Assembly (NCBI GenBank): GCA_048882385.1
Contig: JBHLRQ010000002.1
Location: forward strand, 1 to 64,000
Direction of reading: 5' to 3'
DNA: 64,000 bases
Source: Candidatus Thorarchaeota archaeon
Lineage (GTDB): Archaea > Asgardarchaeota > Thorarchaeia > Thorarchaeales > Thorarchaeaceae
The notes beneath the pieces are model-generated. The model saw only the letters and a program-made list of their open reading frames with translations, was not told the origin of the DNA and did not search any database. This document shows, piece by piece, positions 1-64,000 of this stretch; positions within the stretch are counted from its first letter, which is position 1; every line of letters begins with the position of its first letter. The translations under genes were made by a program, and so were the position numbers.

Positions 1-3000
1 AGAGCTGCTGTAGTATTTAGCTGATATTTTCCAAGCTGGATTTCGCTAAGTGAGAATTCAGTTCCATCAAAACTAATTCTAACATCCGCACTGTTGATGG
101 AATTGCCATATGTATCAGTAATGTTCAGCCAAATTACAAAATACTGGTCTTGAACAACCTGATCTGGTGAGCTTCTAGCAACATTTAGGGTGCCTGTGAA
201 GATAGAAACAGAGCTTGCTAGAGTCTTGATACCTGTTGCATAACTATGATTCGCTGTTACTAGCAAACCATAACTTCCTGGAGCCTTTGTCACACTTGGG
301 ATCATTATGTAATAGAATTGCCCAATTTGAGTTGCAGCATAATCTATACCATCAAACGTCATTGTAACATCTGCATTTGTAACTTTACTGCCAAAACTAT
401 CAGCGACAGTAATGTTGACCTCAAGATCATTGCCTTGTAGCAATACAGGTTCACGGATTATGGAAATAGTCAGAGGTGACTCTACTCTCAAAGCATTTGC
501 ATTGAATTGTGTGAATGGGTCGTAATAATCATGATCTACACTCAGAGTCATGTTTACCATACCAATTGGCCAATTCGGAGCGATTGTTGTTGTATACAGC
601 TGCAAGATTTCATCGTAGACCAGTCCAAGCGTTTGCTGTGATGTTCCACTACCAAATTCATATTCAACAATCAGAGAAACTACAGAATCGGAAACCGGTT
701 CATTATAGGAGTTGAGAACCGTAACATTAGCCCAGATATTGCTGCCTTGAAGAGTTGTGCTTGATTCTAGTGTAACTGTAGCATCTAGGATGTATAGGAG
801 GTCAATATTGCGGATTGTTGCCAGACTATATCGCGCACGAAGTACAGGAAATGCTGCTATATCTTCGCCAATACCAACATCCACACTACTTACTCCTACC
901 ATATTGAATATCATTCCAACTTTAGCTTGATATTCCACTTCTCCTTGGAAACTAATCGCTGTTAATTGGTCATCTGAGGTCGCAAGTAGAAACTCCTCAA
1001 CACCATTTCCATCAAAATCTAATGTAATTGCACTTGTTGGGAATGCCTCACTCACAAACACAGACCACTGTCTAGGTGTTGCTTCCGCTAGTTCACATAG
1101 TGAAATGTTTCCTGATTCCTCAAATACGAATAGCTCGTCAATCCCATCCAAGTCTATATCATAAGGAAATATTCCCTTGATATGGTCACCGAGTAACTCT
1201 ACAGAAGGTGGATCACCAACTTGCAATGTTTGATAATCTATCAAACATAAGTAAATGGTAGGAGTGTCGCCTGACCATCCACTATAGGCTGCAAGGAATT
1301 GATCAGTTGCATGTGTAGAGTTAACGTAGGAGATGATTCCAAGAGGCATGTCTCCTATTGTTGAACCCGGTGAATTGTAATTCAGAGTTTTTATTCGCGT
1401 GAGGTTAAAAGCTTGATAAATCTCTACTTCACCAGTGTCTCTTAGGACAGCAATTTGAGGTCTTGCACCCACAATTGTTGCGTGCGCCATTCCTACTACA
1501 TCATTGGTAGTCTGAAGTGCATTACTGATATCAGCTGAAAGATCATGTTCTATTCTTCTGATCTTCGGAGCGGAATAATTGCCCTCAATATAGTGAATTT
1601 CATCAAATCCATCCTGATCATCATCAAAGACACTAATTGGTTGTTCTTCAATCATTGGTACTTCTTTGTACGTTGCATTCTTCCAAGATGTCATATCATT
1701 TCCATGAAAGAGATAGAAGACTGTGTGTGTATAGTTATACCTTGTAACCAATGGATCTAAAATTGTATCTCCATCATGCAATCCAGAATAGACCTCAAAA
1801 CTATCAGAGGACTTTGTTGTCCCGATTGTTATGTTTGAAACGGATGTTCCATTAGGTGTAAAAGTTCTGAGATATGCAATTCTTGTTGTGGTCCCCAGTG
1901 TAATGATGTGAACTAGCTCATCACCCGCACTGTTGTTACCTACAGCCAAAACATGACCCATTGCATGATCAATTGTTGCATTGATATAGAATCCCTCTGC
2001 AAAATGGTCTTCGACATTTAGGACTTCTGGGTATGTTTCGTTACCATACGAAAACGTGTTGAGATATGCATCAACCACCTTAACATAATAGAGATATTCT
2101 CCTGCTTGAAGATCTGTTGTGATGTAGATGAACTTGTCATTTGGTGCCCTTATCATTTCGTTAGGCACAAATGGTGTTAAGATTCCTCCAGTTGCAGGTT
2201 TGATGTATATTGTTGCACGTGCAACATGGACATTGTCAGTAGCTGTGAGTTCCACTTTCATAAAGGTGTCATAGATAGTCGGATGCGTTGGGTATAATGG
2301 GTCCAGAATTACACTAGGTGTTTCAGTATCACTCAATAGAATTGAAACACTATCCATCACGGTGATGATGTCGTCCCTTCCGTCTTCATTGATATCAAAA
2401 GAGGTGACCTGGTAGAATGGTCCAGGGAGGCGATTTTCTTCATACCCTGTTATTCCATTACTACCTCTTATCAATGTCAACTGCCCTCGAGGTCCTTCAA
2501 GTGCTAAATCTGAATATGAATCTGAGTCCAATGCTGCAACTGCAAACCCTCGATTCCAGTAACAAGAAACTTCCTCTTGTGTATGTCTAATTATCATTCC
2601 AGTATTGCCATCAAAGAACCATGCTGTGTACCACATACTTGGTACAACTGCAAGATCGTCTATCGAATCATCATTGAAAGAACCTGTTTTAAGATAGGCC
2701 TCTCCGTTATATTCACCAATCTTTCGAACATAGCTGGAAGTCAGATTATTGCCATAAATTCCCAAGAGCTCACTAATACCCGAATCTTGGTTCATTAAAG
2801 TGACGGCCAAATCATCAGTTTCGCTGCGTTTAGAGTGAATTATCATATCACTAGCTATGGATTGGGCGGGATACTCGGTCCCTAATACTGGTGAACCATC
2901 TCCTCTAATTGTTTCAACATTGACCCTACCAGTACCCCAATTGGTACTAAGAATTGCGATCTCATCCTGTGATGTTGCTGAAAAATTGCCTGCGGTAGCT

Positions 3001-3644
3001 CGTTTTATCTCTGGCATTGGATCATAAAATCCAAGGGGTGTTCCGTCGGTAGGATCCATCATTATGATGGACTCCATGCTATAGATGGCGACATCAGTCT
3101 GAGAATCAGAACTGAAGTTTCCAAAAATGATCTCAATAGGTCCAGAAACAGGGCAGTCGTAATTTCTGATAGTACTTGCATCGAAATCAGCAATAATCAG
3201 TCTTTCACTTGCTGTTGTTGAATTAAACATGATGAATAGAAACTCAGTGTAACCATCATTATCTATGTCAGCTCCAGTCAATGTTTCATAGAACACATCC
3301 CCGGGACCAACGAAGAGGGAGTCGTTTAATGTGTTAATAGGATCCTTGAATCGTATAGTTTCTCCATGAACATAGGCAAATCCAGATCCTATTGGAATAG
3401 TTCCTGGAGCAATTGAAAACACCTGATATGGTAACTTCACTCTAATGAAGTTGGAGGATGTTGAGTAGCTAGTATCTATCGGAATGGCATTTCCTGCTTC
3501 ATTGGGCTGCACCATACCCATGTCTGAAGATGGAGTCAATAGGATAAATAAAACGATAAAGAATACACTCCACTTTAGCAAATACGAGTGCTTTCCAGAG
3601 TAATCTTTAGCAGTTGGTCTATATTTAGATCCAGATGGTATCAT
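1..3644 (-). CDS. Large secreted/surface protein with FG-GAP/VCBS-type (DxDxDG) beta-propeller repeats and Ig-like domains; 3'-partial (runs off window), absent from ORF track
   Basis: Manual translation from ATG at 3644 (AAGGAG upstream): MIPSGSKYRPTAKDYSGKHSYLLKWSVFFIVLFILLTP (hydrophobic signal), then DIDNDGYTEFLF, SFNDDSIDDLAV, LDSDSYSDLAL, DINEDGRDDII, DDDQDGFDEI, DIDLDGIDELF, DFDGNGVEEFLL; segments translated at intervals were open. Confidence 0.8.
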   Translation of the reverse strand, partial: MIPSGSKYRPTAKDYSGKHSYLLKWSVFFIVLFILLTPSSDMGMVQPNEAGNAIPIDTSYSTSSNFIRVKLPYQVFSIAPGTIPIGSGFAYVHGETIRFKDPINTLNDSLFVGPGDVFYETLTGADIDNDGYTEFLFIMFNSTTASERLIIADFDASTIRNYDCPVSGPIEIIFGNFSSDSQTDVAIYSMESIIMMDPTDGTPLGFYDPMPEIKRATAGNFSATSQDEIAILSTNWGTGRVNVETIRGDGSPVLGTEYPAQSIASDMIIHSKRSETDDLAVTLMNQDSGISELLGIYGNNLTSSYVRKIGEYNGEAYLKTGSFNDDSIDDLAVVPSMWYTAWFFDGNTGMIIRHTQEEVSCYWNRGFAVAALDSDSYSDLALEGPRGQLTLIRGSNGITGYEENRLPGPFYQVTSFDINEDGRDDIITVMDSVSILLSDTETPSVILDPLYPTHPTIYDTFMKVELTATDNVHVARATIYIKPATGGILTPFVPNEMIRAPNDKFIYITTDLQAGEYLYYVKVVDAYLNTFSYGNETYPEVLNVEDHFAEGFYINATIDHAMGHVLAVGNNSAGDELVHIITLGTTTRIAYLRTFTPNGTSVSNITIGTTKSSDSFEVYSGLHDGDTILDPLVTRYNYTHTVFYLFHGNDMTSWKNATYKEVPMIEEQPISVFDDDQDGFDEIHYIEGNYSAPKIRRIEHDLSADISNALQTTNDVVGMAHATIVGARPQIAVLRDTGEVEIYQAFNLTRIKTLNYNSPGSTIGDMPLGIISYVNSTHATDQFLAAYSGWSGDTPTIYLCLIDYQTLQVGDPPSVELLGDHIKGIFPYDIDLDGIDELFVFEESGNISLCELAEATPRQWSVFVSEAFPTSAITLDFDGNGVEEFLLATSDDQLTAISFQGEVEYQAKVGMIFNMVGVSSVDVGIGEDIAAFPVLRARYSLATIRNIDLLYILDATVTLESSTTLQGSNIWANVTVLNSYNEPVSDSVVSLIVEYEFGSGTSQQTLGLVYDEILQLYTTTIAPNWPIGMVNMTLSVDHDYYDPFTQFNANALRVESPLTISIIREPVLLQGNDLEVNITVADSFGSKVTNADVTMTFDGIDYAATQIGQFYYIMIPSVTKAPGSYGLLVTANHSYATGIKTLASSVSIFTGTLNVARSSPDQVVQDQYFVIWLNITDTYGNSINSADVRISFDGTEFSLSEIQLGKYQLNTTAA

Positions 3645-3808
3645 TCTATTATTCTCCTTTTGTATTCTTTATGTGTTCAATTTGGTGCAAATGCAGGAAA
3701 CCGTCTAAACGGCAACCATTCAATCCTGTATTCTCAGTACGTGTATTTAGGATTCTTAGGATGTAACAATTCCAAAAATTCGACACTGTTTGATTCAAAA
3801 CGTTGAAA

Positions 3809-3909
3809 GTTGGTGGCCAGTGCCGAAAGGCAAAATGGTAGGAGGGGGGGAGTTATGAGGGCATGTTACAGAAAATATTGCCTCATCAGCCGACCGACCA
3901 CCTTTTTTT
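3809..3909. ncRNA. Candidate structured RNA/leader (three-way junction followed by T7)
   Basis: Outer stem GTTGGTGGC(3809-3817)/GCCGACCGAC(3889-3898), hairpin TGCC-GAAA-GGCA (3821-3832), hairpin ATGAGGGCA..TGCCTCAT (3855-3886), then TTTTTTT. Confidence 0.3.
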
Positions 3910-4018
3910 CATGTGACGAGGTTCCTAATAAGCGTCACTCTCATCTTTGTATTGTGGTACACTCCAAGACTTTCCGCTAGCACAATGCTATTCAATAGAT
4001 GGTAAGCGAACAAGAGAT

Positions 4019-4456
4019 ATGTCAGAAGAGCATAAGTATGATATGAAGAGTAATTGGGTCAAAGAAAAGATAGTAACCATAGAGATTGATGGGAAACCTG
4101 ATTTTCATGTTGCCACGCCTTCAGATTTTTGGCCTGAGAGCCCTAAGGAATTGCTCTCACCAGAAGACCTCTTCGTTGCATCAGCTGTTTCTTGCTATGG
4201 TGTTTCATTGTCCGGAGTTGCCAAACGCTTTCATGCTGAGTTCAAGAACTTCCATCTTTCAGGAAGCGGTACTCTATCACAAGGTGATGTTGGATGGGAA
4301 TTTGATCAAATTACCATAGATGCCAAGATCATTGTCACGACTGAGCAGGACAAGAAACGAATGGAGAAGGCTGCTGAACGAGCACACACATACTGCCTCG
4401 TTGCAAACTCAATGAAATGTCCCACCCATCTCAATTACGAAGTTGTTCTAGAATAA
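4019..4456 (+). CDS. OsmC/Ohr family protein
   Basis: SPEDLFVASAVSC ... AHTYCLVANS two-Cys OsmC signature; start moved to ATG 4019. Confidence 0.85.
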   Translation: MSEEHKYDMKSNWVKEKIVTIEIDGKPDFHVATPSDFWPESPKELLSPEDLFVASAVSCYGVSLSGVAKRFHAEFKNFHLSGSGTLSQGDVGWEFDQITIDAKIIVTTEQDKKRMEKAAERAHTYCLVANSMKCPTHLNYEVVLE

Positions 4457-4503
4457 CGGAGTACAACGAAGAACTTATTAACTATTGTTAATGTGTTAAT
4501 ATT

Positions 4504-4938
4504 ATGGAAGATCATGTCTATAGATTGCACGCTCGTGTCACTCGACCAATGTTTGCAGGAGTTAAGATACATGACATGGATGAGTTTGAGGTGACAACTT
4601 CTCCTGACTGGTGGCCTGAAGCACCTGAAGGATTTCACACTCCCCATCATATGCTTCTTGCTGCATCTGCATCTTGCCAGCTTGTCATGATGTTTCGGAC
4701 AAGTGCTGCACTACATACAACTTTCAAGGACGCCACGGTGGATGCAACAGGAATCATGGGAGAACATGATGGAGTCTGGAGGTTCGATCAGATCATTCTG
4801 AAGGTCCATGTTGTAATTGAGGATGAATCCTTTAGAGAAAAAGTGGAAAACGTGGTTGACCTAGCCCATAAGAACTGTCCAGTAGGTAACTCGCTTTCAA
4901 CTCCTGTAAAAGTCGAGGCAGATATAGTGGTCGGATAA
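4504..4938 (+). CDS. OsmC/Ohr family protein (tandem paralogue)
   Basis: TPHHMLLAASASC ... AHKNCPVGNSL. Confidence 0.85.
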   Translation: MEDHVYRLHARVTRPMFAGVKIHDMDEFEVTTSPDWWPEAPEGFHTPHHMLLAASASCQLVMMFRTSAALHTTFKDATVDATGIMGEHDGVWRFDQIILKVHVVIEDESFREKVENVVDLAHKNCPVGNSLSTPVKVEADIVVG

Positions 4939-4943
4939 ATGAA

Positions 4944-5321
4944 CTATGATATCTTTGGTAATAATATTTCAGCCTGGTATTCTTTCCCACATTCACAGTT
5001 CAAATTGACCGACCATCGACCAGGTAATGGTACATTGAACTCATCTATATGGTCCGCGATACCGTTTCTGATACCTTCGATTAGTTTGACATATGCTGCA
5101 GAAAGCTGAGTGATCTCGTTTGGAAAATCAAGGTCCGAGAGGAAATATCTGAAAGCCTTTTGACATTCAGGACATGCTGTCACAAGCAGATGAGTGATAT
5201 CACCACAGTTCTCACACTTGATTTCACTTCTGTCAAGCTGCGGTGCCAATGGCACGTCTAGCTTTAAGTCATTAGAATGACCACATACATAACAGTAGTA
5301 ACGCAATGGAAGCTCCGGCAC
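4944..5321 (-). CDS. Hypothetical multi-zinc-ribbon protein
   Basis: CYVC, CENC, CPEC, CEC motifs in 125 aa; GGAGG-like RBS upstream. Confidence 0.65.
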   Translation of the reverse strand: MPELPLRYYCYVCGHSNDLKLDVPLAPQLDRSEIKCENCGDITHLLVTACPECQKAFRYFLSDLDFPNEITQLSAAYVKLIEGIRNGIADHIDEFNVPLPGRWSVNLNCECGKEYQAEILLPKIS

Positions 5322-5392
5322 AATATGACCTCCCTTCTTTGGTGACTGATGTTATACATCCGTCGCTAAAAGTATACTGTGTATTGGGTTGT

Positions 5393-5626
5393 TTACTCTG
5401 CCAGTGAAACAATTTTAGCTGTAAGGATATCCATGTTACCTAGGTTTTCCGCAACAACATGTACTCTGCGACCCGGTTCAAGGGTTTCATGCTGTGTAAA
5501 AGCTGCAATCTTGACTTTGAAATGCTCATGGTCTTCGGTTTCTACGCCTATGAATCCATACGCCTTTTTGCCCAAATATCCTAATTGAGCTGAGGTGATT
5601 GAACCAGTAAATATCTTCTCTGCCAT
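5393..5626 (-). CDS. Small hypothetical protein, probable OB-fold beta-barrel
   Basis: Clear paralogue of 5712-5996 (G.I.S.QLG..K..YG.IG.E..D..H.K.KI...T..ETL..G..V.V....L.N.DIL.AK). Confidence 0.65.
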   Translation of the reverse strand: MAEKIFTGSITSAQLGYLGKKAYGFIGVETEDHEHFKVKIAAFTQHETLEPGRRVHVVAENLGNMDILTAKIVSLAE

Positions 5627-5711
5627 TATGGTTCGCCTATTCGCACGCCATTCCTGTTTGCATATAACCTCATCTATCTGGGCTGCGGCTACTACACTCC
5701 TTTGAACTTCC

Positions 5712-5996
5712 TTAGACGGATGCCTCTACTTCACTAGAATCTTCAGATTCTAGATCCATACTGGATTTGAGCCGTATTGTCTTAGCCACTAGAATGTCTG
5801 TGTTCGCAAGTTTCCTGGTATCGACGACTACTTCATCTCCTATCGTAAGTGTTTCATACCAAGTGTAAGTATCAATCTTGATCTTGACATGTGATTTGTC
5901 TGGAAGTTCAATACCAATGTAACCATAGACAATCTGTTTCTTCGAGAATTCACCCAGTTGAGTGGAAATGATTTTACCCGCGATCATCTTCATCAT
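5712..5996 (-). CDS. Small hypothetical protein, probable OB-fold beta-barrel with acidic tail
   Basis: Paralogy with 5393-5626. Confidence 0.65.
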   Translation of the reverse strand: MMKMIAGKIISTQLGEFSKKQIVYGYIGIELPDKSHVKIKIDTYTWYETLTIGDEVVVDTRKLANTDILVAKTIRLKSSMDLESEDSSEVEASV

Positions 5997-6039
5997 ATAT
6001 TAACAATAGTTAAATATGTTCAAAAGGGTATGGGTCATG

Positions 6040-6573
6040 TCAAAGAGGTAGTTCAACAAGATCTTCCTTATACTTCCGAGTGTTTTCGATATAGGAATCG
6101 ATGTAGTCGTCTATTGCTTTCCGTGCATCTCCATCGGGGTCAAGGTCTTTCATATACTTAGCTGGAACTCCAGCATAGATCTTGAATGGCTCAGTATCTG
6201 TTTTGTTGTGAAGGAGAGCTGAGTTGGCAATCATAGCCCCCTCTGCAACTCTGCTTCCTAGCATCAAGACCGCCCCCATGCCTATAGCTGCATGATCTCC
6301 AACAAATTCTGCATGTATTGTCGCATTGTGTCCAATGTTTACTCTTTTTCCTATTCTTGTCGTGAAACTTGGGTCTGAGTGAATGACCACACCGTCTTGT
6401 AGGTTTGTTTCATCTCCAATCTCTATTCTTCCACGGTCTCCACGGATGGAAGCCATGGGAGCAACAAATACTCTCTCCCCAATCTTGACATCGCCTATCA
6501 CTGATGCCTGAGGATGAACATAAGCAGTTTCTGCTATCTGTGGTTTCTTTCCATCTAGTTCATAGATTGTCAT
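6040..6573 (-). CDS. Gamma-carbonic anhydrase / YrdA-PaaY family hexapeptide-repeat protein
   Basis: MTIYELDGKKPQI, IGDVKIG, IRGD, TNLQD.VVIH, IGHNATIH (three His ligands), YAGVPAK. Confidence 0.9.
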   Translation of the reverse strand: MTIYELDGKKPQIAETAYVHPQASVIGDVKIGERVFVAPMASIRGDRGRIEIGDETNLQDGVVIHSDPSFTTRIGKRVNIGHNATIHAEFVGDHAAIGMGAVLMLGSRVAEGAMIANSALLHNKTDTEPFKIYAGVPAKYMKDLDPDGDARKAIDDYIDSYIENTRKYKEDLVELPL

Positions 6574-6578
6574 TGTAA

Positions 6579-7289
6579 TCAACTCTTTTTCAGAATGCCA
6601 ACATATGGCGTTCCTTTCTGATATTTTGACCTCATTTTCCATCCAGCTTCTTTAGCCACGGACTCCATCTCATCCGGCATTGCTAACCAAAGCTCACTCC
6701 AGTCATCAATGATTCCCTTATACTTCACTCGTATCCGGACAAGCCCCTTTGGTCTGCCTTTGGATAAGTTCATTTTGTGATAATTCAGATGTTCCTGATC
6801 TTCTGTTATCTTAACATCTGCACTGGCTGCGAGGATTATACCATCTGGTTTCGTGATTCGGTGAAGTGTCCTAAGCATGTCTATGATCTTTTCTCTATCC
6901 CCCAAAATGCCAAAATTGTCGCCAAACAGGATTACTGTATCAAACTCTGAATTTGGGAACTCCAATCTTTCAGCTGACATAACATAAGCCTCTTTCAAAC
7001 CGAGTTTCTTACAGCCCTCAATAGCACCTGGTGCTAGGTCCACACCTACTACTGAAAATCCTAGGTTCTGTAGATGAAGAGCAACTCTACCAGTCCCACA
7101 TCCAACATCTAGGACTCTTCCCTTAACATGCTTCATGGCGATTCTTTCAACCTCTGACCATTCTGAGAACTGTAAAGTGTAGTCTGAAACTTTCAGAGTT
7201 TCAATTCTTCCATCATCTCTCTCGATGTAATATTCTCCAGATACGCCATCAGATGCGTCCTTCATTATCTCGCTCCATGCATCTGTCAT
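6579..7289 (-). CDS. Class I SAM-dependent methyltransferase
   Basis: VLDVGCGTG motif I, VVGVD, FDTVIL. Confidence 0.9.
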   Translation of the reverse strand: MTDAWSEIMKDASDGVSGEYYIERDDGRIETLKVSDYTLQFSEWSEVERIAMKHVKGRVLDVGCGTGRVALHLQNLGFSVVGVDLAPGAIEGCKKLGLKEAYVMSAERLEFPNSEFDTVILFGDNFGILGDREKIIDMLRTLHRITKPDGIILAASADVKITEDQEHLNYHKMNLSKGRPKGLVRIRVKYKGIIDDWSELWLAMPDEMESVAKEAGWKMRSKYQKGTPYVGILKKS

Positions 7290-7405
7290 AGTATACTGAC
7301 AACTACTCTATCGGAAAAGGAATTCGGTATTGATACCTATACGTGAGGAACTGTTATATCAAACGACACTCCTGGTAGCACCATTGCGTAGGGAGGTTTC
7401 AGAAA

Positions 7406-8125
7406 ATGAGCACGTCCAATGAAAACTTCGAACCCACAATGAAGATCGCAGTCTTTGGCGGAAAGCGTGGTGAAGTGAAAGAATCAATTGAACGAAATCT
7501 GGAACTAACTGATGAGAGCTTCTACCAGACTTGGTTGAGTATAAATGTCATGAAAAAGCTCGGTTTCATGTTCGAAGGTGGAGTAGAGAGCTCCGGCGGA
7601 ATCATCGAGATGCTAGTAATGTTCGCATTTGTGGTTCTTATACTCGCCTTGTTCGCATTCTGGCAGGTTGTTGTGTTTGTCATCGTGATTCTTGTGTTGG
7701 CACTCTTTAGCGGTGGAGCTGCTTTCAAGTTTGTAAAAGGGACCTTCATTGAAGCAGACCATACCAAGATAGACCTACATAAACTGGACAATTTTGTAAA
7801 GGAGCAAATCCAAAAAGGTAACTTCGTCAAGGTCGAGTCGCTTCCAGCGAAGGACAAACTCACTGAAACGACAAAAGACGCTACACACGCTACAACTGTA
7901 TTTCGAAGAGGAATCAATCTCTCGATGTTGGTTGCCACTCTCTTTCTCATTACAGAGATACTCTATTACTTTGTAATGGGCTACTGGCTCTCAGGTCTCA
8001 ATTCTTTAACAGCAGACATAGAAATCATTGTCCTCTACTGTTTTGGTCTTGCATTCTTACTTGGAATCATGATAATGAACTTTGGAGTGCTAATGCGACG
8101 AAGTCTCAAGAAGTCATTCCAGTGA
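7406..8125 (+). CDS. Hypothetical membrane protein (about 4 TM)
   Basis: 239-aa ORF, GGAGG RBS, hydrophobic segments. Confidence 0.65.
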   Translation: MSTSNENFEPTMKIAVFGGKRGEVKESIERNLELTDESFYQTWLSINVMKKLGFMFEGGVESSGGIIEMLVMFAFVVLILALFAFWQVVVFVIVILVLALFSGGAAFKFVKGTFIEADHTKIDLHKLDNFVKEQIQKGNFVKVESLPAKDKLTETTKDATHATTVFRRGINLSMLVATLFLITEILYYFVMGYWLSGLNSLTADIEIIVLYCFGLAFLLGIMIMNFGVLMRRSLKKSFQ

Positions 8126-8126
8126 G

Positions 8127-9392
8127 TCAAATCACATCAAACACAATGGCCCAGAACTCTCGTTCAGAAACACCTGTTCTTAGAGCCCTGAGATCTCCCT
8201 TTATCTGATCGAAAGCAACCTTTGTCTGGGTTTTCTTTCTCTCTTCATGAGTGCGTTTGACTCGCTCAGTAATCTCGCGAGCTTGCTCGGGTGTTGCCTT
8301 TACTCCTCCCATCTTCAGAAGATATTCAACAAAGTGTCTTCCAACAAATTTTCCAAGATGGAATTCACGTCGTCTTCCAACTCGTGCTGGGCTGATTGGT
8401 TCATAGGTCATCGAGTGAGTTAACTGACCATGTGAATGAATACCACTAGAATGCGTGAAGGCATTGTCTCCACTTATGGCCTTATGGAGGGGTAGTGGAA
8501 CGACAAAATGACGTTCAACTAACTTTGAGAGACTGAAGAGTTTCTCCGTTTCAACGCCAGTATCAACTCCATAGAGCTCCTCCAAAGACATCACAATCTC
8601 TTCAAATGCTGCATTTCCTGCGCGTTCACCATATGCGTTCACGCATACCTGGGGATAGGTTATCCCCTCTTCAATCGCAGCCAGAGTATTTGCTGTGGCT
8701 AGTCCAAAATCATCGTGACAGTGAGCCGCCATCGGAATCTTGTATTTTGATTTAGTCCATAGATGTTCCTTGATTTGACGAACAATGTGTTTCATCACTT
8801 CTGGTCGTACAAATCCCACTGTATCTGCTATACAGATTTTGTCAGCACCTGCATCGATCGCCCTTCGATAGGCCTCACAGAGATAATCCATGTCACTTCG
8901 TGTAGAATCTTCTGCAATGTAGTTGATTGTAAGACCGTGATCTCGACCATATTGAATACATTCAGTGAGGCGATCAAGCATCTCCTCTCTTGACATTCTG
9001 AGTTGATATTTCAAGCGGAAATCTGAAGTTGCAATGAAAATCGGAACTTCATCTACTTCTGCTTCAATACATGCATCAATATCAGAAATCACAGCACGAG
9101 CTGGAGCAGCAACAACAGCTTTGTCGAGACCCTCCTTTGCAACGGCCGCGACAGCCTTTTTCTCTTCTTCACTGACTGCTGGAAAACCTACTGCAACTAT
9201 TGCAGTACCTACTTCATCAAGTTTCTTTGCAATCTCAATCTTCTCGTCTATTGTAAGGGCGACACCCGGTGTCTGCTCTCCATCTCTCAAAGTCTCGTCC
9301 CAGATATAGACCCTCTTGGGTAGTGACTTGGATTTTGTATATGGAACCTTGTTGTAATTAACGGCAAGTCCTGCTTTCTCTAGGTTTTCCAT
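8127..9392 (-). CDS. LeuA-family DRE-TIM acyltransferase (homocitrate/isopropylmalate/citramalate synthase-like)
   Basis: DETLRDGEQTPG, HCHDDFGLATAN, GERAGNA, HSSGIH; no full LeuA regulatory domain. Confidence 0.9.
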   Translation of the reverse strand: MENLEKAGLAVNYNKVPYTKSKSLPKRVYIWDETLRDGEQTPGVALTIDEKIEIAKKLDEVGTAIVAVGFPAVSEEEKKAVAAVAKEGLDKAVVAAPARAVISDIDACIEAEVDEVPIFIATSDFRLKYQLRMSREEMLDRLTECIQYGRDHGLTINYIAEDSTRSDMDYLCEAYRRAIDAGADKICIADTVGFVRPEVMKHIVRQIKEHLWTKSKYKIPMAAHCHDDFGLATANTLAAIEEGITYPQVCVNAYGERAGNAAFEEIVMSLEELYGVDTGVETEKLFSLSKLVERHFVVPLPLHKAISGDNAFTHSSGIHSHGQLTHSMTYEPISPARVGRRREFHLGKFVGRHFVEYLLKMGGVKATPEQAREITERVKRTHEERKKTQTKVAFDQIKGDLRALRTGVSEREFWAIVFDVI

Positions 9393-9420
9393 TGTTCTTG
9401 CCTGCCTTTTTGATCTCTAT

Positions 9421-9969
9421 TTACTTGAATCGGTAACGTCCAAGCATTGGTGCATTCTTTAGAATCTCATCCAGCATAACTATTTCCTTATCGTACTCTT
9501 CCTTGGTCATTTGACCATTGTCTAGTGATGCCTTTGCCTTATTCTTCTTGTATTCGATTCTTGAATGTTCAATGTGAGCAAGTCTAAGTGCTGACTCCAT
9601 CTCTGGACTAGCACCAGTCTTTTCTCCAATACCTTCGAGCATAGGCTTCCAGCATATTTCTTCTACATGAAACGCAAATTCAAGCCCACGTTCAAGAATT
9701 CTATTCCAAATTGGACATTTCTTTACAATGACTGCTTTTTCATCGACTGTAACCTCAAGACCAATTGAACTGAATATCTGACCCGCAACAGTTGCTGCAG
9801 ATTCAGGTCCTTTTCCTCCGGATTTTTCTGCCAGTTCGAGTCCTATTTGCTTGAACCCTCGAGCATATCCTTCATACATTGAGAGTGGTCCTGTATTATC
9901 TCTGAGTCCCCACCAAAGTCCATCAAGGAATGCAACAAAACTTGTGCGAAGTGTTTCCAGTTCGTTCAT
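9421..9969 (-). CDS. Hypothetical protein, V4R/ATC-hydrolase-like Cys motif with SHOCT-like C-terminus
   Basis: VKKCPIW...EEICW; tail LDNGQMTKEEYDKEI; overlaps upstream gene by 4 bp. Confidence 0.55.
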   Translation of the reverse strand: MNELETLRTSFVAFLDGLWWGLRDNTGPLSMYEGYARGFKQIGLELAEKSGGKGPESAATVAGQIFSSIGLEVTVDEKAVIVKKCPIWNRILERGLEFAFHVEEICWKPMLEGIGEKTGASPEMESALRLAHIEHSRIEYKKNKAKASLDNGQMTKEEYDKEIVMLDEILKNAPMLGRYRFK

Positions 9970-10712
9970 TTCTTGGCCCCCTTGAATGGATTTCCCCATT
10001 TATTCAAGAATGCTATCTCCTCAGGTGCTTGTCTTGGAGGTCCCAAAGTTCTCTCATTCAACGCATATCCAAGTGTTAAACAAAGAATAGGAACCCAATG
10101 AGGATACGGAATTCCCAACTTTTCTGAAATTTCTCCAACATCATCGAAGTGGTCTAACTGGACTGATGAGATACAACTTCCCAATCCCAGAGCAGTTGCT
10201 GCAAGTGTCATGTTCTCCATCATCATTGCTCCAGCAATGACTGCATGCCTAGGTGATGACCAACCGTATACTCCTCCAGTTCCTCTTAATGTTGCTTGAG
10301 AATTTCCTACGTGCGTCTGATCCACAGCCAGAACAAGAAGAACTGGAGCTCCATGAGTTTCAGGTTTTCCTTTGATGTATTCAAAGCGCGCACCTGATAT
10401 CAGGATGTCGATTGTTCTCTCGCGACTTGACTTTGATTGAATATAATTCAACCGACGTTCCAGTTCCTCTCTTGGTGTTGCCCGTCCAAAGAGTTCGATT
10501 GTTCTGTTTACAGCTTTTTGTCCAATGAATTCCTGTATTTTTTTATCTCGGACAACAATAATTCGCCATGGTTGCTGATTTTCTGCGCTTGGTGCGTAAC
10601 CGCCTGCCTTGATCACCTGATACACAAGTTCATCCGGCACATCTCTGGACGTATCATAGTCCCTTATGGCTCGACGATTCTTGATTGTATGGATTGTTTC
10701 ATTTTCGCCCAA
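9966..10712 (-). CDS. Nitroreductase family protein
   Basis: RRAIRDY, APSAENQQPW, NMTLAATALGLGSC, LTLGY. Confidence 0.9.
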   Translation of the reverse strand: MGENETIHTIKNRRAIRDYDTSRDVPDELVYQVIKAGGYAPSAENQQPWRIIVVRDKKIQEFIGQKAVNRTIELFGRATPREELERRLNYIQSKSSRERTIDILISGARFEYIKGKPETHGAPVLLVLAVDQTHVGNSQATLRGTGGVYGWSSPRHAVIAGAMMMENMTLAATALGLGSCISSVQLDHFDDVGEISEKLGIPYPHWVPILCLTLGYALNERTLGPPRQAPEEIAFLNKWGNPFKGAKK

Positions 10713-10793
10713 ATTTGTGATTCTCCAGTCAGTGATGACTTGGCCGGAGTATCTCTCTCTTAAGTAAGTAACTCAATGACGAGTTCAGAATCA

Positions 10794-10835
10794 AAAAGAG
10801 AATAGTAGACCGTGTTCAGGCAACACGGTCTTACT
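10794..10835 (-). terminator. Hairpin terminator after acyl-CoA dehydrogenase
   Basis: Perfect 10-bp IR AGACCGTGTT(10807-10816)/AACACGGTCT(10822-10831), followed by a T-rich tract on the minus strand. Confidence 0.6.
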
Positions 10836-10839
10836 GCTT

Positions 10840-12048
10840 TTACATTGTAGGTGCATCGCGTCCATCGTACTTAAACCGGAAACCGGTGTCTAGGTTGACA
10901 CTTTCCTTAAGGATAACATTTCCCGCAACAAGTCGTTGAACTTGATTAGTCCCCTCATAGATCTGAAGGAGCTTTGCATCTCTCATCAATTTCTCAGCTG
11001 GATACTCTTCAATATATCCATAACCACCCATGATTTGGATACAATCTATAGCATTCTGCATAGCTGTATCTGATGCAAAGAACTTGGCAAAAGCTGAGTC
11101 TTTTGAGTTGGGAAGGTTTTGGTCAGCAAGCCAGGCTGCATAACGCGTTTGCCATCTTGCAGCGGCTGTCTTTGCTCCCATTTCCGCTAAGGTAAAACTA
11201 ATTCCTTGGAATTTACCAATTGGCTGTCCAAACTGATGACGGATATTTGCAAACTTGGCAGCTTCATCGACTGCTCTTTGGGCTACTCCGGTAGCAATAG
11301 CTGCGATTCCGGCTCTAGTCTTATCAAGAGTCAACATAGCGATCTTGAAGCCATCACCCTCTTTCCCTACAAGGCAATCCGAAGGTACTCGTACATCTTC
11401 AAAAATCACTTCACTTTGAATTGAATTTAGTTGACCCACCTTGTTTTCAACATGCCCGATTTTGACACCTTTGCCTTTGGGAACCATGAATACTGAAAGT
11501 CCCTTATGTTTTAGTTCTGGTTGAGTAGAAGCGAAAACAGTGTAGAGAGATGCTATTGGAGCATTTGTTATCCAACATTTCATTCCGTTGATAACATACT
11601 CGTCACCGTCACGCACCGCTCTTGTGGCTACAGCAGCTGCATCTGATCCTGCCTTTCTTTCAGTCAGAGAGAATGCGCCAAACTTTGCATCCTTTCCAGT
11701 GATTAAAGGTTCTACATACTTTTGCAGCTGTTCAATGGTGGCTCCAATGACAAGGGGGGCGAATGCAAGATTATTGCACATAATCGAAGTTGCCATACCC
11801 GCGCATCCGTACCCTGTTGCCTCTGATACAAGTGTTTCTGCAAGAAGGGATAGTCCTGGTCCTCCAGCCTCTGTAGGGATATGTAGATTCATCAATCCTG
11901 CTTCATAGGCTTTTTGCACAACATCCTTTGGAAACTCATTTTTCTTCTCGAGCTCGTGAGCACGTGGAGTAATGTGTTCCTTTGTGAACTCTTTTGCTCT
12001 TTCAAATAGTTTCTGCTCAGTTTCTGATAGTGAGAAGTCCATCGTCAA
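10840..12048 (-). CDS. Acyl-CoA dehydrogenase
   Basis: FSLTE..AGSD, NGMKCWITNA, RHQFGQPI..FQ, GGYGY..EYPAEKLMRDAK..QIYEGT. Confidence 0.95.
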   Translation of the reverse strand: MTMDFSLSETEQKLFERAKEFTKEHITPRAHELEKKNEFPKDVVQKAYEAGLMNLHIPTEAGGPGLSLLAETLVSEATGYGCAGMATSIMCNNLAFAPLVIGATIEQLQKYVEPLITGKDAKFGAFSLTERKAGSDAAAVATRAVRDGDEYVINGMKCWITNAPIASLYTVFASTQPELKHKGLSVFMVPKGKGVKIGHVENKVGQLNSIQSEVIFEDVRVPSDCLVGKEGDGFKIAMLTLDKTRAGIAAIATGVAQRAVDEAAKFANIRHQFGQPIGKFQGISFTLAEMGAKTAAARWQTRYAAWLADQNLPNSKDSAFAKFFASDTAMQNAIDCIQIMGGYGYIEEYPAEKLMRDAKLLQIYEGTNQVQRLVAGNVILKESVNLDTGFRFKYDGRDAPTM

Positions 12049-12093
12049 TCGACACTGGTTTCCGGTTATGACCTTTTTATGTCTTAGGACTAG

Positions 12094-12480
12094 TCATTTT
12101 GATGGTTTACTTTGTGCCCATAGTGAGATTTCATCACTAGCACGGTATCTAATTCCCAGGAAAATTCCAAGAATCGATCCAAGAATGCTAATTGCGAGGA
12201 GAGCTAATAAAGTCAATAGGGAAAATGACTGGAAATTAATAGATTCTTGAAAAAGCACAAAATCTGGAAAGACTAAGGAGAGTCCGACACGCCTTATTTC
12301 TGGAAAACCGACCCAATTGAGTTCAGTAATCATGAATGGATATTGTACAGGTGCAATCACAAATCCTCCAAGAAGACCTAGCAGCAGTGCAAAGACTATC
12401 CCTAGAATAGCAACAAATTCTTTTTTTTGACGAATTTTCCCGTCAAGAATCCTAATGCGAAAGATAGTATCAACTTGCAA
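12094..12480 (-). CDS. Hypothetical small membrane protein
   Basis: Two hydrophobic segments; fills the intergenic gap; start uncertain. Confidence 0.45.
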   Translation of the reverse strand: MQVDTIFRIRILDGKIRQKKEFVAILGIVFALLLGLLGGFVIAPVQYPFMITELNWVGFPEIRRVGLSLVFPDFVLFQESINFQSFSLLTLLALLAISILGSILGIFLGIRYRASDEISLWAQSKPSK

Positions 12481-12590
12481 TCCTCCTCGGTCCCAACAAG
12501 GGGGGCGTCACGACATAAGCTCTCACGCCCTTACACTTTTGTACTTGTGTTTTCACGCGAAGGTTGCATTATGATGAGGTGTTTCGCAAA

Positions 12591-13763
12591 TTGCCCCTGA
12601 AAAATACGAATATTGTGAGCGCCGCTCAAACAAAATTTGGGAAACTCGATGGAGTTACGCAAAGAGAAATGTTCTCTGAAGCCGTTGACAAGGCTACCAC
12701 TGAAGCTGGTATTCCCAAGAAAGACATACAGGCTGCTTTCATTGGAAGCTTTATCCCTGAGATGTTAATTCATCAAGGACACTCTGCACCCCTATTACTT
12801 GACTTTGCAGGATTGAAAGGATTACCTGCAACGCGTCATGAAGCTGCTTGCGCCTCAGGAGCAACAGCTCTGCGAGCAGGCATCATGGCAATTGAATCTG
12901 GGATGTACGACACTGTTCTCGTTGCAGGAGTTGAGAAGATGACCTCATCAACCACACCTGAGGTCACTGAAGCACTTGCAGCGGCTGCTGATGACCAATT
13001 TGAATCAAGTATAGGTCTTACATTCCCCGGAGTCTTTGCCATTGCTGCTGTCGCACATATGCACAAGTACGGTACAACAGAGGAAGATATGGCGAGGGTG
13101 GCTGTTAAAGCCCATAAGAATGCTTCAACAAATCCTCTTGCTCAGTTTCAAAAAGCAATAGATCTTGAGCAAGCACTCAAACCTTTTGTCATTGCTTGGC
13201 CTCTGAAGTTATTTGATTGCTCTCCGATCTCTGATGGTGCTGCAGCCCTCGTACTGACTTCCAATGAAAAAGCAAAGCAGTATACAGATTTGCCAGTAAA
13301 AATCACTGGTTCAGGTCAGGCTTCAGCATCTATGAACCTATGTGACAGAAACGAGCTCACCTCCTTCAGTGCATCTGTTGATGCTAGTAGAGTCGCTTAC
13401 AAAATGGCAGGCGTTACTGCTGATGACATGGACTTTGCTATTGTTCATGACTGTTTTACAATTGCTGAGATCATTGCAAGTGAAGACATTGGTTTCTTCA
13501 AACCTGGAGAAGGCGCAAAAGCTGTCAAGGACGGCATTACAGCTCTTGATGGTGATAGACCAATAAATCCAATGGGTGGTTTGAAGGCGGTTGGTCATCC
13601 GGTAGGGGCTACTGGCGTTAAACAAGCTGTAGTTGCATATCGAGAATTAATTGGTGATGCAGGTCCAAATCAAGTTTCCAAACATGACAGTGCTGTAGTT
13701 CATAATTTTGGTGGGACCGGGGCTACATGTGTCGTCACAGTGATGAGGAGGGGTGATGCATGA
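12591..13763 (+). CDS. Thiolase (archaeal/SCP2-type acetyl-CoA acyltransferase)
   Basis: EAACASG, GVEKM, DCSPISDGAAA, HDCF, GHPVGATG, HNFGG; TTG start after GAGGTG (ORF track start 12564). Confidence 0.93.
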   Translation: MPLKNTNIVSAAQTKFGKLDGVTQREMFSEAVDKATTEAGIPKKDIQAAFIGSFIPEMLIHQGHSAPLLLDFAGLKGLPATRHEAACASGATALRAGIMAIESGMYDTVLVAGVEKMTSSTTPEVTEALAAAADDQFESSIGLTFPGVFAIAAVAHMHKYGTTEEDMARVAVKAHKNASTNPLAQFQKAIDLEQALKPFVIAWPLKLFDCSPISDGAAALVLTSNEKAKQYTDLPVKITGSGQASASMNLCDRNELTSFSASVDASRVAYKMAGVTADDMDFAIVHDCFTIAEIIASEDIGFFKPGEGAKAVKDGITALDGDRPINPMGGLKAVGHPVGATGVKQAVVAYRELIGDAGPNQVSKHDSAVVHNFGGTGATCVVTVMRRGDA

Positions 13764-14149
13764 GCAAGAATCCTTCAATAGAGGAATACCTGAAGAATAT
13801 CCAAGAAGGTATTTTCAGAGCATATCGTTGTGTTGACTGTGGAATGGTTATTGCACCTCCTTCAGGCTCTTGCTATGGCTGTGGGAGTAGCAAGATGGAA
13901 TGGACTGATGTGAGTGGTAATGGAAAATTAGTATCCTTCACAGTGATTCACATTGCTCCTGATGCCTTTGCAGAAGAAGCTCCTTACTATGTAGCGATAG
14001 TTGAACTTGAAGAAGGAACGAGGGTCAGTGCAAGACTTCTGGGATTTGATCCACTAAAACCACAAGAAGTCAAACTGGGTATTCCATTGAAAATTGACTA
14101 CGAGAAAGGTAAGTCGGGTAGAACCTATCTTGCTTTCAGACCTGCCTAG
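13760..14149 (+). CDS. DUF35 Zn-ribbon/OB-fold protein (thiolase partner)
   Basis: CVDCG..PP...CYGCGS, G.LVSFTVIH, PYYVAIVELEEG; ATGA overlap with thiolase. Confidence 0.9.
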   Translation: MSKNPSIEEYLKNIQEGIFRAYRCVDCGMVIAPPSGSCYGCGSSKMEWTDVSGNGKLVSFTVIHIAPDAFAEEAPYYVAIVELEEGTRVSARLLGFDPLKPQEVKLGIPLKIDYEKGKSGRTYLAFRPA

Positions 14150-14155
14150 TTGAAT

Positions 14156-14184
14156 GGAGGCGTGAGGACCTCTCATGCCTTTTC
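14156..14184 (+). terminator. Hairpin terminator after thiolase-DUF35 operon
   Basis: AGGCGTGAG(14158-14166)/CTCATGCCT(14172-14180) followed by TTT. Confidence 0.5.
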
Positions 14185-14242
14185 CATATCTTCAGAATTC
14201 CTTTAATGCTACGATACATTACGTTTACGAGGCGTGTGAGCA

Positions 14243-15226
14243 TTGGTTGATAAGAAACACACTGATCGCATTCGGACATTTGTCCCACCAGATAAGATGA
14301 CTTTCAATGAGCATGTCGATGGACTCTCTGCAGAGTTCGATCGAAACCTACTCCAACACCATCTTCCTCTTACCTCTGGAGTGCTCAAAGCTGATGAAAC
14401 ATTGGCTAACACCCTTGGTACAATGATTCCAGAGGGCACACGCGAAGCACTGAGAGCTACTGATTTTGTAGGTGTCTTTGGTCGCGTTGTCAAACAGAAA
14501 GGATTCAAGAGCAATATATGCCTGCAGTATTTCTATGTCTGGGACTATCAGGCAGTTCCTGCACATGAAGGGGACTATGAACCAATCTTTGTTTATCTGG
14601 ATGGCTCTAGAAGGTATGCGATTTATGACTTGGTTCACTATTGCTCTCGAAGAGTCGACCTCAAGAAACCTGGAAAAGACAAGATTGGATTTCGTATGAT
14701 TCCTGGTTGGCATTCTTTTCTTCCTGCTGAGTTATCGAAAAACGAGTTGGATAAGGGACTTGAGGTCAAGCCACTTTCTGACCAACATCTTCAATCATGG
14801 TGGTCTATACCCGAAGAGGCTTCACGACTCAAGGTTGAAGGGTTCATTCGAAACCCCTTTTTGATGGAAGCACCTGGTCATTTTATGGACCGACCAGACG
14901 AGAATGCTCGGACAATGTGCTGCTCATTTCTTCATATAGAAAACGCACTTTCCGAATTTGAGAATCCAAAGGATGGTCTTGTTGAAGGAGTCAAGAGAGC
15001 CTTTTCAAACTGCGTAGGTCTTCTCGCCCTTTATAGACTTGGAGCTTTCGTTCAGCTCTTGGGTGAGATGAACGACATTGGAATTGTAAACATCCCCACT
15101 CCGTTGACCTCTGGCGGTATGAACTTAGCCGCAATTGGAGCCATGCTGCAAGAGGGATTTGTCAGTCTCACGAAAGCGGGAAGTGCAATCCTAGAGGGAT
15201 TCTATCAAGATTCTGATGAAGACTAG
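14243..15226 (+). CDS. Hypothetical protein with HEGDYE motif (Vps62/NPP1-like)
   Basis: 327-aa ORF; LQYFYVWDYQ..PAHEGDYEPIFVYL. Confidence 0.6.
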   Translation: MVDKKHTDRIRTFVPPDKMTFNEHVDGLSAEFDRNLLQHHLPLTSGVLKADETLANTLGTMIPEGTREALRATDFVGVFGRVVKQKGFKSNICLQYFYVWDYQAVPAHEGDYEPIFVYLDGSRRYAIYDLVHYCSRRVDLKKPGKDKIGFRMIPGWHSFLPAELSKNELDKGLEVKPLSDQHLQSWWSIPEEASRLKVEGFIRNPFLMEAPGHFMDRPDENARTMCCSFLHIENALSEFENPKDGLVEGVKRAFSNCVGLLALYRLGAFVQLLGEMNDIGIVNIPTPLTSGGMNLAAIGAMLQEGFVSLTKAGSAILEGFYQDSDED

Positions 15227-15975
15227 TTCTCAACTTGCTCTTTGACGGAAACATTCCGACTGAGTGAATGTGTCATTTTACGCCAGTCAACACGGATAAC
15301 AGCATATACAGTAATTATGAGAACAATAATGCTTAGCACTTCGAATGTGATGGAAGCTGGTGTAGTAGGACCCCCGATTCCAAGAATCTCCATAAACCAC
15401 CCTAGACTTAATCTTCCAGCCCAGGTAACTCCTGACAGGAAAATGACTTCCCCTAAAAGACAGGGTAAGAAGAGCTTCCACACAGAGTACCTCGCCACTC
15501 CAAGTGAAACTAAGGCTGGATCTACAGGAAGTGGAGTGGATGCTAGAATGAAAACTGCAAGTGGTGTGGCTCTTGGATGATTCTCAATGAACTCGCTGAA
15601 TCCTGATGTTGAGGTTTCATCAACGAATTTTCTTCCTGCATATCCAAGCGCATAGCTAGTCATGTCACCTATTGTTGCACCAATTCCTGACAATATTCCT
15701 AGAAGCCACGGATCGAAAGCAAACTGTCCTGGTGAAACAGTCAATCCACCCATAACAAACGGTACACCTGCAAATGGGACTTCAATCACTACACTTGCGC
15801 TACCAAGAAAGCATGCTAGAAATGCACCTGGATACCCGAGAAGAATAGACGCTTGAGTCATCCAATCGAACAGAAGAGTTAATGGACTTGTGAGGTCTGG
15901 AATCAATATGAGACTGATCCAATAGATAAGAATCAAGACCATCGCAACAATTAACACTCTGTCAGCTGTTCTCAT
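15223..15975 (-). CDS. VTT/DedA-superfamily (SNARE-associated, VMP1/TMEM41-like) membrane protein
   Basis: GIGATIGDMTSYALG, LASTPLPVD, GVARY..WKLF....LGE. Confidence 0.8.
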   Translation of the reverse strand: MRTADRVLIVAMVLILIYWISLILIPDLTSPLTLLFDWMTQASILLGYPGAFLACFLGSASVVIEVPFAGVPFVMGGLTVSPGQFAFDPWLLGILSGIGATIGDMTSYALGYAGRKFVDETSTSGFSEFIENHPRATPLAVFILASTPLPVDPALVSLGVARYSVWKLFLPCLLGEVIFLSGVTWAGRLSLGWFMEILGIGGPTTPASITFEVLSIIVLIITVYAVIRVDWRKMTHSLSRNVSVKEQVEN

Positions 15976-16030
15976 TTCAAGAAACCATACTCGTCTTCAT
16001 TGAAGCTCAATATGAAGCTTCTCACAATTA

Positions 16031-16759
16031 CTATGCCTCTTCCATCACCGTTTCCCAATCAATCCGAACAACAATATAGATTGCGACAACAACGAGAAGC
16101 AGTGCTACAACCTCAATGACCCTTGAAAACAAGCTCAAAGGGTCAGTTCCACCAAAGAGTAATCCAATGAATTCTAGTCCAAACCTACCCGCCCACGCAA
16201 TCCCCATCAGGAACATCGTTTTGCCAACAAGTTGAGGAACAGCTACCTTCCACCATGGATATCGCGCAGCTCCAAGAGGGATTATAAGAATATCATCAGG
16301 GATCGGAGTAGCTGCAAGAAACCACAGAACAATTGGAGTAGCTCTTGGGTGTGATTCGATGAACATCTTGAATTTGGTTCTCTGGTCTTCATTGATTAAG
16401 GAGCCTCCACCATATCCAATGAAGTATCCAGTCATTTCACCTAACATCGCTCCAATGCCAGAAACAATCCCAATGACCCATGGATTGAAAACGAATACGG
16501 ATCCTACAGTGAGCCCCCCCATAATGAAAGGAACTGCTATGTATGGAAATGGAAAAAGAACTGTGGCATTTCCTAGGATTGATATAATGAACGTCCCTGG
16601 ATATCCTATTGACAGTGAGAGGTTCAATAGAACATTATACGCAGCTGCAAATGGACTGCTGAAAGTTGGATACACCATTCCAACGACTAAATACACAAAG
16701 AGAAACGAGACTGAGATAATCAATAGCTTGTCTGCTCTTTTTGATAGCATAGAGTCCAC
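16031..16759 (-). CDS. VTT/DedA-superfamily membrane protein (tandem paralogue)
   Basis: NATVLFPFPY, GIGAMLGEMTGYFIG, LAATPIPDD...PLG..RY.WWK......VGK. Confidence 0.82.
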   Translation of the reverse strand: MDSMLSKRADKLLIISVSFLFVYLVVGMVYPTFSSPFAAAYNVLLNLSLSIGYPGTFIISILGNATVLFPFPYIAVPFIMGGLTVGSVFVFNPWVIGIVSGIGAMLGEMTGYFIGYGGGSLINEDQRTKFKMFIESHPRATPIVLWFLAATPIPDDILIIPLGAARYPWWKVAVPQLVGKTMFLMGIAWAGRFGLEFIGLLFGGTDPLSLFSRVIEVVALLLVVVAIYIVVRIDWETVMEEA

Positions 16760-16857
16760 AGGTCAGAGCTTTAATGGCTGGGATAAGAAGGTTCCTTCAC
16801 ACTCCTGCTGGTAACTTTAAGAGGTAAGTCGACAACAGGACTTTTGGGTACTCGGAG

Positions 16858-18117
16858 ATGAGAATCGACCTGCATTACGGAGAGGGATTACTACCCCTGG
16901 AGATCAGCTCATCCACTGAACATGTTGTTCCTCAGACGGTAGATGTGCATCCCAATACCGCTGCAGAGCTATTGAGGGTTCTAGAAACTCCTGCTGACTC
17001 TGCTCCTCTTTCAGAGATTGTTTCAAGGGCAAATTCAATTTCCATTGTAGTCAATCAGATTGAACATCCCGAGCTTGCACGGAATCTACTTCATTTTCTA
17101 CTAAATAGTGTTGAAACGTTCTCATTCAACCCGGATGATATTACAATAATCTATCCTATTGATCCCGACCAAAGAATTTCATCAAATGAGATTGACGAGA
17201 TGTTGGGATCTCCCGAATCCAGGGGTCACTCTTTGGTTCTTCACAATCCAAATTCAAACGAAATGCTGAATCTAGTTGGTGAAACGCCAAGTAACTCAAC
17301 ACCTGTTTTTGTGAATGAGAGGTTTCTGTGTACTGATGTAAAAATTGGACTAGGTCAAATCCGCCCTGATGTCTTTGCTGGTGCAACAGGAGGTAGGATG
17401 TCGGTATTGCCCTATGCGTCTGGAATCAGGACAATTACGAGAAATACTCGGCTTAGAACAACTCATAATTTCGGACCCTTTAACCTGACAACTCCTTCAT
17501 GTATTGATATGATTGAAGCTTCAAAGCTAGGTGGTCTTGATTTTATTGTGAATTATGTTTCTGACTGGTTGGGTAATGTTGCACATATATGCGCTGGCAA
17601 TCCATATTCTTCCTGGGAATCCGGAGTTGATTCTGCGAAGATGCTTGCCAATGCAGAATTCACTCGCCGAGCGGACATTGCAATTGTAAGTGCTGGTGGT
17701 TATCCTTCAGATTTGACTCTCTATGATGCTATTGATAGTCTTCATACTGCATTTGAAGTAACTGAAAATGGCGGTGCAATTGTTTTGATTGCAGAATGTA
17801 ATAAGGGGGTTGGTCCAAAAGGTTTCATTCGCGGAGTGTCAGAATTCTCTTCTGAAAATGATGTTACCTTGGCAGCTGAAATCGGGTTCGAACTCGGATT
17901 TGAGAAAGCTCAGTTTTTCTGGAATGTCCTGTCCTCAAGAAAGCTTGTGATATGCAGTCGACTTCGACACTCACTTGTGGAAGAACGCCTTCGTAGTGAA
18001 GCTGTGAGAGATCCGCAAGAAGGACTTGAGGTTGCTCAGACTATGCTTGCATCAAAGAGGAAAATCGCAGTAATACCCCATGGTATTAGAACCGTTCCTC
18101 ATTTTAAGAATCACTGA
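16858..18117 (+). CDS. Lactate racemase LarA-domain protein, catalytic/cofactor residues degenerate
   Basis: LHYG N-terminus, VLHNP...LVGET, FAG.TGG..SVLP, ADIAIVSAGGYPSD.TLY, GGAIVLIAEC.KGVG. Confidence 0.8.
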   Translation: MRIDLHYGEGLLPLEISSSTEHVVPQTVDVHPNTAAELLRVLETPADSAPLSEIVSRANSISIVVNQIEHPELARNLLHFLLNSVETFSFNPDDITIIYPIDPDQRISSNEIDEMLGSPESRGHSLVLHNPNSNEMLNLVGETPSNSTPVFVNERFLCTDVKIGLGQIRPDVFAGATGGRMSVLPYASGIRTITRNTRLRTTHNFGPFNLTTPSCIDMIEASKLGGLDFIVNYVSDWLGNVAHICAGNPYSSWESGVDSAKMLANAEFTRRADIAIVSAGGYPSDLTLYDAIDSLHTAFEVTENGGAIVLIAECNKGVGPKGFIRGVSEFSSENDVTLAAEIGFELGFEKAQFFWNVLSSRKLVICSRLRHSLVEERLRSEAVRDPQEGLEVAQTMLASKRKIAVIPHGIRTVPHFKNH

Positions 18118-18124
18118 ATCTCCT

Positions 18125-18421
18125 TCATACAAAGAGGGCATCTACAGCATCGATTGCGCCTTTAGCTTCTTCAGGACTAAACTCTGGTAGTTCACCAATC
18201 TTAGCAATCTTGATGGTGACCAAGGCATCTTCATTTTTTGGTTCCATTACCCAAGACATGTCTATCCCAGGTTGTTCAGAAATAAACTGACCCAGCATCT
18301 CCAACCAAGCTTCTTTGACATCATCTATCTTAAGGTAGATGAATTCTATCAATGGAATGGTTATCTCTACTTTGAGAATGCGCCCGTCAACAATGTTGTA
18401 GTTTTCTATGTCCCAAGGCAT
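18125..18421 (-). CDS. Hypothetical acidic protein
   Basis: 98-aa ORF with GGAGG upstream; co-oriented downstream of the surface-protein genes. Confidence 0.55.
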   Translation of the reverse strand: MPWDIENYNIVDGRILKVEITIPLIEFIYLKIDDVKEAWLEMLGQFISEQPGIDMSWVMEPKNEDALVTIKIAKIGELPEFSPEEAKGAIDAVDALFV

Positions 18422-18494
18422 CGCTGAGCACGTCCTCCTTCAATTCTGTATGATACATAAGTGTTCTTGGCTCGAAAGGGTTTCCAAACTGATA

Positions 18495-21400
18495 TTATTG
18501 CTCCTTTTCTTTGTCTTCCTTCTTGGCTTCTTCTTCAGCTTCTTTTTGAAGGATAGACTCCACATCCTGCACAAATGCTTCCATTGGATCCAATTCAGGT
18601 TCTGGTTCTGCTTCGGGTTCTTTCACAACCTCTGCCACTTCCTCTTCCTCCTCTTTTGGTATCTCATATTCTAATTCTCCAATAGGTTTCAGCATCTCAT
18701 CAGAACCGTCAGCCAAGGCTAATCCTTGTCTCTGAAGAATTGTCTGGATTCCAATTGGAACAATCACTCCTCTGTCTTGGAGATGTAGAAGTCTATCCAA
18801 GACCTGTGCTTCAGTCCTATCCAACATCTCACCGAGAGGTTTCAAGAGATTCTTTAGATAGAACTCACCTCTTTCGTCTCGTACAGCACCTATGTAATCA
18901 AGGATCTTTGCATCCAATTTGGAAACTTTCTGTGTTGGACCAAACCTATGAGGAAGATGCCACGCATAATTGAAAGCTGAATTGAGAGTTGAAACAACCC
19001 ATTCTGGATCAAAACAATCAACAACTCCAGTCCATCCATCAAGGTCCTGGTCATATTGATTCTCAAACAGCTCAACAAAGAACTGGAGTCGGTCTCTCAA
19101 GAGTGGTGTCATTTCTCCTCCCAAGATAAGGATTCCAATGATGTATTGTCCACTGTAGCTGTTCAAACGAAGTCCATGATACTGAATCTCTTCTAAAGTT
19201 CCGCGAACACCATCACCCTTTATCTCTCCGTAAACACTGGTTATTGCAGCGATGAATCCGCTGATCAAATCTGGTTGAATCCGTTCCTCAGTGAATGGAT
19301 GATAGAACACACAAGTCCCTCTATCAAGATATACTGCCATGAAGTGCTGGATTGTTTCAAGGTCTCTAAACATCTGAAGCTGGTTTTCGAGTCCCTTCTT
19401 TGCAGCCTTCTTTTTCGGTTTTACAGTCCTGTTATATCCAGTGGCCACAATACCTAGTAGAGCTATAGCAAATACAATCATGAGGCCAATGCCGCTGGTG
19501 AAGAATGCTAACAGAAGAGAAAGTGGACTGACGCCGACTCCTGCAACTTCAGTCATCTCTGCATTCCATCTTGTTCTGCTCCCATCATAGATGGCACGTG
19601 CAGTCAGTCTGTCAACATTTCCAAAGGGAACTTGGAAACCAACTGATGCAACACCTTCTGTATTGGTGGTGTCAGTCATTGTCGGACCAGTGTATTGGAT
19701 AACTGTGCCGTTGTCAAAATGCACAGAAACTTCGAAGCGTATCAATTCTCCCGGTATTGCGGGATTACCAGTATTGTTAGACCTCAGAGTTGCTATGACT
19801 TCCATGAACTGACCAGCAATCAGGTCTCCATCGAATGTCACCTGTAGATAGACTGCTTCCTTGGCAAGAACTGTAAAGTCAGTCTGGCTCGTAGCAGTCA
19901 CAGCGTATTGAGCAGAAGCAGAAACATCGATTGTGTAAGAACCGGGCGAAGATTCCAGAATAATCTCTATGGTATAGACTCCAGCTGAATATTCAAGAAC
20001 ATAGTCTGTTCCGTCCAATGTCATAGTGACAGTAGCGCTTGTGATTGCTGTATTGAATACTGAGTCTTCATAGGTCACTGTGACTGTGAGGTTCCACTCC
20101 TCATATTCAGAACTGACATGCACAACGTCAATTGTAGTTGTAGCACTTACGGTCAGATTGAGTTCCATTTGGTCAGAAACATAACCCGTCCTTTCGACGT
20201 ACACATTGAATGTTTCAATTCCTCTTGTGTTGTCTGGGACAATATTGAAGGTGTATAGTCCTCCAGCTCCTGCCAATAATTGATAGGGATTACCAAAAGC
20301 AATGAACGATACATTCGCATCTGTAATTGGGCTACCAGTCGAATCTGTCAGAGTGATGGTAAGAGGAACACTCGTGGCATAGTCAGTAGTTTCAGAATCT
20401 CCAGACCACGAGCTACTGAGATTTGGAGTGTCTTCATATACAATGAAAGTTGCAGTATCGTTTCGCGTGGTGTACCCATCAGCTGTAGCTCTGACCATAA
20501 TATCCCAAGCACCAAGGTAGTTAGATCCCAAAAGAGTAACTTCCCATTTTGCTGATATAGGGTTAAATACAAGATTAACTGGCGCTGATCCGTTGAATGT
20601 GACTCGTACAACAGTGTTACTATCAATTGGAACTGAACTATAATTATATGTGACTTGAATGAATAGACTCTCAATATATGAGATGTTCAGAGTAGATGGA
20701 TTATACTCTACACCGAATACCTCTCCTGTCTGACTGCCAATTGTGATCATGATTGTGGCATCAAATTGGGCTTCGTATCCTGCTTTCCAAGCACTCACAT
20801 TCAAAGCAAAAGTTCCTGGAACTCCTGTGAAGTTCTCACCAGTTAGTTCAATCCACCAAGTTTCTGTTAGTGGGTCCCAAGCCATGTCATATGTCGACCC
20901 CTGGAATGTTACATTGACTGTTGCGCTTGTGATTCTTGTATCATCAAGCATTCTATAAGTCACAGTGAGATTTGTACTATCCAAATATGCAATGTCATTT
21001 GTGTTTGACCAGCTCCAGTTGAGAGCCCGGGTCTCATGAATCAGCGTTACACTTACTGTTAGACTGAGGTTCTCAAGAGCAGATCCCTCAGCATAGATGT
21101 AAAGATTATAAACTCCATCAGCCATGGAAGTGGTCGAAACTGTTGCTGTCCATCTACCTCCACCACCGTCAATTAGCGAGGTGTTACCGGATCCAAAATC
21201 ATAGGAAACTGCAGCAAGAGAAATATCAAGTCCTCTGGCTGGGAAAATTTGGTCAAAGTTCACTCCAATGTCAAATGTGTTTTCAGTAAAAGCTGATATG
21301 ACCATATTATCTGCAACCAAAGTAGTTGCATAATAGACAAAAACATCTGCTACAGAGTATCCAGCTTCTGTTCCATTTGTCCAAAATACTTCAATTGAAT

Positions 21401-22922
21401 GTGTCCCGTTCCCAGTGGTATAGGCACTTATGTCCCAGATGAATGAAGACAAACCCTCAGTTGCAGTTGTTTCAACGGGGGAATAAATTTGACTACCAGA
21501 CTGAAGGACTGTTAGATTTGTTGTTCCACCATTCAAAGGATTACTCAAGCTATCCTCGATTGTTGCATTGATATCAAGATCTACAAGGATACTAACTTGT
21601 CCACCTACTACTGAATCATCGGATCTGTCGAAAATGTCGAGAGCAGTGATGTAATTAGGTGCTGATGATGACAATGTCCAAGCTCCATCAGTCATTGCAA
21701 TACATTGAACGGTTGTACCATATTTCGTATTTGTGCCAACAATTGGAGTCGATCCATTATACAGATTTATCGGATTCCAGTCTGACTGTACTGTGAAGTT
21801 GAGAAACCGATTGAGGGTACCAGAAACGGAAGGATAGGTAATAGTTGTAGAAGAGTTCCATTCTACATTGGATAAAGGCGTATCTGAAAACCAATTTGTA
21901 AAAGCTGTACCTGTTTTCTTGTACCAGAGAGTTAAATCATAATCCACATACGCAGACTGGTTAGTGTTCAATTTTATTGATGTAATATTAGCTAGTTCAT
22001 TTGTAAATGTCCATGAAAATCCAGTCATAGTACTCGAATTCGCTTGTAGTGATAGACTCTCCGGATTGAAGAATTGGAGTGCTGTATCAGAAGTTCTATT
22101 CCATGGAATATAGGTATAGTTGAAGAGAGGTTCAAGAGTGGCAGGCTGCCATACACCATTTCCCATAATGTAGGAATTGAATACTCCTGGTGCATCCTCT
22201 GAACCCCAGTAGATGCTTGGAAGCGTTGGGATCGGTAATCCTGCTTTCTTAAGTAGTGAACCATTGATTATTGCCCAGTATATTGAGTTTGCATCAAGCT
22301 CTGCAGATTCTCCTGGAATGGTTGACCACAAAAAGACGGCATCATGAGCTGTCATGTTAACTCGAGACGTGATTGCAGATGATGTTGTGTAGTCGCTCAT
22401 AATAGAGAATGATGCATTTCCTCTTGTAGACGGAGTATAGTCATCGGTACTATAGTATATTGAGTAATTTTGTAATGAACCATTGAACGGTTGATTATAG
22501 AACCCTTGAGCTAGTTGGGAATAATTTGTTGGGCCTGATTCAAGTATCCAAAAGAACGGATTTTCATAAGTGACTCCCAATACTTCTCTTTCAGGTGCAG
22601 CCTTTAGACTACTCACATCCATTTCTACTTTATAGATATGCCAGCCCGGTATAAGATATCCAGAAAGGTCAACGTCGCCCGAATGCACAACTGTGTTGGA
22701 ATATGTGTTTAGAATTGTTGTCTGCAAAGTGTTCAGAGCTCTTGACATATATGCTGATGTCGGAAGTGTGACTCCTGCTTGACCCGCTGATGACAGAGTA
22801 AGCGTAGGTTCTTGAACTCTGTTGGTGATTGAAACAGGACTGGTAATATCAAACTGATTTATTGTTGTAGGAATGGTCAACATAAATAAGACAATTACCA
22901 ACGAAATGGTCGTCTTTCGCAT
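18495..22922 (-). CDS. Single-pass surface protein: signal peptide, large ectodomain with Ig-like repeats, TM helix, cytoplasmic longin-like + winged-helix domains, acidic tail
   Basis: MRKTTISLVIVLFMLT; T/S/N-rich beta repeats (A.K.GY, A.ADGY); TM near 19440-19525; GTCVFYHPF...IQPDLISGFIAAITSVYGEI. Confidence 0.8.
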   Translation of the reverse strand: MRKTTISLVIVLFMLTIPTTINQFDITSPVSITNRVQEPTLTLSSAGQAGVTLPTSAYMSRALNTLQTTILNTYSNTVVHSGDVDLSGYLIPGWHIYKVEMDVSSLKAAPEREVLGVTYENPFFWILESGPTNYSQLAQGFYNQPFNGSLQNYSIYYSTDDYTPSTRGNASFSIMSDYTTSSAITSRVNMTAHDAVFLWSTIPGESAELDANSIYWAIINGSLLKKAGLPIPTLPSIYWGSEDAPGVFNSYIMGNGVWQPATLEPLFNYTYIPWNRTSDTALQFFNPESLSLQANSSTMTGFSWTFTNELANITSIKLNTNQSAYVDYDLTLWYKKTGTAFTNWFSDTPLSNVEWNSSTTITYPSVSGTLNRFLNFTVQSDWNPINLYNGSTPIVGTNTKYGTTVQCIAMTDGAWTLSSSAPNYITALDIFDRSDDSVVGGQVSILVDLDINATIEDSLSNPLNGGTTNLTVLQSGSQIYSPVETTATEGLSSFIWDISAYTTGNGTHSIEVFWTNGTEAGYSVADVFVYYATTLVADNMVISAFTENTFDIGVNFDQIFPARGLDISLAAVSYDFGSGNTSLIDGGGGRWTATVSTTSMADGVYNLYIYAEGSALENLSLTVSVTLIHETRALNWSWSNTNDIAYLDSTNLTVTYRMLDDTRITSATVNVTFQGSTYDMAWDPLTETWWIELTGENFTGVPGTFALNVSAWKAGYEAQFDATIMITIGSQTGEVFGVEYNPSTLNISYIESLFIQVTYNYSSVPIDSNTVVRVTFNGSAPVNLVFNPISAKWEVTLLGSNYLGAWDIMVRATADGYTTRNDTATFIVYEDTPNLSSSWSGDSETTDYATSVPLTITLTDSTGSPITDANVSFIAFGNPYQLLAGAGGLYTFNIVPDNTRGIETFNVYVERTGYVSDQMELNLTVSATTTIDVVHVSSEYEEWNLTVTVTYEDSVFNTAITSATVTMTLDGTDYVLEYSAGVYTIEIILESSPGSYTIDVSASAQYAVTATSQTDFTVLAKEAVYLQVTFDGDLIAGQFMEVIATLRSNNTGNPAIPGELIRFEVSVHFDNGTVIQYTGPTMTDTTNTEGVASVGFQVPFGNVDRLTARAIYDGSRTRWNAEMTEVAGVGVSPLSLLLAFFTSGIGLMIVFAIALLGIVATGYNRTVKPKKKAAKKGLENQLQMFRDLETIQHFMAVYLDRGTCVFYHPFTEERIQPDLISGFIAAITSVYGEIKGDGVRGTLEEIQYHGLRLNSYSGQYIIGILILGGEMTPLLRDRLQFFVELFENQYDQDLDGWTGVVDCFDPEWVVSTLNSAFNYAWHLPHRFGPTQKVSKLDAKILDYIGAVRDERGEFYLKNLLKPLGEMLDRTEAQVLDRLLHLQDRGVIVPIGIQTILQRQGLALADGSDEMLKPIGELEYEIPKEEEEEVAEVVKEPEAEPEPELDPMEAFVQDVESILQKEAEEEAKKEDKEKEQ

Positions 22923-23048
22923 ATTGATACCTCTATATCATTCGGGACAGTTTGTGGCGTCCGATTATGAAGTCACATCCTTGTCTATTACATGTTAGTG
23001 GGACGGACAACGAGAATTATGAAATTCGTTATATCAATCTATCCTGCT

Positions 23049-26000
23049 TCAGTCCCCACCACGGAAACGAATTCTTCGAAGCTTTCCATCTCTGACCTCT
23101 TCAAAGGCTGGGTTCGATTCAAGGAGTTTCTTCACCATTGCTCCCGCCTTACTGGTAGTTATCTCAAGCGATTGAGCAATCTGTGCTCGAGTGAGTCCTT
23201 CTATGTTTCCTCTGATTTGATCCTGAAGTAAGTCCATTTCGCCTTTAGGTGGAGGAGTCATTGAGGAGGGAGCAACAACTGGTTCAGCAATAGAAACTGA
23301 TTCTGTTCCTCTCCCTCTTCGTCGTCGTAATACTATCAGACCAGCAATTGATCCTCCTCCTCCCACAATAATTGTGAGAGTCAGCGGATCTTCAAAGAGT
23401 GATATTATGAAAGAAAGCATGTCCATTCCACCTGGAGAAACTTCTCTAATTTCTGTGTTAGAAACTGCAGGCCACTCGCCAATGCTGCCTTCAAACTCCG
23501 CCCATACTGTTAGTTTCGTTGCATCAGATGGAACATTGAACTCAAGTAAATCACGAGCTACTTCGATGATCTCATGAGGTGACGCTTGTCCTCTTTCAAT
23601 GATAATATGAACAGCTACTTCGAAACCGGTAATAGAACCTGATTCATAACTCGCCTGAATAACTATCTGAATTGTTTGACCTGCTTGTACTTCTTCATCT
23701 ACTTCAATCACAAGTGTGTACAATATCTTTGGTACGATATCAAGCTGAATCTCTCCGGTTTCTGTTTCGCAATCAATAGCTGATGCAGTGAAGTTGAGAA
23801 TATACGATCCTGGAGCCAATGACCCAAGCCAGATATCAACAGAGTATTCTTGAGAATCTGAATCGTAGAATAATGGATATTGAAATCCGACTAATTCAAT
23901 TGTGATTTCTCCCCAATCGACTATAGTAGCATGAGGCCCATCGTATATCTGAATTGCAACGGTTATTGTTTCGTTTTCGAACTGCTCGATCTCGTCCACA
24001 AAGGACAAAACAATTGGTAGTTCAATAATCTCGATCTCTACACCGCCATTACCTGCGATGTATCCTGTTCTAGAGAATGTCGCATTGAGCTGATAGATTC
24101 CTATATGTAGAGCATCATTGTCTATTTGGATGTTGTATGTGCCGTTTCCAAAATCAACAATAGAGAAGGTGTCTGGCCAGACGACAGCTGGCTCATATCC
24201 AGAAATACCCACCAAATTCTTGTTGTCCATCCATGTGAAGGACACCGTAATCGAATCAAATGGAAAGACCTGATAAAGCACGTCATCAAAATCAACACTA
24301 GTTGGAATTGCATCGACAGTCATGTCGAATGAGTTTGTGTCCGGCTCAAAGCCAAATGCATCGACAGACACAACTACTGAATGCATTCCTAGACCCGCAG
24401 TTGATCCTGTGATGGTGAAAGTCCAATGATCAGTGACCCATAGGACTGATTGGTCGATACTGTCAATAGTCACTGTACAGGTCCCGCCTGTCACTGAGGT
24501 GGTGTTCAGAAGCTGGTAGTAGATATTTAGAGTCATACTTTCGTCATAATAGATGGTTGCATTCGATATTATGATAGTGAGATTTGTCGGAGCTAAGGAT
24601 ATTGTCAATAGTCTAGAATCCCAGCCATCAGCATAACCTGTCTTGTTTGCAGTCACCGTAACATTCCAAACTCCTATACCAATATCACTTGCTTTCATGC
24701 TGAAGTGCCACTTTTTGTCAAATGCACTATATGTAAGGGTGTAAGGTGTGCCATTAATCGAAACTTCAACAGTTGCACCGACAATTGGTTGATAGTCTTC
24801 AGTATAGACGACTGACAGATTTACAGTATCTATGAATGAAGCCTCTAAACTCAATGGCTCCCAAGTGGCAATAAAGGAGTTTGCTGCAAGAGTCACATTG
24901 ATTCCTATGGTTAAGTTTGTCTGATACTGATATCCATAAAGCCATGCATTGATAGTTGCAATTCGTTCTCCAATACCAAGTTCTTGACCTGGAATTGATA
25001 CACTCCATATATCTGCAGAATAAGTCAGGTTGTAAAATCGACCGTCAATACTCACATTGACAATGGCTGTTTCAGGGACATCCCCTTCATAGAAAGTATA
25101 GTCCACAGTCAAGTTAAGTAAATCAGTATACTCGATTGTAACATTGGATGGTTCCCAAGTTACAGCTAGAGGATCAGTTGAAACCGGATTTACTGTGAGT
25201 ATTATGCCCAAGGACTCACTGTACTCGTATCCATATACTTGAGCTCGAATATCAGCAACATGACCGCCCAATGACAGATTGTTTCTCGTCAAGGTAGTAA
25301 TCCAAAGGCTTCCGTCGAAGGTCAGGCTGTATGTATTCGTTCCATCAATGGTGATGTTTACCACTGTGCCCACCGAAGGAACCGTAACACCAGTTCCATT
25401 GTAATAGTAGTCTACAGTAAGGTCAATATCCTGAAGATAGTCAACAACAGTTGAGGACCAGACAATTGTGAGGTTTGTCAAGGCTTTCTCTATAGTGAAG
25501 CTTATCGATAGTGATATGACCGGATCATATCCAAACTTGCTGAAGTTGGCCCAGACATTATGCAGTCCAAGGTCGAATGTGTTGTTGAACTCAATCCAGT
25601 ATGCACCAGCAGTTCCATGGAGTATATACTCTGTACTATTCACATAGACTAACTTCGTGGTTGCATTTTCAATTGGCGAACCTTGGGAATCTAGAAAGTC
25701 AAACGATAGAATTACACTCTCAGTCCAGTCAATGGTATACGACGTCCATGATGGAGTGACAGTTGGGGAGTCTGTTCTCAAAATAAGTGATGTTGAGGGT
25801 AATTGTGCTACGTAGACAGGAGCAGATGCTTGAATATCGACTGTAAATGTTCCTAGGCCTGGTGGAATTTGATCGCCATCAAAACGGACCTGATATGCAC
25901 CTGCAGTATCATTCCAAGCAAGGGTCCATGGCGGATACACTCCAATTGTTGCATTAACTATGGCTCCAAGAATGTCTGAGCCGTTACTCATCCTATAGAC

Positions 26001-29000
26001 GACTGATAAGACAGTGTACTCGACATAGGTAATGTCGTTCCCGTTTGTCCAAGATACATCAATGGTTGTTGGGTCTCTAGCAAGGGTAAGACTGGATGAA
26101 TTCGTGGCATCCACATAACCATAGAGTGTTGCTTCAATCAATATTGAATGTGTCCCAAATCCTGGTGGAGAATCACTCCCATTGAACCTGATACTGTACA
26201 TGCCTGCTGTTGAGTTCCAATCTAATACCCAGGTCTTCACTCCAATAGTCACATTTACACTCGCATCCTGAATGGATGACTTATTGGACATTCTGAAATC
26301 AACATAGAGGACAGTATAATCGAAAAATGTTACATTGTCATAGTTCGGAGCTCCCCATGAGGTCACAACTGTTGTTGGCTCTGGAACTATTGTGAGGTAT
26401 AATGTCCAATCTGGCCAAGGATCAAAACCATAGGCTGATGCATTGACAACTAGGTTAAATGTATCAAATCCAAGCGAACTATCGCTACCATTGAATTGAA
26501 TTCTGTAGGTTTCACTACTAGGATGCCATTTGAGATCCCAGAGTTCCCCATTAACTGTCACATTCACAGTTGCTCCAGCAATTGACACTCCATCAGAGGT
26601 AGTATAGTTTACTTGAAGTACCGTGAAACCAACATAGGTTATTGTACTTCCCCCTAGCAGTTTACTTTCTAAATTGACATTCTCACTGATTATTGTCAGA
26701 TTATAGTCTATGTTGACTGTCATTTCATAACCTGGCTTCACCCCTCTAATCGATAGTCCAAATGAACCTAGTCCTGGCCAACCTATGGAGTCATTCTTGA
26801 AGGTAATCTCATAAAGACTACTAGTTGAATTCCAGTCTAGAAACCAAGGACCTGATCCAGCTATCGTCACATCTACTTCTGCATCTGGAATCTCATTTCC
26901 ATCACTTGATGTATAATTGACAAGAAGAGTTGTTGATTCAACAAATGTGATTGAATGACCATTGGACCAACTTGCTGTGATCGATGTTGGTTCATCATTT
27001 ATGGTCAAGAATTGTGATAAATTAGTTAAACCAACATGATTGGCTTTCCAAGCCTTGATGAGTAACTGATGTGTACCTATTCCTGGAGGTTCATCTGTTC
27101 CCAACCATGTGTATTCATACGCTTTAGATGTATCATTCCAGATTGCTAGTCTAGTTATCACATGCGTTATATTTACCAATGCACCAGAAATCGGTGTTCC
27201 ATTACTCATAAGATAAAAGATTCTGATTTTTGTGGATCCAATATACGTAATAGTATCACTTGGGTCCCATTCAAAGACAAAATGTGTTTCTTCAATATGA
27301 ATTTCCAATTGCTCGTCTGTGTTTGTTATGTTGATGTATCCAAATTTCGATGCTCTAATTTCCACTGTGTGAGTTCCATAACCTGGAGGGTCTTCATCTC
27401 CAGAAATATAAGCCTCGTAAGTTTCATTATTCGGATTCCAGATGAGTTCCCAGAATCTTCCGTTTATTGTGACATTAACAATAGCATCCGGAATTGAATC
27501 AAAATTACTATCTTGATATCTGACAGAAAGCAAGGTTTCTTGTACGTAGCTTATGTTGTATCCATTTGACCAGTTGATGACAATACTAGTTGGTTCTTTA
27601 TCTATGGTTAGGATCTCATCTTCAATGAAATGTGTTTCAAAATCATCTTTCAGAGCGTATATTTCAGTAGTGTGGATTCCAAAACCAGGTGGATTATCAG
27701 TTCCATAAAATGTGTGCTCATAATATTCTCCAATCAGAGATAATGGGAATATTGTGCCATCAATTGAGATGTAAACTGTCGCACTATCAATTATAGTTCC
27801 ATTGAACATAGAATACCTTACTCTCAGAGTTGTTTCTTCTATGTATGTAATCGTATCAGTATTCGACCACGTGATTTCTACTAAGGTAGGAATGACTGGT
27901 AAAGTTAGTTTCTTTGTATCACCCGTCTGACTCACATATCCATACTTCGAAGCTTGTATCGTCAGATTATGTGTTCCCACTCCTGGAGGCCAATCTGAGC
28001 CATTGAATCTGACTTGGTACAACAAAGCAGTTTCATTCCAAACCATATCCCACGAGTTTGTGCCGATTGTAACGCTTAACGTTGCATTTGTGATTGTGGT
28101 TGTATTACTCATACGATAATCAACAAAAAGGAATGTGTGTGCAAAGTAGGTCAAATCATTGCCATTAGACCAACTAATTACCAAGTCTGTAGATTCTAAA
28201 TTTACAGTCAAAGTTTCATCAGTGTTATCTTGTTGCTCAAATCCATTCAATGTTGCATTGACAGTCACTGGGAATGTTCCAACACCAATGTCTGGGTGAT
28301 TACCACTTAGAATGAGCATGTACATCATTGAGAATTCGTTCCAATCGAATATCCATTCCCTAGAGGCTATTGTCGCATTGATACGGGCACCTAGGACCGG
28401 CGAACCATCACTCATGGAGAAGTTTGCATAGAGCACTGTATTTCCAACATACGAAATTGTGTCAGACACCCACCACGAGAGTTCCAGCGATGTATTTTCA
28501 ATTTCAATGGTGAACCAGTAGGTGTCGTTGGTTTGGGTCTGAAATCCAAATTTAGATGCGCCAATAATAACATTGTACGTTCCGATATCAGGTGGATTAT
28601 CAGTCCCATTGAATGTTATTTCATATGCCAGATTGCCTACATTCCAATCGAGAGTGAATAATGTTGATCCTATCAATGCTGTAACATTTGCATCGATTGC
28701 AATCGGAGTTGTATCATTCATTCGGTACATGATTGATAACGTTGTTTGTTGAACATAGGTGATTGTAGTTCCATTAGACCATGATATGTCAATACTTGTA
28801 GGCTCCACAGTGATATTGAGATAGGATGCTTTCGACCTATCATTATATCCGAATAGATCTGCAAGAACAACAACGCTGTGATTACCAAAGCCCGGAGGGT
28901 CGTCTGATCCATTCAAAGTGATGCGATAAGTTTGGGACCCTTCATGCCAAATCATTTCCAGAGGTGATGCTCCACCTAAACTCACATTGACCATGGCATT

Positions 29001-32000
29001 TCGAACTGCTGTTCCATTTGCCATTGTGAAATTTGCAGACAAGATGGTTTGCTCAATGAAGGTTATGTCATTCCCATTTGACCAGATAAGAACTAAATCT
29101 GTTGTTTCTTCGCGGAAAATCATTTGGGATATATTGTTCTTTTCGACGAATCCAAACAGATCCGCTTGTATTGTGAGAGTATGTATTCCAAATCCTGGAG
29201 GACTATCAGCCCCAGAAAACCTTACCCTGTATGTCTGAGTTGGGCTATCCCACTCCAAATTCCATGGGGGATAGACACCAATTGTTACATTGACAACTGC
29301 TCCTAATATTGGAGAACCATCACTCATAGTGTAATTTGCAATAAGATAGGTTTCTTCAACATATGAGATGTCATTACCTGACAACCAGGACACAACAAGA
29401 GCAGTGGGTTCTTCGTTTATTGTAAATGGAACCAAAAACTCATTCTGATCAATATGTCCATGTTTACCAACCAAAATTGTTAGACTGTGAGTATCAATTC
29501 CAGGTGGAGCGTTTCCTTCAAACACATATTCATAGACTGAACCATTAAACACTAGTATGAATGGATCTAGAGTTCCAATTGTGACATTGACTAATGCGTC
29601 AACAACAGGTGACCCATTGCTCAGCGTGTAGTTCACAATAAGTGTTGTAGACTCAACATATGTGATGACATTCCCATTAGACCACGTGTAGGTCATGGAT
29701 GTGGGTTCAAGAGATATGGTCAATGAAACACCAGTTTCATCTTTGGTTGCGTGACCGTGTTTATCTGCCATGATTGTAAGAATATGACCGCCAAAACCGG
29801 GAAGTTCAGCATCGCCATTAAACACATACTCGTAAGTTGCACCATTTAAAGTTAGATTGTAAAGGTCTGTTCCAATGGTAACATTCACGATTGCGCCAAC
29901 AACAGGAGAACCATCACTCATCGTGTAGTTCACAATCAATGTTGTACTCTCAAGGTACGTAATGTCATTACCATTGATCCACTCATATGTCATTGTAGTT
30001 GGTTCTTCTCTAATATGCAGAGTTTGCATTGTATCGGATTGCGCTTTGTGGCCCGCCTTCCACGCTTCAATGGTGAGGTCATGTAAACCAAAACCTGGAG
30101 GAACATCAGTTCCGTTGAAGGTGATTCTGTAAGCACTAACATCATCCCAGGTCAATGTCCAATTCTTTGCATTGATTGTAACATTTACTGTCGCACCCGG
30201 AATGGGAGTGGATCCTGTCACTCGATTGTAGTAGACCACAAGTTCTGTTGTTTCGATGTATGTGATATTATTGCCATTGGTCCATTCAACGGTTAATGGT
30301 TCAGTATCATGAATTAAATCCACACTGACCTGAATGCTCTGGTTTTGGAGTGCAAATCCCTCAGTATAGATGTCAACTAGATATGTCCCTGGATTCTTTC
30401 CCGTGGTTGGGATTGTAGCAGTCCATGTACCGTTGTTGTGGTCAGTCATACTGGTATTAGTTCCGCTGTCGAAAGAGTACACTGCCTCTATAGCAGCACC
30501 ATAAAGCCCTTGGGGCGTGAATGTGTCTTCAAAGTAGACTCTCACCTCCAAGGTACTCTCTGTGAAACCATCGATTTCAGAATCCGTGGCTGTCAAAGAA
30601 GTTGGATAGTAAACTACCAGTTCTTTCACCAAGTAGCCTGCATCAGTTCCATTAGCCCAAGAAACTTCGATTGTGAATGCACCATTATCCGATGTTGTAG
30701 TGTCGATATTCCAGAGATAATTAGTATGTCCATTACTCACACTCTGGTTTGATGGGGACCATATGACTGATCCGCTCTTGGTAATCGTAAGATTTGCTAG
30801 TCCTGTATTCACAGGGTCCGAGTCTTGCTCCAATATGGACATATTGACATCGACATCAGCAAGAATTGAAGAAAGACTACTCAACTCATTGTCATTTGAG
30901 GAATCATATGTGTGAACTGCTATAAGGTGATTAAATGATGAAGCTTCTAGACGCCATAAACCATCCGTCATACTTGCGCAAATCACCGTTGTACCAACTA
31001 CAACGTAACTCGTATGATTTGTCATTGGAGCTGAGCTTTCATAGAGTCCTGTAATTATCCAACTATTTGCTTTTGACATATTGAGATATTTCGATATTTG
31101 TCCTGACACACTAGGATAAGAAACACTAGTACCTACACTCCAATGTACTAATCCACTTGAAGGAGTGATTTCCCAAGAAGTTGTTGTTGAAGATTGTCTT
31201 TCATAGAACAGAGTCATATTATAGTCGAAGTAGACGGATTGGTTTGTATCAAATGAGATGCTTGTTATGTTCTTGTTCGCCGATGAAAAAGTGAAGCTGG
31301 ATGTAGTGATGGCTGTCGTATTTCCTCTCAAGTCTACTTTTTGGGGAGAAGAGAATACTAACGGCGCATCTGATGTCTGATTCCATGGTATGTATGAATA
31401 ATTCAACAAAGCTTCAAGTGACAATGATGCCCATCCACCAGGACCTCTCTGATATGATCCAAAAGTTCCTGCACTATTTTCTGCGCTCCAGTAGATAATT
31501 GGATATGTCGGGAAGGGATCTCCTGCTTTTGATAAAGTCGAACCATCTATTACAGCCCAATACACAGTATCTGCAGACATTGATGCATTTCCTCCTGGAG
31601 ATGTAGTCCAAGAGAGAACGCTGTCTGATGCTGTCATATTTACTGGAGTTGTGATATCCGTAGCACTGTCCAAATCTGATGAGCTTCCACTACGAACGAC
31701 TAATGAAGCATTTCCTCTAATTAGTGGATCATAGTCGTCTGTAAGATAGTAGATTGAGTAGTTGACAAGAGCTCCATCATGAGGTTGATTGTAGAATCCC
31801 TGCGCAAGCTGCGAATAAAAGAGAACTCCCTCTTCAAATATCTTGAAATTATAATTCTGAGGAGTGACTCCAACTACTTCTTTTTCAACTGCCCCCTTGA
31901 TACTAACTGTATCTATTTCTATCCTGAATAGTTTCCAGCCAGCAACTTGATAGTTTGACAGGTCAAGCATTGTGTTATGAGTGACTGTATCTCCATATGA

Positions 32001-32219
32001 GTTGAAAATCTCCAGACGTTGTCCTGTGAATGTGCGTTCGAAAAACATTGTTGCGGTCTGTTCGCTACCGCCTCCTGAGATAGAAGCTGAACTACTCCTA
32101 TTATCTGGTAGGATTGGTTTCTCATCCGATAGGATTAGTGTTCCCTCTGGATGTCCTGTTTCCTGAATTGAAGACAGGAGCAAGACTGCAATGACCAACA
32201 AGATTACAGATCTCTTCAT
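23049..32219 (-). CDS. Giant (3056 aa) surface glycoprotein-like protein with >20 tandem Ig-like repeats, TM helix and C-terminal winged HTH
   Basis: Signal peptide; repeat EPT...W.NGN.ITY.E.T.L.V.Y.M.DG.PI.GA.VNVTI...W...Y...F.G.D.PPG.G.H.L.I.A.K.GY; TM+RRRRGR; GLTRAQIAQSLEITTSKA...VRDGKLRRI. Confidence 0.85.
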   Translation of the reverse strand: MKRSVILLVIAVLLLSSIQETGHPEGTLILSDEKPILPDNRSSSASISGGGSEQTATMFFERTFTGQRLEIFNSYGDTVTHNTMLDLSNYQVAGWKLFRIEIDTVSIKGAVEKEVVGVTPQNYNFKIFEEGVLFYSQLAQGFYNQPHDGALVNYSIYYLTDDYDPLIRGNASLVVRSGSSSDLDSATDITTPVNMTASDSVLSWTTSPGGNASMSADTVYWAVIDGSTLSKAGDPFPTYPIIYWSAENSAGTFGSYQRGPGGWASLSLEALLNYSYIPWNQTSDAPLVFSSPQKVDLRGNTTAITTSSFTFSSANKNITSISFDTNQSVYFDYNMTLFYERQSSTTTSWEITPSSGLVHWSVGTSVSYPSVSGQISKYLNMSKANSWIITGLYESSAPMTNHTSYVVVGTTVICASMTDGLWRLEASSFNHLIAVHTYDSSNDNELSSLSSILADVDVNMSILEQDSDPVNTGLANLTITKSGSVIWSPSNQSVSNGHTNYLWNIDTTTSDNGAFTIEVSWANGTDAGYLVKELVVYYPTSLTATDSEIDGFTESTLEVRVYFEDTFTPQGLYGAAIEAVYSFDSGTNTSMTDHNNGTWTATIPTTGKNPGTYLVDIYTEGFALQNQSIQVSVDLIHDTEPLTVEWTNGNNITYIETTELVVYYNRVTGSTPIPGATVNVTINAKNWTLTWDDVSAYRITFNGTDVPPGFGLHDLTIEAWKAGHKAQSDTMQTLHIREEPTTMTYEWINGNDITYLESTTLIVNYTMSDGSPVVGAIVNVTIGTDLYNLTLNGATYEYVFNGDAELPGFGGHILTIMADKHGHATKDETGVSLTISLEPTSMTYTWSNGNVITYVESTTLIVNYTLSNGSPVVDALVNVTIGTLDPFILVFNGSVYEYVFEGNAPPGIDTHSLTILVGKHGHIDQNEFLVPFTINEEPTALVVSWLSGNDISYVEETYLIANYTMSDGSPILGAVVNVTIGVYPPWNLEWDSPTQTYRVRFSGADSPPGFGIHTLTIQADLFGFVEKNNISQMIFREETTDLVLIWSNGNDITFIEQTILSANFTMANGTAVRNAMVNVSLGGASPLEMIWHEGSQTYRITLNGSDDPPGFGNHSVVVLADLFGYNDRSKASYLNITVEPTSIDISWSNGTTITYVQQTTLSIMYRMNDTTPIAIDANVTALIGSTLFTLDWNVGNLAYEITFNGTDNPPDIGTYNVIIGASKFGFQTQTNDTYWFTIEIENTSLELSWWVSDTISYVGNTVLYANFSMSDGSPVLGARINATIASREWIFDWNEFSMMYMLILSGNHPDIGVGTFPVTVNATLNGFEQQDNTDETLTVNLESTDLVISWSNGNDLTYFAHTFLFVDYRMSNTTTITNATLSVTIGTNSWDMVWNETALLYQVRFNGSDWPPGVGTHNLTIQASKYGYVSQTGDTKKLTLPVIPTLVEITWSNTDTITYIEETTLRVRYSMFNGTIIDSATVYISIDGTIFPLSLIGEYYEHTFYGTDNPPGFGIHTTEIYALKDDFETHFIEDEILTIDKEPTSIVINWSNGYNISYVQETLLSVRYQDSNFDSIPDAIVNVTINGRFWELIWNPNNETYEAYISGDEDPPGYGTHTVEIRASKFGYINITNTDEQLEIHIEETHFVFEWDPSDTITYIGSTKIRIFYLMSNGTPISGALVNITHVITRLAIWNDTSKAYEYTWLGTDEPPGIGTHQLLIKAWKANHVGLTNLSQFLTINDEPTSITASWSNGHSITFVESTTLLVNYTSSDGNEIPDAEVDVTIAGSGPWFLDWNSTSSLYEITFKNDSIGWPGLGSFGLSIRGVKPGYEMTVNIDYNLTIISENVNLESKLLGGSTITYVGFTVLQVNYTTSDGVSIAGATVNVTVNGELWDLKWHPSSETYRIQFNGSDSSLGFDTFNLVVNASAYGFDPWPDWTLYLTIVPEPTTVVTSWGAPNYDNVTFFDYTVLYVDFRMSNKSSIQDASVNVTIGVKTWVLDWNSTAGMYSIRFNGSDSPPGFGTHSILIEATLYGYVDATNSSSLTLARDPTTIDVSWTNGNDITYVEYTVLSVVYRMSNGSDILGAIVNATIGVYPPWTLAWNDTAGAYQVRFDGDQIPPGLGTFTVDIQASAPVYVAQLPSTSLILRTDSPTVTPSWTSYTIDWTESVILSFDFLDSQGSPIENATTKLVYVNSTEYILHGTAGAYWIEFNNTFDLGLHNVWANFSKFGYDPVISLSISFTIEKALTNLTIVWSSTVVDYLQDIDLTVDYYYNGTGVTVPSVGTVVNITIDGTNTYSLTFDGSLWITTLTRNNLSLGGHVADIRAQVYGYEYSESLGIILTVNPVSTDPLAVTWEPSNVTIEYTDLLNLTVDYTFYEGDVPETAIVNVSIDGRFYNLTYSADIWSVSIPGQELGIGERIATINAWLYGYQYQTNLTIGINVTLAANSFIATWEPLSLEASFIDTVNLSVVYTEDYQPIVGATVEVSINGTPYTLTYSAFDKKWHFSMKASDIGIGVWNVTVTANKTGYADGWDSRLLTISLAPTNLTIIISNATIYYDESMTLNIYYQLLNTTSVTGGTCTVTIDSIDQSVLWVTDHWTFTITGSTAGLGMHSVVVSVDAFGFEPDTNSFDMTVDAIPTSVDFDDVLYQVFPFDSITVSFTWMDNKNLVGISGYEPAVVWPDTFSIVDFGNGTYNIQIDNDALHIGIYQLNATFSRTGYIAGNGGVEIEIIELPIVLSFVDEIEQFENETITVAIQIYDGPHATIVDWGEITIELVGFQYPLFYDSDSQEYSVDIWLGSLAPGSYILNFTASAIDCETETGEIQLDIVPKILYTLVIEVDEEVQAGQTIQIVIQASYESGSITGFEVAVHIIIERGQASPHEIIEVARDLLEFNVPSDATKLTVWAEFEGSIGEWPAVSNTEIREVSPGGMDMLSFIISLFEDPLTLTIIVGGGGSIAGLIVLRRRRGRGTESVSIAEPVVAPSSMTPPPKGEMDLLQDQIRGNIEGLTRAQIAQSLEITTSKAGAMVKKLLESNPAFEEVRDGKLRRIRFRGGD
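23700..30600 (-). repeat. Tandem ~300-bp (~100-aa) coding repeats, roughly 23 units
   Basis: Recurrent WSNGN.ITY and PPG.G.H motifs; adjacent units near 29500-30000 are still similar at DNA level. Confidence 0.8.
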
Positions 32220-32345
32220 GCAAACACCTTTGGAAACGGCGGGACTCCTAAACAGCTACTCATAGCTATCCTAAACTTATTTCCTATTGTTTGAAAAAGA
32301 GAGCTACTATGTATACGTCCCGAAAAACAGTCGAGCCTTTCCCTA

Positions 32346-32858
32346 TTATGTATAATATGAAGGTCCGGCTTCTGTCGTAGTGTCCTCTTTTGTGCCTAGC
32401 TGGCCTGTGACCTCATTAAGTAGTGCGATCATCATATCGATAGATCCGTGAAGCTTTCGCATTGTCTTCCAAAGATGGTCTTCTGTAAATGCATCGTCAT
32501 AGATTCTGTCTGAAACAACAAATCCTGGACCAGGAGGCTGCGGTCCTGGCTGACCCGGACGTGGTTGTACAAATCCCATGTTGAATCCTTCTTGAAAACT
32601 GAATTTCATCGCTTTCATCTGAAACTCGCGCATCTTCTCAACGGTCAAAAGCTTCTGATGTTGAGGTGAGATCATGATTTGTGACTCAATCTGAAGGTAT
32701 CTTTGTTCATTTGGGCGAACGACTGTGAAGAAGAACCGCATGAACTTAACCTTGAACAAAAACTCTGCCTTTGGATTTGAAATGGTTTCAACCTTTGTAC
32801 CTTCACGTGAAAACCAATCTCTTACAGATTCCTTGATGAGCTCTGTTTGATTCGACAC
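32346..32858 (-). CDS. DUF2299-like archaeal protein
   Basis: VRDWFSREG..V...AEF.F, ISPQHQKLL, RIYDDAFTEDHL; GTG start after GGAGGAG. Confidence 0.6.
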   Translation of the reverse strand: MSNQTELIKESVRDWFSREGTKVETISNPKAEFLFKVKFMRFFFTVVRPNEQRYLQIESQIMISPQHQKLLTVEKMREFQMKAMKFSFQEGFNMGFVQPRPGQPGPQPPGPGFVVSDRIYDDAFTEDHLWKTMRKLHGSIDMMIALLNEVTGQLGTKEDTTTEAGPSYYT

Positions 32859-32921
32859 CGAGTTCTCCTCCAACTTACTTAGGCAAATTCTACCGCTCAC
32901 TTAACGCTTGTGTTCACCTAG

Positions 32922-33725
32922 TTACTCACGGAACCAACGGATGCTATCATACCCTGAAGGCGAAATATCGGAGTAGCATGTTATCTGAGACCTCACACTT
33001 TTGATCATGTCTGTGTTTCCCTCTGTGGTGATGATTCGTTTCTCTGAGTTGCGAGTTGTCAATAGTACTCCCCAGGGATCCACCACCTGGCTATGACCAA
33101 AGTATGTTTTTCCGTCAAAACCAAATCCGACCCTATTTGCTGCTGCGACATACAACTGATTCTCTATTGCTCGAGCCCGAACAAGTGTGTTCCAATGCTC
33201 ACTTCTGGGATCAGGGAATGCAGCAGGGATAAACACAATTTCAGCGCCTTCAAGAGCAAGCTTGCGTGTGATCTCAGGAAATCTGATATCATAACATATC
33301 TCGACTCCGACATTAATCCCAGCACATTCGAAGATTGCCATCGTAGTGCCTCCAGCAAAGACTTCACGTTCCTCCTGAAATGGATGAATTTTGCTATATG
33401 TTCCATGGATATCTCCATCAGGCTTTGCCATGACAAGGGTATTGAGAAACTTGTCCCCAAATTTCTCTATTCCTGTACCTATGGTATAGGCTCCATGCTC
33501 TTTTGCTACAGAACAAATGAACTCGGTGGTTAGACCTGGTATGCCTGGTCCCAGTTTCTTGTAATCCTCATGCCTGAAGCCAATCGCAAACAGCTCAGGA
33601 AGAAGAATGAATTGAATACCTCTTCTTGGTTTGCGTTTGCTAAGCAAGAAGTGAGCATGGTCGAAGTTGTTCTTTCGATTACCTTCTTCACATGGCATCT
33701 GAACAAGAGTTAATGTAAACTCCAA
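32922..33725 (-). CDS. Carbon-nitrogen hydrolase (nitrilase superfamily, omega-amidase/Nit-like)
   Basis: LPELF, YSKIH, ICYDIRFPE (E-K-C triad), RARAIENQ, GHSQVVDPWG. Confidence 0.92.
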   Translation of the reverse strand: MEFTLTLVQMPCEEGNRKNNFDHAHFLLSKRKPRRGIQFILLPELFAIGFRHEDYKKLGPGIPGLTTEFICSVAKEHGAYTIGTGIEKFGDKFLNTLVMAKPDGDIHGTYSKIHPFQEEREVFAGGTTMAIFECAGINVGVEICYDIRFPEITRKLALEGAEIVFIPAAFPDPRSEHWNTLVRARAIENQLYVAAANRVGFGFDGKTYFGHSQVVDPWGVLLTTRNSEKRIITTEGNTDMIKSVRSQITCYSDISPSGYDSIRWFRE

Positions 33726-33913
33726 AGCGAATCATCCTCGTAAGCAAGATGGTGGTAGATTATTCGTCTGATAAGGCAACCGAATTCTGTATTTCCCCAA
33801 TCATTACTATCATAACGCTTAATTGTCTGTATTAGTGCGGGCTTGCGTAGGCTCTAGTGGACGTGTGTCTATTGGTAAACGAAGTAAATACCGAGCCAAA
33901 GAGCAGGAAGGAA

Positions 33914-34192
33914 ATGCCAAAGACATCATACTCCAAACCAGTTGTTGGTGCTACTGGTAAAACTGGGAGTTGGCGTACTTTTGATCCCGTAATCAACTAT
34001 GACGAGTGTAACAGGTGTCGAACATGTTGGCTACACTGCCCAGAGGCTGTAATCAGTTTAGACGAGGATGGGACTCCTCACACAGATTATGATTATTGTA
34101 AGGGTTGCGGGATATGTGCGCAAGTCTGTCCTAAACAGTGCATTGAGATGTTACGCACAGATGAGCGAAAGAGGAGGACTGGCGAGATATGA
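33914..34192 (+). CDS. porD: Pyruvate/2-oxoacid:ferredoxin oxidoreductase delta subunit
   Basis: KTGSWR...PV, CNRCRTCWLHCP, DYDYCKGCGICAQVCP. Confidence 0.9.
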   Translation: MPKTSYSKPVVGATGKTGSWRTFDPVINYDECNRCRTCWLHCPEAVISLDEDGTPHTDYDYCKGCGICAQVCPKQCIEMLRTDERKRRTGEI

Positions 34193-35370
34193 AAACCGAA
34201 CTCATGAGTGCTAACTATGCAGCAGCAAGATCCGTGGTTTCAGCCCGTGTTGAGGTTGTTGCCGCATATCCAATCACACCAGCGACAACAGTTCCTGAAC
34301 AGGTTGCCCTACTGAATGAAAAAGGGATTTTCAAAGGCGAGTTCATCAGAGTAGAGTCTGAACACTCTGCAATTTTCGCTTGCATTGGTGCAAGTTCAAC
34401 TGGAGCCCGTGCTTTTACAGCTACATCATCTAACGGACTTCTCCTGATGGATGAAGGTCTCCACTGGGCCGCTGCCGCAAGATTACCTATAGTTGTCAAC
34501 AATGTCAATCGTTCAGTTTCCCCAAGCTGGAACATTCATGTAACACATGATGACGCATACTCCAAACGCGATACTGGATGGATTCAGTTCTATGTTTCAA
34601 GTGTTGACGAGCTATATCATACACTCATACAATCATTCAAACTGGCTGAGGACGAGCGTGTTCTAATGCCCGTGTTAGTGAATGCAGACGGATTTGTACT
34701 AAGTCACACTCTGTCATCATTCGACTATCTAGAACCAGAAGAGGTTGACAAGTTCCTCCCACCCTATACACCGCCTCATTGGGTGATGGATCCTGAGAAT
34801 CCAGTGTCTCATGGCAACATAGTCTTTCCTGAGCACTATCAAGAATTTCGCTATATGATGCATGAAGGCACCCAGAATGCGCTCAGAGTCTATGAAGAGG
34901 TCGAGAAAGATTACAAGAAATTGTTTGGGAAGTACTTTGGTGGACCAATTGACTGCTATAGATGTGATGATGCAGAGGTTGTATTCACATCGCAAGGTTC
35001 AGTCGGGGCAGAGGCAAAGGATGCAATTGATGAGCTACGCGATGAAGGTTACAAAGCTGGTAATGCACGAATGAGGATGATTCGACCATTCCCTGTTGAA
35101 AAGATACGCGAGTTGGGAAGTCGAGTGAAAGGGTTTGCAAGCTTCGACAGAGGAGTTTCATATGGATTTGGTGGTCCTGTCGCAAACGATATTCGATCCT
35201 CAATGTATCACACAAAGTACCGTCCAATCATCAAGAGCTACATTGGCGGGTTAGGCGGACGTGATATGACTGTGCCTGATATCAAGACTGTAATATTGGA
35301 CACATTCAATGCTGTTGAGAGCGGTGAGCTAGGTCCAGAAGAAACCTGGCACAATCTAATGGAGGAGTGA
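34189..35370 (+). CDS. porA: Pyruvate/2-oxoacid:ferredoxin oxidoreductase alpha subunit
   Basis: AAYPITP, VESEHSA, TATSS.GL, DGFVLSH, GLGGRD. Confidence 0.92.
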   Translation: MKTELMSANYAAARSVVSARVEVVAAYPITPATTVPEQVALLNEKGIFKGEFIRVESEHSAIFACIGASSTGARAFTATSSNGLLLMDEGLHWAAAARLPIVVNNVNRSVSPSWNIHVTHDDAYSKRDTGWIQFYVSSVDELYHTLIQSFKLAEDERVLMPVLVNADGFVLSHTLSSFDYLEPEEVDKFLPPYTPPHWVMDPENPVSHGNIVFPEHYQEFRYMMHEGTQNALRVYEEVEKDYKKLFGKYFGGPIDCYRCDDAEVVFTSQGSVGAEAKDAIDELRDEGYKAGNARMRMIRPFPVEKIRELGSRVKGFASFDRGVSYGFGGPVANDIRSSMYHTKYRPIIKSYIGGLGGRDMTVPDIKTVILDTFNAVESGELGPEETWHNLMEE

Positions 35371-36278
35371 TTATGGTAGCAACTAAAGATATGCCACTCA
35401 AGGAATATGTGCTGAAGGGAAATGCGGCCTGTGCAGGTTGCCAAGACATGGTGGCTCTTCGGCATGCTCACAAGGCTTTGGAAGGTGACGTGATTCAGGT
35501 CGTCCCAGCTTGTTGTACAAGTGTTGTTCAATCCCTCTGGCCAAAGAGTGGTCTTGGGATTCCAGTCCTGAATACTGCATTCATGGCATCTGGTGCTACA
35601 GCCTCTGGTGTCAAAGCTGCTCTTAAGGCTAAAGGAAACGACCATACATTGGTTATGGTATGGGCTGGAGATGGCGGAACATTTGATATTGGAATACAAG
35701 CTCTAAGTGGTGCATTTGAGAGGAGGACAGATTTCCTCTACATTTGCTATAACAATCAGGTGTACAGTAATACTGGAACGCAACGATCTGGTGCAACACC
35801 ACTCCACGCTAAAACAACGACAACATGGTTTGGTAAGACTGAGCCAGAGAAGATGCTTGATCTTATTGTAGCAGCACATGAACCAGTGTACCAGTTTACA
35901 GCGAACACATCCTACCCCCGTGATCTCTACGAGAAGTTCCAGAAAGCGCGAGAGTTTGAAGGACCAAAGTTCGGTCATATCTTTCTCCCTTGTCCGCAAG
36001 CCTGGAATTATCCCGTCGAACAGGGTGTTGAGATAGGGAAGCTTGCTGTTGAAACAGGATACTGGATACAGTGGGAGCGAATTGGTGAGGAGTTCATTCT
36101 TGGACGCCACAGTAAAAGATTCCAGGACCCAGAAAAGAGAAAACCAATCGACGAGTTTCTAAAACTTCAGGGTCGATTTTCACATCTGTTTAAACCAAAA
36201 AGGGATGACAAGAAAATTCAGGAATTACAGGACTTCGTTCAGCATCGATGGGATGTTGTCATCAAGACATTTACTTGA
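35367..36278 (+). CDS. porB: Pyruvate/2-oxoacid:ferredoxin oxidoreductase beta subunit
   Basis: ACAGC, GDGG.FDIG.QALSG, NTG.QRS..TP, PCP. Confidence 0.92.
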   Translation: MIMVATKDMPLKEYVLKGNAACAGCQDMVALRHAHKALEGDVIQVVPACCTSVVQSLWPKSGLGIPVLNTAFMASGATASGVKAALKAKGNDHTLVMVWAGDGGTFDIGIQALSGAFERRTDFLYICYNNQVYSNTGTQRSGATPLHAKTTTTWFGKTEPEKMLDLIVAAHEPVYQFTANTSYPRDLYEKFQKAREFEGPKFGHIFLPCPQAWNYPVEQGVEIGKLAVETGYWIQWERIGEEFILGRHSKRFQDPEKRKPIDEFLKLQGRFSHLFKPKRDDKKIQELQDFVQHRWDVVIKTFT

Positions 36279-37806
36279 AACCATTTTGCGACTGAAGTAT
36301 TAGATATGTTACTCCACCAGCATAAGAAGAAACAATTCTTTGAATGCGATGTTCATCTCCTAGTTTACTGATATCTCCTGAAGTGATGTCTGAACGAGTC
36401 GATTCCTCAGCAATGAATCTAGAAACCCATGGAAGATCCATGAGAGCTTCTCCAATCTTTAAAAGCTGAATCAATCTATACGAGGTTTCAAAACAGAGTG
36501 CTTGTGTAAATCTCTCAGCTTCTTCACCAAGTGTATCTAAATGGCTTTCAACAACCTCAACGATCGCATCAAACGCCTCATCAACTTGGTCGATTATTGT
36601 TTCTTGCGGGATTCTCTCAATCTTTTCATCTTCAAGACTCTGTTTCAATGATGATAGAACCACTTTAAACCTATGCTCAGGACTGATTCTTGGTTTCTCC
36701 CCAATCCTTGCTCGTTGCTTATAGTCGCTCAACTCTTCAAACAGGTCTTTTCCAATATTGTTAGATTCGAGTAGTCTATTTGCTATCTTACTTTTTTCTC
36801 CATCAAGGAGATTGATAAACAGAGAAAGCTCTTCGTTCTGCCCCTTTCCATGACGAATACGCATAGTTTCTTTGTAATGATCGACAAGCTCTTGTATTAG
36901 ATACGTGAGGAAGTCCAAATCACTCCACTTCCTCCTCTCTCCATTTGCGGCATAGGAAAACAATGTACATGTGGTCATTTTTGTGGCAGACCTAGCAAGA
37001 ACATCAAGAGTTATGAATAACCTACTGCAACTTTTCGGATTTCCAATAAGAGGCCAATCAAAGAGTCGATGTACTCCTCCTCCTGTGATTTGACTCCTAA
37101 GCATAATCTTTGCATGCATTGTAACAATGTATGCAGTGGTTTCTTCTGGAATCTCTTTTTCCTGTAAGGCAAACACTCGATCCAGATCGTATGGAAAACC
37201 AGTTGATTTCATGATTACTAATGCCACCAATGCCCTCAAGCGTTGCTCTCTCATGGAATCTTCTATGACTTGTCCCCTTCCAATAGGATTGGCCTCAAAA
37301 ACAATGTCTGGTATACCTCGTTTTTCCATTTCATTTGATATTTGTCCTTTCAGTTTCTTGCGTGATTCATCAGATGATAATAATTCAGAAATGAACTCGC
37401 TGATCTCCTTAGTTGCAAAAGCTTCTGGCAAGGTAGATGGATTAATGAGTATCTTGGGAAGAGCCATTAACCATAACATAGCAATTGCTTCTTGTTTTGC
37501 TGCACCGATAACCTGTTGCCCTGATTGAAACTCATCTTTGTTTAAACTAAACCCAACCCACTTTGGAGCGTTCATCAAGAACTTAAGAGTATCAGTGTCG
37601 TGAATGGTTTTGGACAAGATATGCTTCTTGATATTTGTGTACATGTCAATAGGATCGGAAGAGGTAACTGAAAAACTTCCTAAACCAAGTTCCTCCCGAA
37701 TCTCCAATGCATCCTTTCTACTCCATTCCTCTATGGTTTTATAGAGCCATGTGTTTCGAAGATTCTCAACAATCTCTTTCGTGATTTGCTTCCATCCTTT
37801 GGTCAC
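36271..37806 (-). CDS. Hypothetical, probably alpha-helical protein
   Basis: 511-aa ORF; 4-bp overlap with upstream gene. Confidence 0.7.
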   Translation of the reverse strand: MTKGWKQITKEIVENLRNTWLYKTIEEWSRKDALEIREELGLGSFSVTSSDPIDMYTNIKKHILSKTIHDTDTLKFLMNAPKWVGFSLNKDEFQSGQQVIGAAKQEAIAMLWLMALPKILINPSTLPEAFATKEISEFISELLSSDESRKKLKGQISNEMEKRGIPDIVFEANPIGRGQVIEDSMREQRLRALVALVIMKSTGFPYDLDRVFALQEKEIPEETTAYIVTMHAKIMLRSQITGGGVHRLFDWPLIGNPKSCSRLFITLDVLARSATKMTTCTLFSYAANGERRKWSDLDFLTYLIQELVDHYKETMRIRHGKGQNEELSLFINLLDGEKSKIANRLLESNNIGKDLFEELSDYKQRARIGEKPRISPEHRFKVVLSSLKQSLEDEKIERIPQETIIDQVDEAFDAIVEVVESHLDTLGEEAERFTQALCFETSYRLIQLLKIGEALMDLPWVSRFIAEESTRSDITSGDISKLGDEHRIQRIVSSYAGGVTYLILQSQNGFK

Positions 37807-38681
37807 AGAGAGTCCCCTCCGAATAGCGTCCGTAATACATCGCTCCGTGACACATTTCCTTCAAACTCGAATCTGATGTAAAGCATCATATCAAGTATTG
37901 CCTTTTCAACATCTGTTTCAACACCTGAATCAACGAGTTTTGAAAACGAAAGTTTACTTAGCTCCTTCTCTAGCTCCGGATTATCTGGACATTTAATTCC
38001 AGTACCAGTGTCAATCTCGATCTCATCCTCCAGTCCTCGATACTTGACATCAACAACCGAACCATATGGATGTTTTAGATTTCGTATGTAGATTCTTTTT
38101 CTAGGACTGAGTCCAAAGAATTCAATATCATCAAGAAGTTTCGTTAGTCTTGTTTGTAGAAAGGAGCTAGAAACATATGCTTTCTTGAGTTCACTGAGGG
38201 GAATCATTTCAGCAAGACTAGAAGCTATCTGCATCTCTCTTTTGTAATTGAAGGTTTCGTGCTTCAGACCAGAGTCGTTAAGGAATGATTCTACCCCAAA
38301 ACTGCCTAGCGAATCAAGTGTTATTTCTATTGGTCTGATATTTCCCCCATCATCAAATGAGATTCCTTTTCCCACATCGAATGTTCTGACATCTTCAGGC
38401 CTGAAACTTGGAAGCATTACACCTGCGATTTCCTTGTGACTTACTTCAATAAGAACACCATCTACTGATGTTTGTTGGGCTGAGCAGTAGAAGAATCCTG
38501 GTAAGAATGCATAGAGATTACCAATTTCATCTGAAGAACCAGACTCTTCTACAATCGGCATTGAATACCCAACGCCTTTGAAGTAACCAAGGTCTGATAC
38601 TCCAATCAGCCACTCATCCTCCGGCAGTACACTCTCTTGTATTTCAACCAGTCTGAGTGCTCGCCTACTTGGAATGTACAA
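37803..38681 (-). CDS. Hypothetical protein
   Basis: 292-aa ORF in a co-oriented operon. Confidence 0.7.
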   Translation of the reverse strand: MYIPSRRALRLVEIQESVLPEDEWLIGVSDLGYFKGVGYSMPIVEESGSSDEIGNLYAFLPGFFYCSAQQTSVDGVLIEVSHKEIAGVMLPSFRPEDVRTFDVGKGISFDDGGNIRPIEITLDSLGSFGVESFLNDSGLKHETFNYKREMQIASSLAEMIPLSELKKAYVSSSFLQTRLTKLLDDIEFFGLSPRKRIYIRNLKHPYGSVVDVKYRGLEDEIEIDTGTGIKCPDNPELEKELSKLSFSKLVDSGVETDVEKAILDMMLYIRFEFEGNVSRSDVLRTLFGGDSL

Positions 38682-38746
38682 TCATTACTCACCGGTCCCA
38701 CGAAATCCGTTGGTCCGCCTAATTTGAATCTTTGGCCGATGACTGT

Positions 38747-40564
38747 TCACAGCCGTTGCCGTGTTACATATGCTCCCAAAGCTATTACAGCTACAACACC
38801 TAGCGACAGTGATGGAACAAAAAACTGCTCCAGCCTAAATTCTGCATAATGCGGGTCTGTTCCATCCTCAAATTCTTTCAAGTTGGAAAAAGAATCACCG
38901 TCTGGGTCCTCGAGTGAATCATCAGTTGTTGGATCAAGATTGTTTTCGATTTCCCACAGATCTGGCATTCCATCAAAATCAGAGTCTGGCTCATTTGGAT
39001 TACAATTGTAAATGTATTCGTCTTTGTTTGAAACGCTATCAGAATCATTGTCGGTAAACGCGTCGTTTGGATCAAGTGGGTCTAGACCATATTGAATCTC
39101 CCAAGGATCTGGAAGTGTATCCGAGTCTGAATCATTGGAATTACGGTTTGTACCAATTATCATTTCTTGACCGTCGTTAATCGAATCTGCATCTGAATCT
39201 AATGAGAAGTACTCTTCATCAAACCAAAACTCTTCGTGGTCAGGAATACCGTTCCAATCAATATCTGTTTCATAAGCAACTTGGATTTCATGACCAACAC
39301 TTTCCTCCCCGTTGTTTACAATGTTCAATCTATAGAGTCCTTGGCCCGGAACATTTTGATTGAATACCTGTCTTGGTTCCCAAGCTGATGCATCGGAATC
39401 TGTCATACTAGCTATCAAGTTGTCATTTGAGTTGTAGAGTCTGAATGCTGTTCCTCCTCCCCACCAACGACTTGTCACATTGATTACAGTGGGTGCACTG
39501 ATGACGAACGAATAATTACGATTTTGACCTGGCCTTAAAGTGAAGCTCAATTCATGAGTTAGCGGTTCTCCATATTTCCTAGCCATGGTGAATGCCATAG
39601 CACCTCCAATTGCTTTCACTGTCTCAGTAGCAACTTGATAATCATAGAGTGGATTATCCCATGTATCCTGAGGTGTGTGGTATGCATTATCATAAGCGCC
39701 GCCACTCTCATGAGCAAACAAGGCTGTATATCCCTTTTGCACAAATGGTGCATGATCTGAATTCTGCCAACCTGAAAAATCACCAGAATTAATTGGTCGA
39801 ATCATGTTGCGACCGTAGGTCTGACTCATAGCTCTCGTCAGGTCTGCCCAGTACCTTCCCTGATAATAGAAGCCTGTTGGATATGCCATGAGAACTTGCT
39901 CGCTAGGTGGAGCGAATGGATCTGGTACGAGTAGCATATCAATATTGTAATACGCCAGGAGTTCAACACCTCGGTTCCTCAGGATTTGAGCTACTTCGGT
40001 ACTTCCAATCAAGCCGATTTCTTCCGCATTCCAAGCACAAAAGTAGATGTCTAAAGGCCAATCATATTTTGACATCACCTTAGCTAGTTCTAATGCTGCC
40101 GCTACACCTGTAGCATCGTCGTTCGCTCCTGCTGATGAAGCAATTGTATCATAATGTCCGCCCACCATTAGAGCAGGTGCGTCCACAGGTAGATAACCAG
40201 GAAGTCTGCCCACAACTGATGCATAATCACCAAGGATCTCCACTTCAATTCTGCCATTAGAAACCTCTTGTAATTCCTTGACAATATAGTTTCTCGCCGC
40301 AATATTGTTTGCACCCAGGTCAGATGGAGTTCGAACAACCCGCGAACCATTCTCAGTAAGTTTAATGATATAGTTGCGATATGAGCTAAGTAAAACTGAA
40401 CTGAATATTTCGCGTGAATAATCCAATCCATAAATCCTCTGAGTTTCTGTTGTAGCAGGAGTATATGTTGTTCTAGAGGATTTTTCCAATACAGCTTGTA
40501 CCCCATTGGTAGGAGTCATAGCAAGGAGCAAGCAAATGAGTAAGATTGGAAGACATCGCTTCAT
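38747..40564 (-). CDS. Membrane-anchored M28 family metallopeptidase with Ca-binding DxDxDG (TSP3-like) repeats
   Basis: Signal peptide; GHYDT, GANDDATG, NAEEIG, NIDM, SDH, YHT; repeats DSD.D.LPD.WE...GLDP; C-terminal TM. Confidence 0.9.
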   Translation of the reverse strand: MKRCLPILLICLLLAMTPTNGVQAVLEKSSRTTYTPATTETQRIYGLDYSREIFSSVLLSSYRNYIIKLTENGSRVVRTPSDLGANNIAARNYIVKELQEVSNGRIEVEILGDYASVVGRLPGYLPVDAPALMVGGHYDTIASSAGANDDATGVAAALELAKVMSKYDWPLDIYFCAWNAEEIGLIGSTEVAQILRNRGVELLAYYNIDMLLVPDPFAPPSEQVLMAYPTGFYYQGRYWADLTRAMSQTYGRNMIRPINSGDFSGWQNSDHAPFVQKGYTALFAHESGGAYDNAYHTPQDTWDNPLYDYQVATETVKAIGGAMAFTMARKYGEPLTHELSFTLRPGQNRNYSFVISAPTVINVTSRWWGGGTAFRLYNSNDNLIASMTDSDASAWEPRQVFNQNVPGQGLYRLNIVNNGEESVGHEIQVAYETDIDWNGIPDHEEFWFDEEYFSLDSDADSINDGQEMIIGTNRNSNDSDSDTLPDPWEIQYGLDPLDPNDAFTDNDSDSVSNKDEYIYNCNPNEPDSDFDGMPDLWEIENNLDPTTDDSLEDPDGDSFSNLKEFEDGTDPHYAEFRLEQFFVPSLSLGVVAVIALGAYVTRQRL

Positions 40565-40577
40565 GTGGTATCCTCTT

Positions 40578-42413
40578 TCAATTCCATGGATCCTCTCGTC
40601 TTCTGATATAAAGAAATACTCCGATTAAAGCAATTACTACTAATGGCGTAGCAAACCACTCTGTCCGTATCTCCATGGGTTCTGGGACTTGTGGATCTGT
40701 ATCATTCAAGTACTCCTCCAGATTGGTAATCCCGTCATTGTCAAAATCAAGATCCGCATCGTTGTTCAGTGGATTAAGTCCATTCTCTAGCTCCCAGAGA
40801 TCTGGCATGAGATCGTTGTCGGAATCTGCAGAGTGCGGATTAAGACCTGCACTATATTCTTGAGCATTGCTCAAACCGTCTGAGTCTGCATCTTCATTGG
40901 CATCAGAAGGATCTCTTGGGTCAAATCCATTATCTACTTCATATTTGTCTGGCAATGTATCACGATCTGAATCACTGTTCATCATGTCAGTACCTAGAAA
41001 CAGTTCTTCAGCATCGCTCAATCCATCAGAATCTTGGTCTGAATCAAAGAGTGCCTCATCAATCCAATACTCGTTTCTATCTAAAATCCCATTTCCATCA
41101 ATATCTGATTCAATAGTCACATCAATTTCCAGTCCTATAGATCTGAAATCATTATTGTGCACAACCAACGTATATTGTCCATTTTGTGACACATATTGAT
41201 TAAACAATTGAGAGTATTCCCATGCTGATGCTGAACTAAATTCTCTTGTAGCAATAATGGATCCCTGTGGATTGAGTAAGTAGAATGATGCTGAGCCGCC
41301 AAACCATCTCGATGAAACGTTCACTATGGTTGGTGTAGATACTGTAATGTAGAACTCCTTCCAATTGTCACTTCCAAGAGTGAAATCATACTCATTGAAT
41401 ACAGGTTTATCTAGCGCACGACTCATTGTGAATGCAATGCTTGCTCCTATTACAGCGGCTGTTTCCTGTCCAAGATAATAGATGTAAGCCCCATTTTCCC
41501 ATCTATCGTATTCATTCTGATATGCTGTGTCATATCCTATACCTGACTCAAATGCACACATCACATTAGTAAAACCCTGTTGATAGAAAGCGTAATGATC
41601 CGAAGATGTCCATAGATAGAAGCTTGAAGAAGGTACTGGAACAATCCTATTCAATCCAATATTCTTGCTCATCTGACGTGCTAGTTCAGCCCAATAACGA
41701 CCCCAATGATAAAGTCCTGGAGCGTATCCAAATTGAATTCTTTCATCAACAGGAACATCAGGTGCCTGGACTAAGAGTGTGTCAACATTGTAAAGCATCA
41801 GGAAATCAATACTTCTATTCCGAAATTCATGAACAACCTCTGGACTGCCTTCCATAGGCAGCATTGTGAAAAGTCCATTGAATGTGATGAAGTAAATGTC
41901 GAGCGGCCAGTCATACATGGAAAGCACTCTCACAAGTTCTAGGACTGCAGCAATACCGCTACCATCACAATTAGCTCCTGGTGATCCTTCTGCAGAATCA
42001 TAATGGGCTGTAATTGCAAAAGCAGGATTATTCCCAGGTAAGTAACCAGGTAGTTTTCCCACAACATTCAGATAATTTCCTATTATTTCGGTTTCAATTC
42101 TCCCGTTAGAGAGCTCTTCGAATTGTTGAATGATGTAGTTCCTTGCATGCATGTTGGGTCCACTTGTTGCTCTGGAGTAGTCTAAAACCCTTCTAGATCC
42201 GTTCTCGGTGAATTTCTGGACAATATTCTCATAATTATGCAGTGAAACCTCGTGGTAAATATCCCTTGAATAATCTTCACCATACACTCTGGTGTATATT
42301 TCTGGTCCACTCTGGGCTTCGATTACTTGTTCTGTGGGCGAAATGGATGTACCTCCGGTTGATGGCATGATTAATAGAAAAATCATGAAACACTGTAGCA
42401 CCAACCGCTTCAT
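40578..42413 (-). CDS. M28 peptidase paralogue with degenerate active site, TSP3-like repeats and C-terminal TM
   Basis: Collinear with neighbour, but GANCDGSG, FNGLFT (no EE) and YQN (no His). Confidence 0.82.
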   Translation of the reverse strand: MKRLVLQCFMIFLLIMPSTGGTSISPTEQVIEAQSGPEIYTRVYGEDYSRDIYHEVSLHNYENIVQKFTENGSRRVLDYSRATSGPNMHARNYIIQQFEELSNGRIETEIIGNYLNVVGKLPGYLPGNNPAFAITAHYDSAEGSPGANCDGSGIAAVLELVRVLSMYDWPLDIYFITFNGLFTMLPMEGSPEVVHEFRNRSIDFLMLYNVDTLLVQAPDVPVDERIQFGYAPGLYHWGRYWAELARQMSKNIGLNRIVPVPSSSFYLWTSSDHYAFYQQGFTNVMCAFESGIGYDTAYQNEYDRWENGAYIYYLGQETAAVIGASIAFTMSRALDKPVFNEYDFTLGSDNWKEFYITVSTPTIVNVSSRWFGGSASFYLLNPQGSIIATREFSSASAWEYSQLFNQYVSQNGQYTLVVHNNDFRSIGLEIDVTIESDIDGNGILDRNEYWIDEALFDSDQDSDGLSDAEELFLGTDMMNSDSDRDTLPDKYEVDNGFDPRDPSDANEDADSDGLSNAQEYSAGLNPHSADSDNDLMPDLWELENGLNPLNNDADLDFDNDGITNLEEYLNDTDPQVPEPMEIRTEWFATPLVVIALIGVFLYIRRREDPWN

Positions 42414-42520
42414 AGTTTCCTGCTCGGAACAAATCCCCTCAAGAAGGTTCTCCTAGAAGCAAATGATGTATTTGAAGCCTTTTTATAGAGTTAGTCCGTG
42501 TTCTAAGAAGTTGAAATCAG

Positions 42521-43795
42521 ATGCCTGTAACAGATTTGCCCTCGGTCCTTAAGATTAAAGATCCAATCCATGGTTATGTGTCACTCACAGCACTAGAAAA
42601 GGGGATTATCGATCTACGTTTGACTCAAAGATTGAGGTATATTCAGGGTCCTGCAGGACTTTCTCTTGTTTATCCGGGAGCAGCAATCTCTCTGATGGGA
42701 CGAACTCTTGGATTCATGTATATGAGTGAGCTCTTCTTTGAGTATCTTGGAGGAGAATTGGATGAGGTTCTCAGTGGTAGGTTAGCATCATTACTCCTTA
42801 TGCTGACAAACGGCCCCTGGGCTAACGTTTCAGAGGAATATCTTACTGTTCGTGGTCTTAATCGACCAAGGATATGCGAGATTATTATCAATGAAACTGA
42901 AGTTGGAGATCTAGTTGAGGAGCATGGGTTCACAAAGTCTGAAGTTGTGAGTTTGATTACTAAAGGGGTCCCAATCAAGGGTGTTTATTTAGACTTGCTT
43001 CATTGTCCAATCAATCCCGAGTTGATTGATGATTTAGAACGTGATTCATACTTTGCAGGAGTTGAATATGCTCAGCTAGAATTTCGAAGACTCTTTTCAT
43101 CAACAAGGATTGCTAAGAACAAGATAGCTGTTGAAAGAGGGTCTCTATTCACACTTGAATCGTATCTATCTGCATCTGCCAATATGTTTGATGCAGTGTA
43201 TTTCCACAAAACTGTGAGAGCTGCAGAACTCATGTTATTGCGGGTTCTTGATGAAGCTGGATCGCAGTTGTTCTCTCTACCGACCGAAGATCCTTCAAAT
43301 TTCTTCTGCTGTGATGACCTGACGTTTCTTCATCGATTGCTTCACGTCGAGCAAGAAGATACAGAGGAGCTGCAGACTGCAAATCGAATCTATAGTGACT
43401 TTAGTAGGAGGAATCTCATTAAACTCGTCAGTTCTAGAGCTCTGTCAGACCCTGTATTTCTTTCTAAGTTGTCAACAGCAGATGGATTGTATGCAATCGA
43501 GAGAGAGATTGCTGAAGGTGCTGGAATTGATCAAAGCAATGTCTACATTGATTTTCCTGATCGACCATCAGTCACCTATTATCCCGGTCGCTTCAACTTG
43601 GAGGACCTTGTACTATTCGAGCGAGGGTCTAGTGGCTATGAGTTTTGGAGAGTAACAGATCTAAGTCCTATGGCAAGAAGCTTCTCAAGGATTTTGAAAC
43701 CAGTTCGTGTCTACACGACTCGAGGGTATAGAACTAAATTGAAAAAATCTGCAGATGCTGTCTTAGAGAGTGTTGATACTGCAGGAAGCAAGTAG
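42521..43795 (+). CDS. SAMHD1/YwfO-like HD-domain dNTPase homologue lacking the HD motif
   Basis: IKDPIHG, QRLRYI, VYPGA, RDSYFAGV.Y, VYFHKTVRAAELML are retained; LLLMLTNGPW replaces LLHDxGHGPF. Confidence 0.8.
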   Translation: MPVTDLPSVLKIKDPIHGYVSLTALEKGIIDLRLTQRLRYIQGPAGLSLVYPGAAISLMGRTLGFMYMSELFFEYLGGELDEVLSGRLASLLLMLTNGPWANVSEEYLTVRGLNRPRICEIIINETEVGDLVEEHGFTKSEVVSLITKGVPIKGVYLDLLHCPINPELIDDLERDSYFAGVEYAQLEFRRLFSSTRIAKNKIAVERGSLFTLESYLSASANMFDAVYFHKTVRAAELMLLRVLDEAGSQLFSLPTEDPSNFFCCDDLTFLHRLLHVEQEDTEELQTANRIYSDFSRRNLIKLVSSRALSDPVFLSKLSTADGLYAIEREIAEGAGIDQSNVYIDFPDRPSVTYYPGRFNLEDLVLFERGSSGYEFWRVTDLSPMARSFSRILKPVRVYTTRGYRTKLKKSADAVLESVDTAGSK

Positions 43796-43846
43796 AACTG
43801 CTTTTCCCCACAATATATAATATCTCTCAGACACTACACGAATCCA

Positions 43847-44347
43847 TTGGTGAGGACATTGAGTGATCAACTAGAAGTGTTTGAACAGATTAAATCATCG
43901 CCAAATTTCTTGCTGATTTTAGTTGGAGCAGTGATTTGGTTTATTGGATATTTCACATGGGTCTTTATGCCAATCTTTGTTGTTCCTGGATTTGCGTTGA
44001 CAATTATTGCTACAGCTCAAGCAGCTATGAGTAGACCAATTTCATCTGCTCTCCCTGGGTTGCTTGTCGGTGGATTGATTCAAATTGGTGGATACCTGGT
44101 CCAGAACGTCATCATCATTGGATGGGTGCTTGGTCCTGCACTGCAAGTCTTTGGTGGAGTCATGCTACTATTCTATGGTTTTTCCATAGCACTACAGAGA
44201 ATTGACATACCCATTGTCAAGAACCTTGAGGATTTCCTAGAAGCCCAACAGAAAAAGGATGAGCCCAAAAGGAAGTCAAAGGTTGAAACTGTTGAAGAGA
44301 TTGAAGAAGAACCTGAGTTAGATGAATCAGACGAAACTGACCAATAA
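43847..44347 (+). CDS. Hypothetical membrane protein (about 4 TM) with acidic tail
   Basis: Hydrophobic N-terminal two-thirds; EEIEEEPELDESDE tail. Confidence 0.65.
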   Translation: MVRTLSDQLEVFEQIKSSPNFLLILVGAVIWFIGYFTWVFMPIFVVPGFALTIIATAQAAMSRPISSALPGLLVGGLIQIGGYLVQNVIIIGWVLGPALQVFGGVMLLFYGFSIALQRIDIPIVKNLEDFLEAQQKKDEPKRKSKVETVEEIEEEPELDESDETDQ

Positions 44348-44446
44348 TAATGGTAAATCCTAGAACCTACCTGAAATTCCCTTAATAGTGAATCTTGAAA
44401 ATCACAACTCAGCAGACAACATCATCTCTTTCAGTGGTGCAAAGTA

Positions 44447-46720
44447 GTGTTTACATGCAAGCGTTGTGGTGACCCACTGTTCATTCATACTGCAGAATTG
44501 AAAGACAAGATTCTGAAAATGAATGTTCAGTGCCTTCGAGGTCACAAAAGTGTTCGGCGGCTTTCTGAGCACCAGGCAATGGAGATGGCTCCTGAGGTCT
44601 TCAAGAGGTTGTATATATGCACAGAGTGTGGGTCGAATATGACCCACATTGAAGAAAGAGGTAATGGGAACAAAATCGAATCCGTTTTTCTATGCCCAAT
44701 CCATGGGCCACAGAAGCGTGAGTTTCCACGAGCTTTTGGTTCAACAGTTGACCTTGTTGGAGCTGATGTAGATAGTCCTCGATCGATAATTGATTCTTTC
44801 AGATGTCCTCAATGTGGCCTCGTATACGCAGTCAATGAGATTGACCAACGTCGTGGAATTCTTGAGGTGGACACTCGTTGTGCAAATGGACACAAGACTA
44901 CAAGGTATTTACCAAGTAGTATTGACACTACCTTGCTGAAGAACATACTTCAGCGAGTTATACATTGTGACAAATGTGGTCTCCCAGGACATATTGTGTC
45001 TTTGGAAAATAAAGGAAATACTACAAGAGTCAATACATCATGTCCAATTCATGGCTTAGCCAAGAAAGATATTCTAAGCACGCAAGTAGATCTGCTTGAA
45101 CAGGCGTTTTCAGAGATTCCAGAAGATGCGGTAGTAAAATCGACATTGACCTCCCATGAATGCCGAAAACCCCTCGCAATTCGTGGGATTGAAGAGGTCA
45201 AACAGGGATACCGCCTCAGATGTATTTGTCCTGGAACAAAATATGCTTCTGACAGAGTACTGCCACTGACATGGAATGAATCTGTTCTGGATCGAATCAC
45301 AAGAGCCATCTTGACTTGTGATGAATGTGGTCATCTAACTCATATTCTAGATAAGAAAAAGAGCAAGAAGAACGTAGATTTCAGAATAGTCTGTCCAATT
45401 CATGGAGTCATGACCCGTGAAGCACCGCCTGATGTTTTCAAGAAAATTCAGAAGTGCGAATCCTCCATTGACAGAATGCCATCTATTGTACGAAGTCTGA
45501 GTTGTGAAAAATGTAGTATGCCTATGAATGTACGAGATGTGGAAGAGAAGAGGGGCCTTATTGAGTTTGATACAGAATGTCGCAATGGTCATCGAAGCAA
45601 CAGACTATTCATACCTGGACTTGATCAGGAAACTCTCTCAGGATTATACAAAAGGCTCTACCAATGTCCTGAATGTTATGAGTCACTTGATTTAGTCTAC
45701 ATTGAACCGCGTGGAAGGGAAGATAGAGTTGTTCTGTTATGTTCTTTACATGGCAAGACTGTATTAGACATTCCCCCAGACCACGCCGAGGCTATGCAAA
45801 GAGCCTACAATGAAATGCAAGAAGATAAGATAAAACCTCCAACCGAAGCACCCGCGCTGGATTCTTCAGAATCATTGGAAGTTTCAGCTGCAATGCAAGA
45901 TTCAGATGCAGGTGTGCAAGTACTACGAGGATGTGAAATCGTTGGAGGAAAATTCGACTATAAAGTCAAAATCAAGAATGATAGTGGATATGTAATCACA
46001 AATGTCACAGTAAGTATTGTTGCTTATCCTCAAGATTGTATGGAGCTTGCAGGAGAAACCGTGAAGACAATCTCTCGGATTGAAGTTGGTGGTTTCCGAA
46101 GTCCTCAGTTCACGCTCTATCCTACAAAAGACTGTGTACAAGGAAAAGTGGTAGCTACGGTTTCTTATATTGACTTTCTCGATCAGTTACACACCGTTAA
46201 CGTGGAGCCCTATCTGATAAGGTCTGTGTGTGATCTCCTTCAACCATTGAAAGAAACATCTGATGCATTCGAACTTGTCCTCACAGGACTGGAGAAAACC
46301 CAGCAGGAACAGACATTGGATTGGAATCCACAAGTATTGTATACAAAGGCTGAGAAGATACTCCCCGCCAAGAACTTCCATATCATTGATGCTGATGAGG
46401 AAATCATCGCTGGTGAGTTCATAGGAACCATCAGAGGATATGCTGAAGGCAAGTATACTCAAAATAAGGTGGCAGTCATATTACTCATCAGTGGACCCGA
46501 AAATGGAAGACATGCTAATGTGAGAGTTGAAGCATTGGGAGAAGACGCAGCAATGCTTCCTACTACAATCGACGAATTAGCAGACACAATGGACTCTTGG
46601 GTTTGCTTGAGGTGTGGAGCTCCACTCGAGGTTGAGCAAGTAGAAGAGATGGGAAAGCGATTTCCAATTCGCTGCAAATACTGTACTCATACGCTTACAA
46701 TAGCACTGTATATGCAATAG
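44447..46720 (+). CDS. Octa-repeat C3H metal-ribbon protein with adaptin/COPI appendage-like Ig+platform domain and C-terminal Zn ribbon
   Basis: 8 modules CxxC-x21-Cxx(GH/HG); YKVKIKNDSGYVITNVTVSI...VSY.D, DLLQPL; CLRC..CKYC. Confidence 0.75.
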   Translation: MFTCKRCGDPLFIHTAELKDKILKMNVQCLRGHKSVRRLSEHQAMEMAPEVFKRLYICTECGSNMTHIEERGNGNKIESVFLCPIHGPQKREFPRAFGSTVDLVGADVDSPRSIIDSFRCPQCGLVYAVNEIDQRRGILEVDTRCANGHKTTRYLPSSIDTTLLKNILQRVIHCDKCGLPGHIVSLENKGNTTRVNTSCPIHGLAKKDILSTQVDLLEQAFSEIPEDAVVKSTLTSHECRKPLAIRGIEEVKQGYRLRCICPGTKYASDRVLPLTWNESVLDRITRAILTCDECGHLTHILDKKKSKKNVDFRIVCPIHGVMTREAPPDVFKKIQKCESSIDRMPSIVRSLSCEKCSMPMNVRDVEEKRGLIEFDTECRNGHRSNRLFIPGLDQETLSGLYKRLYQCPECYESLDLVYIEPRGREDRVVLLCSLHGKTVLDIPPDHAEAMQRAYNEMQEDKIKPPTEAPALDSSESLEVSAAMQDSDAGVQVLRGCEIVGGKFDYKVKIKNDSGYVITNVTVSIVAYPQDCMELAGETVKTISRIEVGGFRSPQFTLYPTKDCVQGKVVATVSYIDFLDQLHTVNVEPYLIRSVCDLLQPLKETSDAFELVLTGLEKTQQEQTLDWNPQVLYTKAEKILPAKNFHIIDADEEIIAGEFIGTIRGYAEGKYTQNKVAVILLISGPENGRHANVRVEALGEDAAMLPTTIDELADTMDSWVCLRCGAPLEVEQVEEMGKRFPIRCKYCTHTLTIALYMQ

Positions 46721-46872
46721 AGGTTTTTACTTACAAGAAATATCGTGAAATGTTATTACAGATAATCGAAAATTGCCCAGAAATACCAATTTCATCAGCT
46801 ACGTAATACCTTTTAGGGACTTCCGCACATGACGAATAGTTTCATCGCCGCGTGCCAAGGTGGAGGAGAAGC

Positions 46873-48720
46873 TTGTTCACGTGTAAGAAATGTAAAGAGC
46901 CATTCTATGTTCAGGCTGGTGAACTGAGGGGACAAACACTTCGAGTTTACTGTCAATGCTTGAATGGTCATAAGGGGAAACGTGACGTTTCGAGATATCA
47001 AGCAGACAGTATGGCAAATGAAGTCTTTGAAGGAATCTTCACTTGCATTGAATGCGGTTCTACGATGTCACTAATGAATACTGATGTGGGTAGATCGAAG
47101 GCAGAATACACCTTCATTTGTCCAATCCACGGACCTCAGATGAGAGCAATACCTGCATTCTATCATACTGCTATCGCAGGAATGCAGGGAAGTATGAATA
47201 GTTCAAAATCCATCCTTGATTCATTGAGTTGTCCTAGATGTGGGGAAGTATTTGTTGCTCATGAAATCGCTGACAAAAAAGGTATCCTTGAAGTAAAAGC
47301 CCGTTGTCCGAATGGCCATAAGGAGATGCGCTTTATCCCAAAGGTCGCTGATGAATCTGTACTAAAGACAGTTGTAAAACGTCTCATTCATTGTGATGAA
47401 TGCGGTCTACCATGTCAGATATTGGAAACCCAACCTAAAGGCAACAAGGCCCGAGTTGAGATTTCGTGCCCAGCTCATGGGAAAGCCAAGAAGGAACTTC
47501 CCGCTGAGTATGCATGGATGTTTGAAGCCATCGTTGAGGCTATGTCTGAGGGAAGTATTGTACGTTCGATGCTGAACTGTCGTGACTGTGGATCTCCTGT
47601 TTCGATTAGGAGTATTGAACTTGATAAGATGAAATACAAACTCAAGTGTAGTTGCAAGAATGGTCACAATGTAGATCTTTCTCAACCAGTTGATTTGGAT
47701 GAAGAAGCTATAGATTCTATAATTAACGGTGTTTTGAAGTGTACTGATGGTGATTTAGTTTCTGATATCGTGGAAACCAAAGTTAGTGGAAACGATGTAG
47801 AATTGAAGTTGGTCTGTCCTATCCATGGAGACTTCAAAAAGAGTGTTGCAGTTGGAATCTATAAGCATCTAGAAGAACGTAATCCACACATTGATCGAAT
47901 GCCCTCAATTGAGGAGAGTCTAAAATGTTCGAAGTGTACTTCTCCAATGACCATTCGTGGAACTAAGGTGCGAGACAGTATTGTTGAATTAAAGATGGAA
48001 TGCAGAAATGGCCACGGAGATGGAAGATATCTGCATGTTGGAGCTGTGGAACCTGTTGTTGAACGGTTCTACCGTCAGCTGTATGAATGTCATAAGTGCC
48101 ATAATCCCTTGAATCTATCTTTGATTGAAGAAAAGAACGATAAATCGGAAGTGACACTAATGTGCGAACAACATGGCGAAAGCAAAGTGGAGATTCCGAG
48201 GGAACATGCTGCACTGGCTCGTGACGCATTTCTATCAACAATGAGCATGCAAGATTTGGAGATGATTCTTGAAACACGTTTACAAACAGAGAGAGCTGCA
48301 GAGTATCAAATAGACCCAGATGCTGATATTCAAGAGATGCTCGATATTGTAAATGATATTATAGAACAGCAAAGTGTGAAATTCATTGGAGAAAAGAGCG
48401 GAACAAAACATGGCGAGGAATCTTGGTTTTATGGAAAAGCCAGGTCCGGCACTGAATACATTGTGATCGGATCAGTTTCAAAAGAAAATCTGACAATGCG
48501 GATATCAGTTTCAAGTGATGATGAGAGTAAAATGGAAATGCTTCTATCCGAGATGCGAGACGGTCTCAGAGAAGTCCTACTCAAACTCCAAGCAAAAACT
48601 GGTGACACAGCTCCGAAAAAGATAGAGTGCGAACAATGTGGTGCGGCTCTGAAAAAACGTGCACTTCCAGGAGAAACTGTAATCTGTGATCATTGTGGAA
48701 CTCCATTACACTGGGCATAG
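46873..48720 (+). CDS. Paralogous octa-repeat C3H metal-ribbon protein with platform-like domain and C-terminal Zn ribbon
   Basis: TTG 46873 after GGAGGAG gives MFTCKKC, matching MFTCKRC of the neighbour (ORF track start 46852); 8 modules; CEQC..CDHC. Confidence 0.75.
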   Translation: MFTCKKCKEPFYVQAGELRGQTLRVYCQCLNGHKGKRDVSRYQADSMANEVFEGIFTCIECGSTMSLMNTDVGRSKAEYTFICPIHGPQMRAIPAFYHTAIAGMQGSMNSSKSILDSLSCPRCGEVFVAHEIADKKGILEVKARCPNGHKEMRFIPKVADESVLKTVVKRLIHCDECGLPCQILETQPKGNKARVEISCPAHGKAKKELPAEYAWMFEAIVEAMSEGSIVRSMLNCRDCGSPVSIRSIELDKMKYKLKCSCKNGHNVDLSQPVDLDEEAIDSIINGVLKCTDGDLVSDIVETKVSGNDVELKLVCPIHGDFKKSVAVGIYKHLEERNPHIDRMPSIEESLKCSKCTSPMTIRGTKVRDSIVELKMECRNGHGDGRYLHVGAVEPVVERFYRQLYECHKCHNPLNLSLIEEKNDKSEVTLMCEQHGESKVEIPREHAALARDAFLSTMSMQDLEMILETRLQTERAAEYQIDPDADIQEMLDIVNDIIEQQSVKFIGEKSGTKHGEESWFYGKARSGTEYIVIGSVSKENLTMRISVSSDDESKMEMLLSEMRDGLREVLLKLQAKTGDTAPKKIECEQCGAALKKRALPGETVICDHCGTPLHWA

Positions 48721-48734
48721 TAGCGGAACTACAA

Positions 48735-49295
48735 CTAGCCAGTCCATTTTGCAGCCGAATCCTTTGATATACCTAAATGAGCTAGTACTCTTTCAATTAC
48801 TGAATCAACAAGTTCCTCAATTGTCTTAGGTTTTGCCCAGAATGCTGGACTGGCTGGAATTACTATGGCCCCTGCTTCTGTCACGGTAGCCATATTTCTG
48901 ATTTGAATGAGGTTGAGTGGGGATTCTCTAGGGACTAGAATGAGTTTCCGTCTTTCCTTGAGGCTGCAGTCTGCTGCACGTGCAATGAGATTGTCTGCAT
49001 ACCCATGGGCTATACCTGCTAGGGTCTTCATAGTACATGGAATCACCACCACTGCATCAATTGAGAAACTCCCACTAGCTGGTCCTGCAGACAAATCATG
49101 TTCATCATATATGAAGTCTGATTCTTTGTTCAAAGATTCTCTCGTAAAGCCCGTTTCATACTTGAGGGTTTCTTCTCCCCATTTTGACAATATGAGGTGG
49201 ACTTCATGACCTTCGCTTTTCAGTGCACGTATTAGCCTAACACCATATATTGCGCCACTAGCACCAGTCAAACAAACGAGAATTCTTTTCTTCAT
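48735..49295 (-). CDS. ubiX: Flavin prenyltransferase UbiX
   Basis: TGASGAIYG, ASGSF, PCTMKTLAGIAHG, RAAD..LKERR.LILVPRESP, PAF. Confidence 0.95.
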   Translation of the reverse strand: MKKRILVCLTGASGAIYGVRLIRALKSEGHEVHLILSKWGEETLKYETGFTRESLNKESDFIYDEHDLSAGPASGSFSIDAVVVIPCTMKTLAGIAHGYADNLIARAADCSLKERRKLILVPRESPLNLIQIRNMATVTEAGAIVIPASPAFWAKPKTIEELVDSVIERVLAHLGISKDSAAKWTG

Positions 49296-49352
49296 ATTTG
49301 CAACCAGCTAACTAAATTCAGAAACTAACGTATATACTTCTATCGCAATGGG

Positions 49353-51179
49353 TCAGAAAAGGAACGCTAGGAGAATGTAGAGGAGTAAAGACAAGCCTCC
49401 AGCACGGATTCCAGTTTTCTTAGCAATCCCTGCAGCCTCAGCAATATCCTGTGTCAAAATATCAAACCCTCTCTCTCCAAAGGTTCGAAGGTCCTTTGCC
49501 TTCCCAAATCCAAGACCCACCTTAACGGGCTGTACTCGTTCACGCGCCTTCACTGAAGCTGTAACAATATGATCTAGAGTTTCTTGAGGCTTGTTTCTAC
49601 CTACTGGTGGATATCCTCTACTTGAGAGAGATATCGCATTCACAACATGTGTATCCGTTGTGATTGCCTCGGCATTATCAAATCCTTGACTCTTCAGAAG
49701 GCTCAGTATCTTTTCTCTATATCCTGACTCCATATTGTTTCCATCAATGCAGATGATGATCATTTCGGTTTCGCCGCTATTTAGAACAACTGCGATTATT
49801 CCTCCAGGTCCAATACCCTCCTCCTGACTTATATCATCAGGATATACCTGATGCAATCCAATCTGTAAACGAGTCTTTGGCTTGTTGATTGTAGAGAATA
49901 CAGCTTCTGAGACTGACCCGACGTATTCTGCAGCTTCGGGATCTCCTTGATTCACTGAAATGGCGCTGTCATCAATACAATTGTGAGCGTCAACAACAGC
50001 AACTCCGCCTACCTTTGGTAATCGTTCTCGAATCATGTTAGCAACATCATAACCAACATCTAGTGAAATATCATCAGTGAATTCTGGTGAGCTGGTACTT
50101 ATCGTCATGACATCATTTCCAGCAAAAAGCGTCCAGACCTTGTACTTTCCTCCATCTGACCAATGTGGTCCAGAAATTTCATCATGAACTTCTGTGTCTT
50201 GGATGAGTCTATCAATCTCAGCTAGCACAACTGGATAATCATCCTTAGTCGTTAAGTTCTGCTGGTGCGTACAGCTCCCATGCAAAACAAAAGCTGGAAT
50301 CCCATGCTTCGTTTTGATATGCTCTATGATTGTTGAAGGTAGTCCACTACTTCCAATGTCTCTGAATGGTCCTGGATGTACATATTCAATCACACCACAG
50401 GCAACAGGACCTTGTTCATCCTTGAAGAGGATTATTTCCACTGGAACATCTTGATGTGTCGCAATTCTTGTCAAGATTTGCTCCATAGGTGCTGGATTGC
50501 CAGCCAAATAGTCATGACCAAATGCTCTCAGGAGTTGAGGTCCATTTATTCCCAGGTCTCTCTCAAATGGAACGCTTACTGCTCTATAGATATAATGTAC
50601 TGTTACTGTGCCTATGATAAGAGAAACTAGAATTGGGATATACCATAGTGATGGGAAAATTGGAATTGATGTTTCATTTGGGGCGATGAACAGCATTGTT
50701 AGAATCCAGAGAACTGGAGGCATAAGAGCCGCGATACTATTACGGACAGGATGATGATCACTGAGTCCGTTTACCAGAAATGCAAATGCAAGGTATGCAA
50801 TTGAAACACCCAGAATTGAGAATTTGACCTCATAGACCGAAGAACCCGTTGCTGCATCAATTAATCCGCCAATAATGCTTAGCACGATCCAAAAGATAAG
50901 GCCAAAATGAACGAGCCCCCCAGTCCTTCGACCATCTAAGGGTGAGTTCTCCTCTGTGGCAATGAGATATAGCAAGCCTGATCCGACAAAGACGGGAGTA
51001 CCCAGTATAACCAAATAGCAGATTAGAGAAGAAAGTAGAAGGCCTTTCAGTATACTGAGTATGACTGAACCGAGAACTACCATAAAGACCATTCTCAATA
51101 CTATCTGACGGTAGGAGGGTAATTGCCAGACCTTTGAGTATAGCCTGACTGTTTCTTTTACCTTCGCCTTCTCTCCCAA
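49353..51179 (-). CDS. DUF2070 family archaeal membrane protein
   Basis: N-terminal TM bundle; VHPGPFRDIGSS.LP, HGSCTH, VDAHNC, DGNNM, TTDTH. Confidence 0.85.
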   Translation of the reverse strand: MGEKAKVKETVRLYSKVWQLPSYRQIVLRMVFMVVLGSVILSILKGLLLSSLICYLVILGTPVFVGSGLLYLIATEENSPLDGRRTGGLVHFGLIFWIVLSIIGGLIDAATGSSVYEVKFSILGVSIAYLAFAFLVNGLSDHHPVRNSIAALMPPVLWILTMLFIAPNETSIPIFPSLWYIPILVSLIIGTVTVHYIYRAVSVPFERDLGINGPQLLRAFGHDYLAGNPAPMEQILTRIATHQDVPVEIILFKDEQGPVACGVIEYVHPGPFRDIGSSGLPSTIIEHIKTKHGIPAFVLHGSCTHQQNLTTKDDYPVVLAEIDRLIQDTEVHDEISGPHWSDGGKYKVWTLFAGNDVMTISTSSPEFTDDISLDVGYDVANMIRERLPKVGGVAVVDAHNCIDDSAISVNQGDPEAAEYVGSVSEAVFSTINKPKTRLQIGLHQVYPDDISQEEGIGPGGIIAVVLNSGETEMIIICIDGNNMESGYREKILSLLKSQGFDNAEAITTDTHVVNAISLSSRGYPPVGRNKPQETLDHIVTASVKARERVQPVKVGLGFGKAKDLRTFGERGFDILTQDIAEAAGIAKKTGIRAGGLSLLLYILLAFLF

Positions 51180-51266
51180 GATTACATCACTCGCTGTTTC
51201 ACTGAAACGACTTCAGAGGTCTTATCAAACTTCCTCTAGGCATTTCGTGTCACTTCCGAAGCCTTT

Positions 51267-51317
51267 ATATCGCATTCGATATCGATAAATATCGTATTCG
51301 ATAATCGTATCCGATAT
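51267..51317. promoter_or_regulatory. Three palindromic ATCG-N4-CGAT operators, probable PadR autoregulatory sites
   Basis: ATATCG-CATT-CGATAT (51267-51282), ATATCG-TATT-CGATAA (51289-51304), TAATCG-TATC-CGATAT (51302-51317); first overlaps a TTTATA box. Confidence 0.7.
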
Positions 51318-51334
51318 TATTGAGGATGATCCTC

Positions 51335-51874
51335 ATGAACGAATCTGAGCCAAAAGAATGTGAACATCTTGAGATGCCCCAATCAGTACCTCGTGGGCTT
51401 TTACGTCACATCATTCCCCGTCTTTTAAGATCAAGGGACATGACCGGCACAGAAATCATGAATGCTCTTGAGGAACTGACAGAGGGTGAGTGGAATCCTA
51501 GTCCTGGGACAATCTATCCCCTACTTGCTTCTCTTGAGGAATCTAACATAATTAAAACTGTCAAGACAGAGGGTCGCAGTAAAACATACAGGCTGACGGA
51601 TCAGGGTCGTGACCATATGGTTATGATTATCAAGAAGAGAAAGGGAGCAGTAGGTCACAAGACTCGTTTGGGACCGCGTCTCTGGGAAAAGCTTCTTGAT
51701 CCATCTGAACGTGTCCAATTTCACATTCATGGATTACAGATGGCTATGGACTCATTGGAAGAAATAGCTAGCTCCCTAAACTCAAAGGATCGACAGAAAC
51801 TGCTGAAACATCTTGAAGATATGGATACTCAGTTATCCAAACTCATTGACTCGTTGAAATCCGGAGGAACATAG
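51335..51874 (+). CDS. PadR family transcriptional regulator
   Basis: RGLLRHII..LL, GEWNPSPGTIYPLL..LEE, KTYRLTDQG. Confidence 0.9.
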   Translation: MNESEPKECEHLEMPQSVPRGLLRHIIPRLLRSRDMTGTEIMNALEELTEGEWNPSPGTIYPLLASLEESNIIKTVKTEGRSKTYRLTDQGRDHMVMIIKKRKGAVGHKTRLGPRLWEKLLDPSERVQFHIHGLQMAMDSLEEIASSLNSKDRQKLLKHLEDMDTQLSKLIDSLKSGGT

Positions 51875-51875
51875 A

Positions 51876-53762
51876 TTGTCTAGAAACAATGGTGGTCATA
51901 CCATCAGAAAGAGTCCTGCACGATACATGCTAAGTGGCTTGATGAGAAACAAAGGAATCACAATATTTGCTACAATTCTTACAGTCATTTCGACTATTCT
52001 CGTAACAATACCTTCAGTCATCATCGGAATGGCTGTGAATGAGCTAGTACGAGATGATGGAATCACTCCCGCTCTGTCATTGACGCCGCAATTCATATTC
52101 TATGTATGGTTGATTATTGGACTTGGCTTACTCTATTTAGGTCTCTATTTCGTAGTGGGCTATGTATGGGCAATTGTTACTCTTCGCTGGGAAAGAGATG
52201 CTCGACAGGATTTCTTTGAAGCCCTTCAAGACTATAGTATGACCTTCCATGATGAGGTTGACAGCAAGAAACTTTTGTCAGTTGCAATGCAAGATATCTC
52301 TTGGGTTCGATTCTCTCTAAATCCTGCGCTACGAAACCTCATTGGAGCTATGATATCTTTTGCCATTACTACTATTATTCTAATCCAGATTGATCTCAGT
52401 CCCAATCTACAGAATTTCACCCTTGTAAACCTGGGTGGACTTTCAATTCCAATATATGGATTCACTACAATCATGTTGGTTGGCACTCCCATCTATATGG
52501 CGTTCTCATATAGATATGCAAATTCTATTGAACCCGTACGTAGGAGAAGATCTGAGGATATGGAACGCTTGACAGCCATCACCCAAGGTGTATTTACAGG
52601 AATTGAAGTAGTTCGAGCGTTCGGGAAGGAAGACTACGAGCAGTCTAAGTTCCATGATGTCAGTAAGATGTATGAGAAATCAATCACACAAGAAAGTAGA
52701 CTAGCAGCTTTCTACATTCCTGCCTTAATTCTAATAGCGATGAACGCTATCGCATTTCTATATGGAGCGTATGCTGTAATCAATGAAGCCATGGTCATAG
52801 GAGATTTAGTCACAATCATGGCTCTTCTATTGTCCATCGAAGGTCTGAACTTCATGCTTCCAAGATTCCTCCTAGTTTTGAGAGGTGGATATGTGAATGC
52901 TCAACGAATCGTTGACATATTGAATTGGAAAGAAACTCTAATTGAACCAGAAGAAGAGGTTCGTGATATTGATTGGCTTAGTGACATTATTTTTGAAGAT
53001 GTCAGTTTCAAATATGGTGATAACAATAATAGCAACGATCACTATGCTCTGAAGGATTTTGATATTACAATTCCCGGAGGGTCTCGAGTTGCTCTAATAG
53101 GAGGTCCTGGAGGAGGGAAGAGTACTATACTGAAGTTGCTTCTGCGACTTTATGACCCTACTGAAGGTACAATCCGGGTAGGCGGCGTGGACCTTCGAAA
53201 TGTTTCTACAGAATCTGTACGCGATGTGGTTGGTCTTGTTGAACAGGACATCTTTCTGTTTCGCATGAGCGTTAGAGACAATATTGCATTCGGCAGGCGC
53301 GATGCAACTCAGGAAGAGATTGTTGAAGCAGCGAAGCGAGCTCAGGCTCACGAGTTCATAGTTGAACTGCCTGAGCAATACGATTCAATGATTGGAGAAA
53401 GAGGAATGACACTCTCTGGTGGTCAGCGACAACGACTCGCAATTGCTAGAGCAATTATTCAAGATCCCAAGATTCTTTTGCTTGACGACTCTGTCAGTGC
53501 AGTCGATGCACAAACAGAGTTCCTCATGAGAAAAGCACTCGACGAAGTAATGGTTAATCGAACCAGTATTACAGTCACGCAACGTCTCAGGACTCTAATC
53601 GAATCTGACCTAGTGATTATTGTTGACAAGGGACACATCATTGCCTCAGGCACTCATGATAAACTACTTCGTGAATCAGATCACTATCGAAAGATCTTTG
53701 AACGACTTCCGGGTGCACAATCACTCCTTGCAAGTGCCTCAATTCGTGGAGGTGCTGAATAA
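51876..53762 (+). CDS. ABC exporter half-transporter (TMD+NBD), degenerate Walker B/H-switch
   Basis: GPGGGKST, LSGGQRQR, ILLLDD (no catalytic Glu), TQRL (no switch His). Confidence 0.92.
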   Translation: MSRNNGGHTIRKSPARYMLSGLMRNKGITIFATILTVISTILVTIPSVIIGMAVNELVRDDGITPALSLTPQFIFYVWLIIGLGLLYLGLYFVVGYVWAIVTLRWERDARQDFFEALQDYSMTFHDEVDSKKLLSVAMQDISWVRFSLNPALRNLIGAMISFAITTIILIQIDLSPNLQNFTLVNLGGLSIPIYGFTTIMLVGTPIYMAFSYRYANSIEPVRRRRSEDMERLTAITQGVFTGIEVVRAFGKEDYEQSKFHDVSKMYEKSITQESRLAAFYIPALILIAMNAIAFLYGAYAVINEAMVIGDLVTIMALLLSIEGLNFMLPRFLLVLRGGYVNAQRIVDILNWKETLIEPEEEVRDIDWLSDIIFEDVSFKYGDNNNSNDHYALKDFDITIPGGSRVALIGGPGGGKSTILKLLLRLYDPTEGTIRVGGVDLRNVSTESVRDVVGLVEQDIFLFRMSVRDNIAFGRRDATQEEIVEAAKRAQAHEFIVELPEQYDSMIGERGMTLSGGQRQRLAIARAIIQDPKILLLDDSVSAVDAQTEFLMRKALDEVMVNRTSITVTQRLRTLIESDLVIIVDKGHIIASGTHDKLLRESDHYRKIFERLPGAQSLLASASIRGGAE

Positions 53763-56020
53763 TGGGTATGCGTGGACACGGTGGTCCTATGGCACTTGCT
53801 AGCCAGAAACCAAAACGGAGTAGACCAATCAGAATACTACTACGTAAGATGGTCTATTACCTTGGCAGATTCAAACGAATAGTAGCAATTGGTGCAATTC
53901 TATCTCTTGTTTCCACAATTGTATCAGTCTTTGATCCATTGATTCTTTCTTGGGCAATCGACTCAGCTCTCGTCGTTAATCCTGTTATTGATACCATATT
54001 CCTACTGACTGGTTTCTATGTATTCCTCAGAGTGATATCTTGGATATTGAGTAGTGTCAATATATGGATCCTCGCAGGTGCCCAAGCAGGGTTTGTCCAG
54101 AATATTCAAGAAGATCTCTATTCAAATCTCCTCAGAGCTGACCTCTCATACCATAAGAGTGAACAGAGTGGCAACGTTACATCGCGAGTAACGTCTGACA
54201 CAGTGGAGCTCGGAACTGGAATTCAAGTACTGATTGACTTCTCCAGCCAGGCACTGATGCTCGTTTCATCGTTCCTCATGCTTTGGTGGGTCAATCCATA
54301 CATTGCATTGACAACACTTGTAGTTCTTCCAGGTGTACTCTTCATAACAGTCCTCTTTGGATCTGTTGGTCAGAGGATTATGCTTGCGTCACGACGCGCC
54401 TCTGGAGCAGTGTCTGGTCAGATAGCTGAGAATCTCAGTGGTATCCATGTGGCAAAAGCCTTCAATCGAGAGAAAGAGCTTGCAGAAGAAATGATGGAGC
54501 TGAATCAGAATTCTTACCGTTATGGTTTCAGATTCATGATTTTGATGAGTGCAATGCAACCACTGGTTCGAACAATTGGCCAGCTAGCGATTGCTACAAT
54601 GCTGTTTGTTGCAGGAAGTCTCGCAGTTGGTGTTTTACCCCTGCTCACCATTGGTGAATTGTTTCTTGGAATCACTCTGATTAACAGGTTTCTCTGGCCG
54701 CTGTTAGGACTTAGTATGATGTTCACTCAGGTTCAGACTTCAATGGCTGCAATGGACAGGGTAATGGATGTAATCGAATCCAAACCAGCAATAACGGATT
54801 CCCCTGATGCAGTTCCACTTGCTGATGAGAGTGATGGCATCTATTTTCAGGATGTGACATTCGAATACGTGGAAGAAACACCTGTTTTGAACAATGTTTC
54901 ATTCGAAATTCATCCAGGTGAGATGGTAGCAATTGTTGGTCACACAGGTGCTGGAAAGACAACCATTGCTGCTCTTGTCAATAGGTTCTATGATCCCACT
55001 AGGGGTGGCATTTTCATTGGAAGTCAGAACCTACGTATGGTGACCCAAGAGTCATTGCACAGTTCAATGTCACTGATTCCACAGGAACCATATCTCTTTG
55101 ATGATAGCATCTTTGAGAATATCCGTTATGGTCGCCCAGACGCATCTGATGAAGAGATCTATGAAATCTGTAGGATAATTGGTGCTAACGAATTCATAGA
55201 GGTTCTTGCTGATGGATATGAGACCTGCATTATCGAGGGTGGAAAAAACCTGAGTGCAGGTCAACGTCAGATGATTACTATAGCACGAACAATGCTAGCT
55301 GATCCCAAGATACTCATCCTAGATGAAGCGACAAGTCGACTAGATGCATATAGTGAATCGTTAGTGCAAGATGCACAGGAACGACTCTTTGCAAACAGAA
55401 CGACTATTGTAATAGCTCATCGTCTCACAACTATTGCTAATGCTTCACGTGTGTTTGTGTTTGATCATGGTGACCTAGTTGAGCAAGGTACCCATGAAGA
55501 ACTTCTTGCACTCAATGGAGTCTTCAAGTCACTATATGACACATATTATGCTCATCAAGGAATTGATGAGATAACTGAGGAAGTAGCAGAGGTCGCCAAG
55601 TCTGAGGTGGAAAAATATGGTGAGGAGGAAACTCCGGTTCCGGCTGGTCCTGGAATGATGATGATGGGAATGGGTGGTGGTATGCCTGGAATGGCTCATG
55701 GTGCTATGGGTGACATGAAACCTTCTCCAGAGATGATTGAGAAGATTAAGGAAAGGTTCAAGTCTGATCCTGATTCAATTCCTGCATCTATGCGTGAGAT
55801 GCTAAAGCAAATGTTTGAGGTTGATGATATGACAGATAAGAAAAACGATGAATATGGTCGAAGCAAGACACAACAACAGGGTCCTCTCGGGTCTGGTAGA
55901 CCAACACCACAGATGATGAGAGAGCTAAAAGAAAAATACAAGAAAGACCCGTCTTCAGTTCCAGCACACATGCATGAGATATTTGAGAGGATGATCCAGG
56001 AAGAAGATAAAGGAGAGTAG
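53762..56020 (+). CDS. ABC exporter half-transporter (TMD+NBD), consensus catalytic site, with Met-rich duplicated C-terminal extension
   Basis: GHTGAGKT, LSAGQRQ, ILDEATS, AHRL; TAATG overlap with partner. Confidence 0.92.
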   Translation: MGMRGHGGPMALASQKPKRSRPIRILLRKMVYYLGRFKRIVAIGAILSLVSTIVSVFDPLILSWAIDSALVVNPVIDTIFLLTGFYVFLRVISWILSSVNIWILAGAQAGFVQNIQEDLYSNLLRADLSYHKSEQSGNVTSRVTSDTVELGTGIQVLIDFSSQALMLVSSFLMLWWVNPYIALTTLVVLPGVLFITVLFGSVGQRIMLASRRASGAVSGQIAENLSGIHVAKAFNREKELAEEMMELNQNSYRYGFRFMILMSAMQPLVRTIGQLAIATMLFVAGSLAVGVLPLLTIGELFLGITLINRFLWPLLGLSMMFTQVQTSMAAMDRVMDVIESKPAITDSPDAVPLADESDGIYFQDVTFEYVEETPVLNNVSFEIHPGEMVAIVGHTGAGKTTIAALVNRFYDPTRGGIFIGSQNLRMVTQESLHSSMSLIPQEPYLFDDSIFENIRYGRPDASDEEIYEICRIIGANEFIEVLADGYETCIIEGGKNLSAGQRQMITIARTMLADPKILILDEATSRLDAYSESLVQDAQERLFANRTTIVIAHRLTTIANASRVFVFDHGDLVEQGTHEELLALNGVFKSLYDTYYAHQGIDEITEEVAEVAKSEVEKYGEEETPVPAGPGMMMMGMGGGMPGMAHGAMGDMKPSPEMIEKIKERFKSDPDSIPASMREMLKQMFEVDDMTDKKNDEYGRSKTQQQGPLGSGRPTPQMMRELKEKYKKDPSSVPAHMHEIFERMIQEEDKGE

Positions 56021-56025
56021 ATGAC

Positions 56026-56820
56026 CTATTCGAAATCTTCGTTCACTGTGTAGATTTCGTCCAGTTTGCTAGCTGCAAGAACCGAGGCTCCTACCAAAAT
56101 ATAGGACTCTATTGCAGTAACATAGTCAAACGGAGATCCTGGACAGTAGTTTACGAAGCTCCAGAATAGAATTCTGATGAAAAACAATAGGACTCCTAGA
56201 AACAAAAAGATGAGTGGTCTTACCATCAGTCCATTTCGCAGAGTCCACATGAGGCTCCCAAGTGCAATGAGAATCACACCGAGTCCCACAACCAAAGGGA
56301 TTGAAATGGCTGTGTAGAGAATCTGAAGTGGATTCAGCACGGCTACAACAACCAGACTGGCTAGTCCTGCTATAGAAGCCAAAGTAACAACGAATTGAAG
56401 TATTGAGTCTGTATTTGAAATGCCTAATGCAGAGTTTGACGAGCGCAGATATCCTAAAACTCCTAGTCCCCACAAGAGCAGCGCTGGCATCTGCACAAGA
56501 CCCACTGCGAAACAAATTTCGCTGCTGTTTCCTGTATAGTGGATGATCCCGCTTGCGATCTCTGATAGACTGAATACAACAAGCCCCAATGCCATCCAAA
56601 CATTCAATGAATGAAACCTGTCATCCTTGACGAGAGATTCATGACCAAAAGCATTCAGACCTAGAACTCCAAGCACAAGTGCAACTGTTGGAGATAGTAG
56701 TGTAACTATTATTAGAAGACTGGAAATGCTCCCTGCCCAATAGAGAATCAATGAAACAACTAGAATGGCAAGACCTGAGAAGATAATCAACCCTGTGTTC
56801 AGCCATCCTACTAACGACAC
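56026..56820 (-). CDS. Hypothetical polytopic membrane protein (7-8 TM, sensor-domain-like)
   Basis: Nearly all hydrophobic; likely GTG start at 56820 (ORF track start 56916). Confidence 0.6.
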   Translation of the reverse strand: MSLVGWLNTGLIIFSGLAILVVSLILYWAGSISSLLIIVTLLSPTVALVLGVLGLNAFGHESLVKDDRFHSLNVWMALGLVVFSLSEIASGIIHYTGNSSEICFAVGLVQMPALLLWGLGVLGYLRSSNSALGISNTDSILQFVVTLASIAGLASLVVVAVLNPLQILYTAISIPLVVGLGVILIALGSLMWTLRNGLMVRPLIFLFLGVLLFFIRILFWSFVNYCPGSPFDYVTAIESYILVGASVLAASKLDEIYTVNEDFE

Positions 56821-56894
56821 TTGATTCCTGCTCCTCGTGAACACTGTCAGATTGATTGAGAATTCCGTTTTGTATATTTTGCTGATATTGGTCT

Positions 56895-58085
56895 TCAAAC
56901 GGAGAGTGTTTCCCATTCAATCTCATATACGGTACTTGGATACTGTTGCTCGATTTCCCCCTTAGTATTAGTTACTATTCTGTTAATCGGGTTTGCTCCT
57001 GTGAGATCCTTTACTCTCCGAGTGATGAACTGTGTTAGGACTCGAAATCCGTCATTTAGGACAAAGGGTGCAATTGATCCTTTGATTGTTGCAGCAGTAA
57101 GTGAGCTTCTCATCTCGATGTCAACACCCATTTCGAGCGTGATATATGCCAACCATGGGTAATTACCAACCAACTCTTTCCTAGATACGAAAAAGATCTT
57201 ACGTGTTGCATTAAGTCCCACAATCATCGCGCAGTTTCTAAGTAATGATTGAAGGGCGGCTATGTATCTAACAGCTACAGCATGCGCTGGAGTAACAAGT
57301 TCAATCATTCTTCTTCTCTCAAGAAGTGCAACATCATCCAAGAATCTCCTCAAGTCTGATGTACGAAGTCTTTCTGCAGCAATTGAAAGTGGCGTTTCGC
57401 CATCGATCTCCGTTAGTGCTCGCACAGAATCTGGTGATAGTGTTTCATCTGGATAGGTTGTTTGAGCGAGGGTTGCTTGATAGATGTCATCAGGTTTGAC
57501 GGGATTGTAAATAGTGATTGCATTCTCCCAAAGTGCTTCTGCGGCAATATTCATTGCGACTTCTAAAGGAACTTCTAAGAAACTAGCTGCATCCTTTACA
57601 GAGCATATTTCTGGAATAAGCCTCAGGAATGACTGGACATCAGGTCTCTTCGTGTAGTATTCCCACTCTGGCCTGACTGTCATCATTGTTTCAGGTTTTA
57701 TTTTGTCTCTGATGAACTCATCAATCATACTTGCTTCAAAACGAGTATGTACTGCTAAATCTAGGTCGACCCATCTAAGTATACCGAACTGCTCCTCAAA
57801 CAGTTTAATGATACGTTTCAGCTTGTCTCTGATGTACGCACTGTCCTCCTTTAGGGAAATTGCACCAAGCGTCCATTCCCCAAACTCGACAACTATCCTG
57901 TAATTAGCTCCTTCAAAGGCTCTAGCTTGAGATTTTACCGACCTTGTAGCCTCGTCAAAAAAAGATGTCATTGCCACTAAGAAGGAGGATAAGAGTTGAG
58001 GATCAAATGCAGACTCGGTGAAGTCCTTGTGATATATGCAGACACCTGTATCTCTGCGGATTATATACAGGCTGTTAATCTCCAT
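56895..58085 (-). CDS. Longin-like domain + two winged-helix domains (NPRL2-like architecture)
   Basis: LYII..DTGVCIY...F....DPQLLSSFLVAMTSF; FLRLIPEICSVKDAASFLEV...; TEIDGETPLSIAAERL. Confidence 0.65.
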   Translation of the reverse strand: MEINSLYIIRRDTGVCIYHKDFTESAFDPQLLSSFLVAMTSFFDEATRSVKSQARAFEGANYRIVVEFGEWTLGAISLKEDSAYIRDKLKRIIKLFEEQFGILRWVDLDLAVHTRFEASMIDEFIRDKIKPETMMTVRPEWEYYTKRPDVQSFLRLIPEICSVKDAASFLEVPLEVAMNIAAEALWENAITIYNPVKPDDIYQATLAQTTYPDETLSPDSVRALTEIDGETPLSIAAERLRTSDLRRFLDDVALLERRRMIELVTPAHAVAVRYIAALQSLLRNCAMIVGLNATRKIFFVSRKELVGNYPWLAYITLEMGVDIEMRSSLTAATIKGSIAPFVLNDGFRVLTQFITRRVKDLTGANPINRIVTNTKGEIEQQYPSTVYEIEWETLSV

Positions 58086-58279
58086 GGGTTGAACCTCGAG
58101 TCTAGTATGGCGAACTGTAGATCTGCATCCTCCCGCGTTTCAGACAAAGATCTTGGCGCGTCTATGAGGATTAGACTCACAGATGCTTTTGAGCCTTCTA
58201 GTGATGTATACCAAAATGTGTGATTTTGTCCTACGGTCACCCTTATAGGAATAGAATGGGCTCTCAAGGTTTGATAGCT

Positions 58280-58888
58280 ATGTCAGAGAAAGAAGGGTCC
58301 GGAATCATCTGTCCCTCTTGTGAAAAGGGTGCATTAAATGTACGCTCTACACTCTATAGCATTCCCTTCTTCAATGAGCTTGCTATGTTCTCGATGAACT
58401 GTCCTCATTGCAACTTCAGCCATTCCGATGTCTTTTCTGCCGAAGAGAGAAAGCCAGCAAGGTTTACTCTTTATGTCAGTGATTCGTCACTTCTCCGTGC
58501 GAGAGTTGTAAGGTCAGGTTCAGGAACATTTCGACTTCCTGAGTTTGGAATCGATGTGGAACCCGGACCTGCAGCAGAATCCTTCATCACTAATGTGGAG
58601 GGTGTATTGTTACGCGTCAAGTCTGTCGTGGAAACTGCAATTGGATTTGCAGATGCTCCTGAGGAGAAAGCACGTGGGATTGAGATCCTTTCAAAAATAG
58701 ACAGAGCTCTTGCTGGTGATATTTCATTCTCATTGATCATGGAGGACCCCGTTGGAGTCAGCGGCATTATCCTCGATGATATGTCAAAGGTAAAGTATGA
58801 GGAGCTCAGTGCTGAAGAAGCTTCAAAATTAAAAGGTGCCCCCTTTTGGATTGATTCAATCCGTGAAGACTACTCAACTCAGGAATAG
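58280..58888 (+). CDS. ZPR1 zinc-finger domain protein (archaeal type)
   Basis: CPSC, IPFF, CPHCNF, RVVRS, IDVEPGP..ESFITNVEGVL, LIMEDP.G.S.I. Confidence 0.92.
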   Translation: MSEKEGSGIICPSCEKGALNVRSTLYSIPFFNELAMFSMNCPHCNFSHSDVFSAEERKPARFTLYVSDSSLLRARVVRSGSGTFRLPEFGIDVEPGPAAESFITNVEGVLLRVKSVVETAIGFADAPEEKARGIEILSKIDRALAGDISFSLIMEDPVGVSGIILDDMSKVKYEELSAEEASKLKGAPFWIDSIREDYSTQE

Positions 58889-59702
58889 CTTAAGTGACTT
58901 TCTTGCTGTGAAGATTAGATATCCAACATTTTCATACTCTCCCTCAGCCCTGAGAGAAATTGTCTTTCTCGTTCCTAAAAGTTTGCTGACTTGTCGACGG
59001 ACATGGCCATTGATGAGCATATGATAGACAAGTCTAAGAGTCGCTCCAGCCGCGCTTGACCTGTTTCTAGGCATTTCAAAGACATTTCTGTAGTTCTCAT
59101 TTACTTGAATGTCATCCAATCCCCTCTGATCGAACAGTGACCTCCATTCAGTGATACTCATTATTTCATTTTCAGCGCCTAGAATATCCATGAAGATCTG
59201 ATTGAATTTGTCACGAACGTCCGAGGGAGCAGTTTCTTTTACAAAGAGGTCTAGTGTGCCAATTACTCCACCTGGCTTCACTACTCTCAGAAATTCTTGC
59301 AAGACTTGATATTTGTCAGGGATTAAAGCTGTAACAGCCACAGTGAAGACAGCATCAAAGGTGTTGTTCTGAAAGGGAAGGTCTAATGCATTTGCGACCT
59401 CGAATCTTGCTTTAGTCAGGTTTTGGTCAATCGCACGCTCTCTGGCTTTTTCCACGAGGATTTCTGAGAGATCTATACCAATCAATTCACAATCGTATTT
59501 CTTTACAGTCATGCAACTAGTAAATCCCGATTCGCAACCAATTTCAAGAACTTGGCTATCTTGAGTGATTTGCAGTTGATCTAGTAGTTTGCTTGTTCCC
59601 TCGATTCCACCTATGAATGGCGAATTGAACGCACCAATATAACCTAAAAAGTCATAGATTCCGAGTTCTGTAATTTTCTTTTCGACTGAGTTTCCGTGTC
59701 AA
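58874..59702 (-). pseudogene. Class I SAM methyltransferase with a frameshift near the 5' end (pseudogene or sequence error)
   Basis: Main frame extends upstream of the ATG at 59512 (ITELGIYDFLGYIG..GG..GT..LL..VLEIGCESG) with no in-frame start; TTG at 59702 (MTRKLSRKE) joins it if one A of the run at 59674-59677 is removed. Confidence 0.65.
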
Positions 59703-59834
59703 TCTTGAACCTTCTTCTAAGACTATGTAGCAAATTGAATCAATAATATACTTGCTTTCTAAGTAGAATTCTTTTCGAAGGGGTAAATAGCGTAAGGGTT
59801 AAAACACTCAACCGGAAACCCACTCGGTAGACGT

Positions 59835-59911
59835 GGGCCGATAGATCAGCCTGGCAGATCGTCTGGTTTGCATCCAGAAGGTCGCGAGTTCAAATCTCGC
59901 TCGGTCCACCA
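59835..59911 (+). tRNA. tRNA-Ala(UGC), CCA encoded
   Basis: Acceptor GGGCCGA/TCGGTCC with G3:U70, anticodon arm TCTGG-TT-TGC-AT-CCAGA, T-arm GCGAG-TTCAAAT-CTCGC, ends ACCA. Confidence 0.95.
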
Positions 59912-59930
59912 ATTCCTTCTTTCACCAGGA

Positions 59931-60395
59931 TCATCGTCTGGAAAAGCCATCCAGTATCTCTTTGCCTTCTCTCTCAACACATTCCCTATGCGTAGCTCCT
60001 GTACTTTTGATGATTCTATATCCTACGTGCGCTGTTTCTGCTGACTCTTGATTTATAGACACAACGAGACCGCAGGAGGTCAAGAACAAACCAGGTTCAG
60101 AACCTCTACTCCATTGTTTGGCAGAGTGTATTGGCTCGCCATCCTTTGTGAGAAATGGTGTCGTAACTGCATATGTCCTGAGAATAAACAATCCAGAATA
60201 GGCTACAACAATGCCGATTAGAAAGATTCCAGTATTCACTGCATATCCAATTGGTTCCATATACATTTGTGGTGGGTTGTAAGGATGGTTGGCATCTGCA
60301 AACACCATCATAACAATGACCACCGGTATTATTGCCCATATTGCCCCGATGATTGCTACTGTCTGGCCAATTAATCGATAGAGCCTGTTTGTCAA
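59931..60395 (-). CDS. Hypothetical 2-TM membrane protein
   Basis: Two hydrophobic segments; start uncertain (TTG 60395 avoids overlap). Confidence 0.45.
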   Translation of the reverse strand: MTNRLYRLIGQTVAIIGAIWAIIPVVIVMMVFADANHPYNPPQMYMEPIGYAVNTGIFLIGIVVAYSGLFILRTYAVTTPFLTKDGEPIHSAKQWSRGSEPGLFLTSCGLVVSINQESAETAHVGYRIIKSTGATHRECVEREGKEILDGFSRR

Positions 60396-60432
60396 CTGAA
60401 TACTCCCTGGGATTATTATCTCGCTTACACAA

Positions 60433-61530
60433 TTAGGATTTTGGATTCTGTTGTCTATGACAAGGTACAATACACAAACCAGTTCCAGTAGGGGCTTGAT
60501 ACGCACCGGTCAGTTCATGCAAACCACAAAATGGATCATCTCGCAGAGACCCTGGTGCCAATTCGTGCGGATGGTTAAAGTTCGAGCCAGATAGAACAAT
60601 GTGCACTGCTGCAGAAACTCCAATCTGTGTTTCCCATGGACTGATCATCACACACTCAATCCCATATTCTTCAGCCAGCACAGCAATTCGTTTCGTCTGA
60701 AAGATACCTCCATGTTTGATTAGCTTCAATCCGAAGAGATTGACCGCATCATATTCTATCAGTTTCTTTGCATCCTCGTAAGTGTACACTGACTCGTCAG
60801 CCATCAATGGCACACTTGTCTTTCTCTGTAATTGTGCGAATCCTTGAAGATTCTCAATAGGTAATGGTTGTTCCAGATATTCGAGGTTTATCTCTTCTGC
60901 CACTCTGAGGAACTGGAGGGCTTCTGGCACCGTGTATCCTGTGTTTGCATCAGCTCGAATCTTTGCAGATTTTCCAACGGCTTCGCGGACCAGCCTCAAG
61001 GTTTCTACATCCTTTTCAACGTTCAATCCAACTTTGATTTTGACAGCACGCATTCCTGATTGAAGCTGTTGAACTGCCGCTTCAGCTATAGTTTCTGATG
61101 CTCCGATTCCCAGCACTGACGCTATCTCCACACACTCTTGTGCTTGGCCACCGAGAAGTTCGAAGACAGGAACGCCTCGTATCTTTCCCATCAGGTCATA
61201 GAGAGCTAGATCCACACCGGTCCTTGCGGTACCACCTACTGTTGGAAATTTATCAGTCAGGTTCTGATAGACATTCATGTCAAATGGGTTCTTTCCAATC
61301 AGATTGGGTGCAAGTTGATGATCAATCTCTCTCCGAATCTTGTCTGGGTCATCATCAAATGTAAAGGGTAATGGACAGGCTTCACCAACTCCTACCACTC
61401 CGTTATCTGACTCTATACTTACGATTACATGATGTCTAGTAGTTGGTTCCTTGCCGTACGTAGTTATGAAATCGTTTCCTGCAAGCTTGGTTTGAATCTG
61501 CTTCGTCTTGACCGACACTATCTTAGACAT
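60433..61530 (-). CDS. Enolase superfamily, MLE subgroup (dipeptide epimerase-like)
   Basis: GVGEA, DLALYDL.GK, KIKVG, DAN.GY, LEQP, ADES, LKLIKHGG. Confidence 0.9.
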   Translation of the reverse strand: MSKIVSVKTKQIQTKLAGNDFITTYGKEPTTRHHVIVSIESDNGVVGVGEACPLPFTFDDDPDKIRREIDHQLAPNLIGKNPFDMNVYQNLTDKFPTVGGTARTGVDLALYDLMGKIRGVPVFELLGGQAQECVEIASVLGIGASETIAEAAVQQLQSGMRAVKIKVGLNVEKDVETLRLVREAVGKSAKIRADANTGYTVPEALQFLRVAEEINLEYLEQPLPIENLQGFAQLQRKTSVPLMADESVYTYEDAKKLIEYDAVNLFGLKLIKHGGIFQTKRIAVLAEEYGIECVMISPWETQIGVSAAVHIVLSGSNFNHPHELAPGSLRDDPFCGLHELTGAYQAPTGTGLCIVPCHRQQNPKS

Positions 61531-61627
61531 CAATTTCACCTGATTATGTTGCTTGATGGCATCCTTCAAAATGATAAGTATTTGTTAAATGCATCCAACA
61601 TATTTGCTTCTAGAGTGTGTGATGTGA

Positions 61628-62017
61628 TTGGATGATTTTCAGCATATTTCAACTGCACTGAAATTCAATGAGCGGATTAATGCGAGAGACCTGACCGGTC
61701 TGGGAGAGATGATGACTGAAGACCATGTCTTCATTGACATACCTGGAGAAGTTCACAGCAGTCGACCGATGATGGTGTCTGGCTGGTTTGATTTTTTTAG
61801 GTTCTATCCTGACTACAGAAACAACTTCACTCATATCGAGGTGAAGGAGGGACTTGTCATTATGGTAGGATTCTCTGAATGTTCACATGATTCTCTTGAT
61901 GGTCCCGCAATCTGGACTGCAAAGATTCGAGATGGTCTCATCTCTGAATGGCGTGTCTATGAAGACAATGAGGATACACGCAAAGAATTGGGAATCACTT
62001 ATCCAATTGGAATCTGA
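61628..62017 (+). CDS. SnoaL-like/NTF2-family protein
   Basis: FNE.INARD..GL..MMTEDHVFID, W..FF..YPDY, IRDGLISEWRVY.D. Confidence 0.8.
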   Translation: MDDFQHISTALKFNERINARDLTGLGEMMTEDHVFIDIPGEVHSSRPMMVSGWFDFFRFYPDYRNNFTHIEVKEGLVIMVGFSECSHDSLDGPAIWTAKIRDGLISEWRVYEDNEDTRKELGITYPIGI

Positions 62018-62165
62018 ACTCTCTATTTGCTCAAACAATGTCGTAAAGTAACCCTTAAAGGGGGCCATCCTCGCGGAAATCGAAACAACAAGGGACAATG
62101 TGCGAGAGCTTTCGCCGGCCGACCTTGTGAATAGGTACGGATGCCCTTGAAGTGGTGAAAAGATA

Positions 62166-64000
62166 ATGCAGTTATTCGAGACATTTGCTGGAATGCACTG
62201 GTATGAACAAGCAATGATCTTCACAGTCATTCTGGCTGCTATTGCAAGTCTCGTGTACGCTTGGTGGCTCAGAAAAGGAGTCCTTCAACAGGACAAAGGG
62301 ACTGAGCAGATGCAGAAGGTTTGGAATGGCATTAGAGAGGGTGCTCTGTCCTATTTGAATAGGCAGCTGAAGACAATAATTCCTATACTAGTTGTCTTAT
62401 CCTTCTTGCTCTTCTTTACTATTTACATCACCGTCCCAGAGAGAGGTACACTAGAGCTATTTGGAATCGATCCAATTAATCCTGAATCGACTCCAGAAGC
62501 CCTTGCAGCAGCAAGGTTACTTGTTGGTCTAGGTCGTTCTCTAGCCTTTGTACTGGGTGCGAGCTTCTCTTTGATAGTTGGACAGCTTGGTATGCGTATT
62601 GCAGTTGAGTCCAACATTCGGGTTGCACAGGCTACACGAGAAGGTGAAGACAGATACAATAGAGCATTGACAATCTCGTACCGCGGTGGTACATTCACCG
62701 GAATGTTGACTGACGGTCTTGGCTTGGCTGGTGGAACTTTCATCTTCATAATATATGGAATTGCAGCTCCTGATGCACTTCTTGGTTTTGGACTTGGAGG
62801 TACACTTCTCGCACTTTTCATGAGAGTTGGTGGCGGTATATATACAAAAGCCGCTGACGTCGGTGCTGACCTTGTAGGAAAACTTGAGCAAGGACTACCT
62901 GAAGACGATCCACGAAATGCCGCTGTTGTAGCAGATCTTGTAGGAGATAATGTCGGTGACTGTGCAGGGATGGCAGCTGACATTTTCGAATCATATGAGG
63001 TGACAATCGTATCAGCTCTGATTCTGGCCATTGTCATCTTTCTTGAGAATCCAATCGGCCTCCTACCCGGTGGTCTATTGGCTGTAGTCGTCTTTCCACT
63101 CTTCATACGAGCTGTTGGTGTAATTTCATCAATGATTGGAACGGTAATGGTGCCTGTCTGGCCTAGGATCCTGAAGAAAAGTGCTGTATATGCAGAGAAA
63201 GCAATGTTTCTCTCCTATGAGGCATCAAGTGCATTTACTATCATTCTATCAATGCTGATATCTTGGTTCTATGTCGGAGACCTCCGATTTGGAATCTTGA
63301 TTGCTGTTGGTGTACTGCTTGCAGTATCATTCAATCCTATCACGAGCTACTTCACTTCACTGAAGAAACCACCTGTTCAAGAGATCGTCAAATCCGCTGA
63401 AACAGGTCATGCTACTTTCATTCTGTCAGGACTTGTAGCTGGCTACGAATCAACAGTTGCTGCCTTAGTTGTTATTGTCGCAACATTTGGTATTGCATGG
63501 GTTCTATTCCTAGCACCTGTTGCAGCTGCCTTGGCACCTTGGTTCGTTGCTGATGCCTATGGACATCTATGGACACTTTATGGTATTGCATTGATTGGTA
63601 TTGGAATGCTCTCACACACTGGCAATAATGTAGCCATGGACTCTTATGGTCCTATTAGCGACAATGCTGCTGGTATAGGTGAGCTATCACCTGGGGATTT
63701 TGATGAAACCTCAATGAAGACCATGGCTGAACTTGACGCAGTTGGAAACACAACCAAAGCTATCACAAAAGGAGTTGCTATTGCTTCAGCAGTCATTGCT
63801 GCAGTAAGCCTATTCGACAGCTATGTCGTTGTGGCCGGGTTGGAACACATCTTCATGGATGACCCAATTGTGTTCTCAGGTCTTCTGCTTGGTGCTGCAT
63901 TACCTTGGTTGTTCTCTGCACTGAATATCAAGGCTGTCACACGAGCCGCAGGCGAGATGGTCATGGAGGTTCGAAGACAGTTCAGGATACCTGGTATCCT
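62166..64000 (+). CDS. hppA: Membrane-integral H+-translocating pyrophosphatase, K+-independent signature; 3'-partial, absent from ORF track
   Basis: Manual translation: RVGGGIYTKAADVGADLVGK.E.GLPEDDPRN.AVVADLVGDNVGDCAGMAADIFES; DSYGPISDNA; LDAVGNTTKAITKG. Confidence 0.95.
   Translation, partial: MQLFETFAGMHWYEQAMIFTVILAAIASLVYAWWLRKGVLQQDKGTEQMQKVWNGIREGALSYLNRQLKTIIPILVVLSFLLFFTIYITVPERGTLELFGIDPINPESTPEALAAARLLVGLGRSLAFVLGASFSLIVGQLGMRIAVESNIRVAQATREGEDRYNRALTISYRGGTFTGMLTDGLGLAGGTFIFIIYGIAAPDALLGFGLGGTLLALFMRVGGGIYTKAADVGADLVGKLEQGLPEDDPRNAAVVADLVGDNVGDCAGMAADIFESYEVTIVSALILAIVIFLENPIGLLPGGLLAVVVFPLFIRAVGVISSMIGTVMVPVWPRILKKSAVYAEKAMFLSYEASSAFTIILSMLISWFYVGDLRFGILIAVGVLLAVSFNPITSYFTSLKKPPVQEIVKSAETGHATFILSGLVAGYESTVAALVVIVATFGIAWVLFLAPVAAALAPWFVADAYGHLWTLYGIALIGIGMLSHTGNNVAMDSYGPISDNAAGIGELSPGDFDETSMKTMAELDAVGNTTKAITKGVAIASAVIAAVSLFDSYVVVAGLEHIFMDDPIVFSGLLLGAALPWLFSALNIKAVTRAAGEMVMEVRRQFRIPGI

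Follow-up and report, generated by a model that had tools for sequence, protein, structure and literature searches.

Two neighbouring genes in a 64,000-nucleotide stretch of a Candidatus Thorarchaeota contig (the whole stretch analysed, hereafter the window) encode collinear paralogues, P1 and P2, in which an array of small Cys3His modules is followed by a C-terminal region of a different kind. With modest confidence, we regard P1 and P2 as Thorarchaeota-specific scaffolds or adaptors that are soluble and cytoplasmic, having a zinc-ribbon trunk with structural Zn and, as the partner-binding end, an adaptin/COPI-type ear. An initial annotation had proposed a scaffold or a redox wire; the scaffold role is plausible as a prediction, and a protein-interaction scaffold with structural zinc is our best reading, preferred over the wire.

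Architecture of the repeat arrays

The features are listed in Table 1. Both proteins begin with MFTCKxC, as the initial annotation stated, given the starts GTG 44447 for P1 and TTG 46873 for P2. The longest ORF of P2 opens at a GTG further upstream; TTG 46873 is the likely start, because it lies 6 nt past a GGAGG motif and the orthologues start there.

Table 1. Features of the P1 and P2 genes (window coordinates)
Feature	Position	Strand	Remarks
P1 gene	44447..46720	+	757 aa, GTG start; orthologues at 58-91% identity
P1 array, four two-ribbon units (8 modules)	44447..45832	+	motifs, pLDDT about 85-94, unit profile matches
P1 module 5, degenerate (aa 236-265)	45152..45241	+	first Cys to Ser, final His lost
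P1 hinge (aa 463-488)	45833..45910	+	acidic; disorder predicted; conservation low
P1 Ig-like beta-sandwich (aa 489-597), ear first half	45911..46237	+	structure matches
P1 alpha/beta platform (aa 598-716), ear second half	46238..46594	+	two-domain COPI/AP-2 matches
P1 C-terminal Cys4 zinc ribbon, putative (C720, C723, C743, C746)	46595..46717	+	
P2 longest ORF	46852-48720	+	GTG start, 622 aa
GGAGG, ribosome-binding-like motif before P2 start	46862..46866	+	
P2 gene, likely TTG start	46873..48720	+	615 aa; orthologue matches begin at residue 5-8
P2 array, four two-ribbon units (8 modules)	46873..48240	+	motifs, unit profile matches; unit 2 modelled
GGT (Gly300), Cys in relatives; second ligand of P2 module 6	47749..47751	+	
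P2 tail (ORF aa 464-585), platform half without Ig sandwich	48241..48606	+	hhalign
P2 C-terminal Cys4 zinc ribbon, putative (C593, C596, C612, C615)	48607..48717	+	

In both proteins, eight modules of the form CxxC-x21-CxxGH (odd) and CxxC-x21-CxxHG (even) alternate, making four copies of a two-module unit of 116-117 aa; the alternation is as had been described. In P1, CxxC occurs at positions 4, 58, 120, 174, 291, 353 and 407, with the closing knuckle 21 residues on (C..GH at 29, 145 and 378; C..HG at 83, 199, 316 and 432), and the units span aa 1-116, 117-232, 233-349 and 350-462. The P2 array occupies ORF aa 8-463, with CxxC at 11, 65, 127, 181, 243, 359 and 413, C..GH at 36, 152, 268 and 384, and C..HG at 90, 206, 322 and 438. 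The two proteins align with 37% identity over 454 residues and one gap (E 6e-121), and they also align when shifted by one or two units (E 4e-28 and 5e-31), showing that the likeness of the repeats is not due to chance.

Each protein was said to carry one degenerate module, and not the same one. The modules were correctly named (no. 5 in P1, no. 6 in P2), but the two degeneracies are not equivalent. Module 5 of P1 reads SHEC...CICPGT, and none of 38 P1-type rows has its first Cys; the dead module is a conserved trait. Module 6 of P2, on the other hand, reads CTDG...CPIHG through a single T-to-G change (TGT to GGT) at a Cys that is kept in all 21 related loci covering the site and in 40 of the 42 P2-type proteins compared. 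Two further sequencing runs (X2 and X8) yielded contigs with the same G, and one close relative (P0185) shares Gly300, so the Cys-to-Gly change is a real, lineage-private substitution.

Ligand conservation among 120 units is complete for C15, C37, C66 and C91 and at least 90% for C69, H41 and H94. P1 would offer seven intact Cys3His sites and one Cys4 site, and P2 seven intact sites, one three-ligand site and one Cys4 site, so that the earlier figure of up to ~16 metal ions for the pair was a fair one (about 16-17 predicted sites).

Predicted fold and metal binding of the two-ribbon unit

The model of one unit (P2 unit 2) is a single compact body (pLDDT 96.2, pTM 0.88), in which knuckle, hairpin, knuckle and strand follow one another in the order of a zinc ribbon. 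According to DSSP, C12 and C15 of the first module precede a hairpin at 20-36, which is followed by C37 and H41 and then by a strand at 42-48; the second module is laid out like the first. The unit model therefore supports the proposal that the modules are metal-binding, with each predicted to have two knuckles, a beta-hairpin and a third strand. The same layout is seen in classical zinc ribbons, e.g., the NrdR N-terminus, L33 and the eIF2-beta C-terminus, and the NrdR ribbon superposes on single modules over 41 residues (rmsd 1.6-1.7, with a low Z of 2.9). However, the modules differ from classical ribbons in their Cys3His ligand set, whose second knuckle alternates between CxxxH and CxxH, and in that two ribbons and three helices are merged into a rigid 116-aa unit.

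Searches with the whole unit returned no solved counterpart (best Z 3.9 among 48,161 chains) and, by Foldseek, nothing at E ≤ 0.001. Among the 16 modules, Pfam assigned the generic Zn_ribbon_recom (PF13408) to one only, i.e., P2 residues 59-90 (33.2 bits, above the gathering cut-off of 25.3), whereas the equivalent P1 module scored 17.0 bits, below that cut-off. A large serine recombinase was considered and rejected, as neither Pfam nor NCBIfam gave a resolvase catalytic or recombinase domain at E ≤ 1; the XisF model scored 8.8 bits, far from its cut-off of 375. The DUF723, DUF4379 ("probable treble clef") and CapR-homology finger arrays share with P1 and P2 the use of small repeated Cys/His modules, but the likeness spans less than one whole module. 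DUF723 scored 16.3 bits on P1 (cut-off 20.9) and gave no score on P2, and four proteins (P0142, P0155, P0165 and P0167) weakly match P2 over ~27 residues around CPxHG. No array family was matched in NCBIfam or among PDB sequences. The earlier remark that no described family was recognised holds for the array, which lies outside curated families; the kind of ear at the C-terminus is already known. The unit itself has no Pfam model and no solved counterpart, and it occurs in 1-4 copies in several Asgard lineages. Together with the very high confidence of the model, this recommends the 116-aa double-ribbon unit for structure determination and as the basis of a new domain family.

The many Cys-rich sites lying close together could suggest an iron-binding electron wire with rubredoxin-like centres in series, and tetraether synthase carries a rubredoxin-like cap. 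However, the rubredoxin family PF00301 reaches 13.1 bits (cut-off 23), from a 9-residue stretch, and neither protein contains a radical SAM or other redox domain (Pfam and NCBIfam, E ≤ 1). When the unit profile was compared with PDB sequences at E ≤ 10, 15 weak matches were returned, none named tetraether synthase, and in the unit model every module shows the topology of a zinc ribbon, one of its ligands being a His. In addition, sites have been lost while the gene was kept, and neither flanking gene codes for a protein with a redox cofactor (Fe-S or haem); downstream lies a UbiX-like Flavoprotein-family ORF on the opposite strand. With nothing found in its favour, the wire is extremely improbable, and we infer zinc rather than iron. 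Membership in the GDGT/tetraether synthase radical SAM family was likewise rejected, since that family's radical SAM core is absent at the same E-value limit.

The arrays might instead bind RNA or DNA, their zinc ribbons being of the ribosomal or transcription type. The best sequence matches, weak as they are, are indeed nucleic-acid-associated (L33 at E 0.17, eIF2-beta and ZPR1), the weak structure matches include NrdR and a chain of the 50S ribosomal subunit, P1 unit 3 has a pI of 9.3, and one source names relatives as RPC12/Elf1/topoisomerase Zn-ribbon. However, all of these ribbon matches fall below any threshold, and the names are generic automatic labels. Charges within the arrays almost balance (net +5 and -2 over about 460 residues), the tails are acidic, and the best-conserved part of P1 is its ear, a protein-binding fold. 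Nucleic-acid binding is therefore unlikely.

The C-terminal ear

The earlier description of the proteins as eight modules is right as far as the arrays go, but it overlooked the C-termini: the modules stop at residue 462 in P1 and 463 in P2, and the remaining 295 and 159 residues form a different, recognisable module. In the model of whole P1 (pLDDT 82.7), the array is followed by a stretch predicted to be disordered (466-487), where pLDDT falls below 50 at 466-469 and 472-487; this hinge has a net charge of -5 and a mean pairwise identity of 34.6%. By the same measure the Ig sandwich reaches 85%, the platform 77% and the units 56-70% (hinge 35%), i.e., conservation within P1 is highest in the ear, and the four Cys of the terminal ribbon do not vary across 60 rows. 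The platform is modelled with less confidence (pLDDT mainly 66-80, dropping under 50 at 595-616).

Foldseek matched the P1 ear to the AP-2 alpha appendage (E 2e-7, probability 1.00), and also to the beta2 appendage, COPI 9qpq_H and BBSome subunits. Using VIA-align, the two domains together gave Z 12.8 with 9qpq_H (220 of 243 residues), Z 11.1 with 1r4x (210 residues) and Z 10.7-10.9 with AP-2 alpha over 185-209 residues (9ppp_A, Z 10.9, 209 residues). P1 thus has the Ig sandwich followed by a platform that marks these appendages, although the rmsd values are large (5.9-8.5 Å), TM is just 0.32-0.46, and Ig-only matches to TRAP-beta, transglutaminase and lacto-N-biosidase score equally high (Z 11-12.8). 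No adaptin or coatomer family of Pfam was found at E ≤ 1; a language-model search reached eukaryotic alpha-adaptin appendage clusters at just 0.76, which is a lead.

Profile comparisons built from separate sequence sets place both tails in one archaeal family. The P1 ear matched the tails of 22 other proteins over 257 columns (probability 98.8, E 1e-16), and P2 matched the same tail family by hhalign at positions 121-284 of 289 (probability 99.9, E 1.3e-32), which corresponds to the platform-plus-ribbon half only. When the P1 and P2 tails were compared directly, the zinc ribbon alone was aligned (probability 79). Accordingly, P1 belongs to the archaeal ear-plus-Zn-ribbon tail module as a whole and P2 by its second half. 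At the N-terminus, the other ear-tailed proteins have TPR, an NHL propeller, a beta-helix, PCI or transmembrane parts.

Archaeal adaptin-appendage regions, consisting of an Ig domain and a TBP-like platform and in some cases a Zn ribbon, have been described by Makarova et al. 2024 (mBio 15:e00335-24), who report their combination with TPR, Ig and PCI domains in Asgard archaea and propose protein-interaction roles. These are the N-terminal partners seen on relatives of the P1 and P2 tails; an eight-module Cys3His array is not among the proteins described in the passages of that study covered here. The proteins in that study came via ESCRT neighbourhoods, whereas none of the 46 other ORFs of the present window matched an ESCRT, ubiquitin or trafficking family at E ≤ 1e-5. 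In short, the zinc unit is unlike solved structures, and the kind of ear is already published for archaea.

The appendages of COPI beta/gamma-COP and AP-2 alpha/beta2 (9qpq_H, 1r4x, 1w80, 1b9k, 1e42) resemble P1 in having an Ig sandwich and then an alpha/beta platform, and the P1 ear, as modelled, likewise sits at the C-terminus of a long trunk behind a flexible hinge. However, we note four differences. First, identity is 9-12%, without a sequence-family match. Second, the trunk of P1 and P2 is a zinc-ribbon array, and not the alpha-solenoid large subunit of a heterotetrameric adaptor. Third, the P1 platform is followed by an extra Cys4 ribbon. Fourth, P1 and P2 are not known to have AP or COPI partners. 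BBSome subunits BBS2/7/9 (6vbu, 6voa) share an ear-like sandwich and platform and are the top Foldseek rows for P1 (E 4e-9 to 1e-7), but whole-chain alignments are poor (TM 0.13-0.15, rmsd >30 Å), VIA-align aligns the sandwich alone (100-106 residues), and P1 and P2 lack a beta-propeller.

A hinge-borne ear behind a long rigid trunk is the layout of an adaptin large subunit in a different material, and P1 and P2 could correspond in archaea to the pair of large adaptin subunits, with the zinc-unit trunk replacing the alpha-solenoid, pairing where both are present, and with the ear recruiting partners that would also recognise ear-type tails on many membrane proteins of Asgard archaea. We consider this very unlikely; if true, it would represent an early cargo-adaptor machinery older than the coats of eukaryotes. 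Few Asgard features point towards eukaryotic vesicle-coat machinery, and ear-like domains are one of them; the binding partner of the ear would tell a sorting system, with any link to ESCRT that this might imply, from something unrelated.

For the scaffold reading that we prefer, the trunk would comprise four rigid 116-aa units, each of two three-stranded ribbons packed with helices, and each ribbon would probably be held by one structural Zn on Cys3His. In P1, this trunk would lead through the flexible acidic hinge to the ear and its Cys4 ribbon cap, and in P2 to platform and ribbon only. The ear-plus-ribbon module, which also terminates many other Asgard proteins, may act as the partner-binding end, and the zinc trunk as a stiff, multivalent surface or spacer.

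Distribution and duplication of the genes

A heterodimeric rod or filament of P1 and P2 had been proposed. Besides being collinear paralogues, the two lie side by side and in the same orientation in 14 of 22 related loci, module 5 of P1 could be a specialised surface given its conserved loss, and elsewhere in this genome, on a different contig, two further ear-like ORFs neighbour each other. However, P1 stands alone directly before UbiX in seven fetched regions of related genomes, which were chosen because their genomes showed just four unit matches, and P2 stands alone in the same slot in four loci (L011, L012, L013 and L030); a further locus (L018) has no P1 upstream. In the single-contig genome G236, the genes are 1.7 Mb apart, and 29 of the 62 matching genomes of the family have four unit matches, versus 26 with eight or nine. 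The tree shows one old P1/P2 duplication followed by separate losses. Given this old duplication, the solo loci and the 1.7 Mb separation, an obligate heterodimer is unlikely. The genes are also dispensable: of 76 genomes sampled from the same family, 15 show no copy, and seven of these 15 are at least 95% complete. P1 and P2 would thus be products of a single ancient duplication, each able to work without the other.

Zinc-Ribbon Array of P1 and P2

The adjacent paralogues P1 and P2 contain eight modules each, spaced by 54 and 62 residues, in which a CxxC knuckle is followed after 21 residues by a second knuckle, CxxGH in the odd-numbered and CxxHG in the even-numbered modules, as the initial annotation had described. 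The same motif scan locates a Cys4 ribbon at the C-terminal end of both proteins (C720/723/743/746 in P1, C593/596/612/615 in P2). The two sequences align over 454 residues with 37% identity and one gap (E 6e-121). Self-alignments shifted by one or two units give E values of 4e-28 and 5e-31, and therefore the four-fold repeat of a two-module unit, first put at about 115 residues, is real, with a length of 116–117 residues. Judging from the sequence, the likely start of P2 is TTG 46873, six bases 3′ of a GGAGG; from this codon the protein begins MFTCKKC, as do its orthologues, so that the MFTCK-type start suggested for P2 holds if this codon is used.

One degenerate module per protein had also been noted, and the motif scan agrees: module 5 of P1 (SHEC...CICPGT) has ligands missing, whereas in P2 it is module 6 (CTDG...CPIHG) that has a ligand missing. 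The first Cys of module 5 is absent in all 38 P1-type rows. Module 6 is intact in all 21 related loci covering that module and in 40 of the 42 P2-type proteins compared, and Gly300 in the P2 of the window is the result of a single T-to-G change. The same G occurs in contigs from two other sequencing runs, X2 (record 4, zero differences from the window) and X8 (record 21, two differences, both at other sites), and one close relative, the protein P0185, shares the glycine. The four runs compared all consist of contigs, and none of the 20 runs listed is an RNA data set. Gly300 is therefore a genuine substitution of the window's lineage.

A model of the unit (P2 residues 117–232), built with an alignment of 120 units, was predicted with high confidence (pLDDT 96.2, pTM 0.88) and shows three helices alternating with two three-stranded ribbons, with a helix at either end. 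The CxxC knuckle precedes each hairpin and the Cys/His knuckle comes after it, and this placement of knuckles on either side of a hairpin gives the unit a zinc-ribbon topology; both ribbons are packed into one rigid body in the predicted model. Cys3His ribbons in general bind structural zinc, and those of the unit would probably do the same. Nothing supports the earlier proposal that the array is a redox wire, which we consider very improbable.

Comparison of the unit model with 48,161 representative solved chains by VIA-align gave none at Z of at least 5 (best 3.9), and single ribbons of the unit align with NrdR over 41 residues (rmsd 1.6–1.7, Z 2.9). Foldseek returned no PDB match at E ≤ 0.001, the unit profile reached a best E of 0.17 against PDB chain sequences, and the P1 sequence had no match among PDB chains at E ≤ 1. 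The ESM Atlas search with the unit yielded unnamed clusters only (0.89–0.90). In Pfam, the array matches only Zn_ribbon_recom, in one P2 module (33.2 bits), the P1 counterpart of which scores 17.0 bits and falls below the cut-off, and an NCBIfam scan of P1 and P2 found nothing above its cut-offs. Thus, with no solved counterpart and nearly empty family scans, the unit consists of ordinary zinc ribbons, yet is undescribed as a two-ribbon domain, and the initial annotation, which recognised no described family with the architecture of the array, is borne out by the Pfam, NCBIfam, PDB, Foldseek and VIA-align searches. One alternative is that the array binds nucleic acid; however, the matches in its favour are all sub-threshold and the net charge of the arrays is close to zero (+5 and −2), and we regard this reading as unlikely.

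C-Terminal Ear of P1 and Tail of P2

The full-length P1 model (pLDDT 82.7) continues beyond the array with a hinge and an ear, i.e., an Ig sandwich plus platform, the parts of which are listed in the table together with the other features of the window.

Features of P1, P2 and other genes in the window (aa, residue numbers in P1)
Feature	Position	Strand	Remarks
P1 ORF, 757 aa	44447-46720	+	ORF call
P2 ORF, 622 aa	46852-48720	+	ORF call; adjacent to P1
P1 acidic disordered hinge	aa 466-487		pLDDT below 50; net charge -5
P1 beta-sandwich	aa 490-593		P1 model
P1 helix, less confident	aa 602-612		P1 model
P1 alpha/beta domain	aa 620-715		P1 model; followed by Cys4 ribbon
HD-associated-region protein	42521-43795	+	upstream of P1, same strand, in every related locus reaching that far
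Predicted membrane protein, 166 aa	43847-44347	+	acidic C-terminal tail; directly upstream of P1
Giant ORF, 1474 aa	18495-22919	-	no Pfam family at E ≤ 1e-5
Giant ORF, 3055 aa	23049-32216	-	no Pfam family at E ≤ 1e-5
ZPR1-type protein	58220-58885	+	ZPR1 zinc-finger and jelly-roll Pfam domains; 10 kb downstream

A Foldseek search with the P1 model retrieved BBSome subunits and the appendages of AP-2 alpha/beta2 and COPI (E 4e-9 to 1e-6, probability 1.00). Two-domain alignments were obtained by VIA-align with beta-COP (9qpq_H, Z 12.8, 220 of 243 residues), gamma-COP (1r4x, Z 11.1, 210 residues) and AP-2 alpha (Z 10.7–10.9, 185–209 residues), with rmsd values of 5.9–8.5 Å and with scores that sandwich-only matches, e.g., TRAP-beta and transglutaminase, equal. 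No appendage family scores on P1 or P2 in the Pfam scan. A language-model search with P1 residues 487–757 (window 45905–46717) returned eukaryotic alpha-adaptin appendage clusters at a low score (0.76), which we treat as a lead only, and an Asgard cluster with PCI, E3_UFM1_ligase and DDRGK families. Within P1, the ear is conserved better than the array, with mean pairwise identities of 85% in the sandwich, 77% in the platform, 56–70% in the units and 35% in the hinge.

A search with the P2 tail retrieves the C-termini of many other proteins, which carry TPR, NHL propeller, beta-helix, PCI or transmembrane segments at their N-termini. A first comparison of the tails was discarded because both alignments shared sequences, and profiles from non-overlapping sequence sets were used instead, with a 289-position tail module from 22 other proteins as the reference. 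The P1 ear matches this entire module (probability 98.8, E 1e-16); the P2 tail matches positions 121–284 only (probability 99.9, E 1.3e-32), and the sandwich is therefore absent from P2, which has only the platform and ribbon. When the two tails were compared directly, only the ribbon aligned, and thus the link between them runs through the wider tail family. Besides P1 and P2, the ear profile finds two ORFs in the window's own genome (G000) that lie close together on a different contig (431-aa and 373-aa frames, E 2.5e-26 and 2.9e-28, model positions 186–428). This second ear-like pair lies outside the window, at G000:C10:18729-19427 and 20899-21609.

The ear is of a known kind; the double-ribbon unit and the combination of trunk, hinge and ear represent variants not previously described. 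According to the accessible text of Makarova et al. (2024, mBio 15:e00335-24), ESCRT loci of archaea encode adaptin-appendage regions composed of an Ig and a TBP-like part, one type of which includes a Zn ribbon. The same text covers multidomain proteins of Asgard in which the appendage region occurs together with Vps28-C, longin, TPR, Ig and PCI domains, and for which a role as interaction hubs is proposed. The accessible portions of that paper, and of the Asgard/Thorarchaeota zinc-ribbon and appendage literature, do not mention a Cys3His array of eight modules. On balance, we lean towards P1 and P2 being putative soluble adaptors or scaffolds, in which a zinc-stabilised modular trunk would carry the ear, the ear would be the protein-binding part, and either paralogue could act alone.

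Genomic Neighbourhood

The neighbours of P1 and P2 in the window are metabolic or housekeeping genes, and none of the other 46 window ORFs matches an ESCRT, ubiquitin or trafficking family at E ≤ 1e-5. The order of genes is constant across related genomes: the HD protein comes first, in many cases followed by a small membrane protein, then come the slot (the P1/P2 site) and, on the opposite strand, UbiX and DUF2070. The 166-aa membrane protein is present in many related loci; it was considered as a partner and dropped, as no match was found beside P1 in the loci L019, L021, L023, L024, L029 and L031, and the gap is too short for a gene in L021, L024 and L031.

Distribution and State of the Slot

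Protein searches with P1 and P2 retrieved Asgard sequences only, most labelled Thorarchaeota, and the names of these relatives are all 'hypothetical' or generic automatic ones. Proteins with the unit that are more distantly related carry the labels Helarchaeota and Ranarchaeia and have one to four units, with the ear present or absent. The unit profile matches 110 of the 301 sampled genomes of the phylum and, within the window's family, 61 of 76 plus the window's genome. These 62 genomes comprise 26 with 8–9 matches, 3 with 6–7, 29 with 4 and 4 with 1–3; of the 15 family genomes without a match, seven have a completeness of 95% or more. The genome of the window yields no profile matches other than the eight units of P1 and P2.

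The slot holds P1 and P2 in 14 of 22 related loci and P2 with no P1 upstream in four (L011, L012, L013 and L018), and its state is indeterminate in the remaining four, where the contig begins inside P2. Nine additional regions were chosen since their genomes seemed single-copy or odd; P1 stands directly before UbiX in seven and P2 alone in one. The single-contig genome G236 has P1 in the slot and a P2-type gene, with one in-frame TAA, 1.7 Mb away. From the P1-only and P2-only slots it follows that each paralogue is retained alone in whole lineages, a distribution that speaks against an obligate form of the heterodimer proposed initially, which we consider improbable. The two proteins may still pair in genomes with both genes. 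Overall, the observations of the initial annotation are confirmed and its interpretation is partly supported.

In-frame stops were observed in otherwise intact relatives, namely a TAG in the P2-type gene of L011 (L011:4822-4824, a Glu position in L012), one TAA in the P2-type gene G236:C1:734593-736440 and one TAA in the P1-type gene G290:C132:152-1525; each may reflect an error of sequencing or a copy in decay.

History of Repeats and Duplication

In a tree of 48 units, sampled from 7 of the 30 sources that make up the alignment of 120 units, units 1, 2, 3 and 4 form one group each, which includes copies from both P1 and P2 (support 87–98), and the four-unit array is therefore older than the P1/P2 duplication. 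The grouping of units 1 and 3 versus 2 and 4 is weak (support 69). A tree of 39 arrays and one outgroup separates the 21 P1-type from the 18 P2-type sequences (support 99/98), which means that there was one old duplication.

Follow-up and report, generated by a model that had tools for sequence, protein, structure and literature searches.

Two genes sitting side by side in a Thorarchaeota (Asgard) archaeon join arrays of zinc ribbons to domains whose predicted folds resemble the appendages, or ears, of the adaptin and COPI coats. Our preferred reading, to which we give a probability of roughly 60%, is that the gene 1 product serves as a scaffold, soluble in the cytoplasm and made of a zinc rod, a hinge and an adaptin/COPI-type ear, and that gene 2 is its duplicate. 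The two genes and their parts are located as follows in the window, the whole 64,000-nucleotide stretch of DNA that was analysed.

44447-46720, + strand: gene 1, an ORF of 757 aa
44447..45811, + strand: gene 1 zinc-ribbon array, residues 1-455 (motif positions, orthologue alignment)
45812..45943, + strand: gene 1 hinge, residues 456-499 (alignment of 29 orthologues)
45944..46246, + strand: gene 1 ear, Ig-like beta-sandwich, residues 500-600 (AF2 model, ear alignment, conservation)
46247..46591, + strand: gene 1 ear, platform (TBP-like alpha/beta), residues 601-715 (AF2 model, ear alignment)
46592..46720, + strand: C4 zinc ribbon at the end of gene 1, residues 716-757, with the stop codon (CLRC at 720, CKYC at 743)
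46852-48720, + strand: gene 2, longest ORF from the first GTG, 622 aa
46873..48216, + strand: zinc-ribbon array of gene 2, counted from the likely TTG start (paralogous to that of gene 1)
48247..48588, + strand: platform-like alpha/beta domain of gene 2, residues 466-579 when numbered on 622 aa (AF2 model)
48616..48720, + strand: C4 zinc ribbon at the end of gene 2, with the stop codon (CEQC, CDHC; model strands E134-165)

Both ORFs are present as the original prediction, made from the sequence alone, had described them, and the peptides that it quoted are all found in the translations: PPTEAPALDSSES, YKVKIKNDSGYVITNVTVSIV, VRVEALGEDAAML, SPQFTLYP, GKVVATVSYID, DLLQPL, KILPAKNFHII, IRGYAEGK and VAVILLIS in gene 1, and IIEQQSVKFI, WFYGKA, YIVIGSV and RISVSSDD in gene 2. 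Judged from the sequence, the start of gene 2 is most likely the TTG at 46873, giving 615 aa, and not the GTG at 46852 with its 622 aa, since an SD-like GGAGGAG lies 6-12 nt upstream of the TTG, a stop codon occupies the place of the longer N-terminus in 5 out of 18 relatives that were compared, and many homologues are 615 aa in length.

Layout and conservation of gene 1

The gene 1 protein runs from eight zinc-ribbon modules through an acidic hinge, a beta-sandwich and an alpha/beta platform to a terminal zinc ribbon. The modules of the array are about 57 aa each and alternate between CxxC...CxxGH and CxxC...CPIH, the fifth being degenerate; the cysteine motifs are found at C4, C58, C120, C174, C291, C353 and C407 and their partner C..H motifs at 29, 83, 145, 199, 316, 378 and 432, and these cysteines and histidines are invariant across 19 orthologues. 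Pfam matches of the array to zinc ribbons are all weak, as are those of the terminal ribbon to DUF7479 and Zn_ribbon_SprT. The array carries a net charge of +7 over 455 aa, with four of its eight modules basic (pI above 9), and that of gene 2 a net charge of -1. The hinge of about 44 residues is acidic (net charge -7, pI 4.05) and proline-rich and, across 29 orthologues, varies in sequence while keeping a nearly constant length. Mean identity to gene 1 over 29 orthologues is highest in the sandwich (89%, minimum 81%), followed by the terminal zinc ribbon (80%), the platform (75%) and the zinc array (65%), and falls to the lowest value of all regions, 41%, in the hinge (residues 462-495).

Fold and structural matches of the gene 1 ear

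The ear was modelled with AlphaFold2 over residues 500-715 (pLDDT 90.4, pTM 0.69). Model residues 1-101 are all-beta, with pLDDT of 85-94 by block, and form a sandwich of eight strands (E4-7 to E90-94) followed by a short junction strand (E99-101); the platform, which is acidic (pI 4.5), has its elements in the order H-E-H-E-E-E-E-H (H106-113, E117-125, H129-142, four strands and H202-215). The Ig-sandwich and the TBP-like platform that had been proposed for this part of gene 1 both appear in the model.

Structural searches with the model led to coat appendages. All of the Foldseek ranks 1-15 were AP-2 or COPI ears (best E 3.1e-8), and VIA-align gave a Z of 17.1 against the COPI beta-COP ear 9qpq_H (205/216 residues, rmsd 3.0), of 15.9-16.4 against the AP-2 alpha ear (197 residues), of 14.6 against the beta2 ear and of 13.5 against the gamma-COP ear. 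A single superposition covers the sandwich and the platform on the ears as one body, and unrelated matches to one lobe reach a Z of 10.7 at most. The fold check attached to the original prediction thus came out in its favour, since the best matches are COPI and AP-2 appendages on which sandwich and platform align together, and the BBSome likeness that it had also claimed is reflected in the presence of BBS9 among the matches (Z 9.8). In a language-model feature search, which we take as a lead only, the best named matches were adaptin and COPI ear clusters, with scores of 0.82-0.87.

Sequence profiles gave no link to the eukaryotic ear families. A Pfam search of both whole proteins at E<=1 produced no match to any of the ear families Alpha_adaptinC2, Alpha_adaptin_C, B2-adapt-app_C, Coatamer_beta_C, Coatomer_b_Cpla, COP-gamma_platf and Coatomer_g_Cpla. 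The same families are absent from the 25 families listed for 38 members of the ear family, each of the remaining 58 Pfam families having matched at most one of the 38, and a profile search of PDB sequences recovered XRS2 alone (E 0.023). The structural likeness of the models to ears is far above chance for gene 1 and moderate but specific for gene 2.

Structure and origin of gene 2

The arrays of the two genes are 37% identical over 454 residues, and their CxxC and C..H positions agree; within gene 2, Pfam also finds Zn_ribbon_recom (E 6.9e-8). The cysteines of its terminal zinc ribbon are invariant across 15 sequences, and the ribbon matches Prok-RING_1 and LysW weakly. In the AlphaFold2 model of the tail (residues 456-622, pLDDT 85.9), an H-E-H-E4-H domain (H11-20, E25-31, H38-50, four strands and H103-124) is followed by a four-strand zinc ribbon, these elements corresponding one to one to the platform and zinc ribbon of gene 1, and the sandwich is absent. 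When the platform was compared with 48,161 PDB representatives, ranks 1-4 were taken by platforms of beta2, alpha, AP-4 beta and gamma-COP (Z 12.0-9.7), a small margin above the next, unrelated helix-grip folds (Z 9.1-9.8), and the top 10 of the best 1000 Foldseek chains were all adaptin or COPI. The suggestion that the 622-aa paralogue keeps only a platform-like part agrees well with these results.

Sequence similarity between the gene 2 tail and the gene 1 platform is not detectable (hhalign E 0.21); from topology and position, we infer that the tail derives from the gene 1 ear. On the preferred reading, gene 2 is a tandem duplicate of gene 1, born within one Thorarchaeota subclade, that shed the hinge and the sandwich and retained a diverged platform and zinc ribbon. 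It is present in 24 of 51 related loci and missing in 27, and in 15 of the 51, all of them without gene 2, the distance from the gene 1 end to the start of a UbiX gene is about 110 nt at most; gene 1 therefore seems to work without its neighbour.

Reuse of the ear and zinc-ribbon cassette

The combination of ear and zinc ribbon is not confined to this locus but forms a cassette that ends hundreds of otherwise unrelated Asgard proteins, with 501 protein-cluster representatives at E<=1e-3. Among 130 family representatives examined, the zinc-ribbon tail follows the ear in 88, and a hydrophobic segment lies upstream of the cassette in 96, within 150 aa in 78; judged by a simple hydropathy window, this segment is probably membrane-spanning. 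On their N-terminal side, the family members carry, among others, propellers, beta-helices, Ig/PKD giants, TPR, HEAT and LRR. The host genome has four copies of the cassette, two of them small, probably membrane-anchored forms, and a HEAT-plus-ear paralogue is found elsewhere in it (L057:8949-10169). An EAP30/Vps36-like region follows the ear in one family representative, P0274; among the members of its cluster is one that bears the name Candidatus Njordarchaeum. Because the cassette mostly hangs on unrelated proteins, tethered just after a hydrophobic segment, it is better seen as a reusable docking module than as proof of a coat, and the pattern fits a module for docking in general better than a subunit of a coat.

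Proposed role and alternative explanations

Under the scaffold reading, gene 1 joins a rod of eight Cys2-Cys-His zinc-ribbon modules through a flexible hinge to a two-lobed ear, which the C4 zinc ribbon caps. By analogy with eukaryotic ears, the cassette may act as a protein-protein docking module that binds one conserved partner, and gene 1 would couple this partner to whatever the zinc array binds. Enzyme features are absent from both genes. A wider scheme, which we regard as a long shot, takes the cassette for a handle shared throughout an archaeal sorting network and the zinc-array proteins for multivalent cross-linkers of tails: surface and membrane proteins by the dozen would expose the cassette on their cytoplasmic tails, and soluble gene 1, with gene 2 where present, would gather these tails, or connect them to one common partner, so that a patch forms. 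If true, coat-like clustering of cargo could arise from ears without solenoid trunks, as a possible forerunner of adaptor-based sorting.

The original prediction went further and saw in these genes a proto-coat or adaptor with the zinc stalk in place of the alpha-solenoid trunk. The order of trunk, hinge and ear is real, with the zinc array as trunk and an acidic hinge, and the two paralogues side by side, of which gene 1 has the full ear and gene 2 the platform only, recall AP-4 beta (2mj7 is among the top matches); the pair is also kept in nearly half of the related loci. On such grounds, a coat adaptor of AP/COPI-like type could have its two large subunits in these genes, their zinc rods pairing as adaptin trunks do and their ears bringing accessory factors to a budding membrane, but we consider this decidedly improbable. 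Apart from the frequent absence of gene 2, often with gene 1 abutting UbiX, the best scores in the host genome (95.3% complete) for Clat_adaptor_s (sigma), 20.6 bits, and Adaptin_N, 20.9 bits, are below the curated cut-offs of 22.5 and 37, in a search for these two subunits. The neighbours are a dead SAMHD1-like gene upstream, a 166-aa membrane protein, UbiX, DUF2070, PadR and ABC transporters, and no ESCRT, AP-core, GTPase or membrane-remodelling gene is adjacent; the zinc arrays are only mildly charged, and no membrane-binding element was seen. Together with the missing ear families in Pfam and the many tethered relatives of the cassette, this leaves the proposed architecture standing and the coat function so far unsupported. 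An ESCRT-0-like cargo adaptor, whose zinc ribbons would bind ubiquitin or ubiquitinated cargo like NZF or UBZ and whose ear would pass the cargo to ESCRT-I/II, is unlikely, if somewhat easier to entertain. Such a role has been proposed for ear-containing Asgard proteins in Makarova 2024 (PMC10936438), and it would suit P0274 as well as the weak matches to zf_UBZ (E 0.01) and Vps36-NZF-N (best E 0.046, 2 of 38 members). Those matches, however, are far below the curated cut-offs, Pfam finds no Vps28-C, steadiness box, EAP30 or other ESCRT domain in either protein, and the three EAP30-like genes of the host genome are on other contigs (C58, C86 and C1).

The zinc arrays themselves invite a reading as nucleic-acid-binding regulators, in which DNA or RNA would be bound by the array with some help from the TBP-like platform. 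Automatic names point in this direction ("DNA-directed RNA polymerase subunit RPC12/RpoP" and "Elf1" at JGI, and also topoisomerase zinc finger in public annotations), as do the Zn_ribbon_recom match in gene 2, the SAMHD1-like neighbour and the basic modules of gene 1; yet the names stem from generic zinc-ribbon similarity, the overall charge is low and the platform acidic, and the cassette in relatives mostly follows a hydrophobic segment, so that we strongly doubt this explanation. Least probable of all, and by our estimate very much so, is convergence, in which the two lobes have no relation to coat ears and are an ordinary Ig-like domain and, next to it, an ordinary ligand-binding domain of the helix-grip (Bet v 1/START-like) kind. 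The sandwich alone does match TRAP-beta and transglutaminase sandwiches (Z 9-10.7) and the platform alone DUF4468, Flpp3 and PR-10 (Z 9-9.8), and neither Pfam nor PDB sequences gave a profile link to eukaryotic ears. Both lobes nevertheless superpose together on ears (197-205/216 residues, Z 16-17), well above the one-lobe matches, and the leading Foldseek matches are ears without exception; moreover, the Makarova 2024 supplement gives an HHpred probability of 98 to 5NZR_B and 2IV8_A for another archaeal ear family.

Comparison with known systems

Compared with the ears of COPI beta- and gamma-COP and of AP-2 alpha and beta2 (9qpq_H, 5nzr_B, 1pzd, 1r4x, 1w80, 1b9k, 1e42 and 2iv9), the gene 1 ear has the sandwich and the platform in equal orientation (Z 13.5-17.1 over 191-205 residues) and, like them, is C-terminal behind a flexible acidic hinge. 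It differs in its low identity (8-14%), with no Pfam or PDB sequence-profile match, and in the extra C4 zinc ribbon that follows it. The trunk of gene 1 is a zinc-ribbon array where adaptor large subunits have an alpha-solenoid (HEAT/ARM), and, unlike in an AP/COPI-F heterotetramer, no sigma or Adaptin_N partner above cut-off accompanies it in the host genome. The gene 2 tail resembles the AP-4 beta appendage (PDB 2mj7) in being a platform without a sandwich (115 residues, Z 10.8), but it stands between a zinc array and a zinc ribbon and shares only about 10% identity. The likeness of the gene 1 ear to the GAE-plus-platform of BBS9 (PDB 6vbu_9 and 6xt9_I), again sandwich and platform over 169-173 residues, is much weaker (Z 8.9-9.8), and the beta-propeller and coiled coil of BBS9 are absent from gene 1.

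Archaeal and Asgard ears are already in print (Liu 2020, Eme 2023, Makarova 2024). Eme 2023 detected Asgard ears at the Pfam level, and Makarova 2024 (mBio, PMC10936438) describes archaeal adaptin appendage regions in Meth_adaptin arCOG15284, Halo_adaptin and Asgard Vps28-C/longin fusions, with Asgard ear regions joined to Vps28-C, steadiness box, longin and zinc ribbons as possible ESCRT-0 analogues. In the portions seen, those published ears have an ESCRT neighbourhood or ESCRT-I/II domains, and genes 1 and 2 have neither; the same portions of the literature on archaeal ears hold no mention of an eight-module zinc array before an ear. A likeness to the published forms is visible in their build: Makarova 2024 has one ear with a zinc ribbon and another on a transmembrane linker that tethers it, and the gene 1 family, set beside arCOG15284 by description, shares the IG and TBP-like ear, to which a zinc ribbon or membrane tether is often added. 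Liu 2020 reports Vps28/Vps23-adaptin/COPI fusions in archaea, and the present cassette family too has ears joined to TPR, Ig-like and E3-UFM1-ligase-like regions.

The gene pair and its zinc-ribbon arrays

The vesicle-coat-like C-termini that had been proposed for two metal-repeat proteins belong to a pair of codirectional genes, which together fill the region:

44447-46720, forward strand: gene 1, open reading frame of 757 aa
46852-48720, forward strand: gene 2, open reading frame of 622 aa, counted from the first GTG

Every peptide quoted in the original prediction was found in their translations. Over their first 454 residues, gene 1 and gene 2 share 37% identity, and in both, the zinc array consists of eight modules of ~57 residues each, with CxxC...C-x2/3-H signatures at matching positions. 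Across the aligned sequences (19 for gene 1 and 17 for gene 2), the zinc-ligand residues are invariant; module 5 of gene 1 is degenerate in all 19 orthologues. In module 6, the window's gene 2 has C-T-D-G in place of C-x-x-C (residues 297-300 in the 622-aa numbering, about 47740-47751), a motif kept in at least 90% of the 17 aligned gene 2 orthologues, and with the change from Cys to Gly, one zinc ligand is thus lost in the window's copy. Judged from the sequence, the start codon of gene 2 is most likely TTG 46873, giving 615 aa, and not GTG 46852. GGAGGAG lies directly upstream of this TTG, a stop codon falls within the would-be longer N-terminus in 5 of 18 relatives checked, and 615 aa is the length of many gene 2 homologues.

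The profile of the zinc array matched 168 clusters at E<=1e-5, and among the 120 matches listed, the array occurs only with gene 1-type and gene 2-type tails. Publicly, the relatives are called "hypothetical protein" or bear generic zinc-ribbon labels, and all those with organism names are Thorarchaeota MAGs or MAGs labelled similarly, the window itself being from an Asgard archaeon of Thorarchaeota type. A search of NCBIfam gave weak zinc-ribbon and LysW-type matches only, and phmmer with gene 1 against PDB sequences gave rubredoxin-like zinc motifs at E>=1 and nothing else. For a predicted complex of the gene 1 array (residues 1-455) and the gene 2 array, ipSAE was 0.00 and 0.07, the mark being 0.32, which weighs neither for nor against binding.

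Fold of the C-terminal tails

The tail of gene 1 was modelled with AlphaFold2 from an alignment, A3, of 38 rows: residues 500-715, 11 domains of related loci and 26 family proteins. In the model (pLDDT 90.4, pTM 0.69), a sandwich of eight strands leads through a short junction strand into a helix-strand-helix-four strands-helix order. Foldseek against the PDB placed ears of AP-2 alpha, AP-2 beta2 and COPI beta or gamma at all of ranks 1-15 (best E 3.1e-8; TM 0.73 for 9qpq_H), with BBS9 at rank 17. VIA-align, run over Foldseek's best 992 chains, superposed 205 residues on 9qpq_H with Z 17.1 and rmsd 3.0, followed by the alpha ears (Z 15.9-16.4, 197 residues), beta2 (14.6) and gamma-COP (13.5). 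The best unrelated matches were single-lobed, a TRAP-beta sandwich with Z 10.7 and a DUF4468 platform with Z 9.8; since the ear superpositions span two lobes and the unrelated matches one, both lobes of gene 1 and their mutual orientation are ear-like. The structural comparison that the original prediction had itself proposed thus bears out an ear-like C-terminus. A language-model feature search also had adaptin and COPI ear clusters as its best named neighbours (0.82-0.87), which we count as a lead only.

The tail of gene 2 (residues 456-622; alignment A2, 15 rows) was modelled with pLDDT 85.9 as a helix-strand-helix-four strands-long helix followed by a four-strand zinc ribbon, and in the models, this order is identical, element for element, to that of the platform and zinc ribbon of gene 1. 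Foldseek alone returned an unspecific mix of spermine synthase, AP-4 beta, KICSTOR and PGM; in VIA-align, ten adaptin or COPI platforms top the ranking with Z 10.8-11.8, and in an exhaustive comparison with 48,161 PDB representatives, beta2 (12.0), alpha (11.4), AP-4 beta (10.8) and gamma-COP (9.7) precede the first other match, KICSTOR, at 9.1. Because ear platforms rank first in both, the predicted structure supports the reading of the tail as a platform-only ear, with a modest margin over unrelated folds. At the sequence level, hhalign of A2 against the gene 1 ear alignment A1 detected no link (E 0.21, probability 0.3%). The observation behind the original prediction is confirmed, and its structural inference was right.

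Conservation and gene neighbourhood

The sandwich is the best conserved part of gene 1: among 29 orthologues, it is on average 89% identical to the window's copy and never less than 81%, ahead of the terminal zinc ribbon (80%), the platform (75%), the zinc array (65%) and the hinge (41%). Invariant residues of the ear fall, for example, in FRSPxF, PTKDCV, IRSVCDLL, NF, RGxAxGKYT and LGED.AMLPTTIDE. The acidic, proline-rich hinge is nearly fixed in length and free in sequence; scanned for a clathrin-box-like motif, it shows a recurrent loose hydrophobic-L/I-E pattern and nothing more. This gradient fits a tethered docking domain with its most constrained surface on the sandwich lobe, and the conservation of that lobe, compared with the zinc array, marks the likeliest place for a partner to bind.

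A gene 2-type gene lies downstream of gene 1 in 24 of 51 related loci, with the tail included in 23 of the 24, and in 15 loci, no more than about 110 nt separate the end of gene 1 from the start of a UbiX homologue. These gene orders show gene 2 to be a tandem duplicate that is restricted to a single subclade, and elsewhere gene 1 functions without it. The wider neighbourhood comprises a catalytically dead SAMHD1-like gene, a 166-aa membrane protein, UbiX, DUF2070, PadR and ABC transporters. We rejected the SAMHD1-like gene, UbiX, DUF2070 and PadR as evidence for functional partners because all 47 loci sharing neighbours are from close Thorarchaeota relatives, whose relatedness could by itself explain the common gene order; none of these neighbours is shared by the four paralogous loci (L046 and L048-L050). 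RNA sequencing runs carrying the locus were sought and none was listed.

Two side observations concern the surroundings of gene 1. The 166-aa protein directly upstream (43847-44347, forward strand) has two hydrophobic segments, a very acidic C-terminal tail and no Pfam match, and by tblastn, 25 of the 51 related loci have a homologue in this position. One related locus has, some 2 kb downstream of its gene 1 orthologue, a further ear-sandwich match (L026:4494-4829), which is weak, with 31% identity over 117 residues.

The wider family of ears with a zinc ribbon

A profile of the 17 ears in A1, searched against 1.84 billion proteins, matched 501 representatives at E<=1e-3, 152 of them at E<=1e-30. 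For a census, we took the best 150 of the 501 and removed 6 gene 1-type proteins and 14 incomplete matches. Among the remaining 130, a CxxC...CxxC tail like that of gene 1 ends 88, a hydrophobic 19-residue window precedes the ear in 96 (in 78 within 150 residues), and just one has four or more upstream CxxC motifs. According to Pfam, the N-terminal partners of the ears in 29 listed proteins include beta-propellers, beta-helices, giant Ig/PKD arrays, TPR, HEAT, LRR and LanC-like regions. In one 780-aa protein (P0274), an EAP30/Vps36-like region (E 1.5e-9) directly follows the ear, and its cluster has a member named Candidatus Njordarchaeum; in another, of 2867 aa (P0330), an E3_UFM1_ligase-like region (E 3.8e-9) directly precedes it. 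Organism names were present in 5 of 10 looked-up clusters, four being Thorarchaeota and one Candidatus Njordarchaeum.

In a sample of 301 genomes across the phylum, 114 have ear matches: 70 of 76 in the window's own family and 33/68, 5/5, 3/7, 1/1 and 1/1 in five others; the other 24 families gave no match among the genomes searched. Of the 77 same-family genomes searched, 47 have an ear of the gene 1 type at E<=1e-120, and most of the open frames that contain it measure 759-780 aa. The window's own genome has four ears, that of gene 1 and those of three further proteins:

L056:9262-10554 (contig C10): small predicted membrane-anchored ear-zinc-ribbon protein, 430 aa
L056:11600-12715 (contig C10): small predicted membrane-anchored ear-zinc-ribbon protein, 371 aa
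L057:8949-10169 (contig C36): HEAT-plus-ear protein, 406 aa

The first two begin with one or two hydrophobic helices and continue with a basic linker, the ear and a C4 zinc ribbon; between their genes lies an EamA transporter gene, and genes for a PRC-barrel protein and a zinc-ribbon protein follow just downstream. In the third, HEAT repeats (PF13646, E 5.9e-7) precede the ear (E 1.7e-26 with the A1 profile), an arrangement like that of an adaptin in miniature, and its gene is flanked by genes for a WD40 propeller, Roadblock/LC7, two KaiC-like ATPases and a Ras-family GTPase.

Discussion

The analysis establishes how the ear folds, how the domains are laid out, how conservation grades along the protein and how widely the cassette is reused; from this we infer a working model in which the ear and its zinc ribbon would form a protein-docking module recognising one conserved partner. 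Gene 1 may then be a soluble scaffold coupling this partner to whatever ligands its zinc array has, while gene 2 would be a paralogue derived from it whose ear is reduced. The original prediction saw in the pair an Asgard proto-coat or adaptor with a metal-repeat stalk replacing the solenoid trunk. The own genome, 95.3% complete, has no Clat_adaptor_s or Adaptin_N match above the curated cut-off, and we consider this role improbable. A ubiquitin adaptor resembling ESCRT-0 recalls the EAP30/Vps36-like fusion of the wider family, and the three EAP30-like genes of the own genome sit on contigs other than the window's; it is a minor possibility and, on the whole, unlikely.

The zinc ribbons themselves might suggest a binder of nucleic acids, which we rate as improbable, too, because the charge of the zinc array is low. 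Lastly, the likeness to ears might be pure convergence. No Pfam ear family matches gene 1 or gene 2 at E<=1, the 25 families listed for the 38 A3 sequences include none, and the A1 profile finds no ear among PDB sequences, its sole match being XRS2 (E 0.023); set beside the two-lobed superpositions, convergence seems to us very improbable. A docking cassette on a zinc-ribbon scaffold is the reading we prefer.

Ears are docking hubs of eukaryotic vesicle coats, and their origin bears on how membrane trafficking arose. What the locus contributes is an ear protein that is compact, soluble and well conserved, in a clean trunk-hinge-ear layout, with a natural platform-only paralogue adjoining. Expression of the two proteins should be easy, and if a partner is found, many proteins with the same cassette become interpretable at once.

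Ear-like domains in Asgard and other archaea are already published, and gene 1 and gene 2 are a further, so far unannotated example. Eme et al. 2023 (PMC10307638) found that Asgard archaea have each of the five AP Pfam domains, "not fused to each other". Makarova et al. 2024 (bioRxiv 10.1101/2024.02.06.579148, PMC10936438) describe "adaptin appendage regions" of IG-plus-TBP type, both in several ESCRT systems of archaea and in multidomain proteins of Asgard archaea; one of them carries a zinc ribbon and another is tethered by a transmembrane linker. Their supplement includes Methanosalsum examples with HHpred probability 98 to 5NZR_B and 2IV8_A. The zinc array-hinge-ear layout was not found in the passages searched of these two papers or of Liu et al. 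2020, in those of the structure-based Asgard surveys PMC12962969 and PMC13734099, where no mention of the appendage domain was found either, or by full-text search. Liu et al. 2020 (bioRxiv 10.1101/2020.10.19.343400) reported that in Asgard archaea Vps28/Vps23 occur fused to C-terminal domains of adaptin and COPI subunits and to E3 UFM1 ligase, fusions that the ear protein P0330 echoes. Gene 1 itself differs from canonical ear proteins in its trunk, which is a zinc array where theirs is a solenoid.
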